A DNA stretch of 64,000 bases, from the NCBI GenBank assembly GCA_965240325.2, contig OZ251222.1, positions 2,418,001-2,482,000 on the forward strand, read 5' to 3'. The notes under the pieces were generated by a model. It worked only from the letters and a program-made list of their open reading frames with translations, was not told the DNA's origin and searched no databases. Source of the stretch: Rebecca billardiae RCC1528 (lineage: Eukaryota > Protista > Haptophyta). This document shows, one piece after another, positions 1 to 64,000 of the stretch. A program made the translations under genes and the position numbers. Each line of letters starts with the position of its first letter. The stretch's first letter is position 1.

Positions 1-19
1 CACCGCATTGGGCGCGTCT

Positions 20-900
20 GCCGCCCAGGCCCCTCGCGCGCACACAACCGAGCTGATCGCTGCATCCACCTCCGCCGCAGCCAGTGGCGCCTTCCCTGCT
101 GCTGCAGCCACAATCGGCGCGGAGTCCAGCGCAGCTGCTGCTGCCTAGGCCGGTCACGCCCCTCGGGCGCGCACCACCGAGCTGCCAGCTGCATCGACCG
201 CCACCACCCGCCGAGGCATCATCCCTCCCACTGGCGCGGAGTCGAGCGCAGCTGCCAGCTGTGACAGCTAGCTGCCCCGGCGGGGCGCGGAGCCGCGGAC
301 ACCGCAGCGCCGGATGGCAGCGGCTCCAGCGCGCTGGGCGAGGCGAGCAACGTCATCGCGCTCGGTGCGTCCACCGCCCAGGCCCCTCGGGCAGGCACCA
401 CCGAGCTGCCAGCCAAAGTGATAGCCGCCGCCCGCGTGGTACCATCCCTGCTGCTGCCGCCGCACTCGGCGAGGAGTTGAGTGCAGCTGCGGCAGCCCAA
501 GCTGGGCGCGGGCAGCGCAGCGCGCGATGGCAGCGGCTCCAGCGCGCTGGGCGAGGCGAGCAGCGTCACCGCGCTCGCTGTGCCCAGCGCCCAGGCCCAT
601 CGGGCGCGCACCACCGAGCTGCCAGCCGCAGCGCCTGCCGCAGCCCGCGGTGGCACCATCCCCGCTGCTGCCGCCGCACTCGGCGCGGAGTCGAGCGCAG
701 CTGCTGCAGCCCAAGCTGGGCGCGGGCACAGCAGCATCGGATGACAGCGGCTCCAGCGCGCTAGGCGATGCGAGAGGCGTCATCGCGCTCGGTGCGCCCG
801 GCGCCCAGGCCCCTCGGGCAGGCACCACCGAGCTGCCAGCTGCAGCGCCCGCCGTCGCCCGCCGTGGTACCATCCCTGCAGCTGTGCGGCCGCATCAGCA
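20..900 (+). repeat. Degenerate ~214 bp tandem repeat (about 4 units)
   Basis: CACCACCGAGCTGCC recurs at 172, 396, 609, 823; CCCAAGCTGGGCGCGGGCA at 496 and 710. Period 213-224 bp; reading frame shifts between units. Confidence 0.85.
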
Positions 901-1518
901 GCGTGGAGTTGAGTGCCGCCGCTGTTGGCGCGGGTGCTTGAATCAGCACCGGATGGTTGGTCCTGCACGTCTGAGCACAGGCATGCACCAACTGCTCTCC
1001 TGGATGCGTTGAGATACCAGGGCTCACTATCCGTGATCCGTGCTCAGCCTCTCAGCCTCGCTGAGCAGAGGACACTGGACAGCATCACCTCGCCCGCTCG
1101 CAGATGCGGCTGTGCCGTCTCCTTGCTGTCCGACAGCAAGTAGAGGACAGCGCATACCAGCACCAGCGGGCACAGCCGATGCGTGTTCGGTGCCTGTGAG
1201 AGTTCGCCGCAGCTCGGCCGTCACTGCATGGTGAGCGATGATGAGATGAGTGGCAGCACTGTTCACGACTGCAGTGAGCAAGGGTGATGTGCACCGGTGT
1301 GGAGGCATGTACAAACGTACAGGCAGCCCCTGCTGCTTGCCCCTTCCTTCTCGACCTTGATCGCTTCCTCGACGCGCTGCTCCCACGCATGAGCTCTGCG
1401 ACGCCGTCGGCCCTGCCCACCGACGGCTCACAGGCGGTGACGCCCCGCCTGGGCTGTGAACAGCTGCCCCATGCTGAGCCCAGGCTGCCCAGCCCCAATT
1501 GCAGCAAACCACAAGCAG

Positions 1519-3140
1519 AGGCTCCGCCAGCGGAGCTCAGTTCAAGTTGAATAGGCCCGTGAGCTCCGCCAGCGGAGGTTGAGTGTCAATATGGATAGTA
1601 TTACGGTTAACGACTTCGCATTACTCCAATATGACATTCGGCGCCACCAAAGCTCCGCCAGCGGAGCTCAGCTCAAGTCAAGTCGTGGGCCATCGATAAG
1701 GACATTCGGCGCAGCCGAGGCTCCGCCAGCGGAGCTCAGTTCAAGTTGAATAGGCCCGCGAGCTCCGCCAGCGGAGGTTGAGTGTCAATATGGATATGAT
1801 TACGGTAGTTAACGGCTTTGCATTACTCCAATATGACATGCGGCGCCACCAAAGCTCCGCCAGCGGAGCTCAGCTCAAGTCAAGTGGGCCATCGATAAGG
1901 ACATTCGGCGCAGCCGAGGCTCCGCCAGCGGAGCTCAGTTCAAGTTGAATAGGCCCGCGAGCTCCGCCAGCGGAGGTTGAGTGTCAATATGGATATGATT
2001 ACGGTAGTTAATGGCTTTGCATTACTCCAATATGACATGCGGCGCCACCAAAGCTCCGCCAGCGGAGCTCAGCTCAAGTCAAGACGTGGGCCATCGATAA
2101 GGACATTCGGCGGAGCCGAGGCTCCGCCAGCGGAGCTCAGTTCAAGTCGAATAGGCCAGTGAGCTCCGCCAGCGGAGGTTGAGTATCAATATGGATACGT
2201 ATGATTACGGTTGACGGCTTCGCATTACTCCAATATGATATGCGGCGCCACCAAAGCTCCGCCAGTGGAGCTCAGCTCAAGTCGAATAGGTCCGTGAGCT
2301 CCGCCAGCGGAGGTTGAGTGTCAATATGGATATGATTATGGTTAACGGCTTCACATTATTCCCATAAATGGCATGCGGCGCCACCAAAGCTCCGCCAGCG
2401 GAGCTCAGCTCAAGTCAAGACGTCGGCCATCGATAAGGACATTCGACACAGCCGAGGCTCCGCCAGCGGAGCTCAGTTAAAGTTGAATACTAGTAGGTCC
2501 GCGAGCTCCGCCAGCGGAGGTTGAGTCTCAATATAGATATGACTACGGTTGACGCTTCCGCGTTACTCCAATATGACATGCGGCGCCACCAAAGCTCCGC
2601 CAGGGGAGCTCAGCTCAAGTCGAGAGTGGGTCATCGATTAAGGACATTCGGCGCAGCCGAGGCTCCACCAGTGGAGCTCAGTTCAAGTCGAATAGGCCAG
2701 TGAGCTCCGCCAGCGGAGGTTGAATGTGTGGCACAGCAGAGTATGAATGCGTTGAAAGGCTTAGCATTATTTCTCCGATATGACACACGGCGCTGACCAC
2801 CGACGCTCCGCCAGCGGAGCTCAGTTCAAGTCAGGTGGGTCATCAAGAATGGCATTCGGCGCCCCCGAAGCTCCGCCAGCGGAGCTCAGTTCAAGTGCCG
2901 AGTGTATTAGTTTACAAAAGGCATGGCTCATTAGCGAGCTCCGCCAGCGGAGGTGACTGCTGTTCGGTGGTTGACAGACTTCTGATACCATAACTAGTAC
3001 GTTTGTTGTGTCATTCCTGCAAGCCCAGGCTCCGCCAGCGGAGCATTCCATGCTCCGCCAGCGGGGATTTTTCGTGGCCACAAAAATCTCCGCCGGCGGA
3101 GGGTCTGGGCCCCTTGCCCGGATGCTCCGCTGGCGGAGAC
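1519..3140. repeat. Array of ~26 palindromic cores CTCCGC-CA-GCGGAG, in ~200 bp three-core units
   Basis: Cores at about 1522, 1564, 1653, 1721, 1763, 1855, 1920 ... 3030, 3053, 3088, plus an inverted one at 3125. Spacers repeat with ~199 bp period on the left and diverge on the right. Confidence 0.95.
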
Positions 3141-3160
3141 TTTTTGTAGTGACTCTTCTG

Positions 3161-3360
3161 NNNNNNNNNNNNNNNNNNNNNNNNNNNNNNNNNNNNNNNN
3201 NNNNNNNNNNNNNNNNNNNNNNNNNNNNNNNNNNNNNNNNNNNNNNNNNNNNNNNNNNNNNNNNNNNNNNNNNNNNNNNNNNNNNNNNNNNNNNNNNNNN
3301 NNNNNNNNNNNNNNNNNNNNNNNNNNNNNNNNNNNNNNNNNNNNNNNNNNNNNNNNNNNN
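3161..3360. other. Assembly gap (200 N)
   Basis: Run of N. Confidence 1.
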
Positions 3361-3845
3361 AGGCCCCCGCCGCGGTGTCGTCACCGCAAGTGCCACACGC
3401 GGGCACGTCAATGCTCGCGCGGTTCGTACCGCGCGCGCAGCCGCCCTGCAGGCGGAGGACATTCGAGGTTGCGTAACGGATGTCCTTCTGGTAGTCACCG
3501 AACTCGTACACCACGCCGTGCGTGGGCATCTGGTTCATCAGCGCGCTTTCACTCGGCTGCTCGATGCAGAGCGTGCTGCACGCGAGCATCATTGCCCGCG
3601 CGTTCGTCGCGACACCCGCGGCGCTGCGACCGGCTGGATGGGCCATGCCCGGCGGTCCGTGGTTTCACACGTTTGAGCTCATGATGTTTATTCCGCCTTA
3701 CCAGTTCCCCGGTCACGCAGGGGCTTATCACAGTGTCCCTGCGGACGTCGTCAGCAGCGTCGTCCGTGCGGACGAGCGGGCGGTGCGGGAGTCGTCCCAC
3801 ACAGGTGCAGAAGGAAACGGCACCAGGTCCAGTGATAGGTCGTTA

Positions 3846-4024
3846 GACCAATTCTATGATTTAAAGACACAGGCACGAGGGCGCAGCTCTCCTGATTCGT
3901 CTGTCGAAGTACTGAATGGAGTTAATGGAGGATGTCGCTGGAGCGCGTTGGCCGCGGGTGAGGGAGTCGTCGTAACCGATGCTGATCACACGGTCACTGA
4001 GGTAGTAGGCGCCCGGGGATGCCG
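3846..4024 (-). repeat. Dispersed repeat family Y, copy 1
   Basis: Near-identical to 32676-32851 (3 bp indel, 1 substitution seen). Minus strand ends TTAAATCATAGAATTGGTC. Confidence 0.95.
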
Positions 4025-4053
4025 ACCAATAGCGCCGGGGGAAAACGGACATA

Positions 4054-4847
4054 TAGTCCCTCACAAGTTTAAGCCTCCCGACATTGTTCGCCATATCAGC
4101 GCAGCAAAGCAGCGGCGCGCCACCATACCAGGGGCGTACTTGGCCCACTCCACTGCCGTGCACATGAGGTGCGCCCGGACCCGATTGCTCGAGTCCTCGC
4201 AAATAGGCGTGGCTGTGCATCCTGGGTTGACGTTTGGTACCCGGCGGCCGGCGAGCTCGACTGGCGGCGAGCAGACCTGCCTGCGTGCCGCCGGCTGTCG
4301 GCAGCCTCCGTGCGCTGAGCCGCGCGCCGCGCGGTGCGTGTGCGACGTAGCTCCGCCCACGCCACGCATGCACCCTCGCGCCGCGCCGCCAGCTTGGCGC
4401 TGCCGTCAGCCAGAGCCGATCGAGTGCATGCCCGAGCCTGCTCCGAGAGCATCAATATGGGCTGCGTGTGGCTGCGCGTGCACTTTCGTCGCCTAATTTT
4501 GCCAGCGTCGAGTTGGCGCGTGGCACGCCCACCGTAGCAGCACGACTCCCGAATGCACAAAAGCCGGGGGTCAGCTGAATTAATGCAGCTCACACGACCG
4601 CGCTCCACGCCGAAAACCAGCCCGTAGCTGCCCGCCGGCTGGCTCGTGCATGCGCACCGACTGCCGGGCGCATCGACACCGTGGCGCACAGAGCGCGGGT
4701 ACCGCGGCCGGGTGGGTATGTACTGACGCGGCTGGGCCTGGTGCATGCGCGGGCGGATGGGCTCTGCCCGGGTCGGCGCGTAGCGGGCGTGCGGGCTGAG
4801 ACAAAGTCGTGCCTGCTGCAGCCGGCAACTAAATTTGTGGGTCCCTA
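4054..4847 (+). repeat. 794 bp long direct repeat, left copy
   Basis: Matches 13013-13806 with one substitution seen (A4701/G13660). Its own ends TAGTCCCTCACAAGTTTA / TAAATTTGTGGGTCCCTA are imperfect inverted repeats (13/18). Confidence 0.97.
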
Positions 4848-5325
4848 AGTGAGCAGGTAGTAGAAAAGTCGGAACGAGGGCGAGGGCGACGGCGAGCGAG
4901 GCCGGCGTCGGTCCACATGGGTCGGGGATATTCCCGCCGTGCAGCGATCCCAGCGCGTCGTCCGCCTCCGGCGAGTTGGTGGGGCACAGGAGCCCACATC
5001 TTGCGCAGAGCAGCTGAGGTTAATCGGACGCTCCCGCGCGGCGGCGGGGCCGGCAGTTGGGGCCTCCACTGGGTTGGACTTGCGCCACGCCGCTTGTCAT
5101 AGCTCGACGAGCTCAACCCGTGGCGCCGAGCTCGTGCCCAGCGCACATCCGCGAGGGCGTGCGGCCCCAGCGCACGCGGCGGCTGCGTCGATGGGGCGCT
5201 CGCCATGGACGGAACGAGTTCGAATAGAGGCCACACCGCTTCGTCAGCTGTAAGATCAACTTTGGGCGGCTCGGGACGTAACGTGCACTCATCTTCGGTC
5301 GTGGCCAAGCAGCCGGCGGCGGCTG

Positions 5326-6627
5326 ATGGGCCGCGCGCCGACCGCGCCCAAAGATCGGCGCGGGCGCAAAGGCGCCCACCGCGTCGGCTACGCTCCGAAC
5401 AGGCGGGTATCGCGGGAGTGTATTGCTCTGGATTACAACCCGAAGGCCCTGGGCCCTGCGGAGAGGTTTCACCATGCGATCGGCGCGTGCGTGCTGTGCC
5501 TCAATGAAGGCTCTCCGTTGGCCTCAGCTTTCCAGAGGGCGGCGCGGTCGGCCGAGGTCACCGAGAAGACGATGAAGAAGTGGTTCATGGACTGGCACAC
5601 GGAGGGCTGGCACATCGATGCTGACGGGAAGCCGAAGCGCGGTCCACGCCCACGCCTCAGTGCCAAGGCGCAGGCGGCGCTTACGTCCGAGCTCAGCGCC
5701 GGGCCGGCTGGTCAGAGTGTGCGGAAGGCTGCGTGCCGCGCCGTCGGTGCTGGATCGCTCGATGCGTCCGCGCTCGACGTCTCCGACGAGACGCTACGCC
5801 GCGCGGCGCGGAAGAAGATGGATTGGGAGCCGCTCAAGGTGAGGAAGCAGATCACGGCTCAGCAGGCGAAGAAGCGGGTGGCGTTCGCACGGTGGCTGCA
5901 GAGAGTCAAGGCGATGGTTGACAGGCTGTTCTTCACCGACTCGAAGTACTTCAAGTTCGACGTCACGAACCGGAGCACGGTGATGTCGTGGACGCTGCGT
6001 GACGAGCCCAAGCGCAAGCTGAACCAGGTCCAGGCAGGTGACTGCGTGATCCATGGCTACGCCGGCGCCTGCTCTCGCGGCATCACGCCGCTCTATTTTG
6101 CCACGGGCACTCACGGCCGCACGCATGAGAATGGTCGCGGCAAGCAGTGCCGTGGCGTGTGCTGGAAGGAGTACCTGAACGACGTGCTGCCTTTCCTGGA
6201 CAAGGAGGCCCAGGCGCTCTTCGGCAACTTCATCAGACAGATGATCTTCCAGCAGGACAGTGCCTCACCCCACACGGCGCTGGCTGTGCGCCAATGGCTC
6301 GACGAGCGGTTTGGCCCCGAGGGACACCTTGGCCCCAAGTCGACCGAGGGTCAGCCGGGCCGTAGCTGGCCGCCGAACAGCGCCGACTTGTCGCTCATTG
6401 AGCATGTCTGGGCGCGCGTGGAGCAGCTTCTCAACGCATGGAAGCACAAGTGGTGCACCGACAACCCGAGCAAGCAGCGGCCAACCTTCAAGGAGTTCGA
6501 GGAGGTGGTGAAGGCTAAGTTCGAGGAGGTACGGAACGACAAGAAGTTCATCCAGGCGCTGTTCAAATCCTATCGGCGTCGGCTGCAGGACTGCGTCGAG
6601 ACCAAGGGTGAGCAGCGCGTGCGCTGA
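5326..6627 (+). CDS. Tc1/IS630-superfamily DDE transposase, DD47E spacing, 433 aa, intronless
   Basis: Motifs FFTDSKYF (D1), FQQDSASPH (D2), WPPNSADLSLIEHVW (E); N-terminal HTH-like region with GPRPRL linker; C-terminal RRLQDCVETKGE typical of Tc1. Confidence 0.95.
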   Translation: MGRAPTAPKDRRGRKGAHRVGYAPNRRVSRECIALDYNPKALGPAERFHHAIGACVLCLNEGSPLASAFQRAARSAEVTEKTMKKWFMDWHTEGWHIDADGKPKRGPRPRLSAKAQAALTSELSAGPAGQSVRKAACRAVGAGSLDASALDVSDETLRRAARKKMDWEPLKVRKQITAQQAKKRVAFARWLQRVKAMVDRLFFTDSKYFKFDVTNRSTVMSWTLRDEPKRKLNQVQAGDCVIHGYAGACSRGITPLYFATGTHGRTHENGRGKQCRGVCWKEYLNDVLPFLDKEAQALFGNFIRQMIFQQDSASPHTALAVRQWLDERFGPEGHLGPKSTEGQPGRSWPPNSADLSLIEHVWARVEQLLNAWKHKWCTDNPSKQRPTFKEFEEVVKAKFEEVRNDKKFIQALFKSYRRRLQDCVETKGEQRVR

Positions 6628-6743
6628 AGAGCAGTGTCGGACAATGATGGTATAGTTTATTAGCTGCTCAGTATAGTAGATCTCGAGTCATATCATATCA
6701 GCCTATAGGCTATAGCTTACTCTACGTCTAACGTCACGTCTCA

Positions 6744-9700
6744 CGACAGCTGCGACCAGCGGCGGCTAGCTCAGCAGAGCGGCGCGACTGAGCGATGATG
6801 TGCGCGCCGGGCGGGCACGCCGACGCGTGAGCAGTGCGCCCCGGGGCCGCTCGACGCGCGCGCGCGCGCCCGGCCGCACGGCGCCTCCTCCACGCGGCCC
6901 CATGTCCCGGCTCAGAGCGAGCAGCTGACAGCAACTGGTCTTCACGATCTGCGGCGGCGGCGAGCAGCTACGACTGCTACGGGGGCCTCAGAGCGCGGCG
7001 AGGACGAGCTAGCTGGGCGAGATCGGGGTGCGGGGCACTCGGCGCGGCCCAGGCACACCGAGCCCACGTGCCAGCGGGGCGGCGCCGCGCCGCGCGAGCG
7101 CGCGCTCGCGCGCCGACTTTTGTCGGGTCAGATCAGCCTACGGCAGCTCACGGCCTCAGCCGACGGCTGCGACCAGCGGCGGCTAGCTCAGCAGAGCGGC
7201 GCGACTGAGCGATGATGCGCGCGCCGGGCGGGCACGCCGACGCGTGAGCAGTGCGCCCCGGGGCCGCTCGACGCGCACGCGCGCGCCCGGCCGCACGGCG
7301 CCTCCTCCTCGCGGCCCCATGTCCCGGCTCAGAGCGAGCAGCTGACAGCAGCTGGTCTTCACGATCTGCGGCGGCGGCGAGCAGCTACGACTGCTACGGG
7401 GGCCTCAGAGCGCGGCGAGGACGAGCTAGCTGGGCGAGATCCGGGTGCGGGGTGCTCTGCGTGGCCCAGGCACACCGAGCCCACGTGCCAGCGGGGCGGC
7501 GCGGCGCCGCGCGCGCGCGCGCGCTCGCGCCGACTTTTGTCGGGTCAGATCAGCTGACGGCAGCTCACGGCCTCAGCCGACGGCTGCGACCAGCGGCGGC
7601 TAGCTCAGCAGAGCGGCGCGACTGAGCGATGATGCGCGCGCCGGGCGGGCACGCCGACGCGTGAGCAGTGCGCCCCGGGGCCGCTCGACGCGCACGCGCG
7701 CGCCCGGCCGCACGGCGCCTCCTCCTCGCGGCCCCATGTCCCGGCTCAGAGCGAGCAGCTGACAGCAACTGGTCTTCACGATCTGCGGCGGCGGCGAGCA
7801 GCTACGACTGCTACGGGGACCTCAGAGCGCGGCGAGGACGCGCGGGCTGGGCGCGATCGGGGTGCGGGACGCTCGGCGCGGCCCAGGCGCACCGAGCCCA
7901 CGTGCCAGCGAGGTGGCGCGGCGCGCCGCGCGCGCGCGCTCGCGCGCCGACTTTTGTCGGGTCAGATCAGCTTACGGCAGCTCACGGCCTCAGCCGACGG
8001 CTGCGACCAGCGGCGGCTAGCTCAGCAGAGCGGCGCGACTGAGCGATGATGCGCGCGCCGGGCGGGCGCGCCGACACGTGAGCAGTGCGCCCGGGTGCCG
8101 CTCGACGCGCACGCGCGCGCCCGGCCGCACGGCGTCTCCTCCACGCGGCCCCATGTCCCGGCTCAGAGCGAGCAGCTGACAGCAGCTGGTCTTCACGATC
8201 TGCGGCGGCGGCGAGCAGCTACGACTGCTACGGGGGCCTCAGAGCGCGGCGAGGACGAGCTAGCTGGGCGAGATCCGGGTGCGGGGTGCTCGGCGCGGCC
8301 CAGGCGCACCGAGCCCACGTGCCAGCGAGGTGGCGCGGCGCGCCGCGCGCGCGCGCTCGCGCGCCGACTTTTGTCGGGTCAGATCAGCTTACGGCAGCTC
8401 ACGGCCTCAGCCGACGGCTGCGACCAGCGGCGGCTAGCTCAGCAGAGCGGCGCGACTGAGCGATGATGCGCGCGCCGGGCGGGCACGCCGACGCGTGAGC
8501 AGTGCGCCCCGGGGCCGCTCGACGCGCACGCGCGCGCCCGGCCGCACGGCGCCTCCTCCTCGCGGCCCCATGTCCCGGCTCAGAGCGAGCAGCTGACAGC
8601 AGCTGGTCTTCACGATCTGCGGCGGCGGCGAGCAGCTACGACTGCTACGGGGGCCTCAGAGCGCGGCGAGGACGAGCTAGCTGGGCGAGATCCGGGTGCG
8701 GGGTGCTCTGCGTGGCCCAGGCACACCGAGCCCACGTGCCAGCGGGGCGGCGCGGCGCCGCGCGCGCGCGCGCGCTCGCGCCGACTTTTGTCGGGTCAGA
8801 TCAGCTGACGGCAGCTCACGGCCTCAGCCGACGGCTGCGACCAGCGGCGGCTAGCTCAGCAGAGCGGCGCGACTGAGCGATGATGCGCGCGCCGGGCGGG
8901 CACGCCGACGCGTGAGCAGTGCGCCCCGGGGCCGCTCGACGCGCACGCGCGCGCCCGGCCGCACGGCGCCTCCTCCTCGCGGCCCCATGTCCCGGCTCAG
9001 AGCGAGCAGCTGACAGCAGCTGGTCTTCACGATCTGCGGCGGCGGCGAGCAGCTACGACTGCTACGGGGGCCTCAGAGCGCGGCGAGGACGAGCTAGCTG
9101 GGCGAGATCCGGGTGCGGGGTGCTCTGCGTGGCCCAGGCACACCGAGCCCACGTGCCAGCGGGGCGGCGCGGCGCCGCGCGCGCGCGCGCGCTCGCGCCG
9201 ACTTTTGTCGGGTCAGATCAGCTGACGGCAGCTCACGGCCTCAGCCGACGGCTGCGACCAGCGGCGGCTAGCTCAGCAGAGCGGCGCGACTGAGCGATGA
9301 TGCGCGCGCCGGGCGGGCACGCCGACGCGTGAGCAGTGCGCCCCGGGGCCGCTCGACGCGCACGCGCGCGCCCGGCCGCACGGCGCCTCCTCCTCGCGGC
9401 CCCATGTCCCGGCTCAGAGCGAGCAGCTGACAGCAACTGGTCTTCACGATCTGCGGCGGCGGCGAGCAGCTACGACTGCTACGGGGACCTCAGAGCGCGG
9501 CGAGGACGCGCGGGCTGGGCGCGATCGGGGTGCGGGACGCTCGGCGCGGCCCAGGCGCACCGAGCCCACGTGCCAGCGAGGTGGCGCGGCGCGCCGCGCG
9601 CGCGCGCTCGCGCGCCGACTTTTGTCGGGTCAGATCAGCTTACGGCAGCTCACGGCCTCAGCCGACGGCTGCGACCAGCGGCGGCTAGCTCAGCAGAGCG

Positions 9701-12700
9701 GCGCGACTGAGCGATGATGCGCGCGCCGGGCGGGCGCGCCGACACGTGAGCAGTGCGCCCGGGTGCCGCTCGACGCGCACGCGCGCGCCCGGCCGCACGG
9801 CGTCTCCTCCACGCGGCCCCATGTCCCGGCTCAGAGCGAGCAGCTGACAGCAGCTGGTCTTCACGATCTGCGGCGGCGGCGAGCAGCTACGACTGCTACG
9901 GGGGCCTCAGAGCGCGGCGAGGACGAGCTAGCTGGGCGAGATCCGGGTGCGGGGTGCTCGGCGCGGCCCAGGCGCACCGAGCCCACGTGCCAGCGAGGTG
10001 GCGCGGCGCGCCGCGCGCGCGCGCTCGCGCGCCGACTTTTGTCGGGTCAGATCAGCTTACGGCAGCTCACGGCCTCAGCCGACGGCTGCGACCAGCGGCG
10101 GCTAGCTCAGCAGAGCGGCGCGACTGAGCGATGATGCGCGCGCCGGGCGGGCACGCCGACGCGTGAGCAGTGCGCCCCGGGGCCGCTCGACGCGCACGCG
10201 CGCGCCCGGCCGCACGGCGCCTCCTCCTCGCGGCCCCATGTCCCGGCTCAGAGCGAGCAGCTGACAGCAGCTGGTCTTCACGATCTGCGGCGGCGGCGAG
10301 CAGCTACGACTGCTACGGGGGCCTCAGAGCGCGGCGAGGACGAGCTAGCTGGGCGAGATCCGGGTGCGGGGTGCTCTGCGTGGCCCAGGCACACCGAGCC
10401 CACGTGCCAGCGGGGCGGCGCGGCGCCGCGCGCGCGCGCGCGCTCGCGCCGACTTTTGTCGGGTCAGATCAGCTGACGGCAGCTCACGGCCTCAGCCGAC
10501 GGCTGCGACCAGCGGCGGCTAGCTCAGCAGAGCGGCGCGACTGAGCGATGATGCGCGCGCCGGGCGGGCACGCCGACGCGTGAGCAGTGCGCCCCGGGGC
10601 CGCTCGACGCGCACGCGCGCGCCCGGCCGCACGGCGCCTCCTCCTCGCGGCCCCATGTCCCGGCTCAGAGCGAGCAGCTGACAGCAGCTGGTCTTCACGA
10701 TCTGCGGCGGCGGCGAGCAGCTACGACTGCTACGGGGGCCTCAGAGCGCGGCGAGGACGAGCTAGCTGGGCGAGATCCGGGTGCGGGGTGCTCTGCGTGG
10801 CCCAGGCACACCGAGCCCACGTGCCAGCGGGGCGGCGCAGCGCCGCGCGCGCGCGCGCGCTCGCGCCGACTTTTGTCGGGTCAGATCAGCTGACGGCAGC
10901 TCACGGCCTCAGCCGACGGCTGCGACCAGCGGCGGCTAGCTCAGCAGAGCGGCGCGACTGAGCGATGATGCGCGCGCCGGGCGGGCACGCCGACGCGTGA
11001 GCAGTGCGCCCCGGGGCCGCTCGACGCGCACGCGCGCGCCCGGCCGCACGGCGCCTCCTCCTCGCGGCCCCATGTCCCGGCTCAGAGCGAGCAGCTGACA
11101 GCAACTGGTCTTCACGATCTGCGGCGGCGGCGAGCAGCTACGACTGCTACGGGGACCTCAGAGCGCGGCGAGGACGCGCGGGCTGGGCGCGATCGGGGTG
11201 CGGGACGCTCGGCGCGGCCCAGGCGCACCGAGCCCACGTGCCAGCGAGGTGGCGCGGCGCGCCGCGCGCGCGCGCTCGCGCGCCGACTTTTGTCGGGTCA
11301 GATCAGCTTACGGCAGCTCACGGCCTCAGCCGACGGCTGCGACCAGCGGCGGCTAGCTCAGCAGAGCGGCGCGACTGAGCGATGATGCGCGCGCCGGGCG
11401 GGCGCGCCGACACGTGAGCAGTGCGCCCGGGTGCCGCTCGACGCGCACGCGCGCGCCCGGCCGCACGGCGTCTCCTCCACGCGGCCCCATGTCCCGGCTC
11501 AGAGCGAGCAGCTGACAGCAGCTGGTCTTCACGATCTGCGGCGGCGGCGAGCAGCTACGACTGCTACGGGGGCCTCAGAGCGCGGCGAGGACGAGCTAGC
11601 TGGGCGAGATCCGGGTGCGGGGTGCTCGGCGCGGCCCAGGCGCACCGAGCCCACGTGCCAGCGAGGTGGCGCGGCGCGCCGCGCGCGCGCGCTCGCGCGC
11701 CGACTTTTGTCGGGTCAGATCAGCTTACGGCAGCTCACGGCCTCAGCCGACGGCTGCGACCAGCGGCGGCTAGCTCAGCAGAGCGGCGCGACTGAGCGAT
11801 GATGCGCGCGCCGGGCGGGCACGCCGACGCGTGAGCAGTGCGCCCCGGGGCCGCTCGACGCGCACGCGCGCGCCCGGCCGCACGGCGCCTCCTCCTCGCG
11901 GCCCCATGTCCCGGCTCAGAGCGAGCAGCTGACAGCAGCTGGTCTTCACGATCTGCGGCGGCGGCGAGCAGCTACGACTGCTACGGGGGCCTCAGAGCGC
12001 GGCGAGGACGAGCTAGCTGGGCGAGATCCGGGTGCGGGGTGCTCTGCGTGGCCCAGGCACACCGAGCCCACGTGCCAGCGGGGCGGCGCGGCGCCGCGCG
12101 CGCGCGCGCGCTCGCGCCGACTTTTGTCGGGTCAGATCAGCTGACGGCAGCTCACGGCCTCAGCCGACGGCTGCGACCAGCGGCGGCTAGCTCAGCAGAG
12201 CGGCGCGACTGAGCGATGATGCGCGCGCCGGGCGGGCACGCCGACACGTGAGCAGTGCGCCCCGGGGCCGCTCGACGCGCACGCGCGCGCCCGGCCGCAC
12301 GGCGCCTCCTCCTCGCGGCCCCATGTCCCGGCTCAGAGCGAGCAGCTGACAGCAGCTGGTCTTCACGATCTGCGGCGGCGGCGAGCAGCTACGACTGCTA
12401 CGGGGGCCTCAGAGCGCGGCGAGGACGAGCTAGCTGGGCGAGATCGGGGTGCGGGGCACTCGGCGCGGCCCAGGCACACCGAGCCCACGTGCCAGCGGGG
12501 CGGCGCCGCGCCGCGCGCGCGCGCGCTCGCGCGCCGACTTTTGTCGGGTCAGATCAGCCTACGGCAGCTCACGGCCTCAGCCGACGGCTGCGACCAGCGG
12601 CGGCTAGCTCAGCAGAGCGGCGCGACTGAGCGATGATGCGCGCGCCGGGCGGGCGCGCCGACGCGTGAGCAGTGCGCCCAGGGGCCGCTCGACGCGCACG

Positions 12701-13001
12701 CGCGCGCCCGGCCGCACGGCGCCTCCTCCACGCGGCCCCATGTCCCGGCTCAGAGCGAGCAGCTGACAGCAGCTGGTCTTCACGATCTGCGGCGGCGGCG
12801 AGCAGCTACGACTGCTACGGGGGCCTCAGAGCGCGGCGAGGACGAGCTAGCTGGGCGAGATCCGGGTGCGGGGCACTCGGCGCGGCCCAGGCACACCGAG
12901 CCCACGTGCCAGCGGGGCGGCGCCGCGCCGCGCGCGCGCGCGCTCGCGCGCCGACTTTTGTCGGGTCAGATCAGCCTACGGCAGCTCACGGCCTCAGCCG
13001 A
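6744..13001 (+). repeat. Tandem satellite, 15 x 417 bp, with a 4-monomer (1668 bp) higher-order repeat
   Basis: Equivalent positions recur exactly every 417 bp (6834, 7251 ... 12672). Variant order A B C D B B C D B B C D B A A. Confidence 0.98.
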
Positions 13002-13012
13002 GGCTGCTCACT

Positions 13013-13806
13013 TAGTCCCTCACAAGTTTAAGCCTCCCGACATTGTTCGCCATATCAGCGCAGCAAAGCAGCGGCGCGCCACCATACCAGGGGCGTACTT
13101 GGCCCACTCCACTGCCGTGCACATGAGGTGCGCCCGGACCCGATTGCTCGAGTCCTCGCAAATAGGCGTGGCTGTGCATCCTGGGTTGACGTTTGGTACC
13201 CGGCGGCCGGCGAGCTCGACTGGCGGCGAGCAGACCTGCCTGCGTGCCGCCGGCTGTCGGCAGCCTCCGTGCGCTGAGCCGCGCGCCGCGCGGTGCGTGT
13301 GCGACGTAGCTCCGCCCACGCCACGCATGCACCCTCGCGCCGCGCCGCCAGCTTGGCGCTGCCGTCAGCCAGAGCCGATCGAGTGCATGCCCGAGCCTGC
13401 TCCGAGAGCATCAATATGGGCTGCGTGTGGCTGCGCGTGCACTTTCGTCGCCTAATTTTGCCAGCGTCGAGTTGGCGCGTGGCACGCCCACCGTAGCAGC
13501 ACGACTCCCGAATGCACAAAAGCCGGGGGTCAGCTGAATTAATGCAGCTCACACGACCGCGCTCCACGCCGAAAACCAGCCCGTAGCTGCCCGCCGGCTG
13601 GCTCGTGCATGCGCACCGACTGCCGGGCGCATCGACACCGTGGCGCACAGAGCGCGGGTGCCGCGGCCGGGTGGGTATGTACTGACGCGGCTGGGCCTGG
13701 TGCATGCGCGGGCGGATGGGCTCTGCCCGGGTCGGCGCGTAGCGGGCGTGCGGGCTGAGACAAAGTCGTGCCTGCTGCAGCCGGCAACTAAATTTGTGGG
13801 TCCCTA
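13013..13806 (+). repeat. 794 bp long direct repeat, right copy
   Basis: Copy of 4054-4847 at offset 8959. Confidence 0.97.
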
Positions 13807-14397
13807 TATTAGAGGGGTCAGAGCCCCACTGTGGCGTGTGTCCCGTGTGTGGCCCAAAATCCAACTTTCTGTCGTCTTGAGATGAGGCTCTCAAACTTCG
13901 GGATGTCAATATTCGCCTGAAATGACCTGGGGTCACTCGCTGACAAGTTTTGCGAAAAAATGTCACATACTGGTCACTGGAGATATACGACCTCAATCTC
14001 GACGCGATGTCTGCAACATTAGTAGGGGAGATACACGATTACACGATCTCCAAGGTGATCTCGCTATTTGCACCAGAATCGCACCTGCTAGATCACATTT
14101 TGACAGCCTGAAATTATTGGCACAGGCGGATTCTACACCCTGATGGAATTAAGCGGTAAGCCTAAACGAACTTAAACGGACTCAAACAGTTTAATAAACT
14201 GATGAGGAGATATTTCATATATTTTGATATTTCAGGAGATTGTGTCACTCGGGAGTGTAACGGTCGGAGCTGCTCTGACCCCACGACTAAACTTGCATTA
14301 TACATCAGAATCACATGTAAGTGAGGCGATGTAGTGACATTATGACTAAGTGCCTGACTGACTCAGTACTACTAGGTCTAGTACTACGACCACCTCG

Positions 14398-15830
14398 ACG
14401 ATTGCCGGGTGGGAAGGGAGGCAATTTTCGTGAGAATCGACAACGGGATTTCAGACCCGAACTCTAAGCCAGTAACTTACTTGGGGTACCCCAAGTAATC
14501 GGAGTACGTTAATTCTTTCAGGCTCCCGCCAAGCGCTTTGATTAGGAGTTCCAAGCTGGCTCAAAGCTTTGCCCGCTCGGCTCCAAGCCAGGGCAAACCG
14601 CGAGCCCCGAGCTTCGGGGGGGCTCGAAGGTGGGCGGCTGGCAGGCGCACGGCGGTAGCCTGCGAGCGAGGGGGGGCGGCACTGCCCTGCGCGGTGCGCG
14701 CTGGTGTAGCTGCCGACGTGCCCGTGTAGGCGGCATGCCAGCCTCAGATTGATTGGTTGCGTCCCACTGCGCCTTGCCCCCCGTCACCCAGCGTCGCTTG
14801 GGTACAGTCTTGGCCTCTCGCGGGAAAGCGGCGGCCCAGTGTGGCGGCGGGCCGCAAGATGAGAGTGTGGTGCACTGCTGGGCTGACGCGCGGCGCGCTG
14901 TGCAGCTCGGCGTGGCTATGTACACATGTAATCGCGATGTGCTGTCCCCCGTAGTCACGACAAGTACGCCACCAGTCCAAGCACGCACGTCCAGGAGGCC
15001 GCCTGCGCCATACAGCTTCCGAGCGGAACCGGCCGCACCCGCGACGCGACGGCGACACAGATGGATAATGCCTCAAACGTCTGCATGCTCATGCGGCATT
15101 GCTGGTTGCAGGATGTGCGCATGGGATGCGCTCAGGGCAGTATTCGCAACCCGCTCACCTACAGCTCCTCGTGAGAGCTCGGCCACGGATGGACTTGTGC
15201 CAGTTGGAACGCTTTGAAAAGCTACGACGGCTCGTGCTGTAGCTCTTGCGCAGACGTGCGAGGCCGCATGGCGCGCAACTGAGTAGGGCTATACACCGTC
15301 AGCAGCCCTCGCTCACTCCTCGTTGACTGTCCAGTGTCACTCATTCACACGGCTGCAGCACGATCAGGCGGCGCCCGCTGCTCGCCAATTGGCAGCGTGG
15401 GCGCGCGCACTGACCAGAGGCGGCAAGGTAGCAGCGAGCGACGCTGGCTACTCTTAGTTCACGTCTCTGATGGCGCTCCAGACCACTTCCCAGCTGCACG
15501 GCCGCACGCGCTCCGTGCTATGCGACGTTAGCGGTCGCAAGACCGCTCGCCCCGCAATCGCCCGCACAACCCAACTTTTGGCCGCCTTCGCGGCCTCTGC
15601 CCGTCTTTCGGTGTTTCCAATTCGCCGCGGGCCCGCGCGATCCCGCGCCGCCCGCGCAACGAAGTACTTTCATCACTTGTACGGCTTGTACCGCTCGGCT
15701 CCCCTTTCTTTGCCGAAGAACGGGCATCTGCGTGTGTTTTGCACGGCTGAAAGTTCGTGTGTCTATGTGGGTACTCGTTCTTTCGTTTGAGAATTCACGA
15801 AAACTGCCCACCCGCCCACCCGGCAATCGT
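14398..15830. mobile_element. Non-autonomous TIR element (~1.43 kb)
   Basis: ACGATTGCCGGGTGGG..GGCAATTTTCGTGA at 14398 is inverted relative to TCACGAAAACTGCC..CCCACCCGGCAATCGT ending at 15830 (16 bp perfect, ~35 bp imperfect). No TSD resolved; no credible CDS inside. Confidence 0.65.
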
Positions 15831-15896
15831 TGTGGTGTAGTATCAGTATGCCTGACGTCGTATCGATAGTGTTACTACTACTGACTAGTTAACATT

Positions 15897-15899
<3 letters not shown>

Positions 15900-15929
<30 letters not shown>
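15900..15929. repeat. (TA)n microsatellite
   Basis: About 15 TA units. Confidence 0.95.
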
Positions 15930-15932
<3 letters not shown>

Positions 15933-16026
15933 GGCATGGTCGTAATGCGGCGCACCATCAAAGTTGACGCCTCGACTTTCAGAAGGCCACGGTAGTAGAG
16001 ATTGGCGTCGACGGCTCAGGCATGCG

Positions 16027-19000
16027 TCACAAATCGCGCGACGACGATGCTCGCCTACTGCTGTTGCTGCCTGCTGGGGCCGCTTGCCTGGAAGTGACAG
16101 TCGTCACTTGCACCGCTCGACCATTACCGCCCTTTGACGACTCGGATGTTTCCGACTGGTTCGTCTTGCGGCGTAGGACGAAATTGCTGAAGATGCGCAT
16201 GTACTGCAAGAAACTCCTCATCTCGCCCTGCGGCGTGCAATTCGCGGGACAGACGGCCGCGCGCGCGCGTTCAGAGCCGCGGTGACTGCCACCCAACGCG
16301 CGCACATGGCGGGATGCGCAGCACGAGATTTCACTGCGCGCACCTGCGGTCCCACGAGCGCGCAAAGCGGCATGAAGAATAGCAGCGCGTATGAGATGCT
16401 GAGCGAGATCACTACCGTGATCAGGACCGCCATCTGCGCGCAGCGCATGCAGGTTGCACCGGGCGAGGGGTGGTGAGCTGAGCGCCGGGCGCGGGCCGTG
16501 CCTGTGCCGTGCGCGGCGCACAGGCGCGCAGCCTGGGGGGCGGGCGCGAGCCGAGCGCGCAGCAGCTTGCCTTTGTGAAGAACGTCATCTGTGCGGGGAA
16601 CATGAACAGACCCGAGCCACCCGTGGTGATCGCGCCCGCGAGGACTGTGATGCCCATCTGCGTGAGCGCGTCCGACGTCTTCTCCGAGCGGCTCGGCTGC
16701 GCAGACTCTCGGTACGCGTGGCCGAGGTGCACCACAAAGTCGACGCTGAAGCCGATGACGATCGTGGACGAGATCGACTCGGCGACGCCGAGGCCCCAGC
16801 CCATCACCGCCTGGCAGAACCCGAGCGTCGTGCCCACGATCATCGCGATCGCCACGATCGCGTACACCGAGAGCATCGGCGAGCCGGTCGCGACGACAAG
16901 CACGCAGAAGGCGACCGGGAAGCAGATCGTGAAGCCCTGCAGCACGCCGTCGACGAGCGCTCGCTCGGTGACGACCCACGTGAAGTGGCGGCCGGCGTAC
17001 ACGTACGGCTTCTCGCCGAGCTTCGCCGCGCCCCTGCGCCCCGCGAGCACGCCGCGCAGCGCGTCGCGGATCGCGTCCATGTACTGGAACGTGGTGCTGA
17101 ACGGCTGGCCGCTCAGCAGCGTCGCCGTGAACGGCACCTCGACGTACTTGAGCGTGCCGTCGATGAAGCCGATCGAGCTGGCGGTCTCGTAGCCGGACTC
17201 CTGGCTGAACTCCTGGAGCAGCTCGAGGAACTCGTCGCCAGTCGGCCGGTGCTCGCCGCCGTCGTACTCGCCGTGCCGCGTCGCGTTGAACTTGGTCTCG
17301 TTGTACCACGCGTCGAAGTCCTCGAGGGGGCACTCGAGCGTGTTGGGCCGGACGAGCCGCCCAAAGCCGCCGACGCACGCGTCGACGGCGCAGGGCGCGT
17401 CGCGCAGGCCGTCGCACAGACGCAGCAGCGCGCTGTGCGCGTCGGCGTCGCGCAGGTCGAACGTGTCGTCGAACACGGCCTCGCCTCGGTTCTGGTCCGG
17501 GAACCAGCGCGAGAAGTCCGGGCGCGACACGCCCGAGATGCCCAGCACCACGGTCATCTCTATGTAGTCGTCCTCCGCGCCGCTCAGGAAGCGCTCGCTC
17601 GAGAGGTCGCCAAAGCCGGTGTACATGTGGTCCGGCGTGAACCACTGCTCCTGCTCGGTCGGCGGCTGCAGCTGCGAGGCGTAGTACGAGCCCACGCCGC
17701 CGAGCGTCGCGAAGGCCAGCACGAGCGCGAGCGAGAGCGGCTTGAGCCACGGCGCGCGCGCGAGCGGCGCCCAGTTGAGCGCGGGCGCGTAGTACTGCTG
17801 GAAGAGCCGCTCGATCAGCCGCAGCTTGGACGCGTCGGCGGCGCCGTCGGCGGCCGGCGCGGCGCGAGAGCGCGCGGCGAGCTCGTCGTCCCCGCCGCGC
17901 CCCGCCGCCGACGTCGAGCGCGGCGTGTCGGCGACCGGCAGCGGCAGCACGGCCTCGGCGTCCGCGCGCTCGGCGCCGTCGACGCCCATCGGCACGCGCG
18001 TCACCGTGCGCCCGCGCGCCCACGCCCAGCACGAGGACAGCTCGTTCTCCCAGATCAGCACGATCGTAGGAAAAAGCGTGATGGTGAGCACGTAGTTGAT
18101 GATGATCGCGACCGCCGCGTAGATGCCGAACGACGAGATGGGCATCACCGGGTTGAGCGCGGTCGCAAAGAAGGCGGACGCCGTCGTGAGTGACGTGTTG
18201 AACACGCCCTGCGCCGTGTGCGTCCACGTGGAGTGGACGCGCTTGAACTGCGTGTCGAGCTCCGGCCTGAGCCGCGCCTGCTTCCACGCGTCCACGTACA
18301 CGAACACGTCGTCCGCGCCCACGCCGAGCACGAGGAACACCGTGAGGATGTGCAGCTGCGTGAAGTAGGAGATCCCGCCGACCGCGCGGTAGAAGAAGAA
18401 CGCGAGCGGCAGCGACGAGAAGATCTGCAGCATCGAGAGGCAGCCGAGGAAGAGCGAGAAGGTGTGCAGCGAGATGTAGATGAGCACGAAGCCCACCGAG
18501 CCCACCACGTACAAGAAGTCGTTGTCCACCATCCGCGTGAACTCGAAGTCGGACCATGGGCCCACGTACCGCACGTCCAGCGGGCCGCGCTGCGCCGCCG
18601 ACGGGTAGTCGCCCGACTCGGTCGCCGGCTCGGATGAGCGGTACGCCGAGCGCGACGGCTGGTCGACCATGCCGAAGAAGCGCCAGTACGCCTGCTCCGC
18701 GCTGCGGTGGTACGCGCGGTACTTGCCGCGCTGCTCGTCCTCGCGGTCGTCGATGTCGTCGTAGCCGTCGAGCGGCCGGCCGCTCACGACCAGAGCCGAG
18801 CGCGTGATCTGCGTGCGGCCCGTCTTCTCCACGTCCTTCGAGAGGAAGAAGCCGAGCAGCGAGCGCAGGTCGTCCGAGTGGTCGAGCAGCTCGATGATCT
18901 GCGCCGTCCGGTTGGCCACGTACCCAGCGTCGAGCTCGTCGCACACGCGCTGGTGCCCGTCGAAGAGCGCGGCCTCGTCCGTGGGCGCGCCGTCGTCGAC

Positions 19001-19708
19001 CATGTCCACGGCGGGCACGCCGCCGTACAGCTGCAGCATGCCCAGCTCGGTCTCGTCGCGCCCGCGGAAGGAGTAGTTGGCGTGGGACGGCGAGTAGGTC
19101 GGGTACCACGGCGACCACGCCAGGTAGAACAGCGAGACGATCGACATCGCCTGCTTCGCGCACCGGGTGTTCTCGCCGTGGCGCTTGTCGTGCGTGTGCC
19201 CGAGGAAGCTCTCGCCGTCGTAACACATGCGCGGGTAGTCGCGGTGCGAGAGCAGCACGTTCTCAACCTCGCACATCGCCTTGAGCGACGCCGGCGTGAT
19301 GACCGACTCGTTCGATCCGAGGCCCTTGTGCTGATACACGATGGCAAGCTGGTCGCGCTCGTTCGAGCGCGGCTCGTCCTCATCGTCGTCGTCGCGGTGG
19401 TCGTCCAGCCGTCGTCGCCGCCGCCGCTGCTGCCGCCGCTCACGGAGCATGCGCCGCGTGTCGCGGTGATCCCGCGCCCACTCGATGGCGTCGCGTTGCT
19501 CGCTCTGCTCCGACTCGGAGACAGTCCAGTCGTAGCTCGTCGGCTCGGTCATCTCCACCATGAACTTGTACTGTGCCACGCTCACCGCTGAGAGCGCGAT
19601 TACGATGGCGATGCACAGGACGAACACTTTGCCATAGTGGCGCGTCAGCGCACGGCAGTAGTGAAACGCGAAGCCGCCTCCGCGCATCGGGACCCCGTCG
19701 CTCCCCAT
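16027..19708 (-). CDS. Dispatched/Patched-family sterol-sensing-domain RND membrane protein (exons 19708-16571, 16433-16344, 16227-16027)
   Basis: Two-half multi-TM layout with large loops; TM4 motif LGVGADDVF and TM10 motif IGFSVDFVVH. Splice model gives ..FFTK|MAVLI..VGPQ|GEMRS..; the first intron has a GC donor. Confidence 0.9.
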
Positions 19709-19828
19709 TTCACGGCCGCGAATGGTGAGGCCGAGGGGTCACGGGGTGGACCCCACAGTGGACCCTGCTTGATGGGTGAGGACGAACGATGGATGACTGC
19801 CAACGATCGACGATTCGGGAATGGGCCA

Positions 19829-19907
19829 ATGGGAAGACCCACAAGCCTTCCGATGGTTTGGTGCTGATAGAAAGTTGATACACGTACCGTCGTCGTAAGT
19901 ACACTTT
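19829..19907 (+). repeat. 79 bp perfect direct repeat, copy 1
   Basis: Identical to 21093-21171. Confidence 0.97.
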
Positions 19908-20165
19908 ACAAATTGTCCAATACCCTTTTCCTCTGAAAGGGCCAAAACAGGCAGACTGCAGACGATGATAAATCGAATAAAATAACAAATTCCGCACCAT
20001 CGCCGCGCGATGTGCCCTTGCGATCGAGTTGGGCCAAATGGGTCGGGAACAACGGACCGCGTGCGAGCCCCGGCCCGGACCGCCGTCCGCGCGCGAAAGC
20101 AACCCAAAGCGATCCACTGACCGAGCACCGGCAAACGGCCCACACCCCTCGCCCATCCTCTGCCC

Positions 20166-20996
20166 ATGGCGTCGCACCTGCTGCTCGCGACGGTCGCCAC
20201 CGTGCCGGCGCACGCGCCCATGACTCCGGAGCTCGCTCCGCGCCGCGTGCGCACCGATGCTTACGATGGCGACTCAGCTCGCGCCGTGCATCACGTCGGA
20301 GCGCTCGTGGACGCCGAGGCGGACTCAGATCGTGAGTGCATCGAGAACCTCCTGGTGCGCAGCGCCTTCACGCAGCACCTCCAACGCGACGGCATGTGCT
20401 GGGGCGTGGTGCCGGGAGCGGTGAGTGGCGCGCAGATCGTCATGCGCGACGAGACGCGCCGCTCCAGCCTCGCACCATGCACCGTGCTGCGAGCAGTGGA
20501 CAGCAACCGACAGCAGTCTCCCTCCGTTGCGTACGAGGTGCTCAAACCCGACGGCAGCACCGTCCTCGCCGAGTGCGGGCAGATCTCGCTGGCGAGCTCG
20601 CCGCTGCAGCTCTCTCGGCAGGGCCTCGTGCTGCCCGGGTGCACGGTGCGAATCCACGCCGGCGACGCCGATCACGAGATGCGCGGGGTGGTGACAGGAG
20701 CGCATCCGGCGGCACTGGTCGGAGCACAGCAGCGCTCCCTCCCGTGGTACGAGGTGCGCGCGGACGACGGCACTGTGCACGAGTTGCGCGCCGCGCAATT
20801 CGAGCTGGCGACCACGGGGGAGCGCGAACTCACGCCAGAGGAGCACCTTCGGTACCTGCACGCGCAGCCGGGCGCGCAGCAGCGTGATGCTGGCTCCTGC
20901 GGCGCCGGAGGCAGAGCCGATGACACCCCAACTCACACGCACACGCAGTTCAGACTACCGAATGTGCTTTCTGATTGGTTGGAGGGTAGCTTTTAG
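20166..20996 (+). CDS. Hypothetical protein 276 aa with two possible small beta-barrel (SH3/Tudor-like) motifs
   Basis: ATG-started intronless ORF with coding-like composition; internal similarity YEVLKPDGSTV / WYEVRADDGTV. Confidence 0.65.
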   Translation: MASHLLLATVATVPAHAPMTPELAPRRVRTDAYDGDSARAVHHVGALVDAEADSDRECIENLLVRSAFTQHLQRDGMCWGVVPGAVSGAQIVMRDETRRSSLAPCTVLRAVDSNRQQSPSVAYEVLKPDGSTVLAECGQISLASSPLQLSRQGLVLPGCTVRIHAGDADHEMRGVVTGAHPAALVGAQQRSLPWYEVRADDGTVHELRAAQFELATTGERELTPEEHLRYLHAQPGAQQRDAGSCGAGGRADDTPTHTHTQFRLPNVLSDWLEGSF

Positions 20997-21092
20997 CCGG
21001 GCGCCTTCTCCCCCAGGCGAGCGCGGCGCGCGCGCGGCTGCGACTCGGCGTTCGCGCTCGACCTGTACGGCAGCCGCTCCGGACTCGCTGCG

Positions 21093-21171
21093 ATGGGAAG
21101 ACCCACAAGCCTTCCGATGGTTTGGTGCTGATAGAAAGTTGATACACGTACCGTCGTCGTAAGTACACTTT
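21093..21171 (+). repeat. 79 bp perfect direct repeat, copy 2
   Basis: Identical to 19829-19907; followed by an extra CACTTT. Confidence 0.97.
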
Positions 21172-21713
21172 TCACTTTACTAAGAGAATAATAAGGGACG
21201 TTGAACGTACAGCTCAGGCAGGCGAGATTGACGCCCGCCAACTGTCACGGTGTCACCGCCCATGAAGCCGTCGCCGACGGTAGCGCCGTCGGAAGATTCG
21301 TTCAGCCGTCCGCGTGCGAGGCCTGGATGAGGGCTGCGGCCGCCTCGCGGCGCGCCAGCGCCCGTCGTCCTCGCCCCACCGTCGTCCACAAAAACAGTAC
21401 GTATGGAATCCGGGCCGGAATGGCCGCCCGTCGGGACCGTCACGTCGCCGCCATGTGCGCTGAGCTGACGAGTGACGGGAGGCCCGCAGCGACTCTGACG
21501 TCGCCAGACGACACTGGCAACTGGCTTGCCTGCCAAGCTGGCGCCCATCCGGAGATTGCCTGGCCTAGCAGCCACGCGTTTTCAGCGTGCGGCATCGGCA
21601 CCGTCTGGACCGTCCGTTCGCCGGGTCGACGTGAGTTTTGTCGGCGATGGGACGGGGTCCTATCCAGTCCGACGTTGGTGGGGGGACCTTTTGGCGAGGC
21701 ATGCGGCTTCAAG

Positions 21714-21782
21714 CAGCGGCTTCAGAGGGTTCAGCCGTTCACGATAAACAGCGGCTTCAGAGGGTTCAGCCGTTCACGATAA
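21714..21782 (+). repeat. 35 bp tandem duplication
   Basis: CAGCGGCTTCAGAGGGTTCAGCCGTTCACGATAA at 21714 and 21749. Confidence 0.95.
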
Positions 21783-22961
21783 TCATGAGTTCAGACGTAG
21801 CAGTCTCTGCCAGTTAAAGTCGAGCTGCAAATATCCTATGATGAGCTATGACTGATGACATGACAGTCAGATAGCTTCGGAAACTAAGCTACGCAGTTAG
21901 TGAGCGGAAGAGTTCTACTGTGGTACCACTATTTGTATTAGAATCGTGAGTAGCTAGTACTGCTCACGCAGTCGACCAAGTGGCGCGTGCCCGCACGTCC
22001 GCGTCATCTCACTCTCAGCAAGCTTGTGCCGGCTCCAACCGGTCCAACCGCCAACGCGCGAATGAGGCGACGTGGAGGAGGGCGCTTGGGGCAAAGACGC
22101 AAAGTGGGGCGGCGGCACCGCTGACTTACCACTGTTAGCGGCGACCGAGAGCCGCGCGCATCCGGCGCGGAACAATTCGGCCGACACCGCGCCTCACGCC
22201 GAGCGTGCGCGACCATGCGGCATACCGCCCTCGCTCGAGGCTTCCGTGACCAACGGCCAAGTACTCCCGACGCCCGAAACCAGACGCGGCGCGACGACGC
22301 CGGTGCCCGAGTGGCCGCTCACATATACTCGTCAAAGTCAAAGTGACCGCCATCACGATGGTCATGTTTCAGATCTAGAGATTAGAGGCTGCGCGGGTAA
22401 TACTCCTTATTGTCGTCAGATAATCGTGTTGTCTCGTTCCACATCCAGTGATCCACTATCCAGCCGTGGCCGTGTCGCATCAGTCGCATCACGACCGGCC
22501 GCATTTCTCATAGTTATGTTTCACGGAGCTGAGCCAATGCGGCATACGGGCATTGCCGCCAATGGGCATGCGAACAGGGCTTTTACTTAAGCAAAAACAT
22601 CGTCATCAATCAAAAGAACTTCACCACTAGCTCCGCCCTCGTCCTTTTTCGCAGCAGATCGTTTCTATCATTATCTAAAACAGACTACTATATGACGATA
22701 TATCTTTTTGACTCGTAGAGCGTGCCCGCGGCGCGGCCGCCATGCACGTTCTGGCCGGGCGCCACGCCCACGGGCGCCCATGATCACATTAATTAGTGTA
22801 CCGACTCGAGCACGAGTTTCGGCATCGGCTGACCGCGACTGAGTATTTCATATGTATCGCGGTCGTCATCATCAGCAGCAAATACTTCAAAAAATCATAT
22901 CGCAGATGCTGACAGTGTGGTTGCCAAAATATTTTAAATCTACACCAGCAGCTCTTAAGTA

Positions 22962-23492
22962 CAGGCAATCGCGGGCAATAAGGAGCTGTCACGTTAAGAA
23001 ACTGGGGCTTGCTATCTGCGGATCTGGCCTAGAAACTGAGGCTAGCGATATTGGCTGGTTCGCTATACGCATAGTCACACTAAGTTAGTGACTAATAAGA
23101 AACCGGGACTACGTCGTCCCGGCTGACGAGTGGTCCGCCGAGGGGCGAGGCGCAGTCGGCCCGTCGGGGACGCGGCGCGCGGCCCGACTACGAGTACAGG
23201 CCAAGTCCCGACTTCTCCTGATGACAGTCATGACTGACTCCTGGCCAGTGCACCGCAGCATCCATGCAACAGCATGCCAGATTTGCTCCAAAAAGGCCCA
23301 AAATTTTCGTCGGCCTCGCCGGCCGGGCCTAAAGACTCAGCGGGGGGCTCTGCCCCCCTGCGCCCCCCGCGCCTGCGCGGCGGGCGGACCTAGCTAAGAA
23401 ACTGAGACTCCGTAGGCGCTCGGGCTACCGAACGGCTAAGAAACCGAGGCTAGCCGTGAGATCTCTGACTTCTTATTGCCCGCGATTGCCTG
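22962..23492. mobile_element. 531 bp Tc1/mariner-type MITE, TA TSD
   Basis: TA|CAGGCAATCGCGGGCAATAAG ... CTTATTGCCCGCGATTGCCTG|TA: perfect 21 bp TIR; five internal AGAAACYGRG-like direct repeats. Confidence 0.93.
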
Positions 23493-23743
23493 TAAGCGGC
23501 ACCGAAGTTGACAAGTCTCGGACAGCACTCGCAGCAGCTCCCTGAGCCTACACTGCCTACAGCGCTGCATTATAATATATTGAGTAGCTATTGTCACTAT
23601 ATTGACTGGCTGCGAATACGTGATAACTCATTAATTATATATATTTATTATTATTTGCGCCCGCGGAATCAGCAGAGTGCAGAAAATAATGACGACCGAC
23701 ACTAAACTGAAGTGAAGTACTAACTGTATTAACCACCTCCGAA

Positions 23744-24517
23744 ATGGAGTGTGGCCGCCCCGCCGCTGACCAGGCGATGCGCGGGCCGGCGGGGGAGGGG
23801 TCGACGCGGGTGCGCGCGGCGGTGGACGAGACGGCGCGACTCGTCCGCGACGTGCGCGCCTGCATCGACCCGGCCTGCAGCTTCACCGTGGATGCGACGG
23901 TCACTGGCAACGGTGACCTGCGCTTCAAGGTGTTCGTGTCGGGCAACTCCCCTGGGGACGTGGACGGTGCGGCGACCCCACAGGGCGGGGCTGGGCGTCC
24001 GAACAGGAGCCGCGGCCCCGCCCCCAGCGCACCGACCCGCGGGCCGGTCCCGCCTCGCAAGGGGGGGGCAGCCACGCCAGTCTCCGGTGTGCCTGGTGCT
24101 GCGAAGAGGTCCAAGAGTTGGAAGAAGAAGCACCGCGCGGACGGCTCGCTGAGGCCGGCTGCGGGTACGCGACGGGTCAATCGTGCTGGCAAGGCGCGTG
24201 CGGGCCCGACGCCGCAGCTTCCCAACTCTGGCCCCTTCCGCGAGCTTGTGCCTTCGGCATCGTCGGAGCCGTCGTCGCGGCCGTCCCGCATGTCTTCAGA
24301 CAGCCCAGAGGCCGAGGGCGGCCATCGCCCTCAGGGTGATGGCGCCCCGGCTGCGGCGTCAGGGCATGCGGGCGCGGCGTCGGCGACGACCGACGAGGTC
24401 GTGGGCGCGCTCTTCGCGGGCCCACTCGCCCCGATGGGGCGTGGGGCCGCGCCTGGCCCTGCTCACAAGGTGTATGTGTTCGAGGCAGGCAAAGGCTCTG
24501 TGCCACAACCGGGGTAG
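23744..24517 (+). CDS. Low-complexity hypothetical ORF, probably part of a repeat element (family X)
   Basis: ATG ORF of 257 aa after an AT-rich stretch; frame stays open past a single TAG to 24949 and runs into the dispersed repeat. No recognisable domain. Confidence 0.3.
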   Translation: MECGRPAADQAMRGPAGEGSTRVRAAVDETARLVRDVRACIDPACSFTVDATVTGNGDLRFKVFVSGNSPGDVDGAATPQGGAGRPNRSRGPAPSAPTRGPVPPRKGGAATPVSGVPGAAKRSKSWKKKHRADGSLRPAAGTRRVNRAGKARAGPTPQLPNSGPFRELVPSASSEPSSRPSRMSSDSPEAEGGHRPQGDGAPAAASGHAGAASATTDEVVGALFAGPLAPMGRGAAPGPAHKVYVFEAGKGSVPQPG

Positions 24518-24873
24518 GTGGGCAGCCAGGGGCTGGCGGCAACCGAGAGGGGCCGCTTTCCCCCGCCCCCGCTGCCTGCGAAGGCGGCGGGGGTGCGCTG
24601 CTTGCCTCCGCGGGCGAGCAGCGCGCAGTTTACGCCGGGCATGTGGACCTGCCCACCCTTCATCTTCCAGTTCTTCCCTTCGGCTGGGGCTCGATCAGTC
24701 GACGCGGCGTCGCTCACAGCGCAGGCAGGTGTTTGGCGTGGCTGCACTCTCGAGGTGGCTGGGATACAACATCCAGGTGCAGCACCCTCCCCGTGTGGTG
24801 TCAGAGCGCGCTCTCGAGCGCGTGCCTCCGAGCCCGGGGCGGCCGCTTGCTGCAATGGCCGCCTCGATGAGGT

Positions 24874-24993
24874 GCGGCAACGCGCCCCTCACCTGCCTGC
24901 GCCGGTCTGTTTTGTGGCGGTGTCTTTGTGCAGTGTTGGATGGCGTTAATCACGCCTTAACCAAGTGTGCACGTTAAATCATAGTAAACTGTA
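24874..24993 (+). repeat. Dispersed repeat family X, copy 1
   Basis: Reverse complement of 36961-37100 with small indels; ends GTTAAATCATAGTAAACTGTA. Confidence 0.92.
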
Positions 24994-25384
24994 GTTTGTC
25001 TGTACGGATTGCCCGGCGCGATTATTTCAGTATCAGTGTGATTCGCGCGCCGCCGCGGCGCAGTGTGCCGTCGCAACACTGGGCAACAACCAATGCTAAA
25101 CACGCGCGCATGTTGCTGTCCGAGAGGCTCCGAGTCATCTTCCGGATCGACTGCCCGGTGCACACTGCACCAGGGTAGCCTGGGGCTAGGCGGCTCGTAG
25201 TAGTCATCAGCCGACCGTCGGACAAAGTAGTTCATGCCGGCTCGAGCCTCGCAGGTCACTGCCGACGACTGCGAACCAGGGCTGACCTTTTCAATGCGCC
25301 CTTTGCCACATCACCATGCAGAGCATAGCCCATGACAATCCGCGCGGAAGCTTGGCGCCACCCTGCACAGGTCGCGGCCGCCGA

Positions 25385-25762
25385 CTAGGGAGACCTGCCC
25401 GGCATAGATGCGAGTGAGGGCACAATCTCGTCGCGCTTTGCCTTCATCTCATCCGACATCTTCTTCCGGAAGGCGTTTAGCTTGGTTTTGAAGACGGCAA
25501 CGTCTGCCTTCGCTGCCTCGGATGTCATGTCCTTGTGCTTCTCGCGGAGCTGGGTGAACTCCTCTTTCAGCGTGTTGCGTTCCGCTGCGTGCCTCTCCCT
25601 GATCTCGACGAAGGCTTTTCGAAGCGCCTCTGTTTGCTCGCGGGTGAGCTTCGGCCCGACGCGCTTGGGTGATGGGGCACCCGAGGCCGCATGCGCGTTC
25701 GATGATGGCTGGGCGCCAGCAAGCGCCAACACCACAGCCAGCACGAGCAGCGCGGCGCGCAT
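25385..25762 (-). CDS. Small secreted or ER-targeted helical protein, 125 aa
   Basis: Signal peptide MRAALLVLAVVLALAGA followed by a charged coiled-coil-like body. Confidence 0.8.
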   Translation of the reverse strand: MRAALLVLAVVLALAGAQPSSNAHAASGAPSPKRVGPKLTREQTEALRKAFVEIRERHAAERNTLKEEFTQLREKHKDMTSEAAKADVAVFKTKLNAFRKKMSDEMKAKRDEIVPSLASMPGRSP

Positions 25763-26193
25763 ATCGCCCGCGCTCGAGATGCGTTGGCGCCTTGGCGGAA
25801 GCAGGACCGCAACGCAGTGCCGCGCGGCAAGCAAGGATCGCGCGCGCGGCAGGGCGCCATTTACCGGACGCTGAAAGCAGGCGCTCAGCCGCTGACTCGC
25901 TGAGGCGCACGCCACCCTGACCCGGACTGGACCATCACCATGGTCGTGCCTCAGACCCTATCATAGCTACTATCTAGTACTACTGTTACATGCTGTACGT
26001 AGACGTACTCCATACTGTACCGTACCGCCACTGCTTCATTCACATAAGTCTCCGTCAGGACGATGATACGGTACGACAACGGTCGTGATCACCGCTCAGT
26101 AGGCATCTCTCACGGTAGGCTCCTGCCAGTAGCAGTCGAGGGTAGCTTACTCCGCCATGCTCGGTACCAGTATTCTTAGATAGCAGTACTCAG

Positions 26194-27594
26194 TCAGCTA
26201 CTGACGCTGGCGGAATATATGCCACAGTCGGCGTTATCGCGCCGCGGCTTGAGGCGCGCCGCGACGTGCGCATACGACGCGATCGGGTCGTCGGCGAGCA
26301 ACTCGATGCGCACGGGATTCGACGCAGGGAAGTAGCGCCGGCGCACGTTGAAGAACTCCTCCACGCCGCCGTTCGTCAGCCTGGCGCAGCCGCGGACATC
26401 GAGCGAGGCGAGCTGGGCGCACAGCCGTGCTATGACCAGCAGCCAGCTGTCCGTCACGTCGACGAGGTCGCGCATGTGCAGCCACTCGAGGTGAGTGCAC
26501 CGCTGGCACACCGCCGATATGCCCGCCACAGTGATCCGTACGCACGCGCCACACACCAGCCGCTCGAGCGCGCCGCACTGCGACGCGATCGCCTCGAGCG
26601 TCGCGTCGGTCAGCCGCGGGAGGCCCTGCAGGTTCAGCCAGCGCAGCGAGGTGCACCGCGACCAGAGAGGCGCGAGCCCGGCGTCGTGGGCGGCAGGGTG
26701 CGTGCGGCCGAGGTCGATGCAGTCCAGTCGCGCCGCGCGCGAAAGCACCACGATGCACGCGTGCGTCACGCGCACACATTGATGCACCCCCAGCCGGCGC
26801 AGCTGCGTGCACGATGCGAGTGCGGCCACGCCCTCGTCTGTGACGCGGACGCAGCCGGACAGGCTCAGGCCCTGAAGCGAAGCGCAGTGGACCGCGATGT
26901 ACTGGACCGCATGATTGTCGACGCGGTGACAGCAGCGCAGGATGATCTCCTCCAGCCCCGGGCAGCGCGTCACTGCGAGCTTCACGCCACGCGCGCCGAT
27001 CTCCGTGCATCCAAACAGGTTCAGCACACGCACACCCGGTGGCAGCAGCTTGAGGTGGCCGTCCTCCAGCTGGTCGCATCTGTGCAGCTCGAGGTGCGTG
27101 AGGGCCGAGAAGTGCGCGTCGACGTGGCGCAGCACGCTGGACAGGCTCGCCGACGTGCGCGACGTCCGCTCGAGCATCCGCGTGGAGAGCCGCTCGACCA
27201 TCGCCTCGCTCGCGCGCGACCAGCGACGCAGTGCGCGACACGCGAGGCGCGACGCGCAGTGCGTCCGGAGCGAGGCGTGTGAGAGCACGTGCGCACCAAG
27301 CTCGTCGGGCAGCGTCGAGAGGAGCAACGATCTCGAGCGGTTGTGCCTCACGTGCGCGCGCGCGCGCGCCGTGTCCAGCTCGGACAGATCGCGCTGCAGC
27401 ACACGCGCGGCAGTCGCGTACGCGGCGCGCAGCTCGCCCAGGAGCTCAGCCGTGTCGCTGTCGGAGGGTGAGCGGGCCAGGCTCTCTGCAGCGCTCAGCG
27501 CCATTCGCAGCGATGCGATCGTCGCGCCCGAGCTCGCGCGCAGCTCGCTGATGACTGCAGCCTCGTCCGCGAGGTCAGCCGGCGCCGCCGCCAT
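26194..27594 (-). CDS. F-box / cysteine-containing LRR protein (FBXL-like)
   Basis: F-box-like LSTLPDELGAHVLSH..RLACRALR followed by LRR-CC repeats (LSLSGCVRVTDEGVAALA, LDVRGCARLTNGGV). Confidence 0.9.
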   Translation of the reverse strand: MAAAPADLADEAAVISELRASSGATIASLRMALSAAESLARSPSDSDTAELLGELRAAYATAARVLQRDLSELDTARARAHVRHNRSRSLLLSTLPDELGAHVLSHASLRTHCASRLACRALRRWSRASEAMVERLSTRMLERTSRTSASLSSVLRHVDAHFSALTHLELHRCDQLEDGHLKLLPPGVRVLNLFGCTEIGARGVKLAVTRCPGLEEIILRCCHRVDNHAVQYIAVHCASLQGLSLSGCVRVTDEGVAALASCTQLRRLGVHQCVRVTHACIVVLSRAARLDCIDLGRTHPAAHDAGLAPLWSRCTSLRWLNLQGLPRLTDATLEAIASQCGALERLVCGACVRITVAGISAVCQRCTHLEWLHMRDLVDVTDSWLLVIARLCAQLASLDVRGCARLTNGGVEEFFNVRRRYFPASNPVRIELLADDPIASYAHVAARLKPRRDNADCGIYSASVSS

Positions 27595-28411
27595 TGCCCT
27601 GCCGGCTTTCCCCGCCGACGGGTGCAACGGTTTCTCACTTTCACTTTCTCTTCTACTCACTTTCTCTGCAGCTGAGGTGTCCGGGAATTTGTGAATGGCT
27701 GCCCGCGTCCGCAAATTATGCTGAACAGGATGACACTGACCCTGGTCCCCTCCCGCTCGGCCCCTCGCACCCCACAAATCAATGACGAGTTGACGACGAC
27801 AATCATGCCTCCTCGTCATCAATGTTTACGATGTTCTCATAGGATCAGCACTGGCGGATGGCCGAGGGCGGGTGAGGCCCGGTGGCCTATCCCGTCGTCG
27901 CAGGACCACCCGGCAGCCGCCCGGTCCCGGTCCCGGACGCGTCACGCCGCGGACGGGCCGTCACCGCTGCCGTGCCGCGGCGCCGGCTCGCGATTCGGTC
28001 GCCGGCGCATGGCTCAAGCGCGTGGCGATCTCGCCGCCGCCGCTGCCACCCCGATGATGTAGTGGCCAAATTTATTCTGGGCGGCTCGGCTTGATGCATG
28101 TGCTTTGGCGTGACGCTCACGCTGGGCCGAGTCTGCGATGTGACAGCCTCCACAGCCAGGTGCCCGGGCGGTGAGTTAGGCGCCTTACGACGCGGGCGGG
28201 CAATTAACTAAGGAGCGGAGTAGACAGTATAGCAGACGTATAGATAGTAGCTATACTGCTAACGACAGCTAACGTTCTACGTGGGCCTGGCACCCACACT
28301 CCACACTCCGCAGGCCCGGACGGTGATCCGATGGGGCCGGAGGCTTCGGGCAGCAGCAGTCCCGCCAACTCCGATGTCGATGACTCAGAGTCATTGACAG
28401 ACCGAAACTCT

Positions 28412-28508
28412 CAGACCGATGACGAGTTGAAGCTAGTCGACTCTCTTACTTCCTGCCATTGACAGACCGATGACGAGTTGAAGCTAGTCGACTCTCTTAC
28501 TTCCTGCC
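28412..28508. repeat. 46 bp local duplication (period 51) of the neighbouring gene's stop-codon region
   Basis: CAGACCGATGACGAGTTGAAGCTAGTCGACTCTCTTACTTCCTGCC at 28412 and 28463. Confidence 0.92.
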
Positions 28509-29542
28509 GCGCCCGTTGGCACGGCGTGACAGTCGACTCGGCCGTGCCACAGCCCGCATGCACGGCCAAACGCGCTCGCCGCCATGCACGAGGTGGCGAG
28601 CAGGAGGACTTTCAGGTTTGGCGGGATGGCCGCCGCGCCCAGGGGCCGGAGGAGGGCGTTGGCAAGCATGTACGTGTGCTCGATGGCTGGGACGGCGAAC
28701 AGGAGGCAGTCTCGCGGCACGCGCCCTCGGCTGGGTAGAGCCGGGCCGGCGAATAGCACCGAGACGAGCGCAGCGACCATGGTCGCCGGCACCGCGGCCG
28801 CAAACTTGCAGCTGAGCACAGCGCGCATGGCGCGCACGGGCGGGTCGCACAGAAGCGCCGCCATGGGCCCGACGGCGGTGGCGAGCACGGGCCAGCGAAA
28901 CGCCGTGGTCAGCCCCATACCCGCGATCCCCACGGCAAACGCCGCGTGGAAGTACGGCGCCATCACCGGCACGCCGAACACGCGCTCCTCGAGCGCGTCG
29001 AGCGCGTGCGGTGCGACGACCAGCCCGCGCGTGTCGGCGGCGGGTTCGCCGATCTGCCAGAGCGTGGAGCCTTCCTTCACCAAGCCGTCGGGACGTGGCC
29101 AGAGCCACCAGCCCATCAGAGGGCCCTGCAGCTCGTACGGGCCGCACATGAAGAAGCTCAGAGCGCCGGCAAACGCAACGATGGTGGGCGAGGCGTCATT
29201 GTGTGCCAGGCGCCGGGCGCACGTGACGGTCGTGTATATCCACGGCGCGTACATGAGTACGGACGAAACGGATGAGCACTCGGAGAAGTTGAGCGCTCCA
29301 CTCGCGTGGCAGTGCGTGCCCCCGAGGTGGACGCTTGCATACTCGACAGCAAAGCCGACGGCGAACGCGGCGATGAGCAGCTTGAGCGCGCCGGTGCGAT
29401 CGCGCGCGCGCAGCGCGTGGGCCAGCGCGAGGGCGAACTGGAAGCTGAAGAGAAGGTCGAGCTCGTAGATGGTGCCGTGGCCGCCGACGGGCGGAAAAAC
29501 ACGAATCACCTCCAGGGGTGTGCTCGACGACCACGGCGACAT
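28484..29542 (-). CDS. Multi-pass membrane protein, uncharacterised (weakly CruF-like N-terminal motif)
   Basis: 352 aa with several hydrophobic helices; motifs GFAVEYASVHLGGTHCH and PYELQGPLMGWWLW. Confidence 0.75.
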   Translation of the reverse strand: MSPWSSSTPLEVIRVFPPVGGHGTIYELDLLFSFQFALALAHALRARDRTGALKLLIAAFAVGFAVEYASVHLGGTHCHASGALNFSECSSVSSVLMYAPWIYTTVTCARRLAHNDASPTIVAFAGALSFFMCGPYELQGPLMGWWLWPRPDGLVKEGSTLWQIGEPAADTRGLVVAPHALDALEERVFGVPVMAPYFHAAFAVGIAGMGLTTAFRWPVLATAVGPMAALLCDPPVRAMRAVLSCKFAAAVPATMVAALVSVLFAGPALPSRGRVPRDCLLFAVPAIEHTYMLANALLRPLGAAAIPPNLKVLLLATSCMAASAFGRACGLWHGRVDCHAVPTGAAGSKRVD

Positions 29543-29797
29543 TCTGAATCCGCGGGTGGCCGGGATCAGCAATGGAGTTCGGCACCGTCGCTGGCTGGAG
29601 GACTGGCGGATCTGCACCGGCTCTGGGCCGCTGCTTCATGTCTTCACGGCATTCCCGCTTGGTGGACACGAAGATGCAACGATGGCGGCGCACCCCGCGG
29701 GACATCACTGAACTTAGGTTTGCTTCAAGCCGAACTGGCCAGGGCGTCGAGCCCACGCCCCACGGGTTGGCGTCAGTGTTGTCGAGGCGCGAATGCC

Positions 29798-30211
29798 TCA
29801 CGACATCGGGAGTGGCGGAGCGGACGTCACCGCTTGGTAGCCCACAGCTGCGACGAGCGCCAGCGTCGCAAAGACCGCTGCAAACAGGAGACGGGCCGTG
29901 ATGATGGCGCCCTTGCCAAGCACACGGCGCGTGTCTGACGAAGGTTCGTCCGTGTCACGGATGCGGACGGCGTCTCTCGTCGTGCCGAACGGCTCATCCA
30001 CCGCGATACGCCGCCAAAACTCGAAGGAGGCCCACACGAACGGGATCATACCCAGCACAAAGATGGCCGTGTCGACGGCCGTGATGCCGCGCGGCTCCAT
30101 CGCGGCCGCCGGGTCGAGCGCGAGGATGCTCGCGCGCGCCGAGGCGATTGAGGTCAGGCGCATGCGCGGCGCCAGCAAAGCGGCTGCACCCGGGCGCACA
30201 AGGGCGCGCAT
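29798..30211 (-). CDS. Small two-TM protein, probably plastid-targeted
   Basis: Transit-like N-terminus, two hydrophobic helices, conserved-looking PFVWASFEFWRRIA..PFGT motif. Confidence 0.7.
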   Translation of the reverse strand: MRALVRPGAAALLAPRMRLTSIASARASILALDPAAAMEPRGITAVDTAIFVLGMIPFVWASFEFWRRIAVDEPFGTTRDAVRIRDTDEPSSDTRRVLGKGAIITARLLFAAVFATLALVAAVGYQAVTSAPPLPMS

Positions 30212-30634
30212 GTCTCCCGGTCGTGCCTGGCGTGCACGTCGCGATGGAGGTCGCTCGTGCGGCGCCGACGGGGAAGCTGCGGCCGTTGGCAAAAGCGAAA
30301 TTTCTCGATACCAAAAGCCTCAGTCCGTGAGATGATGGGACGCGATCCTACCAAGATTGTGCGATCTCGCATAATCAAATGCAAACGGCGCGGGCGTTCG
30401 TCGCATGATGAATATGCGGCTCATCGTATGAAGCGTCAACTACCCCTGAGGGTGGGTATTAAATACCCGCCGAAGGCAAGGGTTCTCAGGAATCTTTTGC
30501 CCAATTCGCCCGTCCCGCGTCGAGTTGATGCGGCTTCGCTAGGTGGCACCCTCTCGAAGCTGCCATTCGCCGATTCGCTTGCGATGGTGGCGCCGTCTCG
30601 AAGCATGATTGGACGTGAGGTGCGGCGGCCGGCG

Positions 30635-31847
30635 ATGATGAGGCTGAGCACCGTGGCGGCGGCACTGGTACTTGCCCTACTGGTTCAGCCGTCCTCGCAG
30701 GTCGTCGGCGCGAAGCCGGGCCTCTCCTCCTCGCCGCGGGCAGCGCGGACGCGCCCGCGCGTCGCTCGGCAGGCGACGGCGCTCGCACCAGAGGCGCCCA
30801 CCGCCGAGCGCGCGATGCGCGACGAGATGCTGCGCGACGAGATGCCTACCCGCGTCGCAACGCCGTCGCAGGCGGCACCCAGCTCCGCACCGCGGGGCAG
30901 GCCAGCGCGCTCCACCTCGACGACGGCTGCGGCAAAGAAGGCGGGCAAGGCGGCTTCAAAGGGGGGGCGGTCGCGCTCGCGCTCAGCAGCGTCGAACGGC
31001 GTGTACACGGCAGCGGAGGAGCGCGACCTCGTGCGCGCGGCGCAGTTTTTCGTGGAGAACCAGGCGCGGCGTCGCCTTCTGCAGTGCCGCTGGGGACGCA
31101 CGCCGACGGACTACGAGTGGGCGGCGGCGTCGATCACGTTCAACTATGTCGACTCGGACGGCAACGGCCGCATGGATGCGCAGGAGCTGGTTGCGATGTG
31201 CGGCAAGCACATGGACAGGTTGTGCCCGGAGATCTTCGACGCGTTCGACGAGAACGGCGAGGGCTACCTCGACTTTGAGGCGTACGCCAAGCTCACCGCT
31301 AAGGCCCGCGTCGCGAACCAGCCTGACGCTCCGGCGGCGGGTGGCCGCCGCCGCGGCAAGGCTCGCTCGCAGGTGCGCGCGCGCGCGCGCGCGCGCGCAA
31401 CAGGCGCCGTGCGTCGGGCCGGGCTCTGCCGAGGCTGACCGCATGCGCGCGTCCCTCCCCACCCTTTCGCGCGCGCAGCTCGAGCGCGACGAGATGGCGC
31501 TCTCCGACGGGCTGTGCACCCTGACAAACGACCTCGCCCAGGGCGACGAGAGCACGCGCGTCGCGGACTTCCACGCGCAGCTCGAGCGCGGCTCGGCCGC
31601 GCTCAAGTTCCTGATCCGCGCCAACCAGGGTATGGTGCACCAGATCGTTCGGCAGCTGAAGCCGAAGAGCTCGCGGTACGACATCGACGACATGCTGCAG
31701 GACGGCAACATGGGCCTGATGCAGGCCATCGTCCGCTTCGACCCTGCGTCGGGCTGCCGGCTCTCGACGTACGCCTTCCAGTGGATCCGCGGGCTGGTGA
31801 TGACGGGCCTGCACCGGTGCGCGCCGCCGCGGCGCGCGCGCGCGCGC

Positions 31848-31887
<40 letters not shown>

Positions 31888-32466
31888 GCGCGCCCCCGCT
31901 GACCCGTCCCCGCCGCGCCGCGCACCCCACCCGCCGCGCGCAGCCGGCTCAACCAAGTCAACCTGCCGCAGGTTGTCGCGCAGGACGTGTTCAAGCTCAA
32001 GAAGCTGCTGCGCGAGTCGTCGCGCACGTTTGTGACCGTCGCCGACGACGAGCTGCTCTCGTTCGCCAAGCAGCTGAACTGGAACGAGGACCGGCTGCAG
32101 AAGACGGTACGCGCGTCGCGCGTGGACACGACGCACGTCACGTCGCTCCAGTCCGTCGTCTCGCACCGCGACGGCGCGGACTTCACGCTGGGGGACACGG
32201 TCACGTCGCCGACCTCGCCGGTGACGGTCGACTTCCGCATGACGCTCGAGGCGGCACTCGCCTCGCGCGCCGAGCGCAACGCGCACATCATCCGGCTGCG
32301 CTTCGGGCTGGAGGATGGCGTGGAGCACACGTACACCCAGATCGCCGAGAAGGTCGGTCTGAGCCCGCAGCGCGTGTGCAACGTGGTCAACCAGGAGCTG
32401 CGCTTCCTCAAGGATGCGCGCGCGCTCCGCGCCTTTGAGGACGGCCTCGAGTACTCGCACCAGTGA
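30635..32466 (+). CDS. Nuclear-encoded plastid sigma-70 factor with inserted EF-hand pair (exons 30635-31372, 31479-31816, 31944-32466)
   Basis: Signal plus transit peptide; region 1.2 YTAAEERDL; GRTPTDYEWAAA; region 2 LIRANQGMV..DMLQDGNMGLMQAIVRFDP..RLSTYAFQWIR; region 4 IIRLRFGLEDG..TYTQIAEKVGLSPQRV; EF loops DSDGNGRMDAQE and DENGEGYLDFEA. Both GT-AG introns keep frame. Confidence 0.92.
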
Positions 32467-32675
32467 CTGACTTGGACCGGGAGTGGGGGTTAGTTTCGTG
32501 AGTGTCACCGTGGCGCTGCGGCGCGGCGGGCACGCAGTGAGGCAGTGGCAGTAACTTGTTTCAAACTGGTCACGGTTAGTGGTGACATGTAGGGGACACA
32601 TGGTAGTAGAGGCAAACCTATCGCTCCACGTGTTGACGAATCTATCCGCATGGGGGTATCATCAGCGGACGGGTG

Positions 32676-32851
32676 GACTAATTCTATGATTTAAAGACAC
32701 AGGCACGAGGGCGCAGCTCTCCTGATTCGTCTGTCGAAGTACTGAATGGAGTTAATGGAGGATGTCGGAGCGCGTTGGCCGCGGGTGAGGGAGTCGTCGT
32801 AACCGATGCTGATCACACGGTCACTGAGGTAGTAGGCGCCCGGGGATGCCG
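32676..32851 (-). repeat. Dispersed repeat family Y, copy 2
   Basis: Near-identical to 3846-4024. Confidence 0.95.
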
Positions 32852-32881
32852 CTGTTTTGCAGTCGTCGTCGGCCTTGGTCA

Positions 32882-33688
32882 TCATGTAGTTGCCCGTGTC
32901 GTCGTCGTCCGAGGCTGTTCAAGTTGATGCCGTAGTGCAGGTAGTGGATGTGGTCGCCCGGGCCGGTGTGCGCGGCCTAGTGGCCTTGCCGAGTTGAGGG
33001 AGTAGTCGCCCTTGCCGTTGAGGAAGTCGTCGTCCTTGCCGTTGAGGAAGTCGTCGCCCTGGCCGCAGAGGAAGTCGTCGCCCTTGCCGTTGAGGAAGTC
33101 GTCGTCCTGGCCGCTGAGGGTGCCTGCGCTGCCCAACCGGGCGCGTCTGGCGCGCCAGCGCCGCGCGCGGCTCTACGCCAGCGACTGCGGCGCGGCGGCA
33201 GCCAGGTCACGGGGGGGGTCGCCGAGGGACGCGGTGCGAGCCTGCTTGGCCGGCTTGGCGTCGCTCCCGCCAGCGGAGGAGGGCCCATCCTCCTCCGCCG
33301 GCGTGGACGGCTCGGTCGCCGCGCGCTTGCCGGCTGCCGCGGCGCCGGGGGGCAGGACCAGGCGGTAGTTGGACTCCCCGAGCGCCGGCCTGGCCTGTTG
33401 CACCTCGGGCCCGTCCGACGGCGCGGCCGCGGTTGGTGGCTGGGGTGGCGGGATGGCATCGTCCGAACCCTCCCCCTCGGGCTCCTCCGCCTCCGGGCCG
33501 GCGGGGTCCGCCGCCTGTTGGTCGGCCGGCTGAGGAGCAGGGCGGCGCGCAGCGGCGGGCGGCGCGGGCGGCACAGGCGGCGCGGGCGGCACGCCCCACA
33601 GGTTGTGTGGGACGCGGGCGGCGCCGGCGATGCGGCGGCTCGGCTTGAGCGGCGCGAAGAAGATGGGGTGCTCGGGGTCGATGGGCAT
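32882..33688 (-). pseudogene. Pro/Ala-rich ORF with one in-frame TAG and DDFLNGK octapeptide repeats; likely body of a family Y element
   Basis: ORFs ending 33173 and 33136-32882 share a frame separated by a single TAG; 24 bp tandem repeats at ~32990-33120; abuts repeat Y. Confidence 0.4.
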
Positions 33689-34014
33689 GAAACGCAGGCG
33701 GACTTGATTGCTACAAAATGATTGTCGTACTGGTAAGGCGGGAAGGGTATGAGATTTTCGCTCGAGATTATTGCTCGCACCTGCCATTTCGACTGCAGAG
33801 AGCAACCACACCGCTCATTAAATACAGAAGCCGGAGGACTTGGGTGCAGTGCGGTAATCGTGACTTTACTATTATATTCACTTTGGACTATCATACCAGC
33901 TTACCGGCTGACAATGATGCACTCGGCTCAGGCAATAATAATCACACTGGAGATCCAGCTCTCCAGTTCTTCATCCGCCGGTTCGTCGCGTGGATCCTGG
34001 CCCTGCGCCCCACG

Positions 34015-36748
34015 ATGCGGAGGTTGCGACGACCGCGGCTCAATGCCTCGCCGGTCGCGGCCAAGAATGCGCCCATCGTGCCAGAAGGCGCGGACACTGT
34101 CTCCGCGCCGGCTGACCGCATGCGCTCGGAGAGTGAGGACGACCTCAAGCGCGTGGCGCCGCCGCTGTCGATCATGTGCGTTTTCCTCGACCGCCAGGTG
34201 GAGGAGGACTTTCGTGAGACGGTGCTGCGCCCAGCGATCGTGCGTGGGCTCGTCCTCATCCTCGGCGCAACAGCCGTGTTCTGCTTCAGCATCTGCGTCG
34301 TGACCATCCTCGGTCGGGGCGTCGGCGTCGTGCAGATCGCGCTCCTCGTGCTCAGCGCCGTGTCTGCACTCGTCTCCTGGCTCGTCTGGCACCGGCGCGC
34401 CGCGCTCCCGTGGTCGGTGCGGGTGTACGAGATGATCTGCACCTTGTGGTTCTGCGTGATCAGCGTCTTCGTCTCGAGCATCTCGCGCGTCTCGCGCTTG
34501 CCCGGGAACGCCCGCGAGGGCGCGGACCTACACTCCCCCGACCGGGTGGCGTACATACGCGGCGTCCAGTTCATTCGGCAGGCACTCGTGCTCTTCCTCG
34601 CGCTCGGCCTGGCGCCCGTGCAGCTGCGCCACCTCACGCTGGTCGCGGCGCTCAACTTCGCGGCGCTGCTCATCTTCGAGGCCGTGTGGCCAATGTATGG
34701 CTTCGCGCTGCCCGTCGACTACATGATCTTTGCCTTCATGGGCATCGTGCTCGTCCTGCTGCGGCGCGGGAGCATCCGCACGGAGCGCAGCGAGTTCTGG
34801 CTGATGCGCTCGACGCGCGAGGCGCTGCGCGCGCGCCGCGCGGCGGAGGCGCTCGAGGCCGAGGAGCGGATCCACGCCGCCTCGGCCGAGGCGGCGAAGG
34901 AGGCGCGGAGCCGGCTCATCCGCACGACGATGCACGACCTGCGCACGCCGATGCTCTCCGTGAACAACCTGGCTGTGATGCTGCACGCGCTGCCGGCTGC
35001 GACGCGCTTGGACGCGCAGGTCGTACGCGAGTCGCTCTCGACGCTCGAGCTGTGCTCCAGTCTGATGGAGCGCATCGTCTCGGACATGCTCGACTTTGAG
35101 CGCATCGACCAGGGCCGCATGCTGCTCGTCTACCAGCCGTTCCGGCTGGGCGCGCTGCTCGAGGCGGGCGAGCAGCTGCTCGGGACGCTCGCCGAGCGCA
35201 AGGGCGTGAGGATGGAGCTCGACTGCCCGCCCGAGCTGGCGCGCGTGTGGCTCCGCGGCGACTTCCAGCGGCTGCTGCAGTGCCTGCAGAACGGGCTGTC
35301 CAACGCGGTCAAGTTCTCGGACGGCGGGCGCGTCGTGACGCTGCGTGCGTGGCGAGGTGCGGACGAGGACGTCCTGCGGGCCGATGGAGGCGGCGACGAC
35401 GCGGGCGGCGGTGGCGGCGGTGGCGTCAGCGGCGGCGGCGGTGGGAGTGGCGCCGGCGGCTCGCGCCCGTCCTCCCCTCCGACGCCAGCGCGCACCTCGC
35501 ACGCCTCGCACGTGAGCGGCGGCGCGGCCGAGCCGGGCACGCGCACGGTGATTCACGTCGCTGTCGATGACCAGGGCATCGGCCTCTCGCCGGACGAGCT
35601 GGCGACGCTGCAGCAGGGCTCGCTCTTCGCGCAGGTGGGGCGCGGGCAGCTCCAGGGCAACGGCGGCACGGGCCTGGGCCTCGCGATCACTCGGCAGATC
35701 CTCAAGCTGCACGGCGGCTCGCAGCTCCGGCTCAGCTCGGCCGGGCCGGGCAAGGGCATGCGGTTTGAGATCATCATCTCGTGCGACGAGCTCCTCGCAG
35801 GGCCCGGCGGCTTGCACCCGTCGCAGCGCACGGGCAGCAAGCACTCGCACAACTTCGGCGGCGACTTGGACGTGGGCGCCCGCAGCACTCGGAGCGGCTC
35901 TTACGGCCGCGCCAACAGCGTGCACTTCCGAAGCGGCTCGTCGACGTTGACCAGCCCGCGCGGCAGCGCCATCCCGGACCACTCTGCGCCCAAGCACGAG
36001 GAAGGCGAGGGCGACCCGTCGGCCACTCGGAGCGCCAACGCGCAGCCCGTCTTCCCGCCGGGCTTCCGATGCCTGCACGTGGAGGTAGGCTCGCCTTCCC
36101 GCCGCGGCGCGCTCCCCCGCATGCGAATGCGCGCACTGCACCACGTGCGCCGCTGATGATCTCGCTCCGCCCCGCCTGCGCTGCCGGCGGTGCGCGGCGG
36201 CACCGCGTGTCGCAGGATGACGCCTTCCTCCGCATGACGCTCCCGCCGCGCATCTTCGCGCCACTTGGCGTCGAGTACGACGCGGCCACCGACGGTAGCC
36301 ACGCCCTCGAGCTCGCCGCGAAGACGGATTACGCCGTCGTCCTGATGGATAACCAGGTGCGGGCGCTGGCGAGGTGCCGGCGGCGCGCGTGCATTCACAC
36401 GTGGTGTGTGGCATGCGCTGGCGGGGCTGGTTCTCACAGCCGCCTTGCTTCCTCCGCACCTGCCCGCGCGGCCTCCACGCGGCCCTCCCGCAGATGCCTG
36501 TCATGTCTGGCATCACGGCGACGCGTCGGCTGCGCGAGCTCGGCTTCAGCGGCAGCATCATCGGCATCACCGGCGATCCGATCGGGTCGCCCGAGCGGCG
36601 CGAATTCGAGGCATCGGGCTTGTCGTGCTGCGTGGACAAGGGCAGTGAAGGCGTGGAACGCGTCATCGAGATCATCCTCAGCTACGCCATCGCCATGGAC
36701 GCCGGCGAGGAGCCATCTGACAGCGGTGTCGACGACGACAGAAGATGA
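34015..36748 (+). CDS. Membrane-bound hybrid histidine kinase, HisKA-HATPase-receiver (exons ~34015-36084, 36216-36356, 36494-36748)
   Basis: About six TM helices; H-box TMHDLRTPM, N-box NGLSNAVKF, DQGIG, GGTGLGL; spliced receiver CLHVE|DD..VVLMDNQ|MPVMSG..IIGITG..VDK. Start codon uncertain. Confidence 0.93.
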
Positions 36749-36942
36749 TGTGATGATTACGAGCGCGTGCTCTGCAGTGATTGTCCCGACAGGTACACGT
36801 AGTCGTCTAACAGTCCGGAGTCACTGAGACTGAGTTACAGTGAGTATTGATCGACGGTCTAACACGTACTACAGACAGTGTTCATCACCGTACATCAATG
36901 ACCGCCGCCATAGGACTACTATATTTATTATTGCCGCCTATA

Positions 36943-37214
36943 GTGATGCCGCCTTTAGTATACAGTTTACTACGACTATGTTTTAACGTGCACACTCGTG
37001 CCCGTGGTAATAAGGCGTGATTGACGCCATCCAACCAACACTGCACAAAGACACCGCCACAAAACAGACCGGCGCAGGCAGGTGAGGGGCGCGTTGCCGC
37101 CAGTGTTGACTGATGCGGCATTGCCGAAGTAATTGTTAGATACTCAGCATGTATACATTAGCTGTCGTATTAAAATATTGCCTGATCATCAACACTACTT
37201 AAAGGCGGCATCAC
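36943..37214. repeat. 15 bp inverted repeats enclosing family X copy 2 (36961-37100, minus strand)
   Basis: GTGATGCCGCCTTTA (36943) / TAAAGGCGGCATCAC (ending 37214); interior matches 24874-24993 inverted. Confidence 0.75.
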
Positions 37215-39298
37215 GTACTACTATAATATATTTAACGACGTGGCAGCATCGGACAAGCGTCAGGCTCAGAGTGCAACAGACACTAAGAATATATATTAAA
37301 TGACGACGACGACTATGATGGCGCATCCGACGAATAATAGTTAATACGAGATTCATCGTCAGCGGATATTGAACATATCCCCCTGCAACAGAAGAAATAG
37401 GAGGCTCAGTCCCGTATCAGACCTATGCCATAGGACAAGATCACACCAGAGCGCCAGCGCCTCCCAACCGGTCCAGACCTCGGGATTTGCCAGCCCAAAC
37501 CCAAAACTCTCCTCAGGAGAGTTTCCGGGTGGAAATCGGGGCGCCGCGCTCCCGGACTCAGCTGAACGCCGCCGCCGCCGCCACCTCGCTCGCGCCTACC
37601 GCCGCCAGGGCGAGGCCGCGCGATGTCCAGTAGAGCTTCCGATGGGACGCAGCGGGGCGGTAGCGAGGCGGTGAACTACTGTAGCTTGCGCGTGGCGCAG
37701 CGCTTCGCGCCCTCGCACCTCGAAGGTCAGCTTGAGGCCCGCGCGAGCACGAGCTTGCGCCGCCGCCGCATTCAGCCAGAGACATGGGCGCCTTGCCTGC
37801 CGAGGCAGCAGAGAGGCACGCACGCGCGGGAAGCCGCTGGGCACCATGGCGCGCGCCTACGACCGTACTGTAACATGGCTCACACCTTCCTGGGATGCGC
37901 GCCTCGGGTTGCTCTCAGCGCGCGCATACTTTGCGGGGATGACAGCACGGCTGAAGTGAGAGGCGGCGCACACGTCCGTGCGGGCTCAAGGCGCGGAGAA
38001 GATGGGCAGACGCGAGTCGCCCGGCGCAGGGCGGCGCAGAAAGGCTCTATGCCTCTGCCCGACGGCGTGCGCCATCGCCGCGTGCACGTCTACGACCACG
38101 GCGGCGCGGCAGCCGGCGGCGCCTCGCGGCGGATGGCTGTGGCGGCGCACGCGGCGCACGCGGCGGGTTTTGAATTTCCGAGTTTCCCAAATCCTGAGGT
38201 CTGGACCGGTTGGGTTCTGCGCGTACGATCATCGGCGTGGCTGTATCGTACACACAACTCAACCGGCTATTGGCACACACCGTCTCCGCCTGCCGCCACT
38301 GCTACTGCGATCGGGCGCGCGCGCGCGCACGCGCGCGTGCGCGCGCGCGGTTGTGGGACAACCGGCGTCCAGGGACGGCCCCACAACCAGCACATGACAG
38401 CGTCAGTTGCTCGCCCCTGGCAGCCGAGCGGCGACCCTGGGCACGGACGGCGCAGGCGAGTGCTCGCGCCGGATGCCCGCGCCGCCGCCCGCACCGCCGC
38501 CCACGCCGCCAGGCGCGTTGCTGCCCGTGGCACACCGATTCTGGGGCGGGGCGAAGAGAGGGCAACCGCCATTGTGCGAGCGGCCACTGGACCTCCCACG
38601 ATGGTGGCGGCCGTCCTTGTGGACGATGAGCCCACGAATCCAAGAGCGTGCGGGTCGAGCGTCGCGTAAATCAACTGCGGCACACGCATGGCGTGTCTAC
38701 AGGTGCGATACCATCCACGCACGCGACATGGCAATATGTTCCGGCTACCTCCGAGGCTTGCTCTACATGCGCGCCGATGCTCGATCGCAACCACCTGACG
38801 ACGCGAGCGACCCGCAGCGGCTTGCGCGCGCAGCCCCGGCGTGACGTACAATGCCATGCTTGGCGAGGACCGAAACGCATTGTGGATGAACCGCATACGG
38901 CCCCGGCCGAGCACAGTGAACCACGATGTGTGAGCATCAAGCTGGGGGTCATCTAGAAGTGCCACATGTCGGTCGGCGTTGCCGCTGTGGAGTCGCAAGG
39001 CGGCAACTGACCCGTGACCGCGATGGCTTCACGCGCTCGTCCATCCGTGGAGCCCAAAACATGCGGTGGTGGTCGAAAATCACAACAAGCTCGCTCTGGC
39101 GGATGGTGGTGACACTGCTAACGACCCCTAGGTGCAGTCGTACCATTCGGCGGCAATATATTATGAGAAAATGTCGTCTACTGAGTCGTCCCTGATGATG
39201 GGGCTGTCCTGTCGTCTGTCGACCTGTGGTGCCATAGGACGGAGTGATAGGACCCAGTCCTATGGCACAGGACAGCACTCAGCAGTGGGATATCCGAC

Positions 39299-40825
39299 TC
39301 AGAAGCCGCGCAGTAGCCGCGGCGGCAGCCCGGCGTCAAAGTAGCCGTCGTCGTACGAGTCGTCGTGATCGTCGTCTGCTGCTTCGGGGCATTCATCCCT
39401 CGCGTACGCACCGCCAGAGCCGCAGTAGTGGTCGTCCTGCGTGCGGAAAGAGGCACCAGCGCACGCATCGCGGCAGGGAACAGGCCAGGCCGGCGGGGTG
39501 GGCAGCGGCACATCGTCGGAGCGAGCGAGCGCAGATGCGGCCGGGATGATCGCGGCACACGGAGGGGGTGATCATCAGCGCATGCATGCGTGGGGGCTCG
39601 GGCAGGCTCCACGTGCGAGCGCCGGGGGCATGCGCTGCGCTCGGGATGCGACGCACCTGGAAGAGGCCGACATACGCGCTTCCATCTGGCCAGTTGTACG
39701 TGCCCCAGCCGTGCTTGAGGTCGTCCTGTGCGTGTCCACAGTCCGCACGCATTCAATGGGGGTGGAGGGTGGATGGGTCGCGCGAGTCACGGCGTTGCAT
39801 CGTCGGGCGCATTGCCCCACGCGTGCAGGCCAGCGCTCCGCTCCGCCGTCGTACCTCCCACTCGCCATCGTACGAGCTGCCGTCCGGCCAGATGAAGGTC
39901 CCTGTCCCGTGCTTCTTGTTGCCCTGCTCGCCGTGGCGGTGGGCATGGATGGGGTTGGGCACGCGCGTGAGACGCGCCCGGAGCGTGGGCACCTCGTGCG
40001 GACTGCGGGCGTGTTGAGCCCGCCAGGCGTCGCTCTAGCCGCGAGGCCGCCATATCCGCACCTTCCACTGCCCGGTGTATTTGCCGCCGTCCGCCCAGAT
40101 CTGGGTGCCGAAGCCGTGCTTCTTGTTGTCCTGCTCGGAGGGGCGTCCGGCGCGTGCCAGGCGCGTGCGCATGTGATTGCGCCCGCCGCGTGGGTAGGTG
40201 CGCACGCCGAGTGGTACGCATCTCGATGATGCCGGCCCGCACGCACCTTGAGCTCGCCCTCATAGTGGCTGCCGCTCGCAAAGATGCCATAGCCGTAGCC
40301 ATTGGCGACGGTCGCGGCCGCCGTGCCGCCCTGCGCATCCACGTACACGATGAACCCACGGCCCGGATGCGTGAACTTTGGATCGTTCGGGTGACGGATG
40401 TACGCAAAGAGCCGGCCCGACCTGACGCCCGCCACTTCCTTGCGGCAAGGCATGGACGCCGCCCAGCGGACAAAGTTGTCGATCGTGCCGGCGAGGATAA
40501 GGTGGCCGTAGGCTGTGTGCTCGCCGTAAACCCAGTAGGACTTCTCCCACTTCGCAAGCTCGCTGTGGTGCAGGCCTAGGTCGTCGTTCAGGATGATCAT
40601 CCCCCAGCCCAGCCTCTCGCCCTCCGGAAAGCCCTCGAGCAGCGTGCGCGTGAGCCCGGCGCCCAAGTATGCGCCGTGGTCGGCCTCGAGACTCACCTTG
40701 ATGATCGAGATGGCCTGCAGGTCATCGAAGCCGCCCTGCGGCGTGACTGCTTTCGAGGCGAGGAAGAGCGCGCGCGAGCACATGTCCAGGTACACGTCCT
40801 TCGCCTGATGCAGTTGCTCCGACAT
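39299..40825 (-). CDS. MORN-repeat protein (exons 40825-40247, 40130-40062, 39923-39855, 39725-39657, 39436-39299)
   Basis: Repeats NGYGYGIFASGSHYEGELK, DNKKHGFGTQIWADGGKYTGQWK, GNKKHGTGTFIWPDGSSYDGEWE, DDLKHGWGTYNWPDGSAYVGLFQ; all junctions GT-AG, phase 0. Confidence 0.9.
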
Positions 40826-41093
40826 CGCGTCGAAGAACGCGCACTCGCGTGTTTCGGGTTTCGGCGGACGGCTGCCACCGGTCACGCACTCACGCGACGA
40901 CGGCGGAGAGTCGCTTCCGCCAATGAGAAAAAGCCGCGACGATGGCGAAAATGTTGCTGAGGTTGGACGGTTGGTGGCCGCTTCGAGGAGGCACGCGCCC
41001 GGACGGGGACGCTCCTTCCCGCGACGTTTTCCGTCTCGGTCCTGCTACTAGGCTGGGCTGCCCGGCTGACTGGCTGACCAGTGACTTGCTTGG

Positions 41094-43580
41094 AGAGCAG
41101 CCCACAGCGGAATAAGGGGTTGGCCACTGCCGCGCGCCCTTCGGGCGGGAGGGTTGGCCACTGGCGCCGCAGTGGCCAACCCCCCCCCCGGTGGCCAACC
41201 CCCCTTCGCCGCCGACGGAGCGCTCCGGGGGCGGCGCGGGCGGTTCGGGTGGGCCCACCCGACCACAATGACCCGCGCCGGCCACCGCAACGCCGCCTCG
41301 CGACCCACTTCGCGCCCCGCGGGCACCTCGCAGAAGCGCGCGGCCCCACTGTGCTGGCGGCGCGTGCCCAGCGCGCGCTGCCGAGCGAGTGTGCGAGGAT
41401 GGCGCGGGTTCTCCGCGGCGCGGAATGTCGGGGATGATGCAGTCGGCCGTGTCGCTGTGCAGCGCCAGGTCGCCGGCAGGTTCGCGCGCTGTCACGACGC
41501 TGCCCACCACCGAGCGCGGATCCTGCGCTGGGACGGCCAGCTGGGTGCCTTGGCGAGTGCGGCGGATGGCGAGAGGGATACGGGCGCGCTCGACCGTCGC
41601 GAGCGTGGAGAGGAAGCACGTACCTGCGCGCAAACCGCGCCACCTTGAGCTACCGATCGTTCGCATGCCATGCGCCTTGCACGCGTCTTTTCTTCTTGCC
41701 CTTGCAATGGCGTCGAGACCTTGACAAGACTACTCGTTAGAGTAACTACTCAGGCATGGCATGACAACAGCCACGTGCGCAGGCGTTGCATACAGATGTA
41801 CACAAGTTGATGCGCCCACACACAACCCGAAGACTCCGATTCATCGCTTCAAGGCGCTTACGGTCGGTTGGTTCATCTCCATCGCATGCATGGCTCGTGC
41901 AGGCTGATTCGCACTCATCAACAGCCGTCTAAAGCTGCATCAAAACGCACGATCGGTGGCTCAAGGCGGCGCGGCTTGCGACATAGATATGCTTCCTCGC
42001 TCATTCTCAGCTCGTGTCCCGAGATGATCGCATCGCGCGCCAGGCGGGCGCACACGGCTGAGGCCGGCGCGGACTGCTCATTCTGAGGCGACGCTTGCAT
42101 GCGCGCTGATCATAGGCGCGGCCAAGTCGACGAGGAGCAAGCCGCGGGGAGCAGAGAGCAGTATGACGAGCGCGCTTATGCCACGCAAGCAACGCGCCGC
42201 CTTCGCACGGCAACTCTACGGCCGCAGCGCCTCACGCCTCGCGCGCGCTTAACGTGCGTAATATCAGGACAATTGGAAACAAAAAGAATAAATAAAACTG
42301 ACGAAAAGTCGAAAACTCGCCGATTTGTCAGGCGGTGTCACACACTCGCACAGACATGCAGCTAGATGAGCAGAGCGGCAAGCGCGCACGCGGCCGCGCA
42401 GGGCACACCGGGACGACTACATCACCGTCGGAGCACTCGCCAGGCCCAGCCGCTGAGACGGCCGCCTGATGACATCTAGCCCTGCACTCTCGCCCCTAAC
42501 TAGGGGCGGAGTCCGGCGCAGCACGGGCCCATGCGAGCTGCCGCACGGCGCAGGTGGATCCCGCCGCAGCAGTTCGATCGCAGTGCTGGCGGAGCTCTGC
42601 CCACCAACGCCGACTTAATTGTCGATGATGACGATCGAGCACTGCCGACGACAAATAAAGAGACCTGCGCCGTCGTATACCTGTGTCGTTATATATATCA
42701 TAGAATCGGTCTGTTACCACACAGTTGGGCGGTCGCGGCAGCATGTACTCAGTACTGCTGCTACTCATGTGCCGCAGCCAGCAAGCCGTAGCTGCTAGTA
42801 CTGGTGAGTGCTGGCAACGGTACCCCGAGCGCGACTCAGCAGGCACCCCTCATACCGTTCCAGACCGGCCTGCCCGCAGAGTCTGCGACACCTGAGCACC
42901 GACCGACGGCAACCGTGCGCACGGCAAGCTGAGCTCAGACTGAGTGCCCGGGTCGGCTTGTCGCCGTGTGCTCGTGTGGCCAGTAGCGCGTCAAGTGTGC
43001 CCAGCTGGACGAATACCATGGTGAGCTTGCGCGCAGGTACGTGCTTCCTCTCCACGCTCGCGACGGTCGAGCGCGCCCGTATCCCTCTCGCCATCCGCCG
43101 CACTCGCCAAGGCACCCAGCTGGCCGTCCCAGCGCAGGATCCGCGCTCGGTGGTGGGCAGCGTCGTGACAGCGCGCGAACCTGCCGGCGACCTGGCGCTG
43201 CACAGCGACACGGCCGACTGCATCATCCCCGACATTCCGCGCCGCGGAGAACCCGCGCCATCCGCGCACACTCGCTCGGCAGCGCGCGCTGGGCACGCGC
43301 CGCCAGCACAGTGGGGCCGCGCGCTTCTGCGAGGTGCCCGCGGGGCGCGAAGTGGGTCGCGAGGCGGCGTTGCGGTGGCCGGCGCGGGTCATTGTGGTCG
43401 GGTGGGCCCACCCGAACCGCCCGCGCCGCCCCCGGAGCGCTCCGTCGGCGGCGAAGGGGGGTTGGCCACCGGGGGGGGGGTTGGCCACTGCGGCGCCAGT
43501 GGCCAACCCTCCCGCCCGAAGGGCGCGCGGCAGACAGACGCCGGCAGTGGCCAACCCCTTATTCCGCTGTGGGCTGCTCT
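41094..43580. mobile_element. Non-autonomous long-TIR element A (2487 bp), 3 bp TSD TGG, PIF/Harbinger-like
   Basis: TGG|AGAGCAGCCCACAGCGGAATAAGGGG ... CCCCTTATTCCGCTGTGGGCTGCTCT|TGG; near-perfect ~540 bp TIRs (41094-41633 / 43027-43580). Superfamily inferred from the 3 bp TSD and AGAGC terminus. Confidence 0.9.
42640..42712 (+). repeat. Diverged 3' fragment of family Y inside element A
   Basis: GAGACCTGCGCCGTCGTATACCTGTGTCGTTATATATATCATAGAATCGGTCT aligns to Y GAGAGCTGCGCCCTCGTGCCTGTGTCTTTAAATCATAGAATTGGTCT. Confidence 0.7.
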
Positions 43581-44384
43581 TGGGCCCTTGCTTGGAGAGC
43601 GGCCGCCAGCGGAATAAGGGGTTGGACACCCACGCGCTCTCCCAGTGCTTGGAGGGTTGGACACCGAGCCGCCGGTGTCCAACCCCCCGCCGGTGTCCAA
43701 CCCCCCTTCGCCGCCGACGGAGCGCTCCGGGGGCGGCGCGGGCGGTTCGGGTGGGCCCACCCGACCACAATGACCCGCGCCGGCCACCGCAACGCCGCCT
43801 CGCGACCCACTTCGCGCCCCGTGGGCACCTCGCAGAATCGCGCGGCCCCGGTGCAGGCGGCGCGCACCTGCGCGCGCGCTGCCGAGCGAGTGTGCGCGGA
43901 TGGCGCGGGTTCTCTGCGGCGCGGAATGACGGGAAGGATGCCATCGTTCGTGTCGCCGCGCAGCGCAAGGTCGCCGGCAGGTTCGCGCGCTGTCACGACC
44001 CTGCCCACCAGCGAGCGCGGATGGCTGAGCCGGGCCGCCAGCTCTATGCCTTGGCGAGTGCGGCGGTTGGCGTAGATGCGCCGCCCGCAAGCGTCCTCGC
44101 GCACGTCCATCTTGGCATACGTCCCGCATGACACTCTTGACGCGCTACTGGCCACACGTCGCCGGCACTTCGACAACCTGAGCCGCGGGCATTGTCTGAG
44201 CTCCTCGCCATGCGCACGGCCGAGGTTGGTGCTCAGCAGGCGTCGCAGACTCTGAGGGCAGGCTGGCGGTCTGGAACGATGCGGGGAGCCTGCTGAATCG
44301 CGCTCGGAGTACCGTCGCTGGTCAGCACTGACCAGTACAAGCAGTCATGCTACAACGTTTGGTGCCAGCGCTAAGGTCGGGCGG

Positions 44385-45230
44385 CCCACAGGTTTAGTCG
44401 CTGACCCGGCACAGCCGTGACGACTTTGTCTCAGCCCGCACGCCCGCTACGCGCCGAGCCGGGCAGAGCCCATCCGCCCATGCATGCACCAGGCCCAGCC
44501 GCGTAAGCGCACGCATACCCACCTGGTCGCGGCACCGCTGACCGGCGGTGCTCTGTGCGGCACGGGGTCGACGCGCCCGGCGGTCGGCGCGCATGCACGA
44601 GCCAGCCGACGGGCAGGTCTGGGATCCTTTTCGGCGTGGAGCGCCGTCGTGTGGGCTGCATGAAGTCAGCTGGCCCCCAGCTTTTGCGCATTCGGGAGTC
44701 GTGCTGCTACGGTGGGCTTGCCGCGCGCCAACTCTGCGACGCTGGCAACAATAGGCGACGACGAAACTGCGCTTGCAGCCACACGCAGCCCATTTTCATT
44801 TTGATGCCCTCGGAGCAGGCTCGGGCATGCACTCGATCGGCTCTGGCTGACAGCAGCGCCAAGCTGGCGGCACGGCGCGAGGATGTATGCGTGGCGTCGG
44901 TGGCGTGGGCAGACCGCAGAGCTACGCCGCACACGCACCGCGCGCCGCGCGGTTGCCGGTTCAGCGCCACGGGGGCTACAGACACCCGGCGGCACGCAGG
45001 CAGGTCTGCTCGCCGCCAGTCGGGCTCGCCGGCCGCCGGGTACCTAACTTCAATCAACAACGACCAAGGATGCACACCCACGCCTATTGGCGAGGACTCG
45101 AGCTATCGGGTCCGGGCACACCTCAACTGCACTCGGCGACTCGCCGCCGCACCGCAGTGAAGCAGTGTCGCCAAAATACGCCCAGGCTACAGTAGCATGG
45201 TGTCGAAAGCGAACGTGTCAGGGGCTAATA
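44385..45230 (-). repeat. Diverged solo copy of the 794 bp repeat, nested in element B
   Basis: Colinear with the reverse complement of 4054-4847 (e.g. CGACTTTGTCTCAGCCCGCACGCCCGCTACGCGCCG; GCAGGTCTGCTCGCCGCCAGTCG); ends degraded. Confidence 0.9.
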
Positions 45231-45509
45231 AGTAACAAGTTACGACATATACGATTATTGCTGTACTACTTTTACGACAGCCAACTGAGTAGCTAGTATA
45301 TATATATACTGTACAGTGAATAGTGACGGCGCTACCATCGGGCCCGGATCGGCGACGGCTGCTTCATGGGCGGTGGCAGTTGTGAGTTGGCCGGGCGTCG
45401 GACTCGGAGTCGATTTCGCCTGCCTACTGAGTAACTGAGCTGTAAGTGCGCCTATGTAAAATGATATGACCGCGTTCCGCGGTCCTTCCGTAGAACCAAC
45501 GTAGTTAGA

Positions 45510-47659
45510 GGCCCGCGGTGCACCCTCCGTTGCGCCTCGTGCCGGCAGAGCGAGAGCGCGCGCCACTGCTGCGGCCCCGCCCCCCGGGCCCGTGCGCTCA
45601 CTCACGGCGCTGCGCAGCCGCGCACCGAGAGGCGAGACCGAGCGCGGAGCTCGGGGTGGAACGAGGCGAGCGGCGGGTCGCGCCTGCCGCCGCGCGTGCG
45701 CGCCTGCTCCACCGCGCCACCGTGCAGCGTGCTCGCCCGCCGCCTCCTCCGCCGCGTCGGCCTCGAAGCAGCGGCGGCCAGCCAGCCGACCGAGGCTGAG
45801 CCCGTGCGTGCTCACTCACCCGGCGCGGTGGCGCCCTCGAGTCGACGGCCGTCTACTCCACAGCTGGCTGCTCGAGCTGCTGCACGGGGCGTCGCGACGA
45901 GGGCGCCGCGCGCGCCCAGCCAGCGCGTCCGTCGCCGCGTCGCGCACGGCGCAGCGCGTCGAGCTCGGCGCCGCGCTTCCGGGCCAGCTCGGCGCCCAGC
46001 GCCTGCGCGCGCACGTGCTCCGATGCACGGCCCGAGTCAGCTGGGCGCCCGGCTGCGCGACCGAACGGGAACCGGCGCGCGTTCCACGACTGTCACTGCT
46101 CCTGCTCGTCCTCACGCTGCTGCACCTCCACGCCGCCGTCGACCGAGTTGCTAAGGAGGAGCTCGCGCTCGACGTCACGAGGAGCGAGCTCGCGTGCTCG
46201 AGCTCGCCCTTCAGCCGCGCTAGCTCCGGGCGCATCCGTTGCGTGCTCGCGGCGCGCTCCTCCTCTAGCAACGAACGAGCTTACGCGTAGTGCTCCGGAC
46301 TCGGCTCGCCCTTGCGCGCTCCTCCTCGAGCGACGAACGCGCCCGCGCGGGCAGAGCCCGCGCCCGGGTAAAAAACCTGCTGTGTTCGGCCTCGGCCCTC
46401 GGGCCGCCATCCAATACCGGGTGCCGTTCGTCATAGTTCAGACTCGGCCAATCGGTAATCGGATGCGACGCATCATACTCGCCGGGAGCGCAAAGCTTCG
46501 TCGTCAGTAAAGTTGAGTACTTGACGGATTTTTGTTAGGACCTCCATGCATCACTGCGCTTGGGTCTCGTCCCATCTGGCAGCGCGCAAAGGTTCGTCGT
46601 TAGTAAAGTTGAGTAATTTGGCAGCGCGCAAAGGTTCGTCGTTAGTAAAGTTGAGTACTTGACGAGACTTTTTGCCAGGAGCCCAGGACCTCCATCGTGC
46701 GCTTGGGTCCTCGTCCTATTTGGCAACATTATGGTCGTATGAAGATTTACAACAAATCGCAGATTCGTTCACCCAGATATACTGACAAATGCACGTCCAC
46801 AGGCTGCAACCCCCTGCAAAGAGCAGCAGAAAGAGGCGCGCAAACGACTCCTCCCCAGGCGTATTAGCCATCGCCACCACTCTGCTTGCCTCCTACAGCG
46901 GCCCACGCCCTGACTTGATGCCCGATATCGCACACATGTCTGACATGACACCATCTGCCTCCATAGCAGCACGAGTGAAATACAGGCGCCTCACTGCCAG
47001 GACCAGTGGCCCTGAGACCCCGGCCCAGCTACTGGGCTCGCTGACAGCCCCCTCCGTCCCCTCCCCCGCGCAGGGATCGGCTAGTGGCTGGCCCTCTGCC
47101 CACACTGGGGCACCCTAGGGGGTGCCCAGTCTGCCGACTCGGCTCAAACTCGATGATCTCGAATTGCAAGGCAGTGCACTGCTGGTACCTGGGACCACCC
47201 CACAGTGTTGGGCTTGTATGCTGTCGGCAATGGCATACCCCCGCCCCCTCTGGAGGCGGGCTGTCCACAGCGGAGTGGTGTCAAGGCACTTGGTGTATCG
47301 GTCAGTGGTTTGAGGTTGGGTGAGGGTGGTGGTTGGTTGGGGGCTGGCCAGGGTAGGGCTGGAGGCTTCGGCCGCCAGTCTGATCACCCGGAGCCCGTTA
47401 TAAAGGGGAATTTAAAAAAAAAAGGCTCACGTCCGTCCGTAGATACGGAATTGGAGCGGGCGCGCTTATTTCGTCAATCGAGTCTTGCTAATGCAAAGCA
47501 ATGGGCCAATGTACCCCTCGAAAAAGCGAAAACTCACCCTCCAACAGCCCTCAAAATCGTCCCCCGTCCCCTTTTCTTTGATCAAAAGATCTTTTTGACA
47601 ACGTAGTGAGGGCCCCCGGCGGGGCTCCACGCTACGCGCTCCGCCCTGCACCGCGGGCC
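45510..47659. mobile_element. Nested 2.15 kb element with 13 bp TIRs
   Basis: GGCCCGCGGTGCA (45510) / TGCACCGCGGGCC (ending 47659); TSD not clean; contains internal tandem repeats. Confidence 0.5.
46487..46727 (+). repeat. Short nested tandem repeats
   Basis: GCGCAAAG(C/G)TTCGTCGT(C/T)AGTAAAGTTGAGTA three times; the downstream GGACCTCCAT..GCGCTTGGGTC block twice. Confidence 0.85.
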
Positions 47660-49163
47660 ATAATTCTTAGCTAGCAGTACGCGTAGTCGTACGTAGTAAA
47701 CTGATGACACTACTGTATTCGTGCTATGACCGTTTACTATAAGGATAAGAGACGCACACTACAGCTCAGGCAGGCGAGATAGTTTCCAGCAGCAGTTGTT
47801 CCGCCTGCTTTATTTCATTTGCTTTTCAATTAGTTTCAAAATGATATACGACTGCCGGCGGCCATCATTGCCAGCGTTGCCGTTGGCCTTGATCAGATGC
47901 GGATGAGCGCTAGGCGCGCGTGCGGCGTGAGACGCGGCGGCCGTCGAGTTGCCGTGCGAAGGCGACGTGTTGCTTGCGTGGTATTGGAAGGCTGTCATAT
48001 GCTTCGTCCTGCGCCCCGCAGCTTGCTCCTCGTCGACTTGGCGGTGCCTACGATCAGCGCACGTGCATGCGAGCGGCGCGTCAGAACTGAGCCGTCTGTG
48101 CCGGCCTCAGGCTCAGCTGTCAGTGCCCGCCTGGCGCGCGATGCGATCAACTCGGGGCACGAGCTGAGGCTGAGCGCGGAAGCATGTATCTGCGCGCAAG
48201 CCGCGTCACATTGAGCCACCGATCGTGCGTTTTGATGTAGCTGGAGACGGCTGTCGATGAGTTCCCGATCAGCCTGCACGAGCCGTGCATGCAGTGAAGT
48301 GGAAACAACAGACCGTAAGCGCCGTGGAGCCTTGAATCATCGGAGTCTTCGGGATGCGTATGGTCGCGACGACAACATATGCGCATCTGTAAGCACCGCC
48401 TGCGCACGTGGCTGTTGTCATGCCATGCATGAGTATTAGTTGCTCTGACAAGTAGTCCTGTCAAGTTCAGGCTGTCATGGGCTCGGCCCATTCGCCAAGG
48501 CGAGAAGAAAATATGCGTGCGAGGTGCATGGCATGCTCACCATCGGTGACTCAAGGCAGCGCGGCTTGCGCACAGGTACATGCTTGCTCTCCACGCCCGC
48601 GACGGTCGAGCGCGCCCGTATCCCTCTCGCCAAGCGCCGCACTCGCCAAGGCATAGAGCTGGCGGCCCGGCTCAGCCATCCGCGCTCGCTGGTGGGCAGG
48701 GTCGTGACAGCGCGCGAACCTGCCGGCGACCTTGCGCTGCGCGACGACACGAACGATGGCATCCTTCCCGTCATTCCGCGCCGCGGAGAACCCGCGCCAT
48801 CCGCGCACACTCGCTCAGCAGCGCGCGCGCAGGCGCTCGCCGCCTGCACCGGGGCCGCGCGATTCTGCGAGGTGCCCACGGGGCGCGAAGTGGGTCGCGA
48901 GGCGGCGTTGCGGTGGCCGGCGCGGGTCATTGTGGTCGGGTGGGCCCACCCGAACCGCCCGCGCCGCCGCCGGAGCGCTCCGTCGGCGGCGAAGGGGGGT
49001 TGGACACCGGCGGGGGGTTGGACACCCACGCTCGGTGTCCAACCCCATTCGCGCGTGGGTGTCCAACCCCTTATTCCGCAGGCGGCCGCTCTTGGACCTC
49101 CTCTAGATCTCCCCTGCTTGGACCACCCTTGCAGGCCTCCCGCGGCGCGCGGGATTCGAGACG

Positions 49164-50712
49164 ATGCGGGCGGGCGTCATTGCGACGCACCTTCTCGTGG
49201 CATCGCCGCCGTCGTCCCTTGTGCGCCGTGCCAGCGTGCGCATGGGGCTTTTTGACCAGCTCCCGGGCATGCCGCGGCAGGCATCGAGCTATGCGATCGA
49301 GGACGGCGCGCCCTCGTGGGAGCAGCTGCGCACGCTGAGCGGGGAGAAGGGGGGCGAGAGTTTTCGCACCGAGTGGGACGAGATGGCGCGCGGACGCGGA
49401 CGCGCCAGCCACCAGGCGAACCTGAGGCTCTTTGACGCACCGGACGACTTTGAGCCGCGCGTCGAGCTCTTCCGCGACACCGCGGGTTGGTGCCCGTACT
49501 GCCAGAAGGTGTGCGAGGGTCGCCGGATTCGGGGGCCTCCCCTCCTAGCCTTGCCTCACGCCCTCCCCTTGCGCGGCTGGCGTGCTTGCCGTGCAGGTGT
49601 GGTGCCAGCTCGAGGCGAAGCGCATCCCGTACAAGATCACCAAGGTCCCGATGTCGTGCTACGGCGACAAGCCGCCCTGGTTCCGAGCCATCTCCCCGTC
49701 CGGGGCGATCCCTGTCGCCAAGATTGACGGCCAGATCGTGCCAGAGTCGAACGACATCATGTTCGCCCTGGAGGAGCTCTTCCCCGACCACCGGCCGCTG
49801 CTGCCGCCGCGCGGCTCACCGGACGAGGCCACCGTGCGAGAGCTGATGGGCCTCGAGCGCTCGCTCTTCTCCGTGTGGTTCGGCTGGCTGCGCGCGCGCG
49901 CGGACGGCACCGGGCGGTTCGAGGCAGTGATGGACCGCGTGGAGGCGGAGCTGGGTGCGCGCGGCGGGCCGTACTTGATGGGGAAAGAGCTCTCGTTCGT
50001 CGACCTGCTCTTCATCCCCTTCCTCGAGCGCATGTGCGCCTCGCTCCCCTACTACAAGAACCTCGTCATCCGCGGCACCGGGCGGTGGCCCAACGTGGAG
50101 CGCTGGTTCCAGACGCTCGAGGTCGAGACCGACTGGTACGCAGGGATCAAGTCGGACTACTACACGCACTGCCACGACCTGCCGCCGCAGATTGGGGGCT
50201 GTGCGGGCGTGCCCGAGGCGGCGCCGCTCGCCGCGCAGATCGACGGCCTCGACGGCCGCGCGTGGTCGCTGCCGCTCCCGCCGTCGGCCGACATCGTCGA
50301 GCCCATCTCGCCGCCCGTCGACGACGCGCACGCGCGCGTCGAGGCGGCTGAGCGCTTGCTGCGCAACCACGAGGCCGTGAGCCGCTTTGCCGCGCGCGGC
50401 GTGGGGCAGGCGGGCTTCCCGCCCGTCGGCGCGCCGCTCGCTGACCCGCGCGCAAAGCCCGCTGACGCGGTCGTGCCCGCCGTCGACGCCGCGCTGCGAC
50501 ACGTCGTGCACGCGCTGGTCGCGGGGCCCGAGGCGGCACGCGCCGATGCACAGGCCTCAGAGCTGCCGGCTGAGGAGGTGGCCAAGTGCCTGGCGTACCT
50601 TCGCGACCGCGTCGGCGTCCCGCGCGACATGTCGTTCCCCGCCGCGCGCCAGCTCCGCGCCCACCTGAACTGGATGTCGTCCGAGCTCACCGGGGGGAAA
50701 CTGATGTACTGA
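49164..50712 (+). CDS. Glutathione S-transferase family protein, CPYC type (intron 49509-49596)
   Basis: WCPYCQK|VW active site, PSGAIPV..ESNDI GST N-terminal motif, C-terminal LRDRVGVPRDMSFPAARQLRAHLN; targeting-like N-terminus. Confidence 0.92.
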
Positions 50713-51604
50713 CAATCTGATTATGCACGACAGCAGCAATGCAGCGCAGCATGGGCCCAGCTCCGACGCCACAACGGGGCCAGGCCCGCCCCAGGCCCCG
50801 GCGGGCCGGCGGCACTACTATATTACTAAGAAGCGTGCAGTCGTAGTTATCTAGTCGTCTACTTATGCTGACACCGGCTGCACTATATGGCTGATGATCA
50901 GTTACGACTCGACTGTCTCGGTTGAGCTATCGACATTTAATATTCGACTCGTCGCCTATATATATATCGCGACTATATCGAGATAGCTGCTTATACTCAT
51001 ATCACTACTGCTTACTGACGATATAAGTATTAAGCTAGCCGCGGATATCCGAGTCGTACTCGCGCATCTAGTCCGTAAGCTAGTCGTTACTCTTAGACTC
51101 TACTAACTACTTATTAGTTATTATCGTCATCATCAACGGTAGTAGTCAATCATAGAATTAGTCTGTAGTTCGGCTGGCGTCAGAGTCAGTCAGAGTGAGA
51201 GTCATGATGATGATGATTCAGCCACAAGTCGTCAGCAATATATGCTGGCCTGATGTGACAGTGATGAGCAGCAGAAAGTAGTGCTCGGTGCCGCCGAGCC
51301 CTCTACTACTGCCCTGGCGGCGGAGGCCCTGGCGCCAGCCCCCGCCGCAACTCCAATAAACTGCTGCCCGGACCGCGCCGCGCGACTCGTCGTCGGGGTG
51401 GCGGCCACCGCCGGACTCACGTCTGACTGGCTGAGTCTGAGTCGTCCGCCATACCACGCAGATGACTCTGCCATTCACTTAGGCATTAGCGGGCCACTGA
51501 TTATGAATGACTGAGCCTCGGCTCGGCGCCGCCGACATCAGGGCCGACATGGCACCGCTATCCTGCCATCATCTGGCGACGACGTCGTCAGCTGATCATC
51601 ATCA

Positions 51605-52738
51605 TCAAGTCAAGTGGTATTGGCCGCGACCGGCCTCGTAGATGCAGCTGCGCTCAACGAGTGCCTCCAACGCCGTGCGTACCTGCGCGTCCGACGCGCT
51701 CAACCGATGGCCATCGTGCGCCTCCAGCTCGTGCCGGAGCTGGGCGAGGGTGACGATGCCGTCGCCGCGGGTTGACGCGCGCCTCACGTGCTGGAGGATC
51801 GCTGGCACAAGCTGAGCCTCCTGGTCGAAGAGGGCGTACACGTCCGCGTCGCTATCCAGGAGCTCGATGAGCCCATCCGACTTGAGGCCCTGCACAGCCC
51901 GCTGGATCGACGATCGCACACACCCCGCGTCGGTGCCGACCAGCGACAGGGCGCACGCGTGCACCACGCTTGACGGCTCCAGCAAGCTCGCGTATGTGAA
52001 CGTGCGGCCATTGGCCGAGGCGCGCGCGTGAGCGAGCACGGCCTCGCGTAGCTCAGCAATTCCAGCGGGGAGTGAGTCCCCAGCGCCGGCTCGCTTCCGC
52101 TCCCTCGCAGCTGCGGCCGCCGTGCGCACGTGCATCCGCGGGTCGCGGCTGTACACGGACTGCCACAGGTGCTCCAGCTCAAGCCATCGCAGGGGCTCGC
52201 TCAGCGGATCTCGCTCGATGCTCATGCTCCACATGCTGATCTGGCGCTCGCCGCGGAAGCGGGTCATCTTACCGCGCACGCGCAGCACGGTGCCGAGTGC
52301 CACCGGCGAGCCCGCGCCGCCGGTGCTCGAGCCGTTCGCCTCCTCGCGCGATTGCCAGTGAATGCACGTTATTGTCGCTGATCCGTCGTCGAGTGAATAC
52401 AGGTGCCGTTGCCCCCCATCCTTGTTCCACTTGGAATCGGCAGCAATGACCACACCGAGCACATCGAATCGGCGCACGACGTGCTGTCCAAGCCAGTAGC
52501 AGTCTGCGCGCAAGCAGGCACGGCGAGTCGCATGCGCGCGTCGGCCCCGGGCGCACGTGGCGCGCGCGCACAGGAGGGATGCGCGCCGTGCTGCGCTGCG
52601 CTGCGCACCCTGCAGTCCCTCCACAGGCTGTAGCCGCTGCAGATGCTCCACGCTCAGCTTCACGTTGGCCGACCACACGTCCTGCAGCCCCCACTCCTCG
52701 CGTCGCAGGCAATCATCGTTGGCTTGAACGGCCGCCAT
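51605..52738 (-). CDS. STN1: CST complex subunit STN1 (OB fold plus winged helices; probable in-frame intron ~52505-52607)
   Basis: WGL..VKL N-terminus; OB fold VLGVVI..YSLDDGSATITCIHW..LRVRGKMTRFRGERQI; DPLSEPLRWLE helix; two WH-like C-terminal modules. Confidence 0.82.
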   Translation of the reverse strand: MAAVQANDDCLRREEWGLQDVWSANVKLSVEHLQRLQPVEGLQGAQRSAARRASLLCARATCARGRRAHATRRACLRADCYWLGQHVVRRFDVLGVVIAADSKWNKDGGQRHLYSLDDGSATITCIHWQSREEANGSSTGGAGSPVALGTVLRVRGKMTRFRGERQISMWSMSIERDPLSEPLRWLELEHLWQSVYSRDPRMHVRTAAAAARERKRAGAGDSLPAGIAELREAVLAHARASANGRTFTYASLLEPSSVVHACALSLVGTDAGCVRSSIQRAVQGLKSDGLIELLDSDADVYALFDQEAQLVPAILQHVRRASTRGDGIVTLAQLRHELEAHDGHRLSASDAQVRTALEALVERSCIYEAGRGQYHLT

Positions 52739-52816
52739 CCAGTGCGGCCGCGTGCAGTCCGGCGCTGCTCGCGACTTCACAAGACAGTGACCGAACTGGC
52801 GCAACTCTGCGCCGCC

Positions 52817-53491
52817 ATGGTGTTCAGCGCGGCGATGATCGATGCCCGCGTGCGCGCCCTGGCCATGGGCGTCGGCACTCTTCTTCTCGTCTTGCTCGTC
52901 TCCCTCATGTCCTCAGCTAGCGGGCAGGACCAGCCGCCCCTTCGTCGCGTGGGCGGCAGCTTGACCAAGATGTCGTGCAACGGCGCCCCGCTGTGCGGCG
53001 TGTTGGCGCTGGAGACAGGCGACGGGTCGGGGTACTACAAACACAAACACCCCGTGGTGCACGGTCTGTGGCCGCAGGTGCCGCCTTACGGCACCTCTCC
53101 GTGCATCCCGCCACGCTCTGACAGGCCACGCTCTCCCGGCCTGCCCTCGTGCTACAACGTGGATGTGAAAAACCCGGACCACCAGCAGTGGTTTGTCGAC
53201 CACGAGTGGGAGAAGCACGGTGTGTGTGCGGGTGCGCCTTCAGCCGACGAATTCTTCGGCCAGGTCTGCGCGCTCTCGGGACGACCGCTCTCTGTGATGT
53301 ACATGGTCCAGCACGAGGCCAAGAGCTTGGATGACTACGTCAACGCTCTCAACCGGATCGGATTCTCAGTCTACAGCACCATGGACGATGGCCAGATCCT
53401 CCTGTCCGCATGCGCCAAGGAGGTTGCGCAGGGCATCTACGTGTGGTTCCTGGCCGCAGTGAGCGACTTTCCGAAGGTCTGCGGCCAGTAG
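52817..53491 (+). CDS. Ribonuclease T2 family, secreted
   Basis: CAS I VVHGLWPQ and CAS II HEWEKHGVC; hydrophobic signal or anchor. Confidence 0.92.
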   Translation: MVFSAAMIDARVRALAMGVGTLLLVLLVSLMSSASGQDQPPLRRVGGSLTKMSCNGAPLCGVLALETGDGSGYYKHKHPVVHGLWPQVPPYGTSPCIPPRSDRPRSPGLPSCYNVDVKNPDHQQWFVDHEWEKHGVCAGAPSADEFFGQVCALSGRPLSVMYMVQHEAKSLDDYVNALNRIGFSVYSTMDDGQILLSACAKEVAQGIYVWFLAAVSDFPKVCGQ

Positions 53492-54637
53492 GGCGGTGGT
53501 GTTACCGTCGGATGCCGGCAACTTGCCATTCGTCATAGACCGCCTCAGTTTAGATTGATTGGCAGCTAGTCGTCGACCGAATAACGGCGGGCGTAACTGA
53601 GTCCTTAATATAAGTGACTGACCTGCTAACCGTACCTTGCTAGTTGCTGTGATAGAGAATTGGTGAGCCGGGTCACTACTGATTACTGACAATACCGTCT
53701 GGCTGTCTGCTCACCGTGCGCGCACAGAGTCCCGTGCCACTCACTCACTGACTCAGGCCGCGCCCGTCAGGCTACGCCGCGGGGACGCCGCCCGCGACCC
53801 GCGGCGCCCGGGGCGCGGTCGGCCCCGGGGCCGGGCAATCCGTGGCGGCACTGTCAGGCCGGTGCCAGGCCGCCCCGACTCAGTCACTCCGACCGCCGTG
53901 GTTACCGGTACGGTCTCGGACTCTGCCAGGACGGCTGCGCCTCATACGGTCATACTAAACTGCATGACCGATTCATGAATAGTGACAGTGGGCCACTGGC
54001 AACGCGGGCCGGGGGGACCGAAGCCGCCGGTGGAGTACGAGGAGGCGGAGGAGCGGTGGCCGACACGCTTGATGCATATATAGTGTGTCACTACAGAGTA
54101 GGCGCGGGCACGATTCGTCGCAGCACCGGCGGCACGGTCCCGACCGCGGACTGGCAAGTGGCATGTCCGTCATCGCACCGGGACCAGCGCGGCTGCCGCT
54201 CTGAGTGTCGAACTGTCGATGCGGGGGAACCGTGTTGAGTCCATCTATAAGTAGCGCTCTATATACCGGCACTCACGCTGGACGTGCGTGACGTGGCGCC
54301 CCCAGCTGCGGTCGGCTGCGCCGCCCGGCTTCCTTCTCAGATCGGCTCCTCCCGCGACGCGCACGCCGCCGATGGAAGGTTGATGACGACCACCCGGTGG
54401 GCGGTGTCAGAGGTCTCAGACCCGTTCTCAGAGTGGATATCTGCTTCCAAGCCACCGCGAACCGGTTTGGTTCTTCGGCCATTCAGTTCGGCCAATCGCC
54501 CACAGTTGAAGTTGTTGATCAGCAAGGTCGGCCAATCCGCTCGTTGAGGCTCTGAGCGACGAAACTGAAAACTGAAAACATCCATCATCCAACACCGACC
54601 TGCCCGTCCGCCTCTCCGACGCACGGCAACTTTCCAG

Positions 54638-56073
54638 ATGGCCGAGTGGACCGATGGCGAGCGCCGCGTGATTGACGCGCTCAAGCGCATCCAGGCCGTG
54701 ATTGATACCGAGGAGTTCAAGGACCTGAGCCGGGCGTTCACCGCCGAGCATAAGGACACTTTCGAGGTGTGCGACGAGAACAAGCTCATCTACACGGACT
54801 TGCACGAAGCGTATGTTGAGCTCATGGAGCGCGAGCTTCTGTCGAGGGTTGTGGGAGTCGACCTCGACGAGCTTGTTCAGAACTTGCCCGACTTCGTGGC
54901 TAGGCAGCGGTTCGAGCAGGATCCGGAGGGCACTGGACGCACGATCGAGTTCCTGCTGTCGCTCACGGACTTTGCCGCCTTCAAGGGCCTGATGCTTTCT
55001 GCCAAGCTGGGCAAAGACGATGCCGGTACCGCCGCACCACTCGCATTGCACTCTGCAGAGGCGCTTGCTGCGGTGGGCAAGCTGAACGCGCCGGCAGACT
55101 TGGTGTCGCACTTTGCGGAGTTGCTCGCACTCGCTGAGGGCAGTGGCGCGGAGGCATGGCGCACAATTGCCGAGCGCAAATCGGTGTACACGTTGCAGGC
55201 CACAACACGCGCCGGCGTGCGCTACCAGCGCATCGCAATGGCCATCTCGCTGACCGTGCCGCAGCTCATCGACGCGATGTGCGACATTGCACACCCCGAG
55301 CACGCGCGCTGGTCTGAAATGATTGACAGTGTGGAGGTGCTGCGCGATCAGCGCGACGGACGACAGATCGACAGCCTGGCGCGTGCACACGTGCGCTTGC
55401 CCGGTGCGCGCCGCGCGCGGCGTGACGCACGCTTGGCGTGCGACCTGCTCGCGCATGCCCTGCCCGCCCTCTCTTACCCCTCCTGTTCGGCGGCAGCACG
55501 CATCTCTGACACTGAGTGTGCCCACACGCCCGCCGGCCCACAGCCATCATCCGCGCGCTGAAGTTCCACCCGGGCACCATGACGATGCGCGTGTACATTG
55601 AGCATGACGTGCCGCGCCAGGGCTGCGCGACGTGCCTGTACATCACGTGGGACGCCGAGCGCGACGAGCCCGCGCTCGCGTCCCCGATGACATTGCAGCG
55701 CGTGATCATGCTCGAGCCGCGCGCAGGCGGGACGACGCAGATGAGCTTTGTGCAGCGGCTGCCGGCATACATTCCCGAGTGGGTGATCGGGCTGGCTATG
55801 GACTCGACATTCAGCCGCGCGATTCTCATGGTACGTGCGGCTGTGGCCGCGCGGCACGCATCCACCCTCACCCAGATGCCAGCCTCTGCGCACACGTCCC
55901 CACCCTACTATTAAATCCCCATACTCCCCGCGGCTGACCCGCGTCGGCGCCCCCGCTTCCCGCGTGCGCTGATTGTGTGTGTGTTTCACTTGCTGTTCGT
56001 GTGCGTGCCTTGCACCTTGTAGTCTACGGAGAAGTACCGCGCTGCGAAGCTTGCGGGTGGGGGCGGCGGCTGA
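54638..56073 (+). CDS. ARL2-binding (BART) domain fused to a START-like domain (exons ~54638-55403, 55543-55830, 56023-56073)
   Basis: BART motif F..DENKLIYTDLHEAYVELME..LLSLTDFAAFKGLML; START-like ARWSEMIDSVEVL and TTQMSFVQRLPAYIPEWVI. Confidence 0.8.
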
Positions 56074-56464
56074 CCCGATCAAAAAAAGATGGCGGGCTGA
56101 CTACTCGGCAGGACTCGGGCCCGCGGCGGCCAGCCGCGTACCGGCAGCGCTCAGGAGTCAGGGCCAGGCCGCTGCCTGCAACATAGCCGCTGACTAACTG
56201 AGACTGCCCGGGTGACTCCGCAGAGAAGCGAAAAGTAATAAGCAGCGCAGCTGATGATGACGACTCGCCTGATGCCGCCACGGAAGGCTACTACAACTGG
56301 TACTAGCTGCCGTAGAGTCTGCGGCGGCCACGCTGCCAGCGCCGCGGCCGCGGCCCGACGGCGTGACTAGTTGGCCCGAGCAGTGCAGCGCCGCGGGCCG
56401 CGGACGTCCGTGACAATGACTGGCTCAGTAGACGGGGAAGCCCGGTGTTCGTCGTATCCCATCA

Positions 56465-57909
<1,445 letters not shown>

Positions 57910-58090
57910 GACGCGTCAGTGCTGCAAACCTCCATCGCTGGCTCCACAGCGCTGTCGACCGGACCTGTCCAGCGATCCGGATGCGCGATCCGGACGCACG
58001 ATCGGAGTAGGGCTGCTTCCGGACAGCCGCCACCAGCGGTGAGCGTCAGCCAGCGGGCAAGCGGAGACCCCGCTTCAGCGGAAGCGCGGC

Positions 58091-61000
58091 ATGGTCGCTG
58101 TGGAGGCGCGCGACGAGCTGCAGCACACGCTCGGGCGCATCGAGCACGGCCTGAGATCAGGTGCTACGCGGCGATCATGCCCTGCGAAACGCACGCGCGC
58201 CCGGCGGCGCCCAGCGCGTGCTCGTGGCGCTGGCACGCGGTGCACGCATGGGCGCTCACCGCGCGCTCACCGCGCACTGCCGCGCGCGTGCAGATGATCC
58301 CATGATCGCCGTGGGAGATCTGCAGCAGCTCGTCGTCGACGTTGAGCGTGATCATCTCCCAGATGACCAGATCGGCTTCATCGTGAAGAATGTGCTGCCA
58401 AAGTTCGTGCAGATTTTGCTCAAGTTCACGTGCGCGCGGCTATTCGCACGCGCGCTAGTCACGTGCGCGCGGCCGATTGTTGGCCGGTGCGCGCCCTTGC
58501 TGAGGCTGCCCCGCATCCCCGGGCGCGACCACCCACGTGTGCGACTCACGCCGCGCAGCGACCTCGACGCCGAGATGGCGAGCGACGTGAACAAGCTGCT
58601 CGAGGCTATTCTGCGCATGTCCTGCGCGCAGCTGCAGCAGGGGCGCATCGACGTGGTCGAGACAGTGAGCCGCATCCTCACAGATAACGTTCCCTACTAC
58701 CAAGCGATGGGAAAGGTGCGCGCAGCATCGCGCGCAGGGCCCTCGGACCGCGCGCCACGCACGCGGCTGACGCGCTCGCATGTGCGTGCGCGCGCACCGC
58801 GCGTGGCCCTCGCGTGGCCCGCGCAGGACATGCTGGACCACGCCGAGCTGGACACGGACGACTCGACCGAGGACTCACACAGCTTATACGATGGGAGCGA
58901 CGGCGACGGCGGCACCGCCGGCGTGGGCGAGATCACGGTGCGCCGCCACGCGGCGCCGCGCGCGCGCGCCACGCGCGCCCGCACAGCGTCTCTCGCGCGC
59001 ACGGAGCGCACGCGCGCCGCTGACTTCGTCGCCCCTTGCGGCTGGGCACCCACCGCGGCGCGTGCGCGACCTCGGCCCGCGCCGCGCAGTCGTCCTTCGA
59101 CGGCCTGAACAGCGCGTACCACCGCAATGTGAACACCTTCAACGAGCACGGCGGCTTCTCCACCATCCTGCAGTGCATCCGCGCGGCGCAGCCGCCGCTG
59201 CCGCTCAGCGCGGTGCGCTTCATGCTGCGGCCGATCCTGAAGGTGAAGGGCGCGCTGAAGAAGCGCGCGCTCGCGCACTTCGCCGTGGAGGTGCGCAGCC
59301 TCGTCTTTGAGCTCCTCCTCTCGATGCCCAACGAGCAGCTCAAGAACGAGGAGCGCAAGACCGTGCACGAGACGCTGCGGGTCGTGGAGACGCTCGCGCA
59401 AGCGGCCGAGCTGCCCAACGCGCAGCTCGAGTTTGAGCAGCTGATGCTCGACTTTGGGCTCAAGTGCCTGTGCTCGCCGTTCTTCGACAAGCGGCTCGCC
59501 GGGCTGTCCGAGATCAAGGAGGTGATCCACACGTGCGCGCGCAAGCAGGAGATGGCCGCGCAGCAGGCGCGGCCGATCGTCGGGCACGCCATCGACCCGT
59601 CCGCGGACGTGCCGGTGGGCGCGGTCGCGGCCGCCGCGCCCGTCCAGCTGCACGCGGCCGCGGGCGAGGTGCTCGCGGAGAGCTGGCTGACGCCGGCGAT
59701 GATGACGGAGTGGCTCGTGCGCAACCAGGTGCTCGAGGAGCACATCTTCGGCGAGAACATCCACGTGCAGATCGTCAAGCGCTGCACCGACATCCTGCGG
59801 TTCCTCGCGGCGCAGGGCGCGCTCACGGACGGACACGTGCGTCTGATCTGGGAGGTGACGCGCGGCAAGCACGAGTCGGTGGCGCAGGCGGTGTACGCGG
59901 TGATCGTTGACCTCGCGCCGCAGCTCACCGCGCCGCAGCTCGGCTACCTCGAGGCGTGCATCCACGACATCCCGCGCGACGAGTTCGACAAGCCCAAGCT
60001 GTGGATGGTGCGCGGGTTTGCGTGGAACGCGATCGGCTCGGCCGTCAACCAGAGCGCGCCGATCGAGCGCCGCCGGATGTACGGCCTCGACCTGCTGTGG
60101 GAGCTCGCGCAGGACGAGGCGCCGGTGGACGCCGAGCTGCGGCAGCAGGCGCTCGGCGTGCTCTGCGACCTCGTCGCCTGGCAGCCGTGCCACTCCCACC
60201 GCTTCTTCTTCCTCGAGCGCTGCATGCGCACGCTGCAGAACGGCTCGTCCGTCCCGCAGGCGCTGCGCGTGACGAGCAAGATCCTCGCGACGTTCCCGCA
60301 GTCCGAGAAGGGCCGCGCGAGCGAGGAGACGATCTCGCACGTGATCGACGGGCTGGACGAGCGGTACGGGCTGCTCGCCAACCTGCTCTCCGAGCTGCGC
60401 CACTTCCACGACCGCGCGGCCGCCGCCGGCGTCGCGGCGGCCGCCGAGGGCAGCGCGGAGCGGCGCGCGCACATGGTGCACGTGCGCGAGCGGCTCGACT
60501 TCCTCGACTTCGTCCTCACCAACGCGTTCACGGTCGAGCTGACGGTCGCGCAGCTGGACGTGCTGTGGAACTGCCTCGTGCTCGGCGCGCTCTGCGCCGA
60601 GGAGGCCGACGCGTGCTGCACGTGGCTCGACGCCGCCGCGCGGCGCGGCGTGACCCTCTCGGCGGACGTGATGCGCCACGTGTTTGAGGGCTGCTTCCGC
60701 ACGCTCGAGCCCTTCCACGCCGTGCGGCCCGCGTGCTACTCGATGTACGAGACGTGCTTCGTCGCGTTGAACCGGCACGCCGACCGGATCGTTGTCGACC
60801 CGTCCGTGCTCGAGGACGGCGTCGCGCCCGCCGCGACCAGCGAGGTGCCGTTCCAGGTGGTGGCGGACGAGCTGATCGGCTCCGGGCTGCTCTGGCAGAT
60901 TGCGCTCGACGTCGAGGACGACGCCGTCGGCGCGCGCGCGGTGCGCTTCCACAACAAGCTGCACCACCAGCTCTCGGTGGCGCGGCTCGGGCGGCGCGCC

Positions 61001-64000
61001 GAGGCGAAGCGCGCCGAGTACGTGCGCATGTGCATCGAGGCGCTCTCCGTCGCGGCCACCGCGCTCGGCCAGCTCGGCGCCGACGCCGGCGGCGGCGGCG
61101 GCGGCGCGCTCGCAGACGACGAGACGGGCCGGGCGACGGCGGCGCGCGCCGAGCGCGCGCTCCACACGCGGCGGATCCGGCGGTGCCTCTCGCTGCTGCA
61201 CGCCTTCGTCGACGAGCCGCGCGTGGGCGCCCCCGCCGACGCGCCCGCCGCGCAGCGCCACGGCTCGAGCGTGCGCGGCCAGCGGCTGCAGGTGGTCGTG
61301 CAGGTGATCTCGGGCACGCCGCCGCGGCACGAGGTGTGGATGCACTCCAACGAGAGCATAGGCGCGCTGCGCGCCAAGGTGTGGCGGGTGCTCGGCGGCG
61401 AGAGCGGCGGCGTCGACCACCCGTCGATGCTCCGGATGATCGCCGCGGGCAAGGAGCTCAAGAACAACCACGCCACGCTCGCCGACCTCAAAATTGTCCA
61501 CCTGCAGACGGTGCACGTGATGAAGCGCGCGCCCACGCAGGCGTCGCCCGCCAAGCCGCAGCCGCTGCAGCCTGCGCAGATCGTGCAGCAGCAGCCGCTG
61601 ATCGGGCCGCAACCGCAGCCGCAGCCGCAGCCGCAGCCGGCGTCCATGGACGTGGAGGACGCGGACGCGCCCGAGGCCACGTCGGCCAAGCGCTTCGCGG
61701 GCGAGCGCGACGCCATGGGCGGCGCGGCTGGCGCAGGCATGCCCGCGGCGGCCGTGGACGCGCGGCCCAACGGCGTGCACGACGCCGGGCCGACGCTCAC
61801 GCCGGCGAGCACGCTCGTCGCCACGCCGTCCAACTTTGACGCGCTCTTCACGCTGCTCGGGCTGGACGACGAGGTGAGCTCGCTCACCTGGCGCCTGCTC
61901 ATGAACCTGCCCACCGACACGCGCATGCTCGGCGGGCTGCGCGCAGTGCGCGAGGGCGCGCCGACCGGCCAGGCGCCGAGCGGCGCGCCGACGGGCGGCG
62001 CGGCGGGCGCCGAGGCGGCCGACGGCGCCGCGGCGCCGTGGGCGGCGCTGCTCGACCCCAGCTCGAGCTTCAAGCTCCTGTACGCGCTGCAGGTCGTGGA
62101 CATGCTCATGCAGCCCAACGACGCCGACGTCGAGTCGCCGCTCTGCCTGCCCGTCGAGGCGGGCGCGACCGTCTCGGATGGGCTGGCGCTCGTGAGCGAC
62201 GTCACGCAGCTCTCGGCGTGGTGCGACGCATTCCTCGCGCGCGGCGGCGTGACGCACATGATCCACGTGCTCACCTCGCACGGGCCGGCGCTCCTCGACC
62301 CGTGCCGCGGGCCGCAGCGCAAGGCGTGCGTCGCGCTGCTGCTCAAGCTGCTGCTGCAGGTGATCACACGCCCCGAGCTCGCGCAGGCGCACGCGTCTGT
62401 GCTGCGCGAGTTCGAGCTCAGCGAGCACTGCGTGTGCATGCTCGACCTGGACGCGAACGACGAGCGGCGCGAGGTGCGCCGCGTGTGCTTCTCCTCGCCG
62501 CTCGTCGACGCGATGCTCGAGCTCGTGCTGCACATCGCGCGCGAGCACAGCCCGGGCGCGCGCGGCGGCGCGGGCGCGCCGTGCGCCGAGGCGCCGGCCG
62601 CCGCGGCCGAGGCGGCCGCGCTGGTGCAGCCGGCGGCGGCGGCGGACAGCGACGCGGAGATCACGAGCTGCGCGATGCGGCTGCTCGTCGCGATCGCGGT
62701 CGCGGGCGTGCAGGGCGCCGACGGCCTCGAGCCCCCGCCGATCTGCCGCGTCGACGCGCCCGAGGGCCTGCAGCGCGCGCTCCAGCAGCTCGTCGACGGC
62801 TGCCTGCTCAAGTGCGACCACACCGGGCTGCGCTGGGAGGTGGCCGCGGCGCTCTGCATGCTCGCGCACGCCACGAGCGCGCCGGTGGCGCCCGCGCCGC
62901 CGGGCGCCGACGCGCCCGCGCCCGACGCGCCCGACGCCGAGCGGCCCTTCCTGCCCGCGGTGAGCGCGATGCTCGTCTCCTTCCTGCCGCAGATGAGCGT
63001 CGCGCCTGGCGAGCAGGTGGTGCAGTACTTCACCGCGCTCAACGCCGTGTACGAGCTGGCGTGCTCGGCGGGCGGCGCGGCGGGGGCGAGGCTCGGCGAG
63101 ATGCGCGCGCTGCTCCACGCGGTGGTGCAGCAGATGCAGTCGCTGCCCATCGTCGAGCCGCGCTACCCCGACGGCGAGGACAAGGCGCTGATCGGGCTGC
63201 TGCGGCTCACGACGACGATCGTTCGCGCCTTCCCCGACCTTAAGCGAGAGCACGGCCTCATCTCGGTGCTCTTCGACTTCCTCTTCACGATCCAGCTGGC
63301 GAGGCGCACGGAGGGCGGCGGGCACCCGCCGCCGCGGTGCAAGACGCCCGCGTGCCGCGAGGCCGCGCTCGGCTGCCTCGTCGAGCTCGCGCGCGGCTCG
63401 TTTGAGAACATGATGCGGCTGTCGGGACTGCTGCTGCCGCAGCACTCTGGCGGCGAGTCGCGCGCGCAGTGGCACTACATGCCGGCGGTGCTTGAGAAGT
63501 CGCGCAGCGGGTACGTCGGGCTGAAGAACCTCGGCGCGACCTGCTACATGAACTCGCTGCTGCAGCAGTTCTCGATGGTCCCCGACTTCATGCGCGGCAT
63601 GCTCTCGCTGCGACTCGACGACGCGCTGCGGCCCGCGGCCGGCGCGGAGGAGGCGGAGCCGTCGCAGCAGGAGGTCGAGTGCATGGCGCTGCTCTCGCAG
63701 CTGCAGACGATGCTGTGCTACCTCGGCGCGTCGGAGAAGCGCTTCTTCGACACCTCCGAGCTGTGCGCCACGTACAAGGACTTCGACGGCCAGCCGATCA
63801 ACACGTCGGTGCAGATGGACGTGGACGAGTTCTTCTCGACGCTCTTTGACAAGCTCGAGCTCGCGCTCAAGCGCACGCCGCGCGGCAACCTGCTCAAGGA
63901 GCTGTTCGGCGGCGAGACGGTGTCGCAGGTGATCGGCAAGTCGGACGACTGCACGCACACCTCCGAGCGCGACGAGGTCTTCTTCGCCCTGCAGATCAAC
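58091..64000 (+). CDS. Large ubiquitin-specific protease, USP9X/USP24/USP34 (FAF) class, 3' truncated by window
   Basis: Several short 5' exons then one long exon from ~59089 with helical repeats and a UBL-like segment; Cys box GYVGLKNLGATCYMNSLLQQF at ~63510; QMDVDEFF. Read manually; the ORF track shows only the antisense shadow. Confidence 0.92.

Follow-up and report, generated by a model that had tools for sequence, protein, structure and literature searches.

The window analyzed here, a stretch of 64,000 nucleotides from the haptophyte Rebecca billardiae RCC1528, raises the question of what kind of mobile element carries a transposase gene between two long direct repeats. The original prediction, made from the sequence alone, had proposed the order TA-R-TA-I-TA-R-TA, with R as a long terminal direct repeat and I as the internal module. 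Direct reading of the sequence confirmed this order and gave a unit from 4054 to 13806, with an R of 790 bp and an I of 8165 bp (Table 1). The predicted imperfect inverted ends of R were likewise found (GTCCCTCACAAGTTTA versus GGGACCCACAAATTTA, 11 of 16 positions matching), and I ends in a perfect 9-bp inverted pair, AGTGAGCAG (4848-4856) and CTGCTCACT (13004-13012). As had been noticed before, a single site distinguishes the two R copies, namely R position 646 (A at window position 4701, G at 13660); every other genomic R copy has the G, as does a short-read contig of run X1. Much of I is a satellite that reaches to 5 bp or less from the right end of the module, and as its copy number differs between genomic copies, the units vary in length. 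An older solo relative of R, also predicted, is real, but its limits had to be redrawn to about 44420-45132, with 84% identity and divergence over the first ~100 bp; further R relatives of 83-84% identity are located on two other contigs. With regard to the surroundings, a ~180-bp repeat in the left flank stops 31 bp short of the insertion, while the terminus of another repeat family begins about 5 bp past the right R. Loose contig ends at 4051-4053 stem from R or flank-repeat copies other than these.

Table 1. Features of the R-I-R unit and of a related solo module, in window positions.
Feature	Positions	Strand	Basis or remark
Left host flank TATA	4052..4055		Inner TA 4054-4055 is the TA of the original prediction; read from sequence
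Left R module, long terminal direct repeat, 790 bp	4056..4845	+	Own imperfect inverted ends
Single TA joint, R to I	4846..4847		Same in 16/16 R-to-I joints read
Internal module I, 8165 bp	4848..13012	+	1.9 kb unique sequence plus satellite
Transposase gene, Tc1/mariner-type DDE, 433 aa, intact	5326..6627	+	Profile and fold matches
Satellite, 15 copies of a 417-bp unit, 96% matches	6744..13007	+	Sequence
Single TA joint, I to R	13013..13014		15 identical I-to-R joints genome-wide
Right R module	13015..13804	+	Matches family consensus exactly; R copy alignment
Right host flank TATA	13805..13808		TA 13805-13806, second TA 13807-13808
Older solo relative of R	44420..45132	-	84% identical over R positions 103-755

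The protein encoded by I is a DDE transposase of the Tc1/mariner type, and the predicted assignment to Tc1/mariner/IS630 was borne out by profile comparisons, Pfam domains, invariant residues and a fold match. A word-based protein search returned no match except the query itself; a full HMMER search yielded 401 relatives. The catalytic residues D205 (5938-5940), D311 (6256-6258) and E359 (6400-6402), which give a DD47E spacing, are invariant in the alignment, of whose 33 sequences 29 contain the Pfam domain DDE_3 and 23 the domain HTH_Tnp_Tc3_2. For this protein alone the DDE_3 match is weak (E 0.013) and the HTH domain is not called by Pfam. The family profile matched the catalytic domain of Sleeping Beauty (1.3e-38), Mos1 (6e-15) and the DNA-binding domain of Tc3 (5e-7), and an N-terminal paired-like helix-turn-helix region is present. 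An AlphaFold model with a pLDDT of 82, which was built from the alignment (a single-sequence version reached only 41), matched catalytic domains at target-normalised TM values of 0.75-0.82. The structural match with Mos1 extends over ~395 columns (E 3.5e-11) and is full-length, the N-terminal helices included.

Beyond the transposase, little else could be recognized in the unit. No Pfam domain was present in the 13 other scanned ORFs of at least 82 aa, and a gene for a His-Me finger (I-PpoI-like) nuclease was not found among the scanned ORFs of the unit. R exhibits no conserved ORF, Pfam domain, Rfam family or tRNA, and R modules of different families share no conserved translation; a hidden function for R was thus looked for in Pfam, Rfam, tRNA and translated comparisons, all of them without matches. 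Between families, the transposase is the sole conserved part in translated comparison.

The direct repeats are a true and recurrent feature of the element and not of this locus only, as the 72-Mb genome contains at least 11 host-flanked R-I-R units with unrelated flanks, always in the form TATA-R...R-TATA. There are 23 intact transposase ORFs with mutual identities of 99-100%. The possibility that transposase copies might lie outside R had been raised in advance, and 23 of 23 were found within R-bounded units. To this extent the proposed compound DDE transposon stands: every transposase copy is bounded by R, and the whole behaves as a compound unit. Other forms in the genome are solo R, R-TA-R, (R-I)n-R and R-(I)n-R. 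That the arms also occur alone, as had been suggested, is seen in solo R copies with TATA flanks, on contigs C8 and C13; a dimer, R-TA-R, is present on C1. The structures of an array at 2.32-2.39 Mb of C1 and of the units on C7, C30 and C3 were derived from hit coordinates together with loci of 3.8-4.9 kb. Joints within the units are equally regular. Right ends of I join R in 15 of 21 cases and another I in six, with none of the 21 contacting host DNA, and the left ends that were read join R (16/22) or I (6/22), each via one TA. The 20-bp palindrome that had been predicted from joining the two I ends exists in the genome, where it occurs six times as I-TA-I joints. These joints (6/6) and the R-TA-R joint are free of footprints. 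The copies appear to stem from a recent burst in which solo R is not commoner than the composite form. Private variants were found in both R copies of one and the same element, namely G144A on C33 and C789A on C17, and R is identical across I haplotypes which differ by about nine substitutions and two indels per 1.9 kb.

TA is present at every outer and inner boundary of the units of this family (family 1). TATA was found at all host-flanked ends of its R modules that were read (13/13 left, 12/12 right), a uniformity to be set against a genomic G + C-content of ~65%. A copy of the diverged C29 family (CTA/../TAC, slashes marking the element boundaries) and the dimer R-TA-R/TATA favour a target duplication of TA, while family 1 and the C11 family always have TATA on both sides. 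The assembled contigs, which came from two samples, revealed neither an empty site nor an excision footprint or polymorphism. An uninterrupted target was not found among paralogues of the flank repeats, of which one, on C3, is truncated at the insertion point. Contigs from an independent run end at the predicted branch point between R and I.

The R-I-R layout is a lineage trait, common to diverged families and to a metagenome contig. In the C11 family, which is flanked by TATA, R is 808 bp long at 99.9% identity (direct repeats of 812 bp if the TA on each side is counted), the transposase is 37% identical and there is a satellite of ~415 bp; this satellite and that of family 1 show no homology, only low-complexity GC-rich matches. 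The C29/C20 family, flanked by TA, combines an R of 782 bp and a transposase of 33% identity with a satellite of ~200 bp; its I lacks inverted ends and its inner joints lack TA. The metagenome contig L064 reads X(792)-TA-I-TA-I-TA-X-TA-I and encodes a 34%-identical transposase, and in three further contigs (L076, L147, L148) the transposase is adjoined by R-like modules that measure 746-776 bp and carry inverted ends; most contigs in the metagenome scan were 1-3 kb long, which is too short for flanking repeats to show. The R modules are not homologous among families, their lengths ranging from 746 to 808 bp. Their ends, however, are related across families (e.g., TA/GT....TCA(A)AAGTTT), whereas the ends of I are unrelated. 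Inverted ends of R match at 17-21 of 24 positions in the C11, C29, L064 and L148 modules, and the I ends flanking R are palindromic over 9 bp in family 1, over 7 bp in L076 and as CACA/TGTG in L064. Another contig, L150, was rejected as a supporting relative, as its 23-bp inverted ends flank the transposase segment and not the 744-bp remainder; this opposite arrangement was counted against reading the units as composites.

The locus probably represents a very young, and probably still active, composite-like Tc1/mariner transposon that moves on its outer R ends. The terminal inverted repeats of the mobile unit are the outermost R ends, which are, atypically for such elements, supplied by two direct R copies. 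Each R would be a complete non-coding miniature transposon, with the ends of R rather than those of I being functional. If the transposase brought together the two outermost ends, on the left of the first R and on the right of the last, the whole unit would move and be inserted at a TA, in the present case invariably as part of TATATA or TATA; if it paired both ends of a single R, R alone would move. The other forms may have arisen by insertion or excision of R alone at a TA, together with recombination or unequal crossover between R copies. Some observations count against this composite reading. The private R variants shared within the C33 and C17 elements are not expected if a composite simply moves by cut-and-paste, unless gene conversion or unequal crossover is added. 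R is also more uniform than I. The composite form outnumbers solo R, although mobility should be higher in a short element, and the joints are free of footprints, although excision by Tc1/mariner elements normally leaves them.

An LTR retrotransposon, which the layout resembles in shape, was rejected, as the only conserved gene is that of a DDE transposase, as R has GT at its start and CC at its end instead of TG..CA, and as I-I and R-R joints are incompatible with reverse transcription. It is rather unlikely, yet deserves weighing, that the element passes through an intermediate with one R, resembling an IS26 translocatable unit or a cointegrate, in which recombination between two R copies yields an R-I circle. 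This circle would re-enter the genome by replicative transposition of its single R, which would yield R-I-R with two newly copied R modules and a target duplication, or by targeted integration beside an existing R, and both R copies would therefore be regenerated from one template, as is the case with LTRs. This idea was also raised for the animal transposon KolobokP (PMC9587614). A one-R route is in line with the existence of (R-I)n arrays and with a composite form at least as frequent as solo R. The wider proposal of a Tc1/mariner lineage whose DNA-level life cycle is LTR-like, in which a single-R form exists and both repeats are regenerated from its one R at integration by a replicative or targeted step, appears unlikely. 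Like the one-R route itself, it would explain the private variants that recur in both repeats of an element, the uniformity of R across diverged I haplotypes and the precise, clean single-TA joints. The circle is, however, a hypothetical form, and the Tc1/mariner transposases studied so far cut both strands and are not replicative. Furthermore, a circle that integrated into a solo R by homology would not by itself place an end-proximal variant in both R copies, I-TA-I joints require an extra assumption such as multimeric circles, and the shared variants may also be due to unequal crossover in multimers.

That I is the autonomous transposon, with its 9-bp inverted ends and a TA duplication, and R a parasitic miniature element which targets the I-TA-I joint, is quite improbable. 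I would tend to form head-to-tail I-TA-I tandems or circles, and the R-I-R units would be by-products mobilised via R. Insertion of R at the TA of I-TA-I would produce exactly I-TA-R-TA-I, the palindromic I ends around R in several families (see above) and the 23-bp inverted ends on the transposase segment of L150 fit such a history, and the head-to-tail arrays of Bari1 provide a precedent within the Tc1 family. Yet none of the 21 right ends of I reaches host DNA, conservation between families is found in the ends of R and not in those of I, and the C29/C20 family manages without inverted I ends and without TA at its inner joints. It is scarcely credible that the layout is due to chance or artefact, be it two independent miniature-element insertions next to an ordinary Tc1 element, a duplicated segment or an R doubled by faulty assembly. 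Short-read contigs do break at the borders of R, but this is expected for any repeat, and apart from it only a view restricted to a single locus would suggest such an origin. Chance and misassembly are refuted by the same joints at more than 11 loci with unrelated flanks and by the reappearance of this layout in three families whose R modules are not homologous and in the foreign contig L064; the contigs of the independent run, moreover, stop at the predicted R/I branch point.

Compared with Tc1, Sleeping Beauty and Mos1, the composite-like unit has a homologous DDE transposase, by sequence and by fold, and TA at its boundaries; a preference for AT-palindromic targets and non-autonomous miniature derivatives are further likenesses to Tc1/mariner elements. 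In canonical members, however, a single pair of inverted ends flanks the gene, whereas here the ends are held by two direct repeats of ~790 bp, and the spacing of the catalytic residues (DD47E) exceeds the DD34-41 that is usual. Among bacterial elements, composite transposons and IS26 pseudo-compound transposons are similar in having two directly repeated mobile arms around a centre, solo arms and arrays that share arms, and a circular one-arm unit like the IS26 translocatable unit is plausible as an intermediate. In the bacterial composites, though, the transposase gene lies in the arms and the central segment is cargo, whereas here the arms are non-coding and the transposase is encoded in the centre. 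The Tan1/Vader pair of Aspergillus niger is of the Fot1/pogo type and has one miniature element, on one side only; it also joins a transposase-bearing unit physically to its own miniature element. Activity of this pair has been cited (PMC13728883). Bari1 of Drosophila melanogaster likewise consists of Tc1-family elements arranged precisely head to tail, and an origin of its concatemers from a circular form was proposed (PMC8834629). Its arrays contain no spacer of the R type and lack two nucleotides at each joint, and they form heterochromatic clusters (PMC8834629), whereas the haptophyte units are dispersed and flanked by TATA.

The closest parallel is KolobokP, a group of composite-like DNA transposons confined to animals (Kojima and Bao, 2022, Mob DNA 13:24; PMC9587614), and the original statement that no described eukaryotic family has this layout is outdated, as KolobokP has exactly the same architecture (PMC9587614). 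In 2022 it was presented as unlike any other DNA transposon (PMC9587614). The two share the order LTDR-INT-LTDR with short inverted ends on each repeat and an internal transposase gene, solo repeats with target duplications (putative ones in the haptophyte), and multimers of the types (LTDR-INT)n-LTDR and LTDR-(INT)n-LTDR with one duplication unit at INT-INT joints; in both, the repeat length is narrowly confined, to 450 or 660 bp in KolobokP and to 746-808 bp in the haptophyte families (PMC9587614). They differ in the transposase superfamily (Kolobok versus Tc1/mariner), in the target (3-5 bp or TTAA-type with termini 5'-RR..YY-3' versus TA at the unit boundaries), in the hosts (animals versus a haptophyte and environmental organisms) and in the internal satellite, which belongs to the haptophyte family. 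KolobokP furthermore encodes a His-Me homing endonuclease, on which its multimer model relies (PMC9587614), whereas none was found in the haptophyte unit.

The haptophyte element is thus a second, independent case of a KolobokP-like, LTR-shaped composite architecture, and this recurrence marks such a layout as convergent and not as a mere oddity. What is new relative to KolobokP is that it involves Tc1/mariner, the best-studied eukaryotic transposase superfamily, that the host is a protist and that no homing endonuclease was found in the unit, by which explanations based on such an enzyme are weakened. If the LTR-like cycle were true, it would offer cut-and-paste elements a general route to becoming composite without the endonuclease of KolobokP. 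With 23 intact, near-identical copies, clean modules and every intermediate form present in one genome, the family is tractable. The alga belongs to the Pavlovales, members of which are commonly grown in culture, and an active element of the Tc1 type might find use in haptophytes as an insertional tool.

Direct reading of the window sequence bore out the original prediction, a Tc1/IS630 transposon bounded by direct repeats, in every element: the layout, the TA joints, the R pair, the ends of I and of R and the older solo R. In this unit a direct-repeat module (R) stands on either side of an internal module (I), which contains the transposase gene and a satellite. The two R copies differ only at R position 646 (4701 A versus 13660 G). 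The ends of I form a perfect inverted pair of 9 bp, and those of R are imperfect inverted repeats. On the left, a repeat of ~180 bp (3846-4024), of which more than 40 genome copies exist at 97-100% identity and one more lies in the window at 32676-32851, stops 31 bp before the R insertion; it is probably a young miniature element. The right flank (13810-14104) belongs to a different abundant repeat family (40 or more copies, 85-91% identity), whose terminus begins ~5 bp past R; the unit therefore landed in an older element's AT-rich border.

Modules of the window copy, forms of its family (family 1) and related families. Plain positions refer to the window; C numbers are contigs of the genome, L066 is a locus outside it, and a slash marks an element boundary.
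Feature	Position	Details
Left host flank ...GGACA-TA, then boundary TA	4054-4055	read from window sequence
Left R, 790 bp	4056-4845	read from window sequence
TA joint, left R to I	4846-4847	read from window sequence
I module	4848-13012	read from window sequence
TA joint, I to right R	13013-13014	read from window sequence
Right R	13015-13804	read from window sequence
Right boundary TA, then host TA-TTAGAGG...	13805-13806	read from window sequence
Single long ORF (transposase)	5326-6627	inside 1.9 kb of unique I sequence
Satellite	6744-13007	417-bp unit x 15, after unique part of I
Older solo R	~44420-45132	minus strand, 84% identity
R-I-R monomers	window copy, C1:4.10 Mb, C35, C39, C10, C33, C17	n = 7
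(R-I)2-R	C3	n = 1, with assembly gap
R-(I)3-R	C30	
R-(I)4-R	C7	
Long R/I module array	C1:2.33-2.39 Mb	
R-TA-R dimer	C1:2318313-2319896	
Solo R	C8, C13	
Older or partial R copies		97-99% and 83-84% identity
C11 family	C11	TATA/R' (808 bp, copies 99.9% identical)-TA-transposase (37% identical)-~415-bp satellite-TA-R'/TATA
C29 and C20 family	C29, C20	TA/R'' (782 bp, ends CAGGGTCyCCAACA)-transposase (33% identical)-~200-bp satellite-R''/TA
Satellite, C11 family	C11:84131-87159	
Satellite, C29 family	C29:737866-738718	
Satellite, L066	L066:2253-2832	382 bp

R and the unique part of I served as queries against the genome (72 Mb, 41 contigs, ~65% G+C), in which the window occupies C1:2418001-2482000, and the joints were then read. 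Host flanks of the recovered copies are mutually unrelated and the boundaries invariably read TATA/R...R/TATA. According to whole-genome pattern counts, 15 of the 21 right ends of I join R and the remaining six join another I, and thus none contacts host DNA. These six joints also mean that the predicted 20-bp palindrome CTGCTCACT-TA-AGTGAGCAG is real and occurs six times in the genome, as I-TA-I. The left ends of I give a similar picture (16/22 adjoin R, 6/22 adjoin I), each via a single TA. Spacing from I to I within one family amounts to 3999, 4832 and 11086 bp, with satellite copy number varying among copies. The 23 transposase ORFs, 99-100% identical, are intact without exception. Both a misassembly and a chance double insertion are ruled out. 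Assembled contigs from two samples, which constitute the read evidence, confirm the branch point between R and I.

The dimeric unit on C3 (C3:3670464-3683660) contains a run of at least 156 N immediately ahead of its second I, and its assembly may therefore be incomplete. Between 27 and 89 kb upstream of the window lies the long array (C1:2329005-2390503), bordered at both sides by one 300-bp host flank in inverted orientation (the left flanks of its loci L017 and L022 are 100% identical). Two I copies without right ends stand face to face in it; the array is either a large inverted duplication broken within the satellite or an assembly artefact. Short contigs from run X2 (organism B) are ~95-99% identical to the left flank, R and the satellite (window 3578-4272 and 6744-7000), with two differences in 151 positions of R (4122-4272) and ~98% identity for the R and satellite pieces under this second organism label, which indicates that the family also occurs in another strain or a close relative.

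By itself, the family-1 transposase gave a weak Pfam match (DDE_3, E 0.013). A full HMMER search yielded 401 relatives, and among 33 aligned sequences DDE_3 was matched in 29 and HTH_Tnp_Tc3_2 in 23. The profile of these 33 sequences matched the Sleeping Beauty catalytic domain (1.3e-38), Mos1 (6e-15) and the Tc3 DNA-binding domain (5e-7). D205, D311 and E359 are invariant, in the motifs FTDSK, QQDSA and LIEHVW, and their positions give a DD47E spacing. An alignment-based structure model (pLDDT 82) aligns to Mos1 transposase across ~395 columns and reaches a target-normalised TM of 0.75-0.82 against isolated catalytic domains. Membership of the Tc1/mariner superfamily is well supported. No Pfam match was found in the 13 other ORFs of the unit (at least 82 aa); the transposase ORF itself has sub-threshold matches.

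Two diverged paralogous families in the same genome share the plan of family 1. Their R modules (R' and R'') resemble R in length and in placement relative to gene and satellite; a comparison of the three revealed no common internal similarity and no coding signal. A solo inverted R'' of 782 bp with five substitutions and TA flanks (C20:1679951-1680744) lies 0.85 kb from the C20 unit. Outside the genome, a metagenome contig (L064, transposase 34% identical) reads X-TA-I-TA-I-TA-X-TA-I, where X has 792 bp and inverted ends GGGGAGG.... In the tandem unit L076, a TA-bounded 776-bp module, TA/GTCCGCCAC..., stands between 7-bp palindromic I ends. Modules of 770 bp (L147, 20-bp inverted ends) and 746 bp (L148, 17/18-bp inverted ends, followed by TATA) lie just downstream of the gene, and L065 and L146 close on themselves, as expected of collapsed R-I units. 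Satellites occur between gene and downstream end in four families of this transposase clade, including L066, with no convincing sequence homology among them. R ends are related across families (e.g., TA/GT...TCA(A)AAGTTT); no related end sequence was found for I. The direct-repeat layout is a lineage trait; not every relative has it. In L150 (JGI metagenome 3300046777, 2896 bp, closing on itself as a unit of 2769 bp, transposase P0009), TA-flanked inverted ends of 23 bp enclose the 2021-bp transposase segment itself, and the 744-bp remainder has no inverted ends. L150 may be of canonical form or a transitional one.

TA, with TATATA preferred as the site, is the simplest reading of the target duplication. 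The flanks of the C29 copy (CTA/../TAC), the R dimer (R-TA-R/TATA) and the inner joints, all of them TA, speak for this. A search for an empty insertion site that included the assembled contigs of the two samples found none. As to mechanism, the outer boundaries are R ends in every unit and never I ends, each joint has a single TA, and R is also found alone. The transposase would act on R ends: pairing of the outermost ones would move the whole composite, pairing of both ends of one R would move R alone, and entry of R into a TA or exit from it, together with unequal crossover among R copies, could generate the remaining forms. We consider this composite reading, in which paired R ends move R-I-R or R, the probable one. 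A reading in which the transposon was originally I, with R parasitising its palindromic joint, appears quite improbable.

Plain cut-and-paste does not readily account for four observations. Footprints are absent in all I-TA-I and R-TA-R joints. Variants of R are shared by both copies of a unit (G144A in C33; C789A in C17 and also in the solo R of C13), a one-sided variant being limited to the window copy. No difference in R accompanies the ~9 substitutions and two indels per 1.9 kb that separate I haplotypes, and in the recent burst composites are at least as frequent as solo R. All four fit a stage with one R, for instance a translocatable unit or an R-I circle; homogenisation in multimers is compatible with them as well, and a one-R stage seems rather unlikely to us.

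In a literature search for eukaryotic DNA transposons that carry long terminal direct repeats (LTDRs), KolobokP was the sole described family (PMC9587614). The architectural match is close: both share the LTDR-INT-LTDR layout (INT, internal part), short inverted ends on every LTDR, a tight constraint on LTDR length, target duplications around solo LTDRs, (LTDR-INT)n-LTDR and LTDR-(INT)n-LTDR multimers and a single duplication unit at INT-INT joints. R-I-R is nevertheless not a KolobokP element, given its Tc1/mariner-type transposase, its TA boundaries, the lack of a His-Me nuclease and an algal instead of an animal host. The search revealed no described Tc1/mariner element of such layout, which does not amount to proof of absence; the I-TA-I joints have a partial precedent in head-to-tail arrays of Bari1. 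The element is a real and recurrent composite-like Tc1/mariner transposon, which is probably active. This kind was previously known from one other superfamily, and its Tc1/mariner form is new.

What the first reader, a model, noticed from the sequence alone, without database searches (positions are those of the whole stretch)
30635..32466. Plastid sigma factor with an EF-hand pair: candidate Ca2+-gated plastid transcription
Seen: within one exon, directly after the cyanobacterial/plastid-type GRTPTDYEWAAA segment between regions 1.2 and 2.1, sit two helix-loop-helix motifs. DSDGNGRMDAQE (31151-31186) has canonical ligands at 1, 3, 5, 9, 12; DENGEGYLDFEA (31247-31282) has Ala at 12 and is probably weaker. 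Regions 2 and 4 and a bipartite targeting peptide are present. Established: nuclear-encoded sigma factors direct the plastid-encoded RNA polymerase, stromal Ca2+ changes with light/dark and stress, and the 1.2-2.1 interval tolerates inserts. Inference: a one-component calcium sensor on the plastid polymerase. I know of no described sigma-EF-hand fusion.
Basis: partly seen in the sequence, partly recalled or inferred. Interest (0 to 1): 0.85.

Follow-up and report, generated by a model that had tools for sequence, protein, structure and literature searches.

The report
Plastid sigma factor carrying EF-hands
A nuclear gene of a haptophyte alga (Pavlovales group) encodes a chloroplast-type RNA polymerase sigma factor with a calmodulin-like calcium-binding module built into it; the fusion is conserved in all seven relatives found and I found no paper describing it, so calcium may act directly on chloroplast transcription, though this is untested.

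Summary
A three-exon gene (30635-31372, 31434-31816, 31944-32466, + strand; GT-AG introns of 61 and 127 nt) encodes a 547-aa sigma-70-type protein.

- **Domains:** Pfam finds EF-hand_1 above its cut-off in exon 1, Sigma70_r2 in exon 2 and Sigma70_r4 (0.1 bit under its cut-off) in exon 3.
- **Position of the EF pair:** it starts right after the plastid/cyanobacterial PTxxEWA motif. That motif lies 145 residues from the region 2.1 core here, against 26-27 in ordinary sigmas.
- **Relatives:** the same architecture and intron positions occur in Diacronema lutheri, Pavlovales sp. CCMP2436 and four environmental or uncharacterised relatives.
- **The two loops:** loop 1 is canonical in 7 of 7 members. 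Loop 2 lacks the acidic residue at position 12 in 7 of 7.
- **Selection and fold:** the EF block is under purifying selection (dN/dS 0.04-0.48) and models as a calmodulin-lobe-like pair.
- **Rarity:** among the best 150 hits of a profile search of 1.84 billion representative proteins, only this family combines both domains. Six literature searches found no description of it.

Calcium gating of transcription remains an inference. No RNA run was listed, so inclusion of the EF block in mRNA rests on conservation and on two public annotated gene models. I rate it a new variant of a known kind, with moderately high interest.

The parts
30635..31372 (+). Exon 1 (246 codons): presequence, region 1.2 remnant, EF-hand pair and the start of the linker. 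In-frame upstream ATGs at 30584 and 30605 are alternative starts.
   Evidence: Open frame and GT donor at 31373. The orthologues have the same exon content.
30635..31039 (+). Putative bipartite plastid presequence (residues 1-135). The hydrophobic stretch is residues 7-17; the rest is rich in S/T/R/K/A and poor in acidic residues.
   Evidence: Hydropathy and composition, with the same pattern in all orthologues. No formal targeting predictor was run.
31004..31129 (+). C-terminal half of region 1.2 plus the plastid/cyanobacterial-type PTxxEWA motif (residues 124-165)
   Evidence: By eye it follows the pattern of a plant-type sigma found in the search, P0020 (...LTAKEE...REPTIVEWAAA), and it carries the PTxxEWA motif. 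Pfam Sigma70_r1_2 was not detected. The equivalent part of the D. lutheri model has pLDDT 88-96.
31130..31306 (+). EF-hand pair (residues 166-224). The canonical loop 1 is at 31151-31186 and the degenerate loop 2 (Ala at position 12) at 31247-31282.
   Evidence: Pfam; loop table for 7 members; AF2 model with pLDDT 78.8 showing helix-loop-helix twice with a beta bridge; all 50 best Foldseek matches listed are EF-hand pair structures, mostly calmodulin, with centrin, troponin C and calcineurin B.
31307..31372 (+). First part of the low-complexity basic linker (end of exon 1)
   Evidence: 35% identity and dN/dS of 0.62 against L001. The equivalent D. lutheri residues have pLDDT below 50.
31373..31433 (+). 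Intron 1 (61 nt, GT-AG, phase 0), containing a (GC)n run
   Evidence: The frame changes between exons and the splice sites fit. An intron sits at the same place in L001, L004 and L005.
31434..31816 (+). Exon 2: rest of the linker and sigma regions 2.1-2.4 (Pfam Sigma70_r2 at about 31611-31799)
   Evidence: Sigma70_r2 at 56.1 bits. TIGR02997 (RNA polymerase sigma factor, RpoD/SigA family) positions 39-137, E 8.9e-15.
31817..31943 (+). Intron 2 (127 nt, GT-AG, phase 2), containing (GCC)n
   Evidence: A contig of a close relative that lacks this intron (L002, 80-86% nucleotide identity) joins 31816 to 31944/31945. The intron position is the same in the orthologues.
31944..32466 (+). Exon 3: sigma regions 3 and 4 and the stop codon (Sigma70_r4 helix-turn-helix at about 32269-32391)
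   Evidence: Sigma70_r4 at 24.0 bits against a cut-off of 24.1. TIGR02997 positions 150-297, E 2.1e-12. The orthologue aligns to Thermus SigA from region 2.1 through 4.2, E 3e-26.

Best explanation
This is a nuclear gene of a pavlovophyte haptophyte for a divergent sigma-70-type factor of cyanobacterial/plastid ancestry. It is most likely imported into the complex plastid to serve the plastid-encoded RNA polymerase. A calmodulin-lobe-like EF-hand pair followed by a basic, disordered linker has been inserted directly after the PTxxEWA helix. That is the position of the sigma non-conserved region between regions 1.2 and 2.1, on the outer face of sigma domain 2. Only the first loop can bind Ca2+ in the canonical way; the second is a conserved non-binding partner. 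Proposed mechanism (inferred): when stromal Ca2+ rises, loop 1 becomes occupied and the EF pair folds or opens. Because its entering helix continues straight from the EWA helix, this shifts the packing of region 1.2 against domain 2, or releases or captures the basic linker. Either effect would change holoenzyme formation or promoter opening at the promoters this factor recognises. Those promoters probably form a special set, because the -10 and -35 contact residues differ from the housekeeping consensus yet are conserved within the family. What is shown: the gene model, both domains, the insertion site, conservation, purifying selection and rarity. What is inferred: plastid location, Ca2+ binding, and any effect on transcription.
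For: - Gene model and motifs.
- Domains: Pfam EF-hand_1 above its cut-off, and Sigma70_r2 and r4. The RpoD/SigA family model TIGR02997 matches both exon 2 and exon 3.
- Orthologues with the same EF block: D. lutheri, Pavlovales sp. CCMP2436, two JGI metagenome contigs and two Logan contigs. The intron positions are the same.
- Loops: loop 1 ligands are kept in 7 of 7 members and loop 2 lacks an acidic residue at position 12 in 7 of 7.
- Selection: against L001, dN/dS of the EF block is 0.33, compared with 0.26 for region 2, 0.33 for regions 3-4 and 0.62 for the linker. It is 0.04-0.48 in the other pairs.
- Insertion: 145 residues separate EWA from the 2.1 core here (127-132 in the spliced orthologues), against 26-27 in 11 ordinary sigmas that carry the motif.
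- Fold: the EF segment models at pLDDT 78.8 and pTM 0.68, and its nearest solved folds are Ca2+-sensor lobes.
- Sigma domains: they model at pLDDT above 85 in the D. lutheri protein and match RNAP-bound sigma factors. The nearest ESM Atlas structure clusters are cyanobacterial SigA and plant or green-algal plastid sigma factors.
- Context from papers: stromal Ca2+ elevations occur in a secondary red plastid under high light and H2O2, and diatom KEA3 has a lineage-specific EF-hand pair needed for its function (PMC11663583).
Against: - No experiment or RNA data bear on the function, and no RNA run was listed.
- In the full-length model the EF region has pLDDT of only 46-51, so its position relative to domain 2 is unknown.
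- Only one of the two loops is canonical, so Ca2+ affinity and cooperativity may be low.
- EF-hand Pfam scores in D. lutheri and CCMP2436 fall below the curated cut-offs.
- The linker on the C-terminal side is long and poorly conserved, which weakens any rigid mechanical coupling.
- The only intron-less, presumably transcript-derived contig found (L002) covers exons 2-3 and ends in what looks like retained intron 1, so it does not show the EF block in mRNA.
- Region 1.2 is not detected by Pfam.
- Targeting was judged only by hydropathy and composition.
Confidence: 0.55

Rival explanations
1. The EF pair is a Ca2+-independent or constitutively metal-loaded structural module. It would act as a lineage-specific filler of the sigma non-conserved region that stabilises domain 2 or contacts the polymerase, without any signalling role.
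For: Loop 2 is degenerate in 7 of 7 members. Pfam scores are marginal in two named orthologues. Other bacteria carry unrelated, non-signalling inserts at this position, for example the E. coli sigma-70 non-conserved region (general knowledge). The 1.2-2.1 interval clearly tolerates length change.
Against: All five side-chain ligand positions of loop 1 (1, 3, 5, 9, 12) are kept across seven taxa, even where synonymous sites are near saturation. That pattern is what selection for metal binding predicts. An EF pair with one working site is a common sensor design (general knowledge).
Confidence: 0.25
2. The EF pair is a Ca2+-dependent docking site for another partner and does not gate the sigma factor directly. 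The partner could be an anti-sigma-like protein, a kinase, a membrane or nucleoid tether, or the protein's own basic linker. Ca2+ would then control where the sigma factor is or how stable it is.
For: The modelled fold is closest to calmodulin, centrin and troponin C lobes, which work by clamping target helices. Every orthologue has a basic stretch in the linker downstream of the EF pair.
Against: No partner is known. Nothing in the window suggests one: the neighbouring ORFs have no Pfam match, and the downstream histidine kinase shows no link to this gene. The linker is poorly conserved (dN/dS 0.62).
Confidence: 0.15
3. This is a gene-model artefact. The EF block would be intronic or untranslated, or would belong to a separate upstream gene, and the mature sigma factor would lack it, for example because transcription starts downstream of the EF block.
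For: No RNA run was listed. The intron-less contig L002 of a close relative begins downstream of the EF block.
Against: The EF block is in frame with, and directly follows, the PTxxEWA sigma motif with no stop codon and no intron in any of the five genomic loci compared at the DNA level. It has the codon bias of the CDS, is under purifying selection, and is included in the D. lutheri and CCMP2436 annotated models. The D. lutheri annotation pipeline used RNA-seq evidence genome-wide (PMC8379373). The first 205 nt of L002 look like a retained pyrimidine-rich intron ending in CAG rather than a 5' UTR.
Confidence: 0.04

Closest known systems
Nuclear-encoded plastid sigma factors of plants and algae (SIG1-SIG6 type) and cyanobacterial group 1/2 sigma factors
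   Same: Sigma-70 regions 2, 3 and 4 are present, along with the PTxxEWA motif ahead of region 2.1 and an N-terminal presequence. The nearest structure clusters are cyanobacterial SigA and plant or green-algal plastid sigma factors.
   Different: About 119 extra residues (EF-hand pair plus linker) lie between EWA and region 2.1, where these relatives have a fixed 26-27 residues. The first half of region 1.2 is not recognisable. Residues that contact the -10 and -35 elements in E. coli sigma-70 are replaced...STYAFQWIRGL... for STYATWWIRQA, and ...SPQRVCNVVN... for TRERIRQIE (residue roles are from general knowledge).
CRSH, the Ca2+-activated RelA/SpoT homologue of plant chloroplasts
   Same: It also fuses EF-hands to a regulator of plastid gene expression, and it is the known route from Ca2+ to the plastid polymerase through ppGpp (PMC6881373).
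   Different: CRSH is an enzyme with C-terminal EF-hands that acts indirectly through a nucleotide. Here the EF pair is inside the initiation factor itself and there is no RelA/SpoT domain. Most red-lineage RSH4 proteins lack EF-hands.
The non-conserved region of E. coli sigma-70 (between regions 1.2 and 2.1)
   Same: The insertion site in the sigma scaffold is the same, and a lineage-specific insert is tolerated there (general knowledge; position shown).
   Different: The fold is unrelated, there is no metal-binding motif, and it is bacterial rather than plastid-targeted.
Other EF-hand fusions to plastid proteins (diatom KEA3, Chlamydomonas calredoxin)
   Same: These are lineage-specific gains of EF-hands by plastid effectors, and the diatom KEA3 EF-hands are functionally required (PMC11663583; PMC4911631, listed).
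   Different: Their effector domains are a K+/H+ antiporter and a thioredoxin, not a transcription factor.

Membership tests
Sigma-70 family (plastid/cyanobacterial type) | Region 2 (core binding and -10 recognition) detectable by the curated model | tested here: met
   PF04542 scores 56.1 bits against a cut-off of 24 on exon 2, and 53-55 bits in the orthologues.
Sigma-70 family (plastid/cyanobacterial type) | Region 4 helix-turn-helix | tested here: inconclusive
   PF04545 scores 24.0 bits against a cut-off of 24.1 in the window and 24.4 in CCMP2436. However, exon 3 aligns to TIGR02997 positions 150-297 (E 2.1e-12), and the orthologue aligns to Thermus SigA through region 4.2.
Sigma-70 family (plastid/cyanobacterial type) | Region 3 | tested here: inconclusive
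   The only PF04539 match (E 0.049, 14.2 bits) lies over the region 4 helix-turn-helix, not region 3. Region 3 is covered only by the continuous alignments to SigA and RpoD_Cterm and by helices modelled at pLDDT above 80.
Sigma-70 family (plastid/cyanobacterial type) | Region 1.2 | tested here: inconclusive
   PF00140 was not reported. Only the second half (TAxEE...L...Q) and the PTxxEWA motif are recognisable. That part is modelled with pLDDT 88-96.
Sigma-70 family (plastid/cyanobacterial type) | Plastid import, binding to the plastid-encoded polymerase core, and promoter-specific initiation | not testable with these tools
   Only presequence-like hydropathy and composition could be shown.
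EF-hand Ca2+-binding domain pair | A 12-residue loop with oxygen ligands at positions 1, 3, 5, 9 and Glu at 12, and Gly at 6 | tested here: met
   Loop 1 (DSDGNGRMDAQE) fits PS00018. The ligand positions are kept in 7 of 7 members.
EF-hand Ca2+-binding domain pair | Curated model above its cut-off | tested here: met
   EF-hand_1 scores 34.0 against 25.4 and EF-hand_6 scores 31.6 against 25. The pair model EF-hand_7 scores 25.6 against 30 and is not met. The D. lutheri and CCMP2436 orthologues fall below the cut-offs.
EF-hand Ca2+-binding domain pair | A second, paired loop that is also canonical | tested here: not met
   Position 12 of loop 2 is Ala or Gly in 7 of 7 members, so this is a pair with a single canonical site.
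EF-hand Ca2+-binding domain pair | Four-helix paired fold with a short beta bridge between the loops | tested here: met
   The AF2 model has helices 6-19, 29-39, 44-51 and 61-74 and strands 26-28 and 58-60, with pLDDT 78.8. All 50 best Foldseek matches listed are EF-hand pair structures, with TM 0.54-0.74 normalised to the query.
EF-hand Ca2+-binding domain pair | Ca2+ binding | not testable with these tools
   This needs ITC, a 45Ca overlay or spectroscopy.
CRSH / RSH4 (Ca2+-activated ppGpp synthetase) | RelA/SpoT synthetase domain | tested here: not met
   No such domain appears in any exon. The resemblance is functional only.

The most novel reading that the evidence does not exclude
This is a one-component Ca2+-gated sigma factor. 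Ca2+ binding to the single canonical EF loop, embedded in the non-conserved-region position, would directly switch holoenzyme formation or promoter opening by the plastid-encoded polymerase at a dedicated regulon. Stromal Ca2+ signals (light/dark, high light, H2O2) would then be read out as plastid transcription with no intermediary kinase or alarmone.
Probability: 0.35. Interest if true: 0.85.

Novelty: new variant of a known kind. Interest (0 to 1): 0.66.

Why it matters
Few Ca2+ decoders are known inside chloroplasts. One listed paper notes that classical EF-hand proteins appear mostly absent from plastids (PMC4844381, abstract). The only established link from Ca2+ to the plastid polymerase runs indirectly through CRSH and ppGpp, and most red-lineage RSH4 enzymes lack EF-hands.

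I found no report, for bacteria or for organelles, of a sigma factor that itself carries a conserved Ca2+-binding module. If it works as proposed, it gives a directly testable, minimal system for second-messenger control of transcription initiation: one protein, one metal site, and a natural tryptophan probe next to the loop. It would also suggest how secondary-plastid algae couple stromal Ca2+ transients to plastid gene expression.

Even if the module proves purely structural, it shows that the 1.2-2.1 junction of plastid sigma factors can accept a folded foreign domain.

Tried and rejected
- **Metagenome scan.** A scan with the junction peptides (ASITFNYV, AQFF[VI]E[NQ]) gave 355 pattern matches, but none was confirmed.
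- **Word-index search.** The first protein search with the window's EF region returned only one relative and missed orthologues found later. That index is leaky, so its blanks were not used as evidence of absence.
- **Full-length fold.** The AF2 model of the D. lutheri orthologue gave the EF region pLDDT of only 46-51. I drew no conclusion about where the EF pair docks on domain 2 or on the polymerase.
- **L002 as an EF-less isoform.** I considered reading the 5' end of L002 this way. I set it aside because its first 205 nt look like a retained pyrimidine-rich intron ending in CAG, and the contig simply ends there. An EF-less isoform cannot be excluded.
- **Independent fusions.** I checked the other high-scoring hits for separate sigma/EF fusions (P0014, P0015, P0017, P0018) and scanned all 152 retrieved proteins with a regex. 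None combines both domains.
- **Cluster look-up.** It gave no names or accessions that would identify the uncharacterised relatives.
- **CRSH membership.** Rejected, because there is no RelA/SpoT domain.
Full report
**Observation**

The window is GC-rich eukaryotic DNA, 52-76% GC in 2-kb windows. On the + strand between 30635 and 32466, three reading frames join through two GT-AG introns (31373-31433, 61 nt; 31817-31943, 127 nt) into a 1644-nt CDS of 547 codons.

- GRTPTDYEWAAA at 31094-31129
- DSDGNGRMDAQE at 31151-31186
- DENGEGYLDFEA at 31247-31282

Pfam results:
- EF-hand_1: 34.0 bits (cut-off 25.4)
- EF-hand_6: 31.6 bits (cut-off 25)
- EF-hand_7 (the pair model): 25.6 bits, below its cut-off of 30
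- Sigma70_r2 in exon 2: 56.1 bits
- Sigma70_r4 in exon 3: 24.0 bits, against a cut-off of 24.1

NCBIfam aligns exons 2 and 3 to consecutive parts (positions 39-137 and 150-297) of the RpoD/SigA family model TIGR02997.

**Is the gene model right, and is the EF block coding?**

No RNA run was listed for this stretch, so I used comparative evidence. Searches found six other members that carry the EF block, plus two fragments that cover only the sigma part:
- P0002: Diacronema lutheri KFE25_001859, 495 aa
- P0003: Pavlovales sp. CCMP2436 T492DRAFT_1024080, 515 aa
- P0001 (on L001) and P0004: JGI metagenome contigs
- P0007 (on L003) and P0153: Logan genomic contigs
- P0006 (on L002) and P0008: fragments covering the sigma part only

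Four lines of evidence support the model.
- **Gene structure.** In L001, L003, L004 (D. lutheri) and L005 (CCMP2436) the EF block lies in the first exon. It directly follows the PTxxEWA motif, and the two introns occupy the same positions as in the window.
- **Intron 2.** L002 is a 1240-nt contig from JGI sample 3300016936, 80-86% identical to the window, and it lacks intron 2. It joins 31816 to 31944/31945, which confirms that splice. Its 5' end stops in what looks like retained intron 1, so it does not cover the EF block.
- **Codon bias.** In the EF block, GC3 is 0.91 in the reading frame and 0.42-0.60 in the other frames. The whole CDS also has GC3 of 0.91.
- **Selection.** Against L001, dN/dS is 0.33 for the EF pair, 0.26 for region 2, 0.33 for regions 3-4 and 0.62 for the linker. 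Across all pairs with unsaturated dS, the EF block gives 0.04-0.48.

The D. lutheri models were built with BRAKER2 using RNA-seq evidence genome-wide (PMC8379373). That is not evidence specific to this gene. I conclude that the EF block is coding and constrained. Alternative EF-less transcripts cannot be excluded.

**Anatomy**

*Presequence (residues 1-135).* An 11-residue hydrophobic stretch is followed by a region rich in S, T, R, K and A and poor in acidic residues. Every orthologue shows the same pattern. This fits the bipartite presequence of complex red plastids, but no targeting predictor was available.

*Region 1.2 remnant (residues 124-165).* These residues resemble the second half of region 1.2 plus the motif REPTxxEWAAA of a plant-type sigma retrieved in the search (P0020). 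Pfam's region 1.2 model does not fire.

*The insertion.* In 11 retrieved sigmas that carry P[ST]xxEWA, the distance to the region 2.1 core ([AS]N[LQ][RG][LMF]V) is 26-27 residues. It is 145 in the window and 127-132 in the two spliced orthologues. The insert therefore sits where E. coli sigma-70 carries its non-conserved region (position from general knowledge). It consists of the EF pair (residues 166-224) and a poorly conserved, basic linker with low predicted confidence.

*The two loops.*
- Loop 1 keeps D, D/S, N, D/E and E at positions 1, 3, 5, 9 and 12, and Gly at 6, in all seven members.
- Loop 2 has Ala or Gly at position 12 in all seven. One member has Val at position 5, and one has Asn at position 1.
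- The module is therefore a pair with a single canonical site and a conserved non-canonical partner.

*Fold.* Modelled alone, using the family members plus generic EF-hand pairs as the alignment, the segment folds as helix-loop-helix twice with the inter-loop beta bridge (pLDDT 78.8, pTM 0.68). All 50 best Foldseek matches listed in the PDB are EF-hand pair structures, mostly calmodulin, with centrin, troponin C and calcineurin B. TM normalised to the query is 0.54-0.74 and E is about 2e-3, which is weak because the domain is short.

*The sigma part.* The D. lutheri orthologue aligns from region 2.1 through 4.2 with Thermus SigA (E 3e-26). Its sigma domains model at pLDDT above 85 and match RNAP-bound sigma factors. 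ESM Atlas structure neighbours are cyanobacterial SigA and plant or green-algal plastid sigma clusters.

*Promoter-contact residues.* Several residues that contact promoter DNA in E. coli sigma-70 are replaced, and the replacements are conserved within the family. Region 2.3/2.4 reads STY[AS][FY]QWIRGL and region 4.2 reads SPQRVC[NS]VVN. The roles of these positions come from general knowledge. I read this as a specialised rather than a housekeeping promoter preference; that is an inference.

**Distribution and novelty**

A profile covering the region 1.2 remnant, the EF pair and region 2 was run with HMMER over 1.84 billion representative proteins. It gave 33,316 hits at E ≤ 0.001. Only the family members scored above E 1e-40. 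Everything below them was either a plain sigma factor or a plain EF-hand repeat protein.

Only the best 150 hits are visible. An independent fusion would have ranked near the top, because its scores for both parts would add, but this is not an exhaustive census of domain architectures.

The two named members are both Pavlovophyceae. The window's protein is 65-68% identical to them in region 2. The window therefore most likely comes from another pavlovophyte.

Six full-text searches found no paper describing a sigma factor with an EF-hand. The known Ca2+ link to plastid transcription is CRSH and ppGpp. In the two named orthologues the EF-hand Pfam scores fall just below the curated cut-offs, which may explain why the architecture went unnoticed.

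Stromal Ca2+ elevations under high light and H2O2 have been imaged in a diatom. Diatom KEA3 carries a lineage-specific EF-hand pair that is needed for its function (PMC11663583). Ca2+ signals in secondary red plastids, and EF-hand gain by their proteins, therefore both have precedent.

**Mechanism (inferred)**

I favour a model with these steps:
1. Ca2+ occupancy of loop 1 folds or opens the EF pair.
2. The entering helix of the EF pair continues directly from the EWA helix, which packs with domain 2.
3. This alters sigma activity in one of two ways: by changing the geometry between region 1.2 and domain 2 near the discriminator and -10 DNA, or by Ca2+-dependent capture or release of the basic linker.

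My estimates are about 0.9 that the architecture is real, about 0.65 that loop 1 binds Ca2+, and about 0.35-0.4 that Ca2+ directly gates transcription.

The rivals are a Ca2+-independent structural insert (0.25), a Ca2+-dependent docking site for a partner or tether (0.15), and a gene-model artefact or EF-less mature protein (0.04).

**Verdict**

This is a new variant of a known kind: a plastid sigma factor with an embedded EF-hand pair. It is conserved in all seven members found (the two named ones are Pavlovales), absent from the literature searched, and directly testable.

Noticed in passing
window 33718-36156 (+): A long ORF with HisKA (37.1 bits) and HATPase_c (52.8 bits) domains and several hydrophobic segments lies about 1.3 kb downstream of the sigma gene. 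An ORF in another frame (35781-36827) contains a receiver-like DYAVVLMDNQ stretch, so this may be a hybrid histidine kinase split by an intron. No link to the sigma gene was found.
   Followed up: partly
window 31375-31398 and 31850-31885: Both introns of the sigma gene consist largely of GC-rich simple repeats: (GC)n in intron 1, and (GCC)n followed by a proline-codon-like run in intron 2. Intron 1 of the L001 orthologue is 219 nt and in frame, so prokaryotic gene callers read straight through it.
   Followed up: partly
L002 1-205: The intron-less contig of a close relative has intron 2 removed, but it starts with about 205 nt that do not match exon 1 and end in a pyrimidine-rich ...CCCTGCAG acceptor. 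This could be a retained intron 1, or possibly a transcript that starts downstream of the EF block.
   Followed up: partly
P0002 (D. lutheri) and P0003 (CCMP2436): In the two named orthologues every EF-hand Pfam model scores below its gathering threshold (24.9 against 25.4, and 20.7 against 25), although loop 1 fits PROSITE PS00018. Threshold-based annotation would therefore miss the fusion.
   Followed up: yes
window 28484-29617 (-) and 29798-30292 (-): Two ORFs upstream on the opposite strand (377 and 164 aa), both hydrophobic and membrane-protein-like, have no Pfam match at E ≤ 0.01.
   Followed up: partly
same genome, other pieces (scan notes s1-352992, s1-343825, s1-346319): First-stage notes report other EF-hand fusions to apparently plastid-targeted proteins in this genome (PTOX, TerC and a TRP channel). 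If they are real, EF-hand gain by plastid proteins may be a trend in this lineage. None was checked here.
   Followed up: no
P0011, P0013, P0016 (representative-search hits): Several bacterial sigma factors in the representative library contain an exact internal duplication of regions 1.2-2.4. These look like assembly or gene-call chimeras rather than real tandem sigma factors.
   Followed up: no
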